DNA of 64,000 nucleotides from Hypanus sabinus. Taxonomy: Eukaryota. The first letter of the stretch is position 1. The number at the start of each line of letters is the position of its first letter. The notes beneath the pieces are model-generated. The model was not told the DNA's origin. It searched no databases and worked only from the letters and a program-made list of their open reading frames with translations. Positions 1-64,000 of this stretch are shown one piece after another. The stretch lies in contig NC_082710.1 of the NCBI RefSeq assembly GCF_030144855.1, forward strand, positions 150,164,001 to 150,228,000, written 5' to 3'. The translations under genes and the position numbers were made by a program.

Positions 1-3000
1 GAGCACATGAGCCACCGAGGCAGTGAGGACTACCCAATGGGATGAGCCTAGATGAGTAGCTGATGGTCAACATCCATCCTGTGGGCCGCTTACTGAGGAT
101 GTGACCGACCATGCTAAGGCAGCAGGACTGGAGAAGGTTGTTCTTGAACTGCTGACATGGCAGTCAGGGAGAGGGAGATTCCATACTTGTTTATTTTTAA
201 CCTATTTTCTCGTCGACCCTCCTCCCTTTGGCTTACTTAAAACACACCAATGGGTAGTTCACAGAGCCCAAATAATTTACTTGTCTGCAGGTTTGGGAAT
301 ATTGGAAGAAGCCGGAGAACTCGGGAAACCCAGATGGTCACAGGGAGAAGAGCACACTTTGCACTCGCATGGTATCTGAGATGGGCATCGGACCGGGATT
401 GCTGGAGCTGGGAGTGTGTGGTTTGCCCGCTTCACTGCCCTGCACGTTGCTCACTGCTGATCAGGATTAGCTGGCAGACTTTGCCAGTGCTGAACAACAG
501 CCTGAAGTCGAGGTTTGGGTTACTTGTAGGTAAAATCCAGGTGAGTGGAGATGGTGGACAGGCCAGGAGGTGAACAGAGACCCAGTCCTTTTAAGGGCAT
601 CACAGCTTGATGCTGCCCCTCCCCAGATTCATTCCTGAAGACTCCTGTCACCCGGCAACATGGAAAGCACTGGGCTTCTCCGTTCTCAAGATCTCACACT
701 CCGTACACCTTGATTCTAAACTGTACCCGTGTATGAGGCCAGTGCTGGTGATTGCCCACTTGCCAGGTGTTAATGGTTGGGAGGGGGAGACTTGGTTTGA
801 GTTGGCTGAGGATGGAAGAGAGAGTTTGTATTGGGGAAGGAGCTGCTGTCCATTAGCTTGTTCTTCCATGGATTTGGGAAGATTTTGTAGAAATGGCATT
901 AGTAGCATCTTGTGTGCCTTGAGCTGCAAGGTGGTCTTGGTCTCGATGCAGTGGAGCCTGCTGTCCATCTGAGCAGCTGGCCATTCTCTTGGTTGTGTCT
1001 GATACTGCCAAACTCAACCAGGGTCAAGGGTCATCTTCATCCACCATACACATGTACATGTATTAGGAATTTGTTGTTTTTGTTGCATGTCACACCATGA
1101 CCAACAATATTCCACAATTATAAAGAATTATATAAAAAAATAAAGTTGAAGAATGGATACTGAATAAAATGTGCATGAATATATAAATACCAGCATGTAT
1201 TTACAATATAAACAGGTGTCGGGTGATGAGTATTTGCCTGACAGAAGAAGAATATGTTGTCACAGATCCAAGAAAACGCTGCTTTTGAAGATGCAAGTGA
1301 TGAAAATTAACAGCAAACTACCCTTGGCTCTGCCTTTCAAGACAAATTCAGTTTATTTTCAGTGAATCATTGGATACAATCACTGGAGGAACGGTCTGAG
1401 CTGAACAGACATTGAACTCTGTCCTCGGAGGTCCGTGTCCTGGTACTGAAATCTGTCTAACTCTCTGGAACCAGCCGAGATTTCCCACAGAACCAGTGGG
1501 GGATGGGATAAGGAGGGCACAGTGAACAAAAGGCTGGAGGAGCAGGGAGGACCTGCTCACATATTGTAGGAGCAGTTGTAACCAGAGGTTGTGCAAACTG
1601 GTAATGGGGAGAACAATATAGCAGTTCTGCTGCTTGGTGAACAGTTAATAAGAATCGTAAACTATTATGATTCAACAGTCCTTCCACGCGAGGCCACACT
1701 TGTGCAAATCTGTTTGGGTCGTTGTTGTATATACTAGTCTTGATGTGGCCTCCTCTACATCAGTGAGATGTGTCATAAGTTTGGGGACTGCTTTGTTGAG
1801 CACATCTGCTCCATCTGATAAAAGCAGGATTTCCCAGTGGCCAAACATTTTAGTTCCCATCTCCATTCCCATCTCCATTCCCATATGCTATGTCAGTCCA
1901 TGGCATCCTCCTTCCCTCTTGCCTCTTCTTATCTGCCTTTCACCTCCCCAAGTGCCCCACCCCTTTCCTTTCTCCCCTGATCTACCCTCCTCTCCCATCA
2001 GATTCCTGCCCACCAGCTCTTTGTCTTTCCCACCAACTTGGCTTCACCTATCACCTAGCTATTCTCCTTCCCCCTTCCATTTTTTTAATTCTAGTATCTT
2101 TCCTTTCCCTTCCTTTCCAGTCTTGAAGAAGGATCTTGGCCCAAAATGTTAACTGTTTATTCGTTTCTATAGATGCTGCCTGACCTGCTAAGTACCTCCA
2201 GAACTTTGTGTGTTGCATAAACTATTCTATTATAAAAGAAATGTTTGCCTAGTGGATCAGTTATTTGGCTATTTGGAAAACTGGTAACTAAGAGAATCAG
2301 AGTCCAAGTTTTTAGTTTTTCTGGGATGGGATGGGAGGGGAAGAGTGTATTCCTTACACAGTGAGTCAGTGCGCTCTAGAAAGGTGCAGGGTTTTCAGTC
2401 ACGTCCTGAATGATGCTGGAAATCTGCATCAAATGGACAGACATCATGGGCAGATGGAGAGATGTCAGCCAGCTTCGAGGGAGGGAAACGTTACCATCAG
2501 GAAGGAAGTACAGAAGCCTGAAAGCAGATACTCAGTGATTCAGGAACAGTTTCTTCCCCTCTGCCATCTGATTTTCAAATGGACATTGAACCCACCTTAA
2601 CTCAACTATTTAATAGACCTAATGTAACTCAGTTTTTATTGTGCTCTATATTTATCAGATATCAGATATTTCATTATACTGCTGCCATAAAGTTAACAAA
2701 TTCCATGACACATGCCGATGATATTAAACCTGATTCTGATAATCTGGCATATTTTCCTGGATTAGTAGATGATTTGAAAAACCCCAACACAGTTTTCTGC
2801 CTGTTACACATTGGGACAGCAAACTTCCAGTGAACCTAGTATGTTTGAAGGAAGCAGGAAGCGTATAAACAGTCCAAACCATGTCTCTGGCTGTAAATGC
2901 ACCCGTATTGCCAACCTCAGTCCAGCCTCTGGACAGCCCAATTTACAGTCTGGACCCCAGCTCACTCTCTGAATGAATGACTAAGCTAGTTGCCCAACCA

Positions 3001-3618
3001 ACAAGGTTTCTGAACAATGTTGATGTGACTTGTCACCTCTTTTGACCAGCAGGTCAGGACTGGCTGTGCAAGTTACCCTGAGGTTGTCCAAGCAGTGATG
3101 TCTGAGGAGGGTTGTCAAGGTGTTCCTAGCTGACACTGACTACTCTGGTCCTTAAAAACACCCTCCTTTCTTGGTTATCCACCTGGTGGGACTGTGCTTG
3201 AGTTGGTGATGGAGAACCTGTACAGACTGTGATTATAAGCCACTCACTGTGTTTTCCCACACTCTCCATCCACTGTCCCTTTGGTTGTTGACTTTCCAGC
3301 CCTCAGGTGCACTGTGAGCTGTTTCTCTTCCCTTGGGCTTCAAGTCCAGGAGCACTTTCTGGTTCAGGGAGGAGAGTTGTGTTTATTAACTCCTGAATGT
3401 CCTTGTGCTTCTCATGAAACTGGGTCCAGGTTCTCACAGGAGAAAACAAGGGTCTCTCTCCCCCCCCCCCCACCCCGGTGTGATATGAAGGGAGGATGTG
3501 ATACAGTCACTCTGGAGAGTATTGCCTCCTGTCGCCGAGTCTCATACTGGATTGGTCACTGGAGTCAAAGTGGGCCCCCCCTCCCCCCACACCAAGGGGC
3601 AGCAGTCCTGAGCTGCGG

Positions 3619-4145
3619 TCAGATGTCTCTGTCACTACCGGTGTTGCCGTGAGCCTGTGCCGTGGGGGAATGGGTGCAGAAGATGGGGTGGAGCCTTTTG
3701 GTGGAGTCAACTGCCACCGTGCAGAGGTGCAGCTGCCTGCGAGCATCGAAGAAGGAGAGGTACCCTCGCAGGTGGTTCAGGTGGAGCCCCACCACTGCAG
3801 GCTCATCGTCCAGCACCAGGGTCCGCCCTGGAGAGCCCGTCACCCAGTACACCGTCTCGTTGAGCCGCGACAGGGTCCATACCCAGGTTGATCCCTCTCC
3901 CCAGGCCTCGTCATCGTCCCTCTGTCCCAGCAGGCCCAGGTGCCATTCCTGGCTCCTACCCACCTCCACCTCCCAGTAGGCCCGGTCTGAGGAAATGGCA
4001 TGGGAGGAGAGGGCACAGGGGCTGAGTTGCAGGCTGTAAAGTAGTCCAGGGTCCAGCGGTGGTAGGGAGCCCACTGCCATGCTGGTCAGGTGACCTGAGA
4101 GGCCAAGCTGTAGATCGGCTGAGTCCGTGTCCAGTCTGAGGGTAA
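3619..4145 (-). CDS. BTN-like terminal exon, B30.2 (PRY/SPRY) domain
   Basis: Acceptor ccctttcag|TT. Translates VTLRLDTDSADLQL...PCALSS..RAYWEVEVG..WHLG..VVGLHLNHLRGYLSFFDA..HL..LHPIFC, with stop at 3619. Confidence 0.92.
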
Positions 4146-7100
4146 CTGAAAGGGAAATGGCAAGGTAACACCATTATAACACAGCGACAGATATGGAATA
4201 GTCATTGGTCACACCTTTCCCCTAAACACTAATTAAGAGTATGCTCACCCTTGGCCCATCAACACTGACCTTTGCTCTCAACCAACAGACCTCAAGCCAT
4301 CCACTGCCCCCTCACTCTGTGGAGCTGAGCATCATCTAGTGAGTTCCCAGGGCTGATGCAAAGATGCTGCCATGGCTACTATATATGTGCCCTCTTTTGA
4401 GGGTATTCTCAGGAACCAAAATGGGAAGGCACTGGGCCAGAAAACATTACTCAGCCAGTGAATGGGGTTTCTGTCACATCACAACCCACCCATGCCTCAG
4501 CTCTAGGTGTCCAGTGGAGGCATGGAATTCATTGGGGATCTCTCTCTCGCCAACTGTTAACCAGCATTCTTGCCTCTGTTCCTTGAGTCCCACCGTGAGC
4601 TGGATTAAATTACCACTGCTCCATCCACTTCACTCACCTGAGAAACTGTGGATGAGTCTCCATTCTATGAAACAAGACGAAACCAGGGTCAGTTCTGGCT
4701 GATCAAAGAACCAAAGCTTTAAGTACTTGCTTATCATAATGTGAGATGTCTTACCGGTTTTGCCAACGTAGAACTGAGTGTGTGGAAGCAGTTCTGAAAA
4801 AAATCAATAAAACAGTCACAAATTTTCAGCTTTGAGCACATCACGTTTTGCTCTCATTTCCTATTGTAGCAGCCAGTAAGAGCGACTCAGTCCGGTCATA
4901 GCAGAATTAGTATTTGTCATGTCATATTAAATGTTGGGATGAGAATTATAGCTGCTGTTACAAACCTCTGCCCCAGAAGTTCCTGTTGGGTCAGTGTAGA
5001 GGAAGCTTCACCCTGCGTCTGACCTTTGGAGTGTGTGGTCAGGAGCTTCACTCTGATCAAGGGAGTGCGTGATGGGATGGTTTGGAGTCAGTTTCCCTCT
5101 GTGTCTGATCCCAGGAGGGTGTGCTGGGGCAGGGTAGAGGGGATTCACTGTGTTTCTTACCCCATCCGTGTATGATCAGACAATGTTGGGAGCTTCATTC
5201 CATTTCTGACTCTGGGAATGTGAGGTGTGACAGTGTGGAGGGAACATCTCTATGTCTGTCCTGTGATGTACCTGCCTGGCCTCAATAATTAAACTGGATG
5301 CCGGAGTGGGAAATGTATTCCAATTCTTGATCTCATTAAACTGGTCATTTACATTTAAGCACACTTTGTAAAATACATTTGCAAGTTCAAGTAACTCACC
5401 TCTGGTGCATGCAGTTGACACCTTCTTGATGTTATTCACCCTGTTGTGGATGATGCAAGTGACAGAGGGTGGGACCACCTGGGCTGTCCAGTGCTGGATC
5501 TCCAACCTGTACAGGCCTTCCTCTCCTGTTGTCTTGGTTACCTTCGACAGTGGCAACAGGTTCTTCCCCTCACTGTTCTTCCAGATGAGGGCGGGTTCGG
5601 GGAACCAGCCTTCTGTCCGGCATGTGTACAGGAAGGAGGTCTCGTTGAACTGCTCTGCGGATAAGGTGGGCTTCGTCCCAAGGGCTGAAACGGAATGGGA
5701 CCATTGGTCAGTTTGGAGGAAGTTGCATAGACGTTGCACCCCCCCCTGGACATCCGAAAGCAATGAGGCACTGTTAGAGAGTGGACACTCATCACATCAC
5801 AGTAAGGCAGTCTACACATGCACAAATCCCACAAATGAGGAGCTGATTACTTTTGTTTGAGGGGATTATTAATAAAACTGCTGAGGTATCTTCAATATGA
5901 ATCCCTCAAACAGGCCGTTTTGGATCTCAGGTCAATATATCATCCAAGTGACAGCACCTCCGATACACTGGCACTCCCTCAGGACAGTAAAGTTCGGATA
6001 AATCACCACACCCCAGTTCCTGTAATCTCCCTCCAGGACTCTGACTCCTGTGAGTTATTGAAGTTTTACTGTACTGCAGGAGTCCTGGAGCCTCTGTATG
6101 GTGAAAATTGACTCTCACTTTTTGTTTGAGGGATTATCTGTTTATTGTGGGATCTTATTGTGCACACAAAGACTACCCTCCTGGGATCTTACTGTGCACA
6201 CAAAGACTACCCTCCTGGGTCATTAGTGACCACACCTCAACAGTGCTTCATTGCTTTGGGATGCCCGGATTCTCCCTTTAGAACTAACCCACTTCAATGG
6301 GAGATTCATTTTGCTCCTTTGCGACATCTAACGCATGAATTAAAAGCTTTCCAGGAGTTTTAAGCGATACGGTATTCATTAATTCTGAGTATTTCCCACT
6401 CCAGCACAAAGTCTTGAGTGCGCAGGATTATCAGAGTTCTACTGGAATGAGGATTTCTGCTCAGGCTCGTATTGAAGGATTCAATCCTTGTTCTGAGGGG
6501 AGCTCTCCATTCCTTGTTGTCACTGGTCCCTGGAACATACAGCACCCTCCCCCCACCCCCACTCCCATTCATGGCCAGCACCATCTGGGGTCCCAGTTCA
6601 ATTGGACCTTTACCTCCACCAAGCAAGATGGTGCCACCTCCACACGGCTAGTGTCCATGGACACCCAAGATGGGGAACAGACTCATTACTCCAATGCCAG
6701 TCTGACAGGGTGCAAACCCTCTAGGTCTTTGCCCCAGTGAAGCCTGGATGGATGGACACCATTTAGGTTGACGTCTCTACGCATACTGTATGCAAGATGT
6801 TAGTGGGACCACACATGGAGTATTGTGTTCAGTTTTGGTCACACTGTTATAAGAAAGGCAACATCATTAAACTGGAAAAAAGTGCAGAGAAGATTTACAA
6901 GTGTGCTGCCTGAACTCAAGGGTATCTGTTATAGGGAGAGGTTGGGAAGGTTGGGAAATTTTTCCTTGGAGTGCAGGAGTCTGAAAGATGACCTTACAGT
7001 GATGTATATAATCATGAGGAATACACAGTCTTTTCCCAGAGAAGAGAACAGATTCAGAGAGGATCTGAGGGTCAACTTCTTCATGCGGAGGCTGGAATGT

Positions 7101-10100
7101 ATATGAAATTACTAGTGTTTGACGCAGGTACAAACACATTTAAGTACATTTGGCTAAGCACATCGATAGGGCAAATGGGACTAGCTTGGGGAGCACCATG
7201 GTTGGGATGGACAAGTTGGGTCAAAGGGTCTGGTCCCAGGCTGTTTGACCCTAACATTGAGAAATGGAGGAAAGCAAGAGTCTCCAGAGAGTAGCAGAGA
7301 CACCATTTCCATTGTGGGTACAGCTCTCCTCATTGCCTTTGTATTAGTGTGGAAGGGTCAGTGTATATGGAAGGCTGAATCACCTCTTCCAGGGGACACT
7401 CTCTACACCTTGCAGTGCGATCTGCAGTTGGGATTACTGGAGAAGGTGTAGTACTGTCCACTCCCCCAGGATGCTAGGCCTGAGCCTATGATGTGGTGGG
7501 ACCTGGCCCCGTCCCAAAAGTAACTGACCGCCATCATACCCACAACATTTAGATCCATCCGCACGTAGCTGGAGTGGGCCCCAGAGAAGACGGTGCACTG
7601 GTACATCCCTGCGTCGGAGGCCTGGACCCCCTCTAGCCTGATCGACACATTCCCATCCTCCAGCTGGTCACCAAGGAGGTGTGTCCCATTCCGGGAGGAC
7701 TGGCAAGGCCCCCCCTGATCATCGCAGGTCAGGACCACAGCTTGAGACCTCAGGTTCCTCCACTCAACCCCCAGCCCCCTGCCCTGGGGGCAGAACATCA
7801 CCGAACAGTTCAGTACAGCGCCTTCGCCCACCAGGGCCACGATGGGATGGTCCAGCCCCTTCACCCGAAACAACTCTAGGATGAAAGAAGAGAGCGTGAG
7901 AGGGGGCCATCCACCAAATTCAAATTCCTGAGGGCTCGGGAGGGCAAGCAATGTCTGCCAGTGCAGAACACGAACCCACCGAGAAAGGAGTCAATAGTCA
8001 GTCTATCACACAAACCGGCCTCCTCTTCGTGGACTCTGTCTCAGCACAGCAGCCAGCTCTTCCAGTCTTTGCCTCTTCTTCCCTCGTCCATCAGAAAGAA
8101 GACACAGAAGCCTGAAAGTACACTTTCACCAGACTCAGAGACAGCTTCTACACTATCGAGCAGTCCTAAGGTGGACTTGTGACCTCGCAGTCCACCATGC
8201 CATGGTCCTTGCACCTTACTGTCTGTCTGTACTGCACTCTCTCTATAACTGTGGCACTCTATTCTGCACGCTTTCTTTTGTTACTACCTTGATGTTTTTT
8301 TCTCTGGGATGACCTGTCTGGATGGTGTGTGAGCAGAAACTTGCCACATGGAGTCGTAGAACACTACATCACAAGAGGAGGCCCTGTCACCCATCTGGGC
8401 CATGCCAAACTAATCCCATTGCCCTGCCCCAGGACCGTAGCCCACCCAACCATGTACAAACCCCATTTCCAGAAGCGTTGGGACATTTTCCAAAAATACA
8501 ATAAAAACAAAAATCTGTGATATGTTAATTCACGTGAACCTTTATTTAACAGACAAAAGTACAAAGAAAAGATTTTCAATAGTTTTACTGACCAACTTAA
8601 TTGTATTTTGTAAATATAGACAAATTTAGAATTTGATGGCTGCAACACACTCAACAAAAATTGGGACAGAGGCATGTTTACCATTGTGTTACATCACCTT
8701 TCCTTTTAATAACACTTCTTAATAATTTTGGAACTGAGGATACTAATTATAGTAGATTTGCAATTGGAAATTTTGTCCATTTTTGCTTGGTATAAGACTT
8801 CAGCTGCTCAACAGTCCGTGGTCTCCGTTGTCTGATTCTCCTCTTCATGATGCGCCACACATTTTCAATAGGAGATAGATCTGGACTGTCAGCAGGCCAG
8901 TCAAGGACATGCACTCTGTGTCTACAAAGCTACGCTGTAGTAGCTCGTGCAGAATGTGGTCTGGCATTGTCCTGCTGAAATAAGCATGGGCGTCCCGGGA
9001 AGAGACGTCGCCCTGATGGCAACATATGTCTCTCTAAAATCCTAATATACACCTCAGAGTCAATGGTACCTTCACATACATGCAAGTCACCCATGCCGAG
9101 GGCACTGAAGCACTCCCATGCCATCACAGATGCTGGCTTTTGTACCTTTCGCTGATAACAATCAGGATGGTCGTTTTCATCTTTGGCACGGAGAACTCGA
9201 CGCCCGTTTTTTCCAAAAACTAGCTGAAATGTGGACTCATCTGACCACAGCACACAGTTCCACAGTCTTTCGGTCCATCTGAGAATGAGCTCGGGCCCAG
9301 AGAACTCGCCGGCATTTCTGCATAGAGTTGATGTATGGCTTCCTCCTTGCATAATACAGTTTCAAGTTGCATTTCTGGATGCAGCGACGGACTGTGTTAA
9401 GTGACAATGGTTTTCCGAAGTACTCCCGAGCCCAGGTGGCTATAAACATCACAGTAGCATGACGGTTTCTTAGGCAGTGCCGCCTGAGGGCTCGAAGATC
9501 ACGCACATTCAACAGTTGTTTCCGACCTTGCCCTTTACCGCACTGAGATGTCTCTGAATTCTCTGAATCTTTTCACAATATTATGTACGGTAGATGTTGA
9601 AAGACCTAAATTCTCTGCAATCTTGCATTGGGAAATGTTCCTTTTGAACTGACTAACAATTCTCTCATGAATTTTGGCACAAAGGGGTGAGCCACGACCC
9701 ATCCTTGCTTGCAAAGACTGAGCCTTTGATGGACACTACTTTTATACCCAGTCACGATACCTCACCTGCTACCAATTAGCCTGCTTAACGTGGAGTCTTC
9801 CAAACCAGTGTTACTTGAATATTCTGTGCACTTTTTAATCTTATTTTAACTCTGTCCCAACTTTTGTTGAGTGTGTTGCAGCCATCAAATTCTAAATTTG
9901 TGTATATTTACAAAATACAATTAAGTTGGTCAGTAAAACTATTGAAAATCTTTTCTTTGTACTTTTGTCAGTTAAATAAAGGTTCACGTGAATTAACATA
10001 TAAGAGATTTTTGTTTTTATTGCATTTCGGAAAATATCCCAACTTTTCTGGAAATAGGGATTATACTTAACAAAACATTATCTTAAGTGTTGAATGTGAA

Positions 10101-13100
10101 CCCACATCCACCACTTCGACTGGCAACTCGTTCCACTTCTCACCACCCTCTGAGCGAAGAATATCCTGTTATGTACCCCGTAACTGGGTCACTTACCAGC
10201 AAAGGTAGAGAGGTCTGTTGAAGTCTGATGGTACTATTTTCAACAGTATTTATTGGTAAAAATACACAAAAATAATATCAATGCAAACATACAGATAATA
10301 CACGTCGTCAATACTAAATCTAAAAGTGCGGGTATAATAATAATCAATAAGAAATAAGCTCTATCGTTGTCTAGGGGATAACGTATTGTCCGATGGAAAT
10401 ATAAAAATCATTTAGTTCTTTCAGGCTGCAGCTTTTTGGTTGGAGGGAGACAGATTTTAGAAACTTGCCAGCTTTTCCTTTTTATGATGCCGATCCTTCG
10501 AAATGTCGTTGGTGGTGATCTCTTCTTTAGCTAAGCCGACTTCCGTGGTAAGGCCTCAATCCCGGGCAACGGGAAAGGACACACGTGGGCCTTCCACCGG
10601 CTGACGCTATTAAACGCTGTCACGGGATTTCTAGCGTTTCTCCTGGTGCGTCTGAAGGGGTTGTTCCCCAGACCCTCTTTTATCTTTACTCAGATGTCAA
10701 TCAGGTTGGGATGATGCCATCCCTCAACCAGCCCCCTCTGATCATCCCCTGAGGGGCTTCAATGAATAGTACAGTACTCAGTACACAATTCCGTCTCCAA
10801 GAGACAATGGCCGGTATCCGTGGCTTTGTCTCGCTGGGGGCAGGACACACATTACAAACCCTTGAGGATTCTCTCTCATTTCCTGGGTCCCCAGACCTGA
10901 ATTAATAGCGATCTTGCGATTCTCAAAAAGGAGGGGGCTACTTTGTACCCTTCGGCCCCTCAGAGTTGTGGCACAGTCGTAACAATCCCTTTCAGGGTCA
11001 CCTCAGATATTTCACCTTTCACCCTTACCATATGACCCCTAGTTCTAGTCTCGCCCAGTCTCAGTGGAAACCCTCATAGCAAGTGACAATAATAAACAAA
11101 TTACAAAGTCCGTCTCTCTTTGTGATGTTTGAGCAGTGAACAGTTCTGGACCAAATCCCTGCTGCTGTTTATTGGTTTTGGAATTAGTTTATTAGTTTAT
11201 TGTTGTCACTTGCACTGAAGTACAGAGATAAGCTTGTCCTGCATAGCTTCATACAGATCAGTTCATTACACGGCACATTGAGGTAGAACAAGGGAAGGCA
11301 ATAACAACACAGAATAAACGTAACACGAGTGAATCTGCAGATGCTGGAAATAAATAAAAACACAAAATGCTGGCAGAACTCAGCAGGCCAGACAGCATCT
11401 ATGGGAGGAGGAGACCTGACGAAGGGTTTCGGCCCGAAACGTCGTCACTACCTCCTCCCATAGATGCTGTCTGGCCTGCTGAGTTCTGACAGCTTTTTGT
11501 GTTTTTACAGAATAAATGTAATGGCTACAGTGAAAGTACAGAGTAGGGAAACAGTACGGCCTTCTACATCTACCCCATCATCACCCTCAGCAAAACTACT
11601 GGTTGTATCCAGATATGAAACTCCCCCACTGATGTCCCACAGAGGGGCACATACTGTGAGGACAGTGGGGGAGTACCCAACACTTCTCTCTCCTGAGTAG
11701 GACCAATCACTACACCACTAATCTCCCCGATATGTTACAGGGTCACTGATCACTGTAACCCCGAGCTAGTTCTGGGAATGGTAGCTCCAGCCATTTGTCC
11801 ATAACACTATCAGGGCAGAATTAGGCTCCGCACCTCTGCCTTTACCTGATGCCGCTGTCTGATCCGTGTGGTGGAAGGTGAAGCCTTCGTGCTGGATGTT
11901 GGGGGTGAGCCATGACTCTGTGGAGCTGGGTATGCAGCAGTCCCTGATGTCCCTCCTGGTACTGCAACCTTTCTCGGAGATCTTCACTCTTAATTTTCAG
12001 AGACCGTACATTAGCCAGGAGGATGGTAAGAAGGGAATTGGGGTCTTAAGGCCCTGTGTTTCAGTTTTACCTGCAGTCCACTCCAGCAAGCTTGCTTTCT
12101 CAAATTCCCTGCATACCAGAGTAGGTCCCGTAATCTTTCTGCTACTACGTTAGCACGCTGGGTGTTCTGCAGTTGCGGGGACTCGAGAGGTCTCCACATT
12201 TTGGATCCACATCACATGTTCTGGGATTGCCCGACACTGTCTGAGATACATTACTCAAAGCCACAGAGAGAAGTGATGTTAACTGTAATGAACCATGATT
12301 TCACTGGTCATAACCTCAAGCTCAGAAGTTGGAGAGTGTGCAGACGAACTTGTGCAGACAGTGGAGGCTAAGTCAGCACAACTGCCTGTCATGATGAGTT
12401 TCTGGGCAACACTAACCCTCACTGTCTCCATCCCCACCTCCCATCCCATAATTCTAATCCAGCACATCCACCCGGGGGTTAGGACATAGAACATTACCAG
12501 AAAAGGCCCTTCAGCCCAAAATGTCTGTGCTGACCATTATGCCAACCCAGTTAATCCCACCTGCTTGCAAGTGATCCATATCCCTGACTTCCTGCTTGTT
12601 CTTAAGCCCGTCTAAATATCTCTTAAACATTATTGTCGTTCTGCTTCCACCTCCTCTCCTGGCAGTGCGTTCCACGTACCTACTGCCCTTTGTGTCAACA
12701 AATTGCCTCATTAATCTCTTTTAAACTTTCCCCCTTTTGCCTTAAAGTTCTGCCCTTTAGAATTTGCCCCTTTAACACTGGGACAAAGATTCTGGCTGTC
12801 TAGCCAATCCATGTCTCATTATAGTTTAAACGTATTTCAGGTCACCCCTCCGCGGCAGAAACAATTCTAATTTGTCCGACCTCTCCTCACAGCTCAGGCA
12901 GCATCCTGGTGGAGCTGTTCTGCACATCCATGCTGTAATGGAGTGACCACAACAGCATACAACACCCCGGATGTGGCCTGGAGCTGTAACATGACTTCCC
13001 GGCCGTGACATTGAAGACCCCGAATGATGAACGTTCCTGGGCCAAGGTCCCACCCCGTTGAGCGGGAGCTGCCCAAGTGCAGTGAGCTTCAGTGAACGGG

Positions 13101-16100
13101 AGGATCACAGAGAGTCAGGGGTCGAAGGGCCGGAGGAAGTTAGAGTGTGAAGGAGGGACAGGAATGGAAGGAGTTACAAACCAGAATGGGGGATCTCAAA
13201 TCCACCCGGTTGTACCTTTTGCCGGAGTTGTTTATTCCGTTATCTTGCACCAAACCTTACCTAGGTTTGCCGTATCCCAGTAGGACGTGAGCATTGCTCC
13301 TGAAAGTATCACCACCTGTAGTAATATCTCCACTATCAGGTTTCTCCCCCACACAGAGACCGAGCTGTCAGAACTTCCTGTTGAGACACGGAAATCGATA
13401 AACTGGTTTATTATTGTCATTTCCTCAGAGCTACAGTGAAAAACACTGTTTTGCTCGCCATCCGTACAGATCACTACATTACTACAGTGCATGGAGTAAC
13501 GTGTACATTGGAAAACAATCTCTGGCTGCAGAGTAAGGTGCTACAGAGAAGGTGCAGTGCAGGCAGGGAGGAAACCTGGGGGAAAGCCACTCAGTCACAG
13601 GTAGAACGTGTAAACTCCACACAGGCAGCACCGGAGCTCGGAAGACAAACCAGATGGGAAGTGTTGGAATCTGGACCGATGCTAGAAGAACTCCCCTTGT
13701 CAGGTAGCATCTGTGGAGGCTAAATGTTGAAAGTTGATTGTTTGAGTCAAGACCGGGCATCAGGACTGAGAGGGGACATGATAGCCGGAGGAGTTGTGAG
13801 GGAGGAATAGAAGTTGGTGAGTGATAGCTGGACTTACTGCCCACTGGTATGAACAATGAACTTCCCAGTTGTCACATAACCCACAGCTCCCCACCCCCAC
13901 CATGCTCTCCCAACAGCCATTTGTCCACCTAGTTCTGTTCTCCCTTTCTTCAGTCTTCCCATCCTTTCATTCACCTGGTTCCACCTCTCGCCCAGCAGCC
14001 TCTGCTTCCATCTGCCCACACTCCACATGGATAGTCCCAAGCCCAGTTACAAAGGGAGGAAGGTTGGGTGCTGGGCGAGCAACCCCTATAAAAAAACCCA
14101 GTGCTACAGAGAGGGCAACAGAAGCTCCAAAGACCACATCCCTGGGAGAAGAAGCACGAAGGTGGCTACACACGGGGAGAAGCTGAACGACTGGCTCAGG
14201 ACAGAGGACTCTGGCGAGCTGCTGCCAGTGGCTTATGCCCCGACAGAGAGGAAGGGCTTACGAAGACCCTCTCCTCCCCACCTGGATCCACCTGTCACCC
14301 ACCAACCTCTGTCAAATGCTCCTCTATGCTCTATATACTTCTATACCTGATAAATACTGGCAACCTTCCCTATCCCCTCTCAGTCCCGACACAGGGTCTT
14401 GATCTCAAACATCGACCTACTCTATGCTTCCTGACTTGCTGAGTTCTTCCAGCATTGTGGTCTCTTGCAGCCGTGGCCAGGGTCAAACCAGATCTAGGGA
14501 GTGCTGCTTCTAGCTGTGCCACTGGGAGGTAAACCCACAGGGTATTTGAACTGGAAATTCAATCCAGCAAAGCACAATTCTACCCTGACCGGTGATGCCT
14601 AATGAGCACCAGTGTTGCCATAGCCTTCCTGGTTCTAAGTCTAGTACCCAGGAAAGGAAGCCCGCAGTCCCATCCTAGGATCTCACTTGAACACGGGGGC
14701 AGTCCTTGACATGTCTTTGGCTCCCTATGCCATCTGGGAAAATAGGATGGATAACACAATATACTCCCTAACCAGATCCCAGAACTACTTCTAAAGAGTT
14801 CTTTCCTGATCTTTGCCAGATTACTGGCCTCTCCTGTGCTGTGTCTATCTGAGACTCGATAAGAAGTGAGTAATCCACAGAAAAGTGGCGCATTAGACGG
14901 ACGCTAATTCAGTTGAAACGACCAGTGTTTTTATCAAAAACACTACAGATACTTGTTTTCCAATCTGAGGGTCTGAAGGAAGCTCTGCAGAAACTGGTCC
15001 GAGGGAGCCACCCAGTGGTAAGAGCCTTCAATTACATCAGCAGCATTTCACAGTAACCATCCCTGTGGAGAAGCAGCCAGTTTGTGCGCAGAGGAAGGAC
15101 GCGCAGACATAAATGAAGAACAATCGTGTGGTGGGCTTTGGGGGTTGGCTGGGACTGAAACTTGCTGGGTGGAGACCGAGTGTCTGAGGGAAGGGTTTGG
15201 AATTGGAACTGGTTTAGTATTGTGACATGGTCTGAGATTCAGTGAAAAACTTATCTTACATACTGTCCACACAGATCAATTTGTTACACAGTGCATCGAG
15301 GTAGCATAAGAAAGAAAAAACATTGCAGAAGAAAGTGTAAAATCAAGAGAAAGTGTTGTGCAGGTAAACAATAAGTTGCAAGATGGTAATAGGCAGATTG
15401 TGAGGTCGAGTCCTTTTAAGGTCCGCTGTGCTCATTCTATCGGTTAGACAATAGACAGTAGGTGCAGGAGTAGGCCATTCAGCCCTTCTAGCCAGCACCG
15501 CCATTCACTGTGATCATGGCTGATCATACACAATCAGTACCCCGTTCCTGCCCTCTCCCCAAATCCCTTGACCCCGCTATCTATAAGAACTCTATCTAAC
15601 TCCCTCTTGAATGCATCCAGAGATTTGGCCTCCACTGCCTTCTGGGGCAGAGCATTCCACATATCCACCACTCTCTGGGTGAAAAAGTTTTTCCGCATCT
15701 CTGTTCTAAATGACCTACCCCTTATTCTTAAACTGTGGCCTCTAGTTCTGGACTCACCCCTCAGCTTCCTGCCTCCAGCATGTCCAATCCCTTAATAATC
15801 TTATATGTTTCAATCAGATCCCCTCTCATCCTTCTAAATTCCAGTTAGGCTGATGTGTTACCTGTCCTAGAGCATAGCATACCGTCTCCACTCTACCCCA
15901 ACCTCCAGCTTGGTTCATGAGCTCAGGACTTGACCCCCAGTCTCTACCCCTGGGGTGTGACAATCTACCAAGCCACTGTTAACCCTTGGCCTCAGTAGGA
16001 ACTGTCCGTGGGGAGTAGAAGGATGGAATTAGTGGGCAGGCCTGCACTTGGCTAATGCCCAGTGTCTGAGCTGTCAGACATCAGCACCGGCAGAGGCTGC

Positions 16101-18286
16101 TGACTCCAGAGAAAGCCTGCCACAGCGTCGGCAGCTCCTGAGGTCCCGGGTGGGGAGGGTAAGATAATTACTTCACAAACAGATGTGGGTGTTTAGTTGC
16201 AACATTAGCATCTCACTCTCTGTGACCACAGCTATGACTCAGGCATGAAGTCTCTGTGAACATCGGAACAGAGAGCCTAAATGTCTGTCAACACACGTCT
16301 TTCAAACAATCAATGGGCCATAAAGAAGACGTAGCACACAATCAGTCTAATTCTGCTGGTGATTAGATGAGTTAATTTGTTCGAAATATTGTAGAATTAT
16401 ACAGCACAGAATGATGCAACTTGCCCCTGAGAACTCCAATTGCTCCCTACTAAAGCTAACCAACCTCACCCCGCGGTCTTATGACTTCTCTCAATGTCCT
16501 TTTTTGACACTGGCCTGCTGAGTTCCTCCAGCATTTTGTGTGTGTTGTTAACCTCCTCTGCTCCACGGAATACAGACCTAACCTTTCTAGTTTCTCTTCA
16601 AACGGGATTGGAAAAGATGTGCACAGACAGTGTGGCCGGAAAGGACTTTTCCTGTGTTGTTTCTATCTGAGACTCTATAAGAGGCGTATCATTTACAGAA
16701 AATTGGCCCATTAGCGGACGTTAATTCCATTGAAACGAGCAGTGTTTTGTCAAAAAAATGTAAGGTACTCTTTCTGATGTGATGGACTGAAGGAAGCTCT
16801 GGTCCAAGGGAGCCACCCAGTGGCAAGAGCGTTCAATTACATCCAGACCATTGCCGGCCTTCTGTGGGGGAGCATCTTCCAACGAGGATACATTTCGCGT
16901 TCCCTGGCCTTCCTCGTCATCGGTGAAATTCTCATAATGTTCCTTCCCACCTAAGTCTTCTATCACTTCTTTGATACTTACTTTTCCGAAAATGTATCCA
17001 GGTCGTTACGCTGACCGCGATTACAGTCACTGTCAAGGCTTCCCAAACTCGAGGCGACCAGCTCTGTGCACCGTGGGGAATTAACCGCCCTGGGGAATTA
17101 AAACACCAACACAGTCTGGGTCGGAGTTCCTTGAGGTTAGCAGAAGGAGGGCTGGCTCTTTTCAAACATATGAGATCCTAAGGGGGAGATGCTGGGTATT
17201 TCCACCAGTGGTAGAGTCACGAACGAGGGGAAATGGATACAGGATAAGGGTCCGGTCATTTAAAACCGAGGTGTAGAGAACGAGGGTGGGTAATCCCTGG
17301 AATTTGCTGCCCTTGAGGGCGATGGAGTTCAGATCTTGAGGTATTTTTAAGTTGGAGATGGATTCATATTTGAAAAATGGAGGAATCGAGGGTGATGGGG
17401 AACAGGAGTTGAGTGCAGCCCTGATCATGTGGAATGGTGGGGCTGGAGCGGGTTGAGAGGCCGAGTGGATTCACCCTGTTCCCAGTTTCTTGTGTTCTGC
17501 TTTTATTCTTGCTGGCATCTTGGCACAAGGAGTGATTGGTAAATCGGTAAAATTGTTCATTATTGTTACGTGGACCGAATACAGTGAACACTTCGGTTTT
17601 GCGATGCTGAGCCCTGGTCCTCAGCTCAGCCTTCATTTAACCGTCCTTCTCCCCAAGCACAGCTTGTGGGGTCTCATCCCTTTGGAGACCGACACCGTGG
17701 GGCGTCGTGTACCGCGACCACTGGCTGTTCACCCCGCTGCTGCAGCGAGCCCCGCAGCCACTCCGAGATATCCTCAGGTGCGGCGGGGAAACAGGTGATC
17801 CGGAGCCCGGTACGTCGGAACTGGAAGCCTCTCTGTGCTACACAGAGTGGATGGCGCATCACCCTGAAAGGCGGCCTCAGGTTAAACCCAGAACTCATCC
17901 CCATGACAAGCTTTTCAGCGTATCCCGGCACGTGTGACTATAATAAACCGAATCCAACTCCAGAACATATACTGTAATACAAATAAGTCCAAACACTAAA
18001 ATTCCAATTCCGGGGATCTGATCAGCTAGGACTGGGTTTCATTCACCCTGCGGACCGTGGCGTGTGGAGCCGGTAACACAGCAGCTCCGGAACGACGGGG
18101 AGCTAACGGTGGTCGGTTCCCTCAGCATGACGGTCCCGGCACTGAGGAACTGCGAAGGGTCCGACCGGTGACTACACCGCTGCTTCGGGCGAGGTTGGCG
18201 GACTGACAGCCGGGTTTAGGGAACGCGGGCGAGGGATCGAACGGGAACTCACCGGTCGGCTGATTCGGCAGACCCACCGCGTTCAT
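3619..18286 (-). CDS. Butyrophilin-like gene (leader-IgV-IgC-B30.2, no post-Ig transmembrane exon), 7 coding exons, ~454 aa
   Basis: Exons 18286-18253, 13377-13261, 7875-7540, 5684-5400, 4793-4755, 4664-4638, 4145-3619. All introns are GT-AG and phase 1, and the joined frame is open (1365 nt). Ig and PRY/SPRY motifs are typical of the BTN family. The two 5' exons are inferred from splice and phase fit. Confidence 0.85.
4638..4664 (-). CDS. BTN-like 27-nt pre-PRY exon (EWRLIHSFS)
   Basis: tttcatag|AATGG...TCAG|gtgagt; phase 1-1; EW motif typical of BTN linker exons. Confidence 0.8.
4755..4793 (-). CDS. BTN-like 39-nt linker exon (ELLPHTQFYVGKT)
   Basis: tttttttcag|AACTG...ACCG|gtaaga; phase 1-1. 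Confidence 0.75.
5400..5684 (-). CDS. BTN-like IgC domain exon
   Basis: 285 nt, phase 1-1. ALGTKP...YTCRTEGWFPEPALIWKNSEG...VTCIIHN matches the BTN IgC signature (C-x3-GWFPEP-x3-W). Confidence 0.92.
6780..7250 (+). mobile_element. Decayed CR1 3' fragment
   Basis: ccacacatggagtattgtgttcagttttggtc; KVQRRFT..LP. Confidence 0.75.
7540..7875 (-). CDS. BTN-like IgV domain exon
   Basis: 336 nt, phase 1-1. FRVKG..PIVALVGEGAVLNC...VEW...GNVSIRLEGVQASDAGMYQC matches the BTN/MOG-type IgV. Confidence 0.93.
8457..10063 (-). mobile_element. Full-length degenerate Tc1/mariner DNA transposon (IR/DR type)
   Basis: ~215-bp terminal inverted repeats (8457-8671 / ~9849-10063) with internal ttgggaca direct repeats, and TA target duplication (8455-56, 10064-65). 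The transposase is frameshifted, with WSDES and FQQDNARPH motifs (ORFs 9237-9512, 8930-9352). Confidence 0.93.
10167..10984. mobile_element. Solo LTR (818 bp)
   Basis: TGTTA...TAACA termini; 4-bp TSD ATCC (10163-66 / 10985-88); interrupts a CR1 fragment. Confidence 0.85.
11324..11506 (+). mobile_element. Short Penelope-type fold-back element with hammerhead-like core
   Basis: ~57-bp inverted arms (11355-11507) enclosing CTGACGA..GAAACGTC; flanked by a 15-bp direct repeat ACAGAATAAA(C/T)GTAA. Confidence 0.65.
13261..13377 (-). CDS. BTN-like signal-peptide/anchor exon
   Basis: tctcaacag|GA...CTAG|gtaagg; 117 nt, phase 1-1; hydrophobic core LIVEILLQVVILSGAML. Confidence 0.7.
15445..15845 (-). 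mobile_element. CR1 3' fragment
   Basis: Typical CR1 3' UTR with tagacaatagac tail. Confidence 0.75.
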
Positions 18287-18400
18287 CCCTGGGCGCTGAT
18301 ACTGGCTCCAGGCCAGATCGGTGCTCTAATTACTGACTTTATCATCTGACGTCCAGTCCACACCCAGCCACGGTTCACACACACGAGTAACTCTTTCTCG
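17650..18400 (-). promoter_or_regulatory. CpG-rich promoter/first-exon region of the BTN-like gene
   Basis: Visible CpG enrichment around the first exon; CRE-like TGACGTC near 18347; adjacent (CT)n/(CA)n tract. Confidence 0.5.
18253..18286 (-). CDS. BTN-like first coding exon (MNAVGLPNQPT)
   Basis: ATG in a CpG-rich region, followed by a strong phase-1 donor CCG|gtgagt that is in frame with the leader exon. Confidence 0.6.
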
Positions 18401-18429
18401 TATATACACTGAAAGACAGACACACAGCA

Positions 18430-18515
18430 GTCTCTCCCTCTCCCTCCCCCCCTCTCTCTCTCTCCCTCCCTCCCTCCCTCTCCCTCTCCCTCTCTCTCTC
18501 TCTCTCACACACACA
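18430..18515 (+). repeat. (CT)n/(CCCT)n + (CA)n microsatellite
   Basis: Directly visible. Confidence 0.9.
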
Positions 18516-18906
18516 AAGTGCTGGAGGAACTCAGCAGGCCAGGTAGCATCTATGAAAGCGTACAGTCGACTATTCGAGCCGAGACCGTTCGGCAGGATTC
18601 GGAGAAGTCAGCGTAAGAAGGTTGGGGGGGGGGGGCGGGGGGAGGTAGTACAAGGTGGCAGATGATAGGTGAAACGGGAGAGGGTGGTGAAGTGAAGAGC
18701 TGATTGGTGAAAGAGATAAAGGGCTGGAGAAGGGGGAAACTGATGGGAGACAGTAGAAGACGATGGAAGAAAGGGAAGGAGGGGGAGCACCAAATGGAGG
18801 TGGTGGGCAGGTAAGGGGATAAGGTGAGAGGGAATCAGGAAAGGGGGATGGTGAAGGGGGGCAATTACCGGAAGTTCGATAAATCGATGTTCATGGCATC
18901 ACGTTG

Positions 18907-19067
18907 NNNNNNNNNNNNNNNNNNNNNNNNNNNNNNNNNNNNNNNNNNNNNNNNNNNNNNNNNNNNNNNNNNNNNNNNNNNNNNNNNNNNNNNNNNNNNN
19001 NNNNNNNNNNNNNNNNNNNNNNNNNNNNNNNNNNNNNNNNNNNNNNNNNNNNNNNNNNNNNNNNNNN
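18907..19067. other. Assembly gap (161 N)
   Basis: Run of N. Confidence 1.
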
Positions 19068-19504
19068 AACCCTTGGGCAATACCATTGAGTTTTATGCCA
19101 CTCTCCAGGGGTAATAAAATAATAATTCCAAGGAACTGCAAAACACAAAATGCTGGAAACACACGGCGGGTCGGGCAGCGTCTTTGGTGCGAGTGAACGT
19201 CTCAGTTCTGATCATCTTTGACCTGAGACATTAACTGTTTCTCTGCTCAACCCGCTCTTTACCCCCATCACTTTGTGTTCGTGTAAAACACCTGATGCAC
19301 ACAGTTATATTCCGGTCTGTAACTCCCCACCCCAACATAGTTCAATTTTCTATATTTTCTTTCATCGAACCCCTCTTTCTTATACAAAATATCTTTATTA
19401 CAAATTCCGTGCTACGTGTACAAAGCAGCAACTAACACAACCACCACATTACAAATATACAATACACATTAAACTAAAGTGTTTCCATCTCTGTCAATGA
19501 TGGC

Positions 19505-19930
19505 AATAGCCCCCCGCTGGAGCCCAGCGCTTGTCAGGGCGATCGGGCGATGAACGGTGTGAAGAGGGCGGGTGTGCGTATTTGCAGATGAGGCGAAGTG
19601 ATGAGTGAGTGAAGGAGTGGTTGGAGAGGAGGCGGCAGTTCACGGAGGGGAATTAGGCAGGAATGGGAGCTAGAAATTGCGACAGGTAATCCGCCGTTCG
19701 GTGGAGGGGGAGGTTTTCAGCGCTCCGGGTCAAGAGGAGCGGGAGTGGAAACGTCGTGTACCGTAAGGACGAATGTGTGTGAGAGTCCGGAGGTGGGGGA
19801 GCGATGGCCGGGTGGGGGGAGGTGGGGTGGGACATTACGGATCACCCGGGCTTCCTGTCACCGCGGGGTCTCGGAGCGCCAGACAGGGACGGAGAGGGTG
19901 TGTGTGTGTGTGGGGGGGGGGGGGGGCGGG
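19505..19930 (+). promoter_or_regulatory. CpG-rich promoter and probable non-coding exon 1 of the TRIM-like gene (donor CAG|gtaatc at 19685/19686)
   Basis: CpG/GC-rich patch with a GGGCGG box and a plus-strand donor. No long in-frame ATG. Confidence 0.5.
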
Positions 19931-19961
19931 GGAGAGATCCAACAATCTACCAGATACATGA

Positions 19962-20774
19962 AACTGCAGATACTAGAACTGCAACTACTGGAACTGCAGA
20001 TACTGGAACCTGCAGATACTGGAACTGCAGATACTGGATCTGCATCTACTGGAACTGCAGATACTGGAACTGCATCTACTGGAACTGCAGATACTGGAAC
20101 CTGCAGACACTGGAACTGCAGATACTGGATCTGCATCTACTGGAACTGCAGATACTGGATCTGCATCTACTGGAACTGCAGATACTGGAACTGCATCTAC
20201 TGGAACTGCAGATACTGGAACCTGCAGATACTGGAACTGCAGATACTGGATCTGCATCTACTGGAACTGCAGATACTGGAACTGCATCTACTGGAACTGC
20301 AGATACTGGAACCTGCAGATACTGGATCTGCATCTACTGGAACTGCAGATACTGGAACTGCAGATACTGGAACCTGCAGATACTGGAACTGCAGATACTG
20401 GATCTGCATCTACTGGAACTGCAGATACTGGAACTGCATCTACTGGAACTGCAGATACTGGAACTGCAGATACTGGATCTGCATCTACTGGAACTGCAGA
20501 TACTGGATCTGCATCTACTGGAACTGCATCTACTGGAACTGCAGATACTGGAACCTGCAGATACTGGAACTGCAGATACTGGATCTGCATCTACTGGAAC
20601 TGCAGATACTGGAACCTGCAGATACTGGAACTGCAGATACTGGATCTGCATCTACTGGAACTGCAGATACTGGAACCTGCAGATACTGGATCTGCATCTA
20701 CTGGAACTGCAGATACTGGATCTGCATCTACTGGAACTGCAGATACTGGAACCTGCAGATACTGGAACCTGCAG
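19962..20774 (+). repeat. 15/16-bp minisatellite (CTGCAGATACTGGAA and variants), roughly 53 units
   Basis: Directly visible tandem array with variant units CTGCATCTACTGGAA, CTGCAGATACTGGAT and a 16-mer. Confidence 0.97.
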
Positions 20775-20912
20775 CAACCAGTAAAGTGCCGAGGGAACTC
20801 AATGGTTTGAGCAGCATCTGAGAGGGCTGGTGACGCTTCCGGATAAAACCCTGCCTGAGGACTGGTAGTGTGGGGGGAGGGAGGGAGACAGTCCTAGATA
20901 TCCCCTCCTTTA

Positions 20913-21450
20913 GAACATAGAACATGGAAATCTACAGCACATTACAGGCCCTTCGGCCCATAATGTGGTGCCAACCATGTAACCTACTCTAGAAACTGCC
21001 TAGAATTTCCCTAACACATAGCCCTCTGCTTTTCTAAGCTCCATGTACCTGTCTAAGAGACTCTTAAAAAGACCCAATTGTATCCACTTCTACCACCACC
21101 ACCAACAGTGCATTCCACACACTCACCACTCTCTGAGTGAAAAACCTACCCCTGTCATCTCCTCTGTACCTACTTCCAAGCACCTTAAAACTTTCCCCCT
21201 CGTGTTAGCCATTTCAGCCCTGGGAGAAAGCCTCTGACTATCCACACAATCAAATCCTCTCATCATCTTTCACAGCTCTACCAGGTCACCTCTCAATCTC
21301 CGTTGCTCCAAGGGGAAAAGGCCGAGCTCACTCAACCTATTCTCATAAGGCACGCTCCTCAATCCAGGCAACATCCTTGTAAATCTCCTCTCACTCTCTC
21401 TATCCACATCCTTCCTCTAGTGAGATGACCAGAACAACCTGGGACAGGCC
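20913..21450 (-). mobile_element. CR1 3' fragment
   Basis: agaacatagaacat tail; homologous to the 34000 and 46274 copies. Confidence 0.8.
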
Positions 21451-21605
21451 TCACAAGGGCCTGGGGTTTTACAAATCCTTGAGTTTTTGGACATCACACA
21501 CCTCCTTGTCACATGTTTCCTTTTTCCCTGATGAAAGCTTCAATACCCTTCCTACTTCTACCCTAACTAGTCCATATTTCTTATACATTGTGTGTGTGTG
21601 TGTGT

Positions 21606-22405
21606 TGTCACGTACCCCGTGACAGGTTAAAGAACCAGCAGAATTGGAAAGCACATTGGGGTCTGGTATTACTATAAACTAATAGTGTTTATAAGTAACT
21701 AAGCAATACAGTAATATAAATGCAGATATATTGAACAGGTCAGAAATGATATATATATACACACACACATAAGTGTGGAAATAGGAACAAAACTCGGCTC
21801 TTTCAAACCTAGGGGTGGATGGATGTAGTCTTACGAAGATGAAGAGAGTTCAGTTCAATTTGAGGTAGTTAGTTGAGTCGCGTTGGAAAGAGAGAGAGAG
21901 GTGAGAGGTGAGCTGATGTCGTTGATCTTCCCGTTGTCTTTTGAAATCCCATTGAAGTCACCGACTGTGACCATAACACGTGCGACCATTCTTTAGTGAT
22001 GGAATTATCACCCAGGCAAGGGTGGACACACAAATAATTCCCCACTGGTGGCACCTTTTTCACACCGTGAGAGCCACTGATCTATTTCCCTGAATCGATC
22101 CTCCAAAAACCCACCTTCATGTGGGCACAACAAAGCTCGTCTAAAACCGTGAGTCTGTGTTTATCGGCGGACCTGGCATTTTATCTCCGCGTGCTGGACA
22201 CCAGCTGTCCATCAAGCTGCTCCGCCCTCCTCTCTCTGTAAGAACTTTACAAGCAGGTAAGTGTCCTTGCGGAAAGGTAAACAACTTGTACAGAAACCAT
22301 AACATCAATCTTTCGAGCAGTCTCTGTCTCTCTCAATAGCAGCACAGTTCATAGGGTCAATTCTGGATCCCGTCACAACCTAGGGTCATTTCTGGCCCTG
22401 TCACA
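21606..22405. mobile_element. Solo LTR (800 bp), related to the LTR at 10167
   Basis: TG...CA termini; TSD GTGT; shared end TGT(T/C)A(T/C)GTACCCCGT(A/G)AC. Confidence 0.75.
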
Positions 22406-22824
22406 GTGTGTATTCTACATAGTTGCATGCTCATGAGGTTCAGGTGGAGATTCTGTATGCCTGTGTGTTGTAAAGCATATGCATATATACTGTACCACTG
22501 TACTTACGTTGGCTCTGCTGTTTGCTTGGGAAGAACCTATGAAGTAAATTGGTGAGAATTTTCCCTAGTTCCTGAAGCACGGCCACTAATTTTACAGGAT
22601 CGCCCTATATATTCCAAGAATTGACAAATAAACTGCTGACTTTTGCAGGGTCTAACATCCCGAAGAAAGAAGGTCATAGAGACAACAATGTTCCTTCTTT
22701 GTGTACTGTTCATTGTGAGGTGGGAAGAAGACAGATGGTTAGGCTGCCCATTGGGAAGTCTCTGGTTGGGTAATGGAAGGCTTGCTGACCTTCCCATTGG
22801 TCTGTGCATGGACTCTCTGGACCA

Positions 22825-33999: not shown

Positions 34000-35028
34000 A
34001 TAGAAACACAAACACTGAAAACCTACAGCACAATACAGGCTCTTCATCCCACAAAGTTGTACTGAACATGTCCCTACCTTAGAAATTACTAGGCTTACCT
34101 ATAGCCCTCTATTTTATTAAGCTTCATGTACCTATCAAAATGTCTCTTAATAGGCCCTATTGTATCTGCCTCCACCAGTGTTGCTGGCAGCCCATTCCAC
34201 GCACTCACCACTGTCTGAGTAAAAAACGTACCCCTGACATTTCCTCTGTACCTACTCTGCAACACTATAAACCTGTGTCCTCTTGTGGCAACCCTTTCAG
34301 CCCTGGGAAAAAGCCTCTGACTATCCACATGATCAATGCCTCTCATCATCTTATACACCTCTATCAGGTCACCTCTCATCTTCCTTCGCTCCAAGGAGAA
34401 AAATCCGAGTTCACGCAACCTATTCTCATAAGGCATTCTCCCCAATCCAGGCACCATCCTTGTAAATCTCCTCTGCACCCTTTCTATGGCTTCCACATCC
34501 TTCCTGTTATCAGGCGATCAGAACTGAACACAGTACTCCAAGAGGGGTCTGACCAGGGTCCTATATAGCTGCAAAATTACCCCTCGACTCCTAAATTCAA
34601 TTCCACGATTAATGAAGCCCAATACACCATACGCCTTCTTAACCACAGAGTCAACCTGCGCAGCTGCTTTGAGCATCCTATGGACTCAGACCCCACGATC
34701 CTTCTGATCCTCCACACTGCCAAGAGTCTTACCATTAATACTATATTCTGCCATCATATTTGACCTACCAAAATGAACTATTTCACACTTTTCTGGGTTG
34801 AACTCCATCTGCCACTTCCCAGCCCAGTTTTGCATCCTATTAACGTCCCGCTGTAACCTCTGACAGCCCTCCACACTATCCACAACACCTCCAACCTTTG
34901 CGTCATCAGCAAATATCCCTTCCCTTCCTCATCCAGGTCATTTCTAAAAATTTCTAAAAAGAGTAAGGGTCCCAGAACAGATCCCTTAGGTCTACTGGTG
35001 ACCGACCTCCATGCAGAATATGACCCAA
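34000..35028 (-). mobile_element. CR1 LINE 3' fragment
   Basis: ORFs 34095-34496, 34686-34883, 34778-35035 with CR1 motifs ([25 protein letters not shown]). Confidence 0.9.
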
Positions 35029-35249
35029 TGGTCAATGGTCTCTTGTGATCTTCGGTGTTCCTGATTACTTCTGCATCTCAAATTCATGCCGGTAATAAAT
35101 CGGCTTCTATTATTCACCCCTGGTGTTAGGATTAAGGGCGTGCTTTACAAAAGGTGAAGAGGTTCCCAACCTGGGGTTCATGGACCCCTTGCTTAATGGT
35201 AAAGGTCCATGGCATAAGGAAGGGGCGGGGATCCCAGGTATGCACGGGA

Positions 35250-35640
35250 TGGATGGGACTCCTGGACTGCGGTGGTGGCTGAGCTGCCGGACGAAGCTGC
35301 AATTCCGCCACTCACCGGCTGGGGGAGCGGCGCGCGTGCGCAGTGGGTCTTGCCCCGGGACACAATTCAATGGCGGCGAGCAGCAAAGGGTTGGGGCTGG
35401 GTCTCCGCCTCTGCTCGCGGCTGGCGCTGGTGACAGGTGAGGGGCGTCGGTTTACGTGGACCGAGCCGCGGGAGAGGTCCGGGGGCAATGACACGAGGTA
35501 GGGGGACAGGGGACAAACCAGGAGCAAAGGGCTAGTGAGTGGGGGAGCGTCTCCCAATCACGGTGCGCGTTAGTGGAGGGCGGAGGGGACAGTTCCCGGG
35601 TCAGTGGGCGGGGCGTGAGGAAGAGGGGCGGGGTCTCTGA
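35250..35640 (+). promoter_or_regulatory. HSD17B8 CpG island with NRF1-like site (35331-35342), CCAAT and GC boxes
   Basis: The minus strand reads TGCGCACGCGCG, matching the NRF1 consensus. CCAAT near 35554 and several GGGCGG boxes. Confidence 0.6.
35370..35436 (+). CDS. HSD17B8: HSD17B8 exon 1
   Basis: ATG GCG GCG...RLALVTG|gtgagg, in a CpG island. Confidence 0.9.
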
Positions 35641-38600
35641 TGGCAGTGAGTGACACCTCAGATTATGGGACTATGAATACTGTATAGAGGATGAGGAGGG
35701 GTGGGGATTCTGGGTTAGACCCTGGACCTGTGTAGGATGCAAACCTGGGATGGGGTCTGTGGGGAAGGGAGGGTTGGGACCAGCTCATCGCCAAGGGAAT
35801 GAGGGATATTGGGTATGTCCAGGACCCAAAGGGAGTAGAGGACTGGGATAGGGAAACGGGATGGAACTGATAGGGGGGAGGTGCAGCCAGGATGCACAGG
35901 AAGAGGGATCGGTTAGTGGGGGTAAGTGGAGAGGAAGTGGGACTGTGAGTGGTCAGGACCGAGAGGGACAGGTGAGGAGATGTAACATCTCAGGCATGCC
36001 CCAGGACTCCTCCTTTCATACTCCCTTCGTCTGTCACTTCCTTGCCCATCCAACCCTTCACTATCCACCCATCCACCCCTCTGCTTGCTCATTCCAGTCT
36101 CCCCAACTCCCATCCCCATTAACATCACATGCTGCTTCTCACCCATCAAAGCTGCTGTGCTCCTGCCTCCTACCTGTATCATTCAGTTTGCCCTCCCTGA
36201 GTACAGTGCAAGTTTCCCCAGGCTGTATCCCCAGTATTCTGCTGCCTTGGATTTTCACTCAAGGTACACGAGCTGGTAGTCCCGCCTTGCCCTTGAGAAG
36301 GTGGTGGTGCACTGCCTTCTTGTATTGTCTCCTGTTATTTTGGTTGACACAATGCCCTTAACGCTGCCGTGTGATGTTGTGAAGGTGGTGGGAATGGAAT
36401 CGGCCGCGCTGTCTGCCAGCGGTTCGCTGATGAGGGAGCCTCGGTGGCAGTGGTGGACATTGATGAAAACTCGGCCAACGAAACTTTGAAGAGCCTGCGC
36501 TGCGATGAGCAGAAGCACTCGGTGTTCCTGACGGATGTGACCTCCCCTCAGAGTGTCCACAGTCTCGTGTCATCAATACAGGTATGACTGTGACTGGCTT
36601 CAGGAACTGAATGATCATTGATTGTCCTAATGTGCTGTACAATTAATGTAACTACAGGGAATAACAGGAACCTTCTGTCCTTTCTTCTGTACATGAGTGT
36701 AAAGGGGAACAAAATAATTGTTACTCTGGATCTGATGCAGCATAACAAAACACAATAAGGAAAAAAAACACGATAAATATAAAAACAAGGCTATAAAACA
36801 CCATGTGCAAGTAACTGATAAACACAAGAAAATCTGCAGATGCTGGAAATCTGGGCAACACACACAAAATGCTGGAGGAACTCTGCAGACCGGGCAGCAT
36901 CTATGGAGAAGAGTACAGTTGAAGTTTCAGGGTCGAGTCCTGCAGGTCGACTGTACTCTTCCCTAGACGCTGCCTGGCCAGCTGGGTTCCTCCAGCATTT
37001 TGTGTGTGTTTGCTTGGATTTCCAGCAGCTGCAGATTTTCTCTTGTTTGTGATTGGGGAACTCAGCAGGTCAGGCAGCATCCATGGAAATGAATAAACAG
37101 TCGATAATGTGGGCTGAGACTCTTCATCAAGACTGGAAAGGAAGAGGGAAAATGCCAGAATAAGATGATGGGGGGAGGGGAAGGCGTACAAGCTAGTAGC
37201 CGGGTGGGTGGGGAGAGGGGGGATGAAGTAAGAAGCTCGGAGGTGATAGGTAGTAAAGGTAAAGGTCTGAAGAAGAAGGAATCTGATAGGAGACGTGAGT
37301 GGACCATGGGAGAAAGGGAAGGAAGAGGGGCACGAGGGGTAGCTGATAGGCAGGTGAGGAGAAGATGTAAGAGGCCAGAGTGGGGAATTGAAGTGGAGGG
37401 GGAGAAATTACCAGAAGTTGGAGAAACTGATGCTCATGCCATGTGATTGGAGGCTAATGTACAAATAACTGTTTGAGTATGGCTGTACACACAACTGATC
37501 AGAGTATTAGTTTGACTGGTTGTACGTACACAAAGTGGTGCCTGGTGCAGGAGTATCTGTACATAAGGTGACTCTGACAGGAAATGTCAATGTACACCAT
37601 CTTGTAATGACCCAGTGCTCATCACTCATTCGTTGTTAGTGAGTGACAGATCTCTCTCATCTTCCGGGACTGCACTGATTGATGCATATTGGGGCAAAAT
37701 AAGAGCCTCCTGTTGTTCCAATGCCAAACATCAGATGATCGGTGTTGGGCCTAGAGCTGCTTCTCTGTCAGGAATAGTGGAGACCATATTCCATGAGATT
37801 TTACTGCCTGCAGCTCTGTGGTGGCACTGGATGATATTCAGTGGCTGTTGCTATGCTGTGTGCTGGGCATTTGGCTGTCATGTGGGCTCAGCCATTGGTT
37901 GCAGAGATAGTGCAAGGTGAGCTCCAGCAGGCAGGTCAGCAGAGGAACGGAGTGTGTGGGAAAGGGTGGGACAGATAGAGTAGTGGAGACACGGCAAGGA
38001 AGAGAGGGGAAAGGAGACAGAAGCTGATTGTGAGAGTGTACACATAGTGCTCATTGAGGTCCTCTGAAACAATGAAGGATTTATTTCCAAGTGAATTGGT
38101 GTGTAACAGGGAGAGATACCTGCAGATGGTGTACCCTTGGGCCTGCTACCCTTGTCCTTTCTGGTGCTAGAGCTTGTGAGTTTGGGAGTATGCAAACGCA
38201 GATACTCCCAGGTTATGACAGAGTTCTGTTCCTCTTTGTAACCAAACAGTGCCCAAGTGCGTAATGAGGCTGCCTGGCAAGATATTTAATTAGAAACATC
38301 AGCCAGCCAATGGTGATGGGCTGTTAATAGAACAGAACTTTATTGTCATTGCTCAAGGCAGTGAGTTTGCTGTGCTACTCCAGTCCGTGTGAAACAGATA
38401 TTTACAATGCAGGTAGTATGGTTTAGTTAAAGTAAATAAATAATCCCATATTTACATGCAACAAGTGACTTTGATAGTCCCTAACACTCAAAGGCCATCG
38501 GCAAGCCGGGGTGCACTACAACCCTCGGGAAGAAGCTGTTTCTCAGTGTGACTGTCTTGTCTAAGATATTTCTGTCTCTCCTATGAGCTAGCAGGAGATT

Positions 38601-41600
38601 GAACAGTTTCCAGTAAGTATCAGTATGTTTAACTTAACCAGTCAAATAATGCCATGATTGTGTTCTCACATGGCAGAAAATATCTGCAGTCTTGCTGCAG
38701 CTGACAAGTTCTCCCTGCTGCTCTTCCAAATAGTCAATCATATGTATGGGCTGGACGCAAGTTGGGCATACGTAGCCTGGGAAGATCAGTGTCTGCATTT
38801 GAACTCTGCGCTATGCAGCCACGGGGTGGGACTGAATGTTTAGTGTGGTTGATGGGCTTCCTATCAAGTGGGCTGCTCTGTCATTGATGGCATTCAGCTT
38901 CCTGAATGTTAGAGCCAGGCAAATGGAGAGTGAGAGTGGATGATGGAAAGGCATTGTGGTGTCAGAAGGCGAGTCAGTCATCACTGAATAACCCGTCTGT
39001 AACCCGTTCTTGTAGTCCTAGTTCTATTGCACTTGCCCAGTGGTGTTTCTTCTCAGTGGGAATAACTCCAGGATGTTGACATCATTTCCAGTCCTCTAGT
39101 AACTAATCTCTAGTAATCTGCGCACTAGATCTTTGGAATAATTTCTAGGTATAGGAGCCTTAGGTCCCACAACACCCAGTTCAAGTCACCCTCCAACCAT
39201 CAGGCTCCTAATCCACTGTGGATAACTTCGCTCACCTCAACACTGAACTGATTCCATAACCTATGGACTTGCGTCAAGGACTCTACAACTCATGTTTCTT
39301 TTGTCATTGTCTGTGGTTCTCATTGGTTCTATTGTATTTCTTTGTTCTACTGTGAATGCCTGCAAGAAAATGAATCTCAGGATAGTATATTGTGACGTAT
39401 AGGTACTTTAATAATGAATTAACTGAGAGTGCTGAATTTACTTTTGGGCACCACGGTAGCATAGAAGTTAGCACAATGCTATTCCAGATTGCTGCTTCAG
39501 AGTTCAGAGTTCAATTCTGAAGCTGTCTGTAAGGATTCTGTATGTCCTCCCTGTGGAATGCATGGGAACTTGAAGTCTACCTTCTCTGCTTCTATTTCCA
39601 GTTGACCACAGTCTTTAATGGTGTGGTCAATTACCTTCCAATCGTGAAGCTGCCAGTTAGAATATCTGAACAACTTTTTTCTCTAAACTGAAAGGCAAAC
39701 CTCATAGTGGGATCGACCTGTAGCCTGGGGTCACTGCTTTAGCCTCTCTTGCCCTTTGCCTTTCAGGAGCAGTTCTCCCGACCTCCCTGCATAGCTGTGA
39801 ACTGCGCCGGAATCACCATGGACGCTCTGCTGCTGAAGATGGAGCCTGAAGCTTTTGATCGCGTGTTGAAGGTTAACGTGATGGTGCGTGGCATTAGTTA
39901 ATAAGGGGGTGGAAACAGAATGCTGGTGGGGGAGTTGGAAAGGAGTTTAGCACAGATTCCGCTCTTGGGTGCAAAGTGAGTGCTGCTGCACTGTTGACTA
40001 AATAGCCCAACTTAGCTTAGTAGAGGGGTTAGGAAGTAGGGAGGGCAACAACTTTGTTAGCTGGAAGATTAGACAAAGGGGAGGAAACAAAGACTCCGAG
40101 GACACTCTGTGTTGTGCTGTGTGACACGGTAGTTGTCAGAATTAGCTTTATTATCACTGACCCTGTTTATTGGGCTTATTTCACTGTTGTGAAATGTGCA
40201 GCAGTACAGGGCAGTACATAAAATATATTATAAATTACAATAAAAATACATAAATTAAATAAGCAGTGCAAAAAGTAGTGAGGTAGTGTTCATGCGTTAC
40301 AGAAATCTGATGGTGGACGCGAAGAAGCTGTTCCTAAGACATTGAGTATGTGTCTTCAGGCTCCTGTACCTCCTCCCTGATGAAACAAAGTTGTGATAAA
40401 GGGATAGACTCGGTAGATTGGGTAGCCCGAAGTGGGCACCAGTAGTAGCAGCAGCAGAGGTGTACACCAGCACGATGTGTAACCTCGTGGCCTGGCATGT
40501 CCCTCGCTGCCCTGGCTCAGTGAGGTTATGGAAGAGTGTGCTGAGGTTTGGAAACCTGGTAACACGGCAGTGATGGTTGAGTCCAGCATAGGAGCAGCTG
40601 AAGCTGATGTTTTCGAGGTGTGTTAAAGCTTCTTTTTGCAGAGGGTGATGAAGGTGGAGTTCTCTACCCCAGATGGTTGTAGGGGCTGAACCTGTAGAAG
40701 TGTTGAAGATGGAGGAAGATCATCTTTTTTAAATGGTTGGGGAATTGGGTGTGACGGATCCTACCACAGAAGAGGGGTTGAGACCAGCACAGAGCACGAT
40801 TATGAGGAGTATTGACAGGGTGAATGCAAGCTGGCTTCTTCCCCTTAGGTTGATTAAGACTCAGAGGACATGGGTTTCGGGTGAAAGGCAAAATATTGAA
40901 GGGAATCTGAGGGGGAGTTTCTTCACTCAGAGTACAGTATGGACGTGGAATGAGCTGCCAGTGGAAGTGGTGGATGGCAGATTCAGTTGTAACATTTAAA
41001 GAGAAGTTTGGATAGGGATGTGGATGAGAGAGGTATGGAGGGATATGGTCTTGGTCCAGGTAAAGGGGACTAGGCCAGTGTGGACGACATAGGCCACAGT
41101 GCTTGTTTCTATCTGTAGTATTGTATGATTCTGTTGATCTTGATTGTATTGAATGGAGGGGCCGAGTGGCCTACTCCCGCTGCTGTGTTCCTGTATCTGT
41201 GGTCAGCCAAAGCGCTGAGTGGAGGACCCATCTCAGCTTGTTCTTCAGGTCCCCACCAGTGTAGAAGCCAATTCAAGTCAACAGCACGTGGTCTCAGAAA
41301 ATGGCTGAGAGCACCATGTATAGCAGAGGCAATGGTCCAGACAGTCTGACTGCAGTACTGAAGGTCTGTGCTCCAGAGCCGGCTGCACCTCCAGCCAGTT
41401 CACTTCAGTTCCATGACTGTGCCAGCACTGCCATCTACCTGACAATGTACAGAATGACCTGGATTTGTCATCCACAAAAAAGCAACGCCGGCCGGGGTTG
41501 AGGTTATTGTCATGTGCACAGTTGCAATGAAAAATTTACTTGTGGCACCACTAGCATCATATCAGCAGTATTCATCAGGAAAACTAAATAATACACAATT

Positions 41601-44600
41601 ATTGTAAGAAAACAATTAGAACAAAAAAAAAGTTCATTTTAGTGCAGGATTTTCAAAGTGGTCATAGTGTTGCTAAACTGTAATGAATGTCATTTTACAA
41701 GTTTGTTCAAGAACCAAATAGTTGAAGGGAAGTAGCTGTTCTTGAACCTAATGGTGTGCGACTTCATGTCTCTGTACCCCTGCCCAATGATGGGACAAAT
41801 CAATCCAGATATTTTACTGCGCAATCAGACTACCCTTAATAATCAGTGGAATGGTAGAAGGTGTCATTGACATTGTGGTCAAGTGGCACTTACTCAACAA
41901 TAATCTGTCTGTTCAGTGACCCCCTGTTTGGGTTTTCACTTAGCTCTGCTGCTACAAGTACGGTTTTTAGTTTAGCTGTGCGTATGTGAATTTGCACATA
42001 TGAAAATAAACTCGACTTTGACCTTGACTGATATTTAACTTTATTCTTTTGGCTCCTGAGCGCATTGCAGCCTAGGCTCAGACATTGAGCCACTGAGGTG
42101 AGATCAGAGGGGCTGCCTTTGACAACAGGACAGTGTTTGCTGGAAAGTGGTAGCAAATAATGTTGATGGGCATCCCTCCAATGGCTGACATTATACCCTG
42201 TACAAAATGAAGATGGTTGTGTTTATTGGAGGTCAATCATCCCTTTCCCTGAACAACGCCATATTTCCTCAGTGCAGTGTCCTGGGTCCAAATTGGCTGA
42301 GTCAATGTATCTAATACAGACTGCATAAACTAATTCTATTGCCACTTTTTACAGTAAAATTGTGTAGTAATTTTTTCTAAAGCACTTTATGTATTTCATG
42401 GTGTTTGAATCACATGGTGACATCTGTTTGATTGTAAAATTTGACCCGGAGGGCTACAGCCGATAGTTTCACAACCAACTTCACTGGCTTCTTGGTGACT
42501 TTCCATCCGTCATTAGGTTAGTATGGAGATGTTTGCTGATGATGGCCCAATCACTGCTTCCATTTGCGTGGGTGGGAAGATGGAGCAGACCTGTTTTGCT
42601 ACTTGCTGTGTTCTGCCAAGCACTGTGGACATGCTATGTTGCTGTTGGAATGTGTGACAACACTTGTGGGCTGCACCCTGCATACCCTCATGTGTGTTGG
42701 TCATTAACACCAACAACCTGAAACAGTAACTGTTTTTCCTTCTCTACATATGCTGCCTGATCTAGAAAGTATTTCCTGCGGTTTCTGTTTTTGTTAGGTC
42801 GGGAGTGCAATGGAATAGTCTCTACTTGCCCGAATGAACACAGATCCAGAATAACTTGTGAGGTTTGATAACACTTATTCTTATTTCATCTTAGTCTTGT
42901 AATCAAGTCTGTACTTCTTCCTTATTACTTGCTGTACCTTCCTGTTTTCCTTCAATGAATTCTGTACAACTCCAGATTCTCTGAACACTTGTAGCTACTC
43001 TTGTACTTCTTCTGCATGTGGTCATCTCATAACTCAACATTATATTCCACCCGCTGTAGCCTCATCTGTTCAGTTAGCCCAACCTTAACTTCCTCGTGTC
43101 ACCTCACAACCCATACAGCTACCCAGCTTTGTATCTTCAACATAGTTTGATATGTTCCAGTTGTTGCCCTCACTTACATAAATAATAATCAACTGGGTCC
43201 CCAGCACCAGTCCCTGTAGCAGTCCACAAGTCACAGCCTCCTTGCCTATAAAAGAACCACCTATTCCTACTTTTTTCTGCTTATGAACTAATTGTCAGTG
43301 CATACCATCTCATATCCTCATCCTTGTATGCTCTAACTTTGTTTAATAAATTTTTGTCTGACACCTTACAAAAGGCCGGAAAGTCCATTGACTAGTCTCT
43401 CAGTTACAATTTCAAACAGATTTCTCTTTCATAAGTTGGTGCTGACTCTGTCAATCTCAGGTGGTGATAAAATAGAGCCAAGCATTTTCCCTACTGTTGA
43501 TGTCAGATTAACTGGTCTGTACACATCCCCACCCACCCAGATTTTACTCATTTTAAGTGGTGGGGTTACAGTCTGTTCTGTAGGAATGATCCTAGAATCC
43601 ATGAAATTGTGAAAAATGATAGCCTTCACTATCTCCATCATCAACCATTGAAGATCTTGGTGTGCAAATCATCATGTACTGGAAATTATTAATTTCTCCA
43701 ATACATTTAATGAAACCTAATTATATTCTGCTCCTCATTTACTCTTGATTGTTGTTTTATACCATATTTCGAAGGTTTGTGCTTTAGGCTAAAACCATTT
43801 CTTTAATTTTTAGTCATCTCTAGATTTCTCAAAGACAGACAGACAGACATACTTTATTGATCCCGAGGGAAATTGGCACAGTCGCACTAACCAAGAATAG
43901 TGTAGAAATATAGTAATGTAAAACCATAAATAATTAAATAATAATAAGTAAATGATGCCAATTGGAAATAAGTCCAGGAGCAGCCTATTGGCTCAGAGTG
44001 TCTAACACTGTGAGGGAGGAGTTGTAAAGTTTGATGGTCACAGGCAGGAATGACTTCCTATGACGCTCAGTGTTACATCTCAGTGGAATGAGTCTCTGGC
44101 TGAATGTACTCCTGTGCCTAACCAGTGGATTATGGAGTAATTATGGAGTGGATGGGAGAGATTGTCCAAGATGGCGTGCAACTTGGACAGCGTCCTCTTT
44201 TCAGACACCACCGTCAGAGAGTCCAGTTCCACCCCCACAACATCACTGGTCTTACGAATGAGTTTGTTGATCCTGTTGGTGTCTGCTACCCTCAGCCTGC
44301 TGCCCCAGTACACAACAGCAAACATGATAACACTGGCCACCACAGACTCGTAGAACATCCTCAGCATCGTCCGGCAGATGTTAAAGGACCTCAGTCTCCT
44401 CAGGACGTAGAGACGGCTCTGTCCCTTCTTGTAGACAGCCTGTGTTCTTTGACCAGTCCAGTTTATTGTCCATTCGTATCCCCAGGTATTTGTAATCCTC
44501 CACCATGTCCACACTGACCCCTTGGATGGAAACAGGGGTCACCAGTGCCTTAGCCCTCCTCAGGTCCACCACCAGCTCCTTAGTCTTTTTCACATTAAGT

Positions 44601-47600
44601 TGCAGATGATTCTGCTTACACCATGTGACAAAGTTTCCCACCGTAGCCCTGTACTCAGCCTCATCTCCCTTGTTGATGCAATATAGTTTCTCCTGTCCTG
44701 TCTGCTAAAGATAGCAAATTATCTTTTCCAAATCTTTTCAATTTCACCTTTCTTAAGAGTAACAGCATGTTTACATTTCAAAGTGGATAACTCGTTTTCA
44801 CTTACCAATGTTTTCCCCCACTGAATACAGAGATGTTCCCATTTTACAAGCTCCCTTCTCTTCCGTCACTGTTAGAAGCCTTTTCCTGTGCTCTACTAAC
44901 TTCTTCTTAGCCACAGCTGGACTATTTTTTATTAAGCTTTGCGCTTTGGAGCTTCAGAGCCTCGTCCAGTTTAGGTCCAGTGAGTAGAGCAAGTGCTTGC
45001 AGCTCCTGTGACCCAGGTTCATTCATCATCTTTGTTGCTGTCTGTGTGGAATTTCCAGGTTTTCCCTGCGAGTGAGTGTTTCTTCTGGGCGCTGTGATTT
45101 TCTTCCACATCCCAAAGTTGTGCTGGCTGGAGGGTTAATTAGCTGCTGTAATATGCCCCTTGTATGTGGGTAAATAGTAGAATCTGGGGAGAGTTGATGG
45201 GGATGGTGGAGGCGGGAGAATGTATGACGGATTACGAATAGGATTAGTGTAAAAATGGGTGGTTGATGTCAGTACACCTTTGGTGGGCTGAAGGGCTTGT
45301 TTTCGTGCTATGTCTCTCTATGGATCTCCCCAATTCTCATTGACCCCTGCTATATTCTACCCATCACCTGTGCAATTTACCGTGGCCAGTAAGCCCACAC
45401 CTGCACGTCTTTGGGATATGGGAGGAAACCCAAATACCTGAAAGAAAAGTATGGGGTCACAAGGAGAATGTACAGATGCGGCATCTGAGGTTGAGATTGA
45501 ACCTGGGTTTTGGTGCTGTGAGACGGGGGTCTTGCCAAGCTGCCCTAAACTGAAAGCTCGGTATCACTGCAATATTGATTACTTATCAGACTTGATGAGC
45601 TGCAGATTATTCCTGTTTCTGTTTATTTTTATTCAAGAATTACAGCACGGTGAAACCCCCTTCCAGCCCGTGCCCCCCAAATATACTCATGTGCTGAATT
45701 GACCCACAAACCTGTACAGCTCTGGACTGTGGGAGGAAACTGGAGGAAACCCACGCAGTCACAGAGAGAACACATAACTCCTTACAGACAGCGGTGAAAA
45801 TCAAACCTGGGTTGTTTTAACTGCCAGCTACTTGTTATATTTGAATGTCATACAGTCATATACCATGAAATCAGGCCCTTCGGCCCATCCTCTCTCTCCA
45901 TGTTGATCTTCAAGTACCCATCTACATCAATCCCATTTACCAGAGTTTGGTCTGTAGTCGACCATGCCTATCAAATTCAAGTGCCTATCTAGAATAATTC
46001 ATAGAGTTCATGCAAGAGTTCCTGCCTCCACCACCCCCTCAGGCAGTCCATTTCAAATCACAACCATTCTCTGGGTTGAAAAATATTCTTAACTAATGAT
46101 CACTAAAATCCTGGGTTCTAAGCCAGCAAGCTTTAGATCTAATAAAATCCTCATGAACTTCCCAGTGCTTTTTAGAAAATCTTACACCATTCCCATCTCC
46201 TTATCAACATTCAAATCACTGAAGGAAAATTCACTCTGACTTACTATTGAAATCTCTCAAACTTAGGGCTGTTCTGCAAAACTGGGCTGAGAAGATGGAA
46301 TTCAATCCAGAAAAGTGTGAGGTGGTTCATTTTGGTAAATCAAATATGATGGCAGAATATATTATTAATGGTAAGACTCTTGACAGTGTGGAGGATCAGA
46401 GGGATTGTGTCCGTAGGACACTCAAAGTTGCTGTGCAGGTTGACTCTGTGGTTAAGAAGGAATACGGTGCATTGGCCTTCATTGACTGTGGGATTAAGTT
46501 TAAGAGCTGAGAGGTAATGTTACACCTGTATAGGACCTCTGGTCAGACTCCACTTGGAGTACTGTGTTCAGTTCTGGTCACCTCACTACAGGAAGGATGT
46601 GGAAACCATAAAAAGGGTGCAGAGCAGATTTACAAGGATGTTGCCAGGATTGGGGAGTTTGCTTTATGAGAATAGGTTGAGTGAACTCGGCCTTTTCTCC
46701 TTGGAGCAACAGAGGATGAGAAGTGACCTGATAGAGCTGTATAAGATGATGAGAGGCATTGATCATGTGAATAGTCAGAGGCTTTTTCCCAGGGCTGCAA
46801 TGGCTAACATGAGAGGGCACAGTTTTAAGGTGCTTGGAAGTAGGTACAAAGGAGATGTCAGGGGAAGTTTTTTACGCAGAGAGTGGTGAGTGCATGGAAC
46901 GGGCTGCCGGCAACAGTGGTGGATACAATAGGGTACAATAGGGATACAATAGGGATACAATAGGGATACAATAGGGATACAACAGTGGATACAATAGGGT
47001 CTTTTAGGAGACTCCTGGATACATGGAGCTTAGAAAAATAGAGGGCTATGGGTATCCCTCGGTAATTTCTAAAGTACGTACATGTTCGGTACAGCATTGT
47101 GGGCCGAAGGGCCTATATTGTGCTGTAGGTTTTCTATGTTTCTATGTTCTACTAGGACATATAAAATCACTCCACTACATACAGGAATAATGGGAAATGT
47201 AGAGTTATGCTTTTTAGTACAAAAAATAATAGTGTGAACTGTTTACTAAATGGAGCGAGAATTCAGAAATTGGAAATTTAAGAGAGACTTGGGACTCCCT
47301 TCAGGACTCTCCTAGGGTTAACTTGCAGGTGAAGTTGGCAGAAAGAAGGCAAATGCAATGGTCGCATTTATTTTGAGAGGACTAGAGTATAAAAACAAGG
47401 ATGCACTGCTGTGGATTTACGAAGCATTGGGCAAATCACATTTGGAATATTGTGAGCAGTTTTGGACCTCATACCTAAAGAAGGATGTGCTGGCCCTGGA
47501 GAGGGTCTGGAGGAGGTCACAAAGGATTGAAAGGCTTAACCTATGAGAAGAATTTGGTATGTCTGGGCTTGTATGTGATGCAACTCAGAAGGAAGAGTGG

Positions 47601-50600
47601 GGATCTCAGTTAAATCTACCAGATATTAAAAGGCCTGGATGGAGTAGATATGGAGAGTAATTTTCCATTGGTAGGTGAGTCTAGGATTCAAAGACGCAGC
47701 CTCAGAATAAAGGGATGTCCCTTTAGAACTTAAATGAAAGATAATTTCCTCAGCCAGAGGGTGGTGAATCTGTGGAATTCGTGATCACTGACGGCTATGG
47801 AAGCCGAGTCATTGGGTGTATTTAAGGTAGAGACTAGGTGTTCTTGGTTGGTTTGGAGCTTAAGGTTTACAGGGAGGAAGCAGGAGAATGGGGTTGGAAA
47901 ATAAATAATCAGCTGTGATTGAATGGTGGAGCAGACTTGATTAGCCAAATGGCCTAATTCTGCTCCTATAACTTGTATTCAGGAAACCACACCGGCTAAG
48001 AGTGAACATCAGGCAAACTAATGTTTGCTTTTTCAATGGCCGATGTAAATACTTGAATGGTTAAGGACTCCTGGTGGGTGAGACTAGAACTAGGGGCATT
48101 GCCTCAAGACTCAGGGGAGAAGATTTAGGACGGAGATGAGAAAAAACTGCTTTTCGCAGAGAGTGGTGAATCTGTGGAACTCTCTGCCCAGGGAAGCAGT
48201 TGGGGTTCTTCACTAAATATATTTAAGATACAGTTATATAGATTTTTACATAGTAGGGTAATTAAGGGTTATGGGGAAAAGGCAAGTAGATGGAGCTGAG
48301 TTTACGGACAGATCAGCCATGATCTTATTGAATGGCGGGGCAGGCTCGCTGGGCCGGATGGCTTACCCCTGCTCCTATTTCTTATGTTCTTACATTCCTG
48401 TAGAGGGTTGATGTTGATGTTGAAAAATGTTTTATGTTTTACAGTTAAGCTGGTACACTGACCCATTTATTTCTCCCTCCACTCGCTAGTTAGTGAAGAG
48501 GTGTCCTGTTTTTAATCCCCTCTATTCTGTACGTACCCCTGCTAACCCAGGGTTCCCGAATTGTGTTTCCACAGGGCACGTTCCTGGTGATCCAAGCTGT
48601 TGCCAAAGCTTTAATAAACAGTGGGACCAAGAAGGGCTCCATCATCAACCTGGGGAGCATTGTGGGGAAGGTATGGACTGATGACACAGTAGAGGGGCTT
48701 GGGTTTGTGACCTTTGTTGGCTCTCTGCGGAAACAGTGCCCAAACGTGTGATCAGCTGCTGGAAGGAAAGAGTGGAGCCGGGGGAAGGCACAATACTTAA
48801 ACTTCCACAGCCCTCCAGGGGAGGAAACTCAAAGGTTTCCAATTCCCCAATGTGAAGAAGTTTCTCCTAACCTCAGTTCTAAATGGCCTATCCTTTACCC
48901 TCAAACTCTGGACCCCCCCCCCCCCCCACTGAGTCCAAGACTCCTTAGTTGGGAAATATTCTTCCTCATCTATCTAATCAAGTCTTAAGAGTCATACAGT
49001 ACACAAACAGTTCCTTCAGCACACCTTGTCCACACTGACCAAGATTTATGCTAGTCCCAAGTATTTTTTCATTATATTGTCACCATGCCTCATACTAATT
49101 TTATTTTCTAATTTGTTTTATTTAATTAACTAATTGTTGAGCTGATCTTTAAGAATATTGTAGGCTTTGACAGATTTCCTCTCATTCTCCTGTCCTTCAA
49201 TGCTTACAGGCCTAGTCTACATAATCTCACTTCAGCGGCAAACCCGCCATCTTGGATTCAGCCTTGTGAATCTTTGCCGTACCCCTTCCGTTGCTAGTAC
49301 GTTTTTCCTTAGTTATGGGGCCAAAATTCCAGTTGTGGCCTTATCAAAGCCCTGTACAATTCCAATAAGATTTCCTTACTCTAGGTATCAAATCCTTTGA
49401 TAATAAAGTTGCCTAGCTAAACCAATTGCTTGTATTTGCCCCATATCCCTCTCAACCAGGGTTTCCCAAACTATGGTCCACAGACCCTAATGGTAATTAG
49501 TAGTAGTAATAATTAATAGTAGCATAAAAAAAAGTTGGGAACGCTTGCACTATACCTTTCCTATCCATCTACCTGCCAAAATGTTTTTTAAATGTAATTA
49601 TACCTGCCTCTACTACTTCCTCTGGCAGTTCATTCCATATACCCTCCATTTTCTCTGTGATATATTTGTCCCACATGTCCCCTTTAAATGTTTCCCTCTC
49701 ACCTTAAATAGATGCCCACTGGCTTTAGATTCCCCTGCTTTGGGAAAAAGACCTGACCAATTATCAGCCCAATGCTCATCATGATTTTATAAATCTCTAG
49801 AAGGTAAGCCTTCAGCCTCCTACACTCCAGACTAGCCAGTCTTTTGGAGAATCTCTTTTGCATCTTTTCCAGCCTGATGACATTTTTCTGTAGTGACCTG
49901 AACTGCACCCAGTGATCCACGTACATTCTCACCATCATGTACTCCTGTAATCATTACCCTGTCTGATGAAAGCAAGCATCACCTTAATTATTAAGTTCAC
50001 TTCTGTGATGAAGAGTTAGTCATATGAGAAGAGATTTATCAGACTGCACCAACCCTGTACAGTTTGGAAGAGGTGGTTTCATTGAACTGTATGAAGTTCA
50101 TACATGATTTGACAGGATAGATGTGGAATTGATGATCTCTCCAGGGTTTCTAGAACCAGAAAATACAGCCATTCATGAGGAGAAATTTATTTGTCAAGAG
50201 GTGGTGAATCTGTGGAGGATTCAGCCTGAAGAAACTATGGAAACTCTGACCATCTCAGCAAGGCCAACTCCTGCTTCTGTGTGTCGTGTTCACGGCCACA
50301 GGAGTCTCTGGAAACGACTGCTCCAGCTCGCAGTCTACTTCAGTACAGAGACACTGAAAGGAGTGTCTGACACCGCCTGCTCATTTCAGTCTGGCAGTGG
50401 CCCAGCTTTGAGGGGCTTAGAGAAGAGGGGCTTTGAGGAGAGAAGTGCTGGGAGGGATTGGGAGGAGAGTTCATTCCTGTGTGAGGAGATTAACAATTGC
50501 TTTGCTGCACTGTGACAGGTTGGAAATCTGGGACAGGCAAATTACACGGCATCAAAAGCTGGAGTAGTGGCTCTGACAAAGACCAGTGCAAAAGAGCTGG

Positions 50601-53600
50601 CCAGGTATTGTGAGTGTGTACGTGTGTGTTATGTGTGCGCCTGTCTTCACATTAACTTTCCCCCCTGTTCCCTACAGTCCCCTACACCCCTCCAGTTGCC
50701 CCTGTCTGTTAGGTAACTGAGGTAACTGTTCTAGGTCAGTTAGGGAATTTGGCCTGCACAGACAAGGTGGGCCAAAGGGCCTGTTTCCTTGCTGTATCAC
50801 TCTGATCCTCTGGAAAGTTTAAATCCTTCACTCTCAGGTCTGATTGAACCCGAGCAACACCAATGTGACCCCTTCTTTATTACAAAACTATCAAAGCGTC
50901 AAGAAAGAAATGCTGTAGGTGGAAGCTAGAGGCGACCACAAGTCCCAAGCTCTCACTTACCTCTGGAACCATTTGCTGTTTCCTGACCCTGTCAGTAGGT
51001 TCTGAGTACAGGACCCAAAAATATCCAATGCTGAAGATTGTTGGAAGTGTTGTTGTAAAACTGAGGTTGCAATCAAATTATCGTCATCACCCTCCCACCC
51101 CAGCAGAGTAACAATGTGATCCTGACAACCTTGCATTCTACTGTCCCTCTCGGTGCTGTTTTATCTCCCAAAAGCCTCCTCCCAGGTGGTTGTGCATCCC
51201 TCCATTTGATGCCTTGTCTCATCAAAATCCTAACACAGTCTTCATCATGTTCAGATACCACTCCCCAACCCGATATCCTTCCAGGCCTGTTTGCAAAATG
51301 GGTGATCAGCTGCAGGCCATGTCCACCTCTGCCTCCATTGCCTTCCTGATTTCTGTACAGTCCTTACGTAGGGTTGCATTTTCATGTTCTTAGTTGGAAC
51401 CTCCTAGCGTTCCGTCTGTTGCTTCCTATTTTTCATTTACATTTCTCCTTTCAGTGACGTCCAAAAAACATGTCAGCTTCACATTGGTACACTTAGCTCC
51501 ACCTCACTGCCATCTCCCCTGACTGTGTCACTGCCTTGTTCCATGAGAACAGAAACTACCCCCAACTAAGTATGGTGAAAACCTCAAAGCAGTAGTCTTC
51601 ATTTTGTGTGACATTTCCTCAGCCTTATCTCTCTACGTGGCTTCTATCAGAGAGTTGTAGAGTTATACAACATGGAAACAGCCTCTTTGGCCCAACTTCC
51701 ATTGAAGTGGTTCCGTTTGTTTGTGTTTGGCCCATATCTCTCTCACCCTTCTTATCTATGTACCTGACCAAGAGTGTTAAACATTGTAACTGTACCCACC
51801 TCTACCTATTCCCATGGCAGCTCACACAGTCCTCTGTGTGAAATAGTTGCCCTATAGATCTCTCGTAATTTGTTCCACTTCCATCTTAAACCTGTGCCCT
51901 CTAGTTTTAGACTTGTGATTATGATTATCTATATATTAATGCCCTTCATGGCTTTATAAATCTCTGTAAAGTCACGTCTCAACCTCCTTCGCTCCAGTAA
52001 AAACTGTCCCAGCCTCTCCACAGTCAGAATTCAAGCCCTCGCAGGTCCCAGCAGTGTCCTGGTGGTTCTCCTCAGCACAGCATCATCACAGGATGCAATG
52101 CAGTGATCCGCCCAGACTATAACAGCATTTCTCAGTCCCACATCCTGTAACACCCAGAAAGCCTAGGATAGCAGGAACGGAGAGCTCCTTCCCAGTGGTA
52201 GGCTGAACTGACTTGGAAGTGTTTTGCCTTTCCTTCACCACTGTGGGTTCTACATTCCTGAGCCCTCTCCCCTGCAGAGCTGCGGGGGGACCTTTGTCTG
52301 AAGGACTGCACCGGTTTGTTAAGGTAAAGCACCAACACCTTCTCCAGGATAATTAGGGAAAGGCACCAAACTTGGCCGCGACGCACTGTCAAGATCCCGA
52401 AATGTGAACAAAGTAGCATCAGCGCTGCCTCAATGCACCTGCTGCTGAAACTCTCATTGATACCTTTCCTGCCTTTTGACTTGACAATTTAAAATCATTC
52501 CAGTCCAACCTCCCATCTCCCTCCTACACTAATGAGCTTCTCCAAAATCTGCAGCCAGTATCTTAATGCGACCCTTACCCCATGATCCATCCACACATGA
52601 TTCCGGTCCAGATTCACCCACGGTCCTGTTTCGGTTCTCTTCCCCATACCCTTGCCCATCGGTTTCTTTCTGCCCTTCACCTTGTAGTTCCCATTACCAA
52701 TCTGTCTTACTGTTATTAGCCAGGAAAGTGCACCAATACCTCTACTTCTTCAGGAGGCTAAAGAACATTGGTCTGTCTACATTGACCCTCACCAGCTTTT
52801 ATCAACATACTGTGGAAAACATCTCATTGGATGCATCTTGGCTTAGTACGGCAACTGCTCTGCCCAAGACCACAAGAAACCATAGAGTTTTGTGAACAGA
52901 GCTCAGAAACCGGGCTCCTCTATGTAGAGCCAGTGTACATCTCTTGCTGCATCAGTACACAGCCAGCATAATAAAAGACATCTCTCACCCTAGACATTCT
53001 CGCTTCTTCCCAGCCCTTGTATCGGGCAGAAGATACGAGGAACATGAAAACACGTTAAACAGTCTCAAGGATACCTTCAATCTCACAGTTATGTCTATTG
53101 AATGGACCTCTTGTAAGATAAGATAGGCTCTTGACTTCACAACCTACCTTGCCGTGGTCTTGGACCTTATTGTCTGCTGGCACTGTGTTTCTCTGTAACT
53201 GTGACACTATATTCTGCATTGTTATTGTTTTTTTCTTGTACTGATCCAATGGATGATCTAATATGGTATGCAAAACAAACATTTTCACTGTACCTGAATA
53301 CATGTGACAGTAGTAAACCAATTTAGCTGTGTGACCCTGGTCCATCTCATGCAGTGAGTCCACAATCACTATCTTCATTCTGCAGGTTTGGCATCAGGTG
53401 CAATGCCATCCTCCCAGGATTCATTGACACGCCAATGACTGCCAAAGTGCCCCCGAAAGTACTGGACAAGGTAAGGCCAAAGTGGGTACAGCAACTCATC
53501 CCTCAGATGAGACAGGACTGTGGGGTCACAGCACTTAGACAGCTTCAGTCCTTGGGATTAAAGCACTCATCTTGAAACATGCTCTATTTTTATTTCCCTC

Positions 53601-56600
53601 GTCTCAGTCATTGAAGGGTCAACTGTTCAGGCCAGAGATAGGGAGAATTAGCTTCACTCAGAGGGTGCGGCCTGTGGAAATCTGTGGCCCAGAGGTTTTT
53701 TCATTCAAAGCAGAGGATGATCAGAGCTGGCATGGAGGGGTGTCTGACTGGTCTCTGCCTCCCATCCCATTCAGGACACTCTGTCCCTTATGGGACGGAT
53801 GACATGTTGTCCTGTGGATGCCCACACACGGGGAACACAGACACCCAGAAAGCCAGGACATGGCTCCATATGTCCAGACGACACAGTCCCCCAGTCTGAG
53901 GAGGCAAGGATGTCTGGATGCAGGGGTTGCAGACACCCAGTCACGTGGGACTTGGTTCTCCAGAAACACAGCATATAGTTCCATGGACTCTCATGTGGGG
54001 CACAATTTTGTGTAGAGTACAAGATGGTGTGGTTCCTCACCCCCTTAGACAGGCCATCATTCCTCACTGCTTAACTCTGTGTTTAGTTCCACCTTGATGC
54101 CACTGGACACCTTCCTTTGCTTCCAAATTAGAATCAAGTTTATTTTCACGGAGAAGCAAGGGAGGAGATTGCTGATGATTTTGATGATTCTGGTGATGAT
54201 TTTTGCATCATCAATAGGGACGGGAGAAGTACTGGAGGATTGGAGGATTGTAAGTATTGTTCCTTTTTTCTAGAAAGGGAGTAGAGATAACCCAGGCAAT
54301 TATAGACCAGTGAGTCTTACTTCAGTGGTGGGCAAGTTGTTGGAGAAGATCCTGAGAGGCAGGGTTTATGAGCATTTAGAGAGACATAATTTGATTAGGG
54401 ATAGTCAGCATGGCTTTGTCAAGGGCAGTTGTACTTTACAAGCCTGATTGAATTCTTTGAGAATGTAACAAAACACATTGATGAAGGTAGAACAGTGGAT
54501 ATAGTTTATATGGATTTCAATAAGGCATTTGATAAGGTTCCCTATGCAAGGCTCTTTCCGAAAGTAAGGAGGCATGGGATCCAAGGAGACCTTGCCTTGT
54601 GGATCTTAGATTTTCAAAAGGCTTTTGTCAAGGTCCCACATAGGAAATTAGTGTGCAAACTTAAAGCACACGGTATTGGGGGTATGGTATTGATGTGGAT
54701 AGAGAATTGGTTGGCAGACAGGAAGTAAAGAGTGGGGGTAAACGGGACCTTTTCAGAATGGCAGGCAGTGACTAGTGGGGTACCGCAAGGCTCAGTGCTG
54801 GGACCCCAGTTGTTTACAATATATACTAATGATTTAGACGAGGGAATTAAATGCAGCATCTCCAAGTTTGCAGATGACATGAAACTGGGCGGCGGTGTTA
54901 GCTGTGAGGAGGATCCTAAGAGGATGCAGGGTGACTTGGATAGGTTAGGTGAGTGGGCAAATTCGTGGCAGATGCAATTTAATGTGGATAAATGTGAGAT
55001 TATCCACTTTGGTTACAAGAACAGGAAAACAGATTATTATCTGAACGATGGCCGATTAGGAAAAGGGGAGGTGCAACGAGACCTGGGTGTCATTGTACAC
55101 CAGTCATTGAAGGTGGGCATGCAGGTACAGCAGGCGGTGAAAATGGCAAATGGTATGTTGGCATTCATAGCAAAAGGATTTGAGTACAGCAGCAGGGAGG
55201 TTCTACTGCAGTTGTACAAGGCCTTGGTGAGACCACACCTAGAGTATTGTGTGCAGTTTTGGTCCCCTAATCTGAGGAAAGACATTCTTGCCATAGAGGG
55301 AGTACAGAGAAGCTTCACCAGATTGATTCCTGGGATGGCAGGACTTTCGTATGAAGAAAGACTGGATCAACTAAGCTTATACTCACTGGAATTTAGAAGA
55401 TTGAGGAGGGTTCTTATTGAAACTTATAAAATTCTAAAGGGATTGGACAGGCTAGATGCAAGAAGATTGTTTCCGATGTTGGGGAAGTCCAGAATGAGGG
55501 GTCACCGTTTAAGGATAAAGGGGAAGCCTTTTAGGACTGAGATGAGGAAAATCTTCTTCACACAGAAAGTGGTGAGTCAGTGGAATTCTCTGCCACAGGA
55601 AACAGTTGAGGCCGGTTCATTGGCTATATTTAAGAGGAAATTAGATATGGCCCTTGTGGCTAAAGGGATCAGGGGGTATGGAGAGAAAGAAGGTACAGAG
55701 TTCTGAGTTGGATGATCAGCCATGATCATACTGAATGGCGGTGCAGGCTCAAAGGGCCGAATGGCCTACTCCTGCACCTATTTTCTATGTTTCTATGGAT
55801 CTAGAATTGGCTTGCCTGCAGAATGCAAAGGGTGGTTGTAGATGGTTCGTATTCTGCATGGAGGTTGGTGACTAGTGGAGTTCCATGGGGATCTGTTTTG
55901 GGACCCCTCCTATTAGTGATCTTTATAAGTGACCTGGATGAAGAAGTAGAAGGGTGGATTAGTAAGATTGCTGATGACACAAAGGTTGCAGGTGTTGTGG
56001 ATAGTGTTGTGTCTGTCAGAGGCTACAGTGGGACATCGATAGGATGCAGAACTGGGCTGAGAAGTGACAGATGGAGTTCAACCCAGATAAGTGTGAAGTG
56101 GTTCATTTTGGTAGGTCAAATTTGAAGACAGAATATAGTATTAATGGTAAGACTCTTGGCAGTGTGGAGGATCACAGAGATCTTGGGACACTCAAAGCTG
56201 CTGCGCAGGTTGACACTGTTGTTAAGAAGGAGTATGGTGTGATGGCCTTGGGCCTCAACCGTGGGATTGAGTTCAAGAGCTGTGAGGTAATGTTACAGCT
56301 GTACAAGACCTTAACCAGACCCCACTTGGAGTACTGTCTTCAGTTCTGGTCACCTCTCTACAGGAAGGATGTGGAAACTATAGAGATGATGCTGGGGAGA
56401 TTTCCAAGGATGTTGCCTGAATTGGAAAGTGTACTTTATGAGAAAAGATTGAGTGAACTTGGTCTTTTTTCCTCGAAGTGATGGAGGATGAGAGGTGACC
56501 TGATAGAGGTCTATAAGATGATGAGAGTCATTGATCGTGTGGATAGCCAGAGGCTTTTTTCCAGGGCTGAAAAGGCTAACATGGAGCATAGTTTTAAGTT

Positions 56601-59600
56601 GCTTGGAAATAGGTTCAGAGGGGATGTCAGGGGTAAGTTTTTCCCAGAGAGATTGGTGGGTGTGTGGAATGCACTGCCATCGAAGGTGGTAGAGGCGAAT
56701 TCAATAAGGCCTTTTAAGAGACTCTTAGATGGGTACTTGTAGACAAATAGAGCCCTTTGCAGTAGGGTAATTCCAGGCAGTTTCTAGAGTAGGTTACATG
56801 GGCAGCACAACATTGTGGGCTGAATGCCCTGTAATGTGCTATAGATTTTTATGTTCTATGTTCACTGACATAATGACATGAAATTTGCTTTGTGGCAGCA
56901 GTACAGTGCAGGACATAAAGAATAAGCTATAATAAAAAATCTCTTTCTTTTTTCCTGAACATTTTGGCGAAAGGTCTCATCCTGAGTTAATGCAGACACA
57001 GCAGGAGATTCAGGACATGATTCTGATCAGGAATCAGTTGCCTTGTTTTCTGGACCTGAAGCTTTGTAACCAGTATAGTCAGGAGGTGTAATTAACTCAC
57101 AGATACTGTAATCTTTTCCTGTCGACATAAAACAAGAAGCTTCCTTTACTGTCTGAGAGCTGGTTACAGACCAGCTAGTGTTTGTGAATGTCAGAATATG
57201 ATATGCAGCCTGGGAATGTGGAATGCAATGTGTTTAGTCTGCTGTTGGTGGCTGACTGAATCATTTATGGTTTAACAGATTGTGTCAGTTATAAGTTACT
57301 GATTGATCTGTCTGTTAGTATGCATTCGGACTCTGTGAACCTCTCACTGACATTGAGACATGAAGGCAGTGCAAATATTGACAGCAGCAAACAGATTTAG
57401 TTAGTCAATTAATTAATTTGCCTTGGCTTTGCTCCCAGTAACTTAACCAGATGAATGACTCTGTGAACAGATTGCCCTTGTCTGCCTGAACAGTACTGTG
57501 ACACCCTTGGAAGCAGATGGAATTTGGGGTACCAGGGTATTTTGGTCAACTTGCTGAATCATAGTTATGCAGCACAAGAACTGTCCCTTTGACCCAACTT
57601 ATTTATACTGAACAAGGTGTCTTCCTGAGCTAGTCCCATTTGTCTGTGTTTGGCCCTTATTCCTCCATTTCTATCCACATACCAAATGTTGTTAAATATT
57701 TTAATTGTACTGCCTGTTCCCGTGTTTCATGTACCCATCGCCCTGAGTGAAAAACATAGTTCAGATTTTTGCATAGTAGAGGAATTAAGGGTTATGAGGA
57801 AAAGGCAGGTAGGTGGAGATGAGTCCATGGCCAGGTGAGCCACGATCTTATTGAATGGCGGAGCAGGCTCGACGGGTCAGATGGCCGACTCCTGCTCCTA
57901 TTGTTTATGTTCTTATGTTCCCCTTAAGCTTTTCCACTCTCAGCTTAAACCTGTACCCTATGGCTTTTGATCTCCCTACCCTGGAAAAGAGTACGATCAT
58001 TCACCTTATCCTGATTTTATACACTTCTGTAATGTCACTTCTCATGCTTTGTTCCCCAGAGAAAATGGCCCCAGTTGTCCAGACTCTTTATAACTCAAAC
58101 CCTCCAGTCCCAATAACATCCTTGTGAATCTTTTCCTCACCTTATCTATTTTTTTACTTCCTTCCTGTTTCTAATACTGGACTCGTACAGACCTCCAAGT
58201 GTGGTCTCGCAAACGTCTTGTACAGCCCTGTTTGTGACTTGTCAACTTATACTCGGTGCCCTGGCAGATGAAAGACAAGTGTGCCAAACGTTATCTTCAT
58301 CACTTTGGTTACATTCTCTGTTGCGACTTTCAGGAAACTAAGTACTTGTACCTCTAGGTCCCACTTTTTAACAACAATTCCCAGTGCCCTGCTGTTCACT
58401 GTGTAAGACCTACACTAGTTCAACTTCCCAATATGCCATATTCTTGCACATGTCATTCCCTCTGCCATTCTTGAGCCCACTTCCCCTGTTGAACTGGACC
58501 CTATTGTAACTTTAGATAACCTCTTCCACTGTCACCACACCACCAGTTTTGCTGTTATCCATAAACTAACTGGCAATGCCATCTACATTTTCATCCATGT
58601 TGTTCATATATGTGATGAATAATCCCTCTCCTGTCTTCAAGGTTTTGCAGTTGGTGCCCATGGGACGTCTGGGAGATCCCTCTGGTGAGTAAGGCCACTT
58701 ACTTCAATCATTTCGTATTCTACAGCTTTCTCTTGGCTTTGTAAGTTAAAGCAGATGACTTTGAAATCATGAAAGGTGTGACTGCTGACACCACAAAGAT
58801 AGGGGGGAAGTAAGTTGTGAAGAAGAGATGAAGAGACTACAAGGGAATATTGGTAAGTAACTGCTGGATGGAGCATAGAGTCATACAGGACAGGAAACAG
58901 GCCCTTTGGCCCAACATGCCCATGCCAACCATGTTGCCCAATTGAGCTAGTCCCAGCTGTCTGTTTCTGGTCCTTTATCCCTCTAAACCTTTCCTATCCT
59001 AGTAATATGGGAAAATGTCCATATTGATGGGGAAAATTCAAAAAACAAATGTGGCCTGAGAGATTTCAGTGAGTGGAGATGTAGCAACCTCTGAGTGTCC
59101 TGGGGCATCATTCACAAATGGCTCATGTTCAGTTACAGTGAGTAATTGGGGAGCATACAAGGAGCTTGCTGGTGGGAACACACACAAAATGCTGGTGGAA
59201 CACAGCAGGCCAGGCAGCATCTATAAGGGGAAGCACTGTCGACGTTTCAGGCTGAGACCCTTCGTCAGGACTAACTGAAAGCTTAAACGTGGGGAAGCAA
59301 GCATTGTTGTTGAGAAATTCAATTCAAAAGTAAAGAGATTACAATTACATCAGGAATTGGTGAAATCACATCTAAGGGACCGTGTAACCCTTGTCAGAGA
59401 CCAAGAAGGTGTGAAACTTCAGGACATCATTGATGAGGTGGTGAAATAGGCAGAGCAATGGCATATGGAATTTAATTCTGGGAAGTGAGAGGTGATGGAA
59501 TTTTGGAGGATGAATTGGGGTCGGACATACTCTATGAATCGTGGCCCCAGGGAGATTGAAGAAGAGGGATCTTGGTGTTTAAGTCCAATGGTCCCTGAAG

Positions 59601-60161
59601 ATGGTAGTATGGGTGGTGAAGAAGGCATTAGGAGATACTTTCTTTAGTAGGTAGAGCATAGAATATTTGATTAGGGAAGTTACAGTACAGCTTTATGAAA
59701 CATTATTTAGGTCACAATTCTGGACAGGATTGATCTAGAGAAGGTACAGAGGGAACTTCTCCAGGAGAGACTGGAAAGGCTCAGTCTTTTTACCATGAAA
59801 CATGGGAGGCTGAAAGGGGACCTGATAGAGCTAGCCAGAATTATGAGGGGCATAGACAGGGTAGATAGATCCTGCAGATGTTGGAAATCCAGAGCAATGT
59901 ACGGTACTGATGAAAGGTCTTGATCTGAAATGTTGACTCTTTATTTCTCTCCATAGATGTTATTTTACTTGCTTAGTTCCTCCAGAATAGTCTTGGTGTA
60001 GATAAAAGTTAGTATGGATATGATGGGCCAAAGATAAGGAAATACTTTTTTCCTGTTCCTCATCTCTTGTCTGTATTTCTCTGTAGAAGTGGCTAACGTC
60101 TGTGCCTTCTTGGCCTCTGACGACAGCAGTTACATCACAGGAGCCAGCCTGGAGGTGACAG
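35370..60161 (+). CDS. HSD17B8: 17-beta-hydroxysteroid dehydrogenase 8 / 3-oxoacyl-ACP reductase alpha (Ke6), exons 1-8; final short exon not in window
   Basis: Exons 35370-35436, 36385-36581, 39767-39883, 48575-48670, 50519-50604, 53386-53470, 58642-58684, 60087-60161. SDR motifs: [46 protein letters not shown] (YxxxK), [29 protein letters not shown]. The translation follows the known HSD17B8 sequence. Confidence 0.95.
36385..36581 (+). CDS. HSD17B8: HSD17B8 exon 2
   Basis: [26 protein letters not shown]...DVTS; GT-AG sites. Confidence 0.92.
36820..37460. mobile_element. Penelope-type terminal repeats (inverted arms then purine-rich tract)
   Basis: acacacaaaatgctggaggaactc...gcagcatct and its inverse. 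Similar copies at ~1900-2220, 14270-14460, 18510-18900 and 26600-26920. Confidence 0.6.
39767..39883 (+). CDS. HSD17B8: HSD17B8 exon 3
   Basis: [39 protein letters not shown]. Confidence 0.93.
43833..44680 (-). mobile_element. Rex1/Babar-type LINE 3' fragment
   Basis: [45 protein letters not shown]; 3' AATAAA followed by a (GTCT)n tail. Confidence 0.85.
46274..47150 (+). mobile_element. CR1 LINE 3' fragment
   Basis: [28 protein letters not shown]; ttctatgt tail. Confidence 0.9.
46921..46999 (+). repeat. 11-bp tandem repeat (GATACAATAGG)n expanded inside a CR1 copy
   Basis: About 6-7 copies visible. Confidence 0.85.
47180..48390 (+). mobile_element. Two older CR1 3' fragments
   Basis: HLEYCEQFW motif and CR1 3' UTR ending ctcctgctcct..ttcttatg; boundaries approximate. 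Confidence 0.7.
48575..48670 (+). CDS. HSD17B8: HSD17B8 exon 4
   Basis: [32 protein letters not shown]. Confidence 0.93.
50519..50604 (+). CDS. HSD17B8: HSD17B8 exon 5
   Basis: [29 protein letters not shown] (catalytic YxxxK). Confidence 0.93.
53386..53470 (+). CDS. HSD17B8: HSD17B8 exon 6
   Basis: [28 protein letters not shown]. Confidence 0.93.
54146..56842 (+). mobile_element. Host CR1 LINE (54146-54606 + 55796-56842)
   Basis: Decayed RT ([28 protein letters not shown]) that is colinear across the insertion; ttctatg tail. Confidence 0.88.
54607..55795 (+). mobile_element. Young 5'-truncated CR1 LINE nested in an older CR1
   Basis: 324-aa open RT/C-terminal ORF ([30 protein letters not shown]); (TTCTATGT)n-type tail; TGGATCT at both junctions (54600-06, 55796-802). 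Confidence 0.9.
57555..58610 (-). mobile_element. Decayed CR1 with a short plus-strand CR1 3' end inserted (~57755-57920)
   Basis: Homology by eye to the other CR1 copies in the window. Confidence 0.6.
58642..58684 (+). CDS. HSD17B8: HSD17B8 exon 7
   Basis: [14 protein letters not shown], 43 nt. Confidence 0.9.
59238..59271 (-). ncRNA. Minimal type-I hammerhead ribozyme-like motif in a Penelope-type repeat
   Basis: The minus strand reads GTC-CTGACGA-AGG(GTCTCAG)CCT-GAAAC-GTC-GAC: intact core, stem I GTC/GAC, palindromic ACGT stem III. Confidence 0.5.
60087..60161 (+). CDS. HSD17B8: HSD17B8 exon 8
   Basis: [26 protein letters not shown]. Confidence 0.92.
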
Positions 60162-60869
60162 GTGAGACACGTGGTCCTACATGTCATTGTCAAGCTTGTG
60201 TCACATTATTCTGACCAACTACATAAAGGTCAATAGGGAGCTGTAATATGGCACAAATGGCCAGTGTACCATACTGTCCTTAACATCATACAAATAGTAT
60301 GTGAACATCTATAAGGGCTATAAATAAAAATATATGTAAATGCAGTAAGAGTATATATTACCATTCTGCTGCCTATGTAACTAAAACAAATGCTAAATTG
60401 TGATTAAATCACATTCATAGTCATACAGTGTAGAAACGGGCCCTTCAGCCCAACTCATCCATGCTGACTTTGTTGCCTACCTGAGCTAATCTCATTTGCC
60501 TGCATTTGGCCCATACCCCTCCAAACCTTTCTTGTCCACAATTCTGTCCAGTGTCTTTTAAATATTATTATTGCACCTGTCTCAACCACTTCCTTTGGCA
60601 GAGAATGTGACTTTCCCACACAGATGGTGGTTCCAAATAGTAACCTTCCTCTGTGTGGGGGAAAACCTACCCCTCAGGTCCCCTTTAAGTCTTTTCCCTC
60701 TCATCTTAAATCTATGTTCTCTAGTTTTAGACTTCACTACCCTAGGAAAAAGACTGACCACCCAGATTATCTGTGCTGCTCATGATTTTCTATATCTCTG
60801 TAAGGTCTCCTGCTAGCCTCCTATGCTTAAGGGAGAAAAGCTCAGCGGTATCTGTATTTCCATATTAAG

Positions 60870-63370
60870 AACTGGTACATGGATGATTTAGCAGTGGCAT
60901 TCCATTGTTTATCGTTGATTGAGTTCATCTTAGTGAATTTCAAACCATTTCATATACCAAAGGATTTCACTATCATTGTGTTGGTAGCTGTATATATCCC
61001 CTCTTTATAATGTTGGCGAGGTGCTGCATGAACTCTACAGCGCCAGTGACTTTCAAACCAAACACCCGATGGTATCTTCATTATCTCAGGTGATTTTAAC
61101 AATGCAAACCTAAAGACAGTCTGTCTAAAATCCACCAGCATGTTGATTTTGGTACCAGAGGTGAAAATACACTGGACCTGGTTGACACTAACATAGCATG
61201 TGCCTGTAAAGCAGTCCCTCCCCCCCCCCCCCCCCCCATTGGACTCTCAGATCACTTATCTGTAATATTAACTCCAGCATACAAACCAGTGATCAAAGAG
61301 GTCAAACCAGTTCGAAAGGTGGTGAAAACATGGCCCGAGGGTGCAATTTTTGTACTGCAGGATTGCTTTGATAATGAACTGGAGAATGTTCAGGAGTCTG
61401 CTACCTGTGGCAATCATGTTAACGTAGAGGAATATGTGGATTCTGTGAATAGCTACACAGAGAAGTGTACTGAGGATGTTACCATCACTAAACACATCTG
61501 GATGAGGGCAAATCGGAAGCCATAGTTTACGGCTGAGGGCCGTGCCAGGCTGAGGGATTGTGCTGCTGTTTTTAGATCAAGAAGGCAAAATAGGAGCATT
61601 TTCAGAGAATTAATAGCCACTTCTGCAATACCAGAGGCACGAGCCACATGTGGCAGGGGATTCAGAAGCTTACAGACTACAAGTCTACCTGAGTGTCAGT
61701 GACCAGGATCTCTCTGAGAGGCTGAGTGTCTTCTACACCCAGTTTGTTGTGCATAAGAAAGTGCTGGTGAGGAATGCACCCATTTCCCCAAGGGAGCAGA
61801 CACTCCGTCTGGCTGAAGCTGGGGTAAGGAATATCCTACTCAGAGTCAACCCATGCAAAGCTGCAGGGCCCAATAATATACTAGGTCGGGTTCTGAAAGA
61901 GCGCGCAGCCCAGCTGATGGATATATTCAGCATCTCTCTGGAATAATCCATTGTTCCCTGGGTTTTCAAGGTGGCAACCATCATTCGAGTGTCAATGAAG
62001 GCGACAATATCCTGCCACTATAGACTAATGGCATTAACATTAACCTTTATAAACTGCTTTGAGCAGCTCATCATGAAGCATATTAAAGCCTTTCCAGTTT
62101 GCTTACTGCTCTGATAGATTCCATTGATGATGAAATAGCCTCTGCCCTCCACTTGGTCCTGTTCCATCTGGAGAATGGCGTCTCATATGCCAGACTGTTG
62201 TTCATAGAATTAATTAAGGCATTCAACACCATCATACCCCAAAAAATGGTGGGGCAACTGTTCTCGCTGGGTCTCAACACCTCATTCTGCAATTGGATAC
62301 TGGAGTTATTAACAGTATGACTACAGTCAGTCTGTTATCAGCATTACACTGGTATTGCAGTTTGTCCATTACACTGAGCACTGGCGCTCCCCAAGGCTGT
62401 GTGCTCAGCCCAATGCTGTTTATACTGTTGACGCATCACTGGGTCGCAGGATCCAGCTCAAACCGGGTCCTCAATTTTGCAGATGACACAACAGTGGTTG
62501 GCCTCATCAAGAACGATCACGAGATGGAGTGTAGAGGAGAAGTGGAGAGACTGGTGGATTGGCGTGAGGAAAACAACCTAGGCCTGGAAACGAAAAAGAC
62601 AAAGGTGGACTTCAGGAAGGTGCGGACAAACCATCCCTCTCTGTGAATACATGGTTCCTCTGTGGAGTTAAGTGCACCAAGTTCCTGGGAGTTCACATCA
62701 CAGATGACCTCACCTGGTCCGTTGATACAACCTCCCTGAACAAGGCAGCAGAGCAGCATCTCCACTTCCTAAGAAGACTGAGGCAACAAAGCTCCTCCCC
62801 CACCCCCAATCTTAAATCTGTTTTACAGGAGCACCACTGAGAACGCCCTGACAAGTTGCATCTCTATCTGGTATGGGAACAGTCGAGCATCACACCAGGA
62901 GTCTCTCCAATATTCTGTGAGAATGGCTGAGAGGATCATAGGGGTCTCCCTACAATCCATCGGGGACATTTATCAGGAGCATTGCATACGCAGAGCCCTT
63001 AGTATTATTGAGGATCCTACCCATTCAACTAGCATCCTCGTTGACTCTCTACCATCAGGCAGGAGACTTCAATGCAAAAGAGCAAAAACGGTCAGGATGA
63101 GAAACAGTTTCTTCCTCCAGGTCATCATATTCAAAATGTCACTGGTTAATCTGTCCTGTACCTTGCATTATTTAATATTAATGCTTTTTAGTTTGTTATT
63201 TATGTGTTATTCTTCTGTAGATTATCTTTACCTCCATAAGTTAACATGTGTTATGTGTACCACTGTGCTTTGCACCCTGCTTTGAAGAAATGTCTCATTT
63301 CTATATACATTATATGGTTATTTAGGTTGTTTACATGTATATAGTTAGGTGACAATAAACTGGACTTGAT
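60870..63370 (+). mobile_element. Long decayed Rex1/Babar-type LINE (endonuclease + RT remnants)
   Basis: GDFN and SDH codons, KAAGP, KAFNTI, GAPQGCVLSP, FADDTTVVGLI; many stops and frameshifts; 3' gacaataaa. Confidence 0.85.
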
Positions 63371-64000
63371 TGTCACAGGAAGATGAGACAGCATAAGGTG
63401 GATCTTCAGAAATGCTGACATGTTCACGGTTGGCTGAAGTTCGACTGATTTCAGGATGCAAACCTGTACATTGTTCACCTTCTGTGATGGGTGGCGGGTG
63501 AGGGTGGTGGTAGTGGTGAGCAGGAAATACAGAAACACTGGTGGCAGAAGATTTTCTATGAGAGCTGAAAAAAATCGAGGAAAGTGGCTACAGCCCAAAT
63601 TTAATGCGAGCAAGATGTGACAATGTCTCACATGTTTTATCTCGAGGGATGAGGAGTTTACTCTGGGCTTCAAAGTACCCTGAGGTTGCTGTACTAAACT
63701 AAGTAGCAGTGCAAAAGGTGATTAGGGCTTGATGCTCGGATAGTCTACCAGAGGACCTGAGGGCTCTGAAGAGTTAGATAAAGGCCAATCTTCCAGCAGT
63801 TTTGAGATCTATCAGAAGTTTCTGGATAACCTGCTGATTTTCCAAGATTCTGTCATGTCATTTTTCTTCCCCTTCCAACGATTCTGTGCGTGGAGTACCA
63901 GTGTTGCTGATCATGGACAATGTCCCAGACATGTAGTTAACATCAAGGACAAGGCTGACAATGTCCGAATATCGTTTTTGCTTCCTATCACTCATGCAAC

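Follow-up and report, generated by a model that had tools for sequence, protein, structure and literature searches.

The window analysed here, a stretch of 64,000 nucleotides from Hypanus sabinus (NC_082710.1), harbours on its minus strand a butyrophilin-type gene of eight exons and 490 amino acids, in which an exon coding for a transmembrane (TM) segment between the IgC and B30.2 domains is absent both from the DNA and from the transcripts of related species. Judged from its sequence, this is probably an intact, expressed and elasmobranch-wide member of the butyrophilin family that is anchored in the membrane by its N-terminus and exposes the Ig domains as well as B30.2 on the extracytosolic side. 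The gene itself has already been annotated, and it is the N-terminal-anchor topology that appears to be undescribed: a literature search of partial coverage, which is no proof of novelty, returned no description of such a butyrophilin topology.

Gene structure and the interval between IgC and B30.2

The eight-exon model (Table 1) is 100% identical to P0151, the Hypanus sabinus RefSeq protein labelled "butyrophilin subfamily 1 member A1-like". All seven introns are of phase 1 and have GT-AG borders, and the ATG of exon 1 is the first start codon downstream of an in-frame stop. The first-pass annotation had proposed a model of 454 amino acids, of which the IgV, IgC, two short exons and B30.2 are confirmed on the minus strand, with GT-AG borders and phase-1 introns, whereas exon 2, located by tblastn of P0001 and P0008, had been omitted; its 36 residues account exactly for the difference in length.

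Table 1. Exons and 3' untranslated region of the butyrophilin-type gene (positions in the window).
Feature	Positions	Strand	Description
Exon 1	18253..18286	-	start codon and 11 codons (MNAVGLPNQPT), donor GT, phase 1
Exon 2	16982..17089	-	108 nt = 36 aa, in frame; AG/GT borders, phase 1
Exon 3	13261..13377	-	remainder of basic loop and hydrophobic helix 2 (~residues 61-82)
Exon 4	7540..7875	-	IgV; Pfam V-set; both borders used in spliced contigs
Exon 5	5400..5684	-	butyrophilin-type IgC (C2-set_3), Pfam E=3e-16; joints 7540 to 5684 and 5400 to 4793 in RNA-like contigs
Exon 6	4755..4793	-	39 nt, hydrophilic linker ELLPHTQFYVGKT
Exon 7	4638..4664	-	27 nt, EWRLIHSFS; EW..I micro-exon
Exon 8	3619..4145	-	B30.2 (PRY-SPRY) and stop codon; Pfam SPRY E=4e-10
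3' untranslated region	3018..3618	-	reaches at least 3018; contigs of X19 (records 12, 13) and X1 extend here without introns

Pfam detected V-set (E=7e-7) and C2-set_3 in the exon translations and also in P0151 and P0153, while a search of the latter two proteins for the RING and B-box of TRIM proteins gave no match. SPRY passes the Pfam cut-off in Hypanus sabinus and PRY remains below the threshold in Hypanus and Mobula; in the shark orthologue both are detected. The IgV-IgC pair, the C-terminal B30.2 and the phase-1, exon-per-domain layout with short exons before B30.2 are those of a butyrophilin, but the single TM helix between IgC and B30.2, and with it the type I topology, is missing. 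Upstream of IgV three exons encode two helices around a basic loop, helix 2 being located at the leader position and accompanied by small-x-small sites.

A Kyte-Doolittle scan (19-residue windows, mean ≥1.4) revealed no TM candidate within the IgC-to-B30.2 interval; the one scoring window there (4201-4145, 1.47) abuts the B30.2 exon and is in a different frame. None of the open frames in the introns of this interval, read in three frames, is hydrophobic. Spliced contigs from the RNA-like runs X19, X1 and X17, which derive from relatives (∼90–95% identity) and were mapped to positions 3000-8000, join 7540 to 5684, 5400 to 4793 and, through 27 nt, 4755 to 4145, with zero depth across the introns; the unplaced stretch of 23-27 letters that these contigs have between 4755 and 4145 matches exon 7. 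Exons 1-3 are defined by gene models and protein conservation. A hidden TM exon is ruled out by the hydropathy scans, the three-frame reading and the contigs, which agree with the earlier observation that two short hydrophilic exons precede B30.2 and that the introns around them contain no hydrophobic exon candidate. It might be argued that the assembly lacks a TM exon or that such an exon went unnoticed, or that B30.2 forms part of a separate transcript, as the introns are repeat-rich and an assembly gap (18907-19067) is present in the window. However, this gap is located 5' of the start codon, single contigs (X1 record 1, 2020 nt, and X17 record 7) run unbroken from IgC through both short exons and B30.2 into the 3'UTR, and the exon is absent from every orthologue model too; this explanation, already contradicted by the data, is scarcely credible.

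The predicted N-terminal hairpin and topology

According to the first-pass annotation, LIVEILLQVVILSGAML was the sole hydrophobic segment of the protein, which is contradicted by the helix ALTVTVIAVSVTTWIHF of exon 2. This exon encodes a short stalk-like stretch, hydrophobic helix 1 (∼residues 26-45) and the onset of the basic loop (RKR), and exon 3, immediately upstream of the IgV exon, occupies the slot of the leader exon in IgSF genes. The loop between the two helices comprises 14-18 amino acids and carries a net charge of +3 to +4 in every species, as compared with 0 to +2 in the N flank and -1 to +2 in the 15 residues past helix 2. The hydrophobicity is moderate (KD19 of 1.3-2.0 for helix 1 and 1.8-2.4 for helix 2), with Glu or Gln inside each helix. 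In the full-length AF2 model, built from a 9-sequence alignment, helices are predicted at 24-49 and 56-84; the pLDDT of this model is 50.8 and falls below 35 in B30.2, hence its inter-domain geometry was disregarded. An Atlas search for the hairpin as a known module was blank, and a word-limited search with residues 1-88 had matches only within the same family. A Pfam match to DUF2568 (E=7e-6, a bacterial membrane protein) was ascribed to shared hydrophobic composition.

A pair of helices around a strongly basic loop predicts a hairpin with the N-terminus out, the loop in and the C-terminus out. On the basis of charge and hydropathy, helix 1 would insert as a reverse signal-anchor with the N-terminus outside, the basic loop would remain cytosolic, and helix 2, in the former leader-exon slot, would thread the remaining chain into the ER lumen, so that IgV, IgC and B30.2 would all become extracytosolic. 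The IgV domain contains four invariant cysteines, including an extra pair, and an invariant N-x-S sequon at residues 162-164, while the comparison of orthologues disclosed neither a conserved sequon nor an obviously new disulfide in B30.2; a sequon is located within this domain at residue 411. In the opposite topology the N-terminus would be cytosolic, the loop lumenal and the whole IgV-IgC-B30.2 part cytosolic, with the Ig domains moved. Such an orientation would be in accord with the intracellular B30.2 of the matched butyrophilin and TRIM structures and with the lack of a conserved glycosylation site on B30.2 here, yet it seems rather improbable: the positive-inside rule is strongly contrary to it (4-6 Lys/Arg in the loop vs 1-2 in the N flank), and the Ig disulfide cysteines, the extra IgV pair and the sequon have all been kept across the shark-ray divergence.

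With the N-terminus outside, the protein may exist in either of two forms, which on sequence grounds appear about equally likely. In the tethered form the hairpin would serve as the anchor, with IgV closest to the membrane and B30.2 forming the tip, whereas the released form would arise by a signal-peptidase cut at the conserved small-x-small site close to where helix 2 ends (this site reads SGA in rays, and AGA and VFA in sharks). In both cases B30.2 would act as an extracellular binding head and not as a cytosolic sensor. The earlier proposal that B30.2 and the Ig domains are on the same side of the membrane is thus very probably correct, as the genome, the transcripts of three relatives and the full-length orthologues all lack a TM segment between them. 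The accompanying suggestion of a secreted or type II-anchored protein holds in part: a single signal peptide or type II anchor does not fit the conserved helix pair and basic loop, and secretion would require cleavage of helix 2. As to its function, a soluble pattern-recognition molecule or decoy ligand was proposed in the first-pass annotation.

Conservation of the layout in rays and sharks

Orthologues were found in 11 elasmobranch species in total, including both rays and sharks. The internal TM segment is missing in every full-length orthologue, and the hydrophilic gap between IgC and B30.2 (KD19 ∼0) measures 23-24 amino acids, with the exception of S. canicula (P0008; 41 amino acids). In most of the other Ig and B30.2 proteins of the match set, shark P0029 and P0090 included, this gap amounts to 70-105 amino acids and contains a TM segment with a KD of 2.3-3.3. 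The comparison across elasmobranchs, of a kind suggested in the first-pass annotation, finds the TM-less layout in the full-length models of both sharks and rays. The Heptranchias model P0158 (318 amino acids), a member of the same family, stops short of B30.2. Sterlet P0099 and Callorhinchus P0047, apparent TM-less Ig-B30.2 counterparts, were discounted as fragmentary predictions; P0099 also aligns with the IgC end of P0028, a sterlet protein that does contain a TM segment, and both P0099 and P0047 were consequently left out of the same-architecture set. P0021 (1133 amino acids, 8-amino acid gap), a multi-B30.2 multi-IgV model, was put aside as well.

Helix 1, the basic loop and helix 2 are present in every full-length orthologue. 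Helix 1 is conserved more strongly than the Ig domains (82% identity within sharks and 61% between rays and sharks, vs 63% and 53% for IgV), and exon 2 is the best-conserved N-terminal part. This bears on the possibility that one N-terminal segment acts as a conventional signal peptide or as a type II anchor and that the product, for instance after skipping of exon 2, is a plainly secreted IgV-IgC-B30.2 protein. Exon 2 is symmetric (phase 1-1), so its skipping would preserve the frame; helix 2 would then lie ∼25 residues from the start, with an Arg before and a small-x-small site after its core. Nevertheless, plain secretion of this kind is unlikely, given that exon 2 is so well conserved and is retained in the models of all 10 species with a full N-terminus, produced by two pipelines.

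Within sharks B30.2 is the most conserved of the globular domains (75% identity), and the shark domain matches the structures of BTN3A1, pyrin and TRIM21 with E ∼1e-40. In stingrays only 27-29 of 50 consensus columns are retained, as opposed to 43-45 in sharks. Compared with a close relative, the B30.2 exon shows at least 19 differences in 527 nt (∼4%), which is about the divergence of the 3'UTR (17 in 436 nt) and more than that of IgC (5 in 285 nt). By a rough count, at least 14 of the 19 coding differences listed are nonsynonymous and 5 synonymous, with ∼6 more outside the list. The Hypanus B30.2 modelled alone nonetheless reaches an AF2 pLDDT of 83.7 and, in a Foldseek search, a TM score of ∼0.75 to the B30.2 of TRIM21, pyrin and BTN3A. 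In stingrays B30.2 is evolving fast yet, by these models, still folds.

Taken by themselves, the loss of consensus columns, the PRY below the Pfam threshold, the preponderance of nonsynonymous differences and the 3'UTR-like divergence could indicate decay of the stingray gene, or of its B30.2 exon at least, with the missing TM segment as the mark of a dying copy. This is very unlikely, however, since the reading frame is unbroken in Hypanus, Mobula and Pristis, three relatives transcribe the gene and splice it correctly, the ray B30.2 fold is confidently predicted, and sharks, with their well-conserved B30.2, have the same TM-less layout. Rapid change with a preserved fold would fit diversifying selection equally well.

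Possible origin and relation to known systems

Exon 6 opens with ELLP/DFLP, which resembles the DFFP start of the classical stalk/TM exon, and the EW..I micro-exon, exon 7, corresponds to the final micro-exon that precedes B30.2 in classical butyrophilins; as read from these motifs, the linker retains putative remnants of both. It is likely that a classical butyrophilin shed the hydrophobic core of its TM exon together with the cytoplasmic micro-exons, and that a stalk/TM-like exon was gained upstream of the leader exon. Shark exon 2 resembles the stalk and TM exon of paddlefish and sterlet (z = 5-6.7 vs shuffles), a similarity that is significant against these two related acipenseriform proteins only and not against other classical ones. 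This likeness hints at a relocated TM exon. A tentative reading, somewhat less likely than not to be correct, is that of an exon-level permutation: the stalk/TM exon would have been copied or moved before the leader exon, the original would have decayed to the 39-nt hydrophilic exon, and the arrangement would have been kept since the shark-ray split, with the head diversifying rapidly in stingrays. As both segments would keep their ancestral orientation (out-to-in and in-to-out, respectively), B30.2 would have been flipped outside.

Classical butyrophilins (BTN1A1, BTN2A1, BTN3A1 and their fish and shark relatives) share with the stingray gene the IgV and C2-set_3 IgC domains, the C-terminal B30.2, the phase-1 domain-per-exon structure, the short exons before B30.2 and the DFFP-like and EW..I linker motifs. 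They differ in possessing a TM helix and cytoplasmic coiled-coil micro-exons before B30.2 (a gap of 70-105 vs 23-24 amino acids), a simple leader in place of three exons with two hydrophobic helices, and a cytosolic B30.2, whereas that of the stingray protein is predicted to be extracellular. The IgV-IgC ectodomain of the B7/butyrophilin superfamily is also found in B7/BTN relatives that lack B30.2, such as those of the BTNL2 type, but these are type I proteins whose TM segment is C-terminal, unlike the stingray protein with its predicted N-terminal anchor and its retained B30.2. Vespryn/ohanin are secreted PRY-SPRY proteins. These proteins, found in snake venom proteomes (e.g. PMC4566206), show B30.2-type domains to be capable of extracellular function. 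They belong, however, to a different lineage and gene family and lack Ig domains and a hydrophobic hairpin; in vespryn the signal peptide directly precedes PRY-SPRY alone, whereas two Ig domains and a two-helix N-terminus precede it in the stingray gene.

The arenavirus stable signal peptide is a long signal peptide with two hydrophobic segments. As an analogy only, it resembles the stingray hairpin in having an N-terminus of ∼60–80 amino acids with two hydrophobic segments before a translocated ectodomain and a conservation far above that of an ordinary signal peptide, but there is no sequence relationship between the two. Closer at hand, a neighbouring TRIM-type PRY/SPRY gene (∼29349-30706) has a related B30.2 (49% identity between its B30.2 exon and the shark orthologue P0008) and an unusual membrane attachment, a multi-pass tail; this neighbourhood is conserved in S. 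torazame. Its architecture, unlike that of the butyrophilin-type gene, is of the RING/TRIM kind, and since the membrane segments come after B30.2, this domain is expected on the cytosolic side.

In the solved butyrophilin structures retrieved as matches, the Ig domains face the T cell and B30.2 is the sensor inside the cell, e.g. in phosphoantigen binding by BTN3A1/BTN2A1 (entry titles). The automatic "BTN1A1-like" label implies this classical topology, which is corrected here. If the N-terminal anchor is real, the inside-out signalling layout of butyrophilins would not be obligatory, as a conserved vertebrate lineage would carry all three domains on one side of the membrane, and a natural extracellular B30.2 would be available for a ligand search. 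It would also mean that symmetric phase-1 exons allow the membrane anchor to shift its place within a gene. Should the permutation have occurred as outlined, this would be the first butyrophilin known in which B30.2 serves as a binding head outside the cell, distal to the membrane.

Gene model and the region between IgC and B30.2

The gene comprises eight minus-strand exons with AG/GT borders, and every one of its introns is in phase 1. The first-pass annotation had delimited the IgC, 39-nt, 27-nt and B30.2 exons exactly, while its statement that the protein contains only one hydrophobic segment was found to be wrong, since exon 2 encodes a second one. HMMER searching of the full database, with the B30.2 exon as query, recovered P0001, a protein of 490 aa (85% identical) whose N-terminus contains this second segment. 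The product of exon 2 consists of a short stretch, the segment ALTVTVIAVSVTTWIHF and RK, the following Arg codon being split by the intron. The complete coding sequence of 1473 nt is translated into 490 aa and is 100% identical to P0151, the NCBI model "butyrophilin subfamily 1 member A1-like [Hypanus sabinus]"; the gene thus already carries an automatic annotation, and the 454 aa proposed initially result from omission of the 36 residues encoded by exon 2. Intron 3 harbours a decayed Tc1/mariner-type transposase with several split ORFs, and an assembly gap of 161 N, located ∼620 nt before the start codon where the promoter presumably lies, leaves the coding model unaffected.

Features of the butyrophilin-like gene and its surroundings
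Feature	Positions	Strand	Basis or remark
Exon 1	18253-18286	minus	
Exon 2	17089-16982	minus	108 nt, phase 1-1; tblastn places second hydrophobic segment at 17090-16965
Exon 3	13261-13377	minus	
Exon 4 (IgV)	7540-7875	minus	
V-set domain	7403-7951	minus	Pfam on exon translations
IgC exon	5684-5400	minus	AG/GT borders
Butyrophilin-type IgC, C2-set_3	5400-5682	minus	Pfam E=3e-16
Exon 6 (39 nt)	4793-4755	minus	AG/GT borders
Exon 7 (27 nt)	4664-4638	minus	AG/GT borders
B30.2 exon	4145-3619	minus	AG/GT borders
SPRY domain	3622-4143	minus	Pfam E=4e-10
Interspersed repeat, intron 5	∼4837-5337		very high copy
Interspersed repeat, intron 4	∼6674-7007		very high copy
Tc1/mariner-type transposase remnant, intron 3	8364-10070		repeated ends near 8364-8684 and 9864-10070
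Split transposase ORFs	8747-9714	minus	
Assembly gap	18907-19067		161 N
PRY/SPRY exon of neighbouring TRIM-type gene	29360-29875	plus	

A Kyte-Doolittle scan of minus strand 7400-3600 (19-residue window, threshold 1.4) revealed no candidate transmembrane (TM) segment in the interval separating the IgC exon from the B30.2 exon, the sole scoring window there (4201-4145, 1.47) being in a different frame and abutting the B30.2 exon. Likewise, no hydrophobic stretch was found among all open stretches, in three frames, of the three introns between these exons. Contigs from four public sequencing runs were then aligned to positions 3000-8000. In X19, X1 and X17, small runs from three different organisms with ∼90-95% identity to the window, exons are covered and introns are not, with joints at 7540|5684, 5400|4793 and 4755|4145, the last of which contains 23-27 unplaced letters that correspond to exon 7. 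These spliced contigs indicate that a TM exon is lacking between IgC and B30.2 in the relatives' transcripts. Moreover, single contigs run from IgC through to B30.2 (X17 record 7) and further into the 3'UTR (X1 record 1, 2020 nt), hence in the relatives B30.2 does not belong to a separate transcript. The absence of an internal TM segment suggested by the first-pass annotation is therefore real and transcript-backed. The fourth run, X2, covers introns as well and represents DNA; the summed contig depth on the repeats of introns 4 and 5 is of the order of thousands to tens of thousands for this run and is high in the RNA-like runs too.

Orthologues in elasmobranchs

Searches with P0001, the family alignment and residues 1-88 of the basking-shark protein yielded one orthologue per species in Hypanus, Mobula, Pristis (isoform X1, P0159), Cetorhinus, Pristiophorus, Heterodontus, Mustelus, Scyliorhinus torazame, S. 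canicula and Heptranchias. In two word-limited searches, which are no proof of absence elsewhere (e.g. in chimaeras), no further protein was found at E<=1e-40 and matches to the N-terminal 88 residues were confined to this TM-less family. The S. canicula model P0008, flagged as low quality, contains four near-identical IgV copies before IgC and 17 extra residues before B30.2, which represent either an assembly/annotation artefact or tandem expansion of the IgV exon in the catshark. The Heptranchias model P0158 ends after exon 7 without B30.2, and Pristis isoform X2 (P0152) starts inside the second N-terminal helix and so lacks the hydrophobic N-terminus; both may be alternative isoforms or incomplete predictions.

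IgC and B30.2 are separated by 23-24 hydrophilic residues in every full-length member (41 in the S. canicula model), whereas most other Ig- and B30.2-containing proteins among the matches have a gap of 70-105 residues with a TM segment of Kyte-Doolittle score 2.3-3.3. The latter include classical shark butyrophilins of Stegostoma and of Mustelus, the TM-less gene being present in Mustelus as well. With B30.2 of P0008, the PRY/SPRY exon of the TRIM-type neighbour shares 49% identity, more than the 41% of the ray B30.2 studied here. The S. torazame orthologue also adjoins a RING-PRY-SPRY gene (757 aa), so the neighbourhood is conserved.

The N-terminal two-helix module

In all members with a full N-terminus, a loop of 14-18 residues connects helix 1 (residues ∼26-45) to helix 2 (∼61-82); AF2 predicts the two helices with low confidence at 24-49 and 56-84. 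Within sharks and between rays and sharks, respectively, identity amounts to 82% and 61% for helix 1, 73% and 56% for helix 2, 63% and 53% for IgV, and 67% and 56% for IgC; at the sequence level, the module is conserved far above what a disposable signal peptide would show. Both helices are only moderately hydrophobic, with Glu or Gln in each. The net charge of the loop is +3 to +4 in every species, that of the N-terminal flank 0 to +2, and that of the 15 residues after helix 2 -1 to +2.

According to the positive-inside rule, a basic flank stays cytosolic. Given its charge, the loop would then face the cytosol, with the short N-terminus outside and everything after helix 2 translocated. Translocated Ig domains agree with the invariance of the Ig disulfide cysteines, of an extra pair of cysteines in IgV and of the N-x-S sequon at residues 162-164. 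As no TM segment follows helix 2, B30.2 would share their compartment, and a hairpin placing IgV, IgC and B30.2 all beyond the cytosol seems reasonably probable. Of the secreted or type II-anchored protein proposed in the first-pass annotation, the location of B30.2 on the Ig side is thus likely to stand, while the anchor would be a conserved two-helix hairpin rather than a type II one. The conserved small-x-small triplets at the end of helix 2 (SGA in rays, AGA and VFA in sharks) make signal-peptidase cleavage plausible; release of a soluble IgV-IgC-B30.2 protein and permanent tethering appear equally plausible. In a tethered protein, IgV would lie closest to the membrane and B30.2 farthest from it, inverting the order of classical butyrophilins.

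In classical fish butyrophilin-like proteins, the post-IgC exon starts with D-F-F-P, a few residues and Trp, followed by the TM segment, and (S/T)-E-W-x-x-I is encoded by the final micro-exon preceding B30.2. Of this arrangement the TM-less family retains the two extremities, as exon 6 opens with DFLP (sharks) or ELLP (Hypanus) and exon 7 contains EW..I, but it has lost the intervening hydrophobic core together with the cytoplasmic micro-exons. Shark exon 2 (L-F-P-x-G-V-S-G-W, helix, W-I-A-Y-R-K-R) resembles the stalk/TM exon of paddlefish and sterlet (F-F-P-G-V-S-G-W ... Q-W-I-R), with Smith-Waterman scores 5-6.7 SD above 500 shuffles. Similarity to nine other classical proteins was weak or non-significant (z at most ∼2.6), and Hypanus exon 2 showed no significant similarity to the paddlefish or sterlet exon. 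Purely as a hypothesis, the TM exon may have been relocated or duplicated to the front of the gene. A stop-transfer segment (out-to-in) would then precede the old leader (in-to-out), each keeping its native orientation; such a relocation is attractive because these orientations yield exactly the hairpin predicted from the charges.

Evolution of B30.2 and relation to classical butyrophilins

Shark B30.2 is canonical (E ∼1e-40 to BTN3A1, pyrin and TRIM21) and, at 75% identity, the best conserved of the globular domains in this group. The stingray domain is derived: among 50 columns at least 80% conserved across 66 outgroup B30.2 domains, the consensus is retained at 29 in Hypanus and 27 in Mobula, against 37 in Pristis and 43-45 in sharks, and the stingray PRY falls under the Pfam threshold. 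Relative to X19, a close relative, the B30.2 exon has at least 19 differences in 527 nt, the 3'UTR 17 in 436 nt and IgC 5 in 285 nt; B30.2 thus diverges at about the 3'UTR rate and roughly twice the IgC rate, and in an incomplete list of 19 coding differences at least 14 are nonsynonymous. The reading frame remains open in Hypanus, Mobula and Pristis, and the AF2 model of Hypanus B30.2 (75-sequence alignment, pLDDT 83.7, pTM 0.79) is a B30.2 sandwich with TM-scores of ∼0.75 to TRIM21, pyrin and BTN3A. Such rapid change in a domain that keeps its fold may reflect diversification of a binding surface more readily than decay.

Domain content, exon structure and linker motifs identify the gene as a butyrophilin relative, although the hallmark of classical butyrophilins, a TM segment between IgC and a cytosolic B30.2, is absent. 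Secreted B30.2 proteins are known in snake venom (vespryn/ohanin, e.g. PMC4566206), but these, unlike the protein studied here, lack Ig domains. A full-text literature search of partial coverage found no description of a butyrophilin with such a layout; the topological consequence of the publicly available gene model has apparently gone unremarked.
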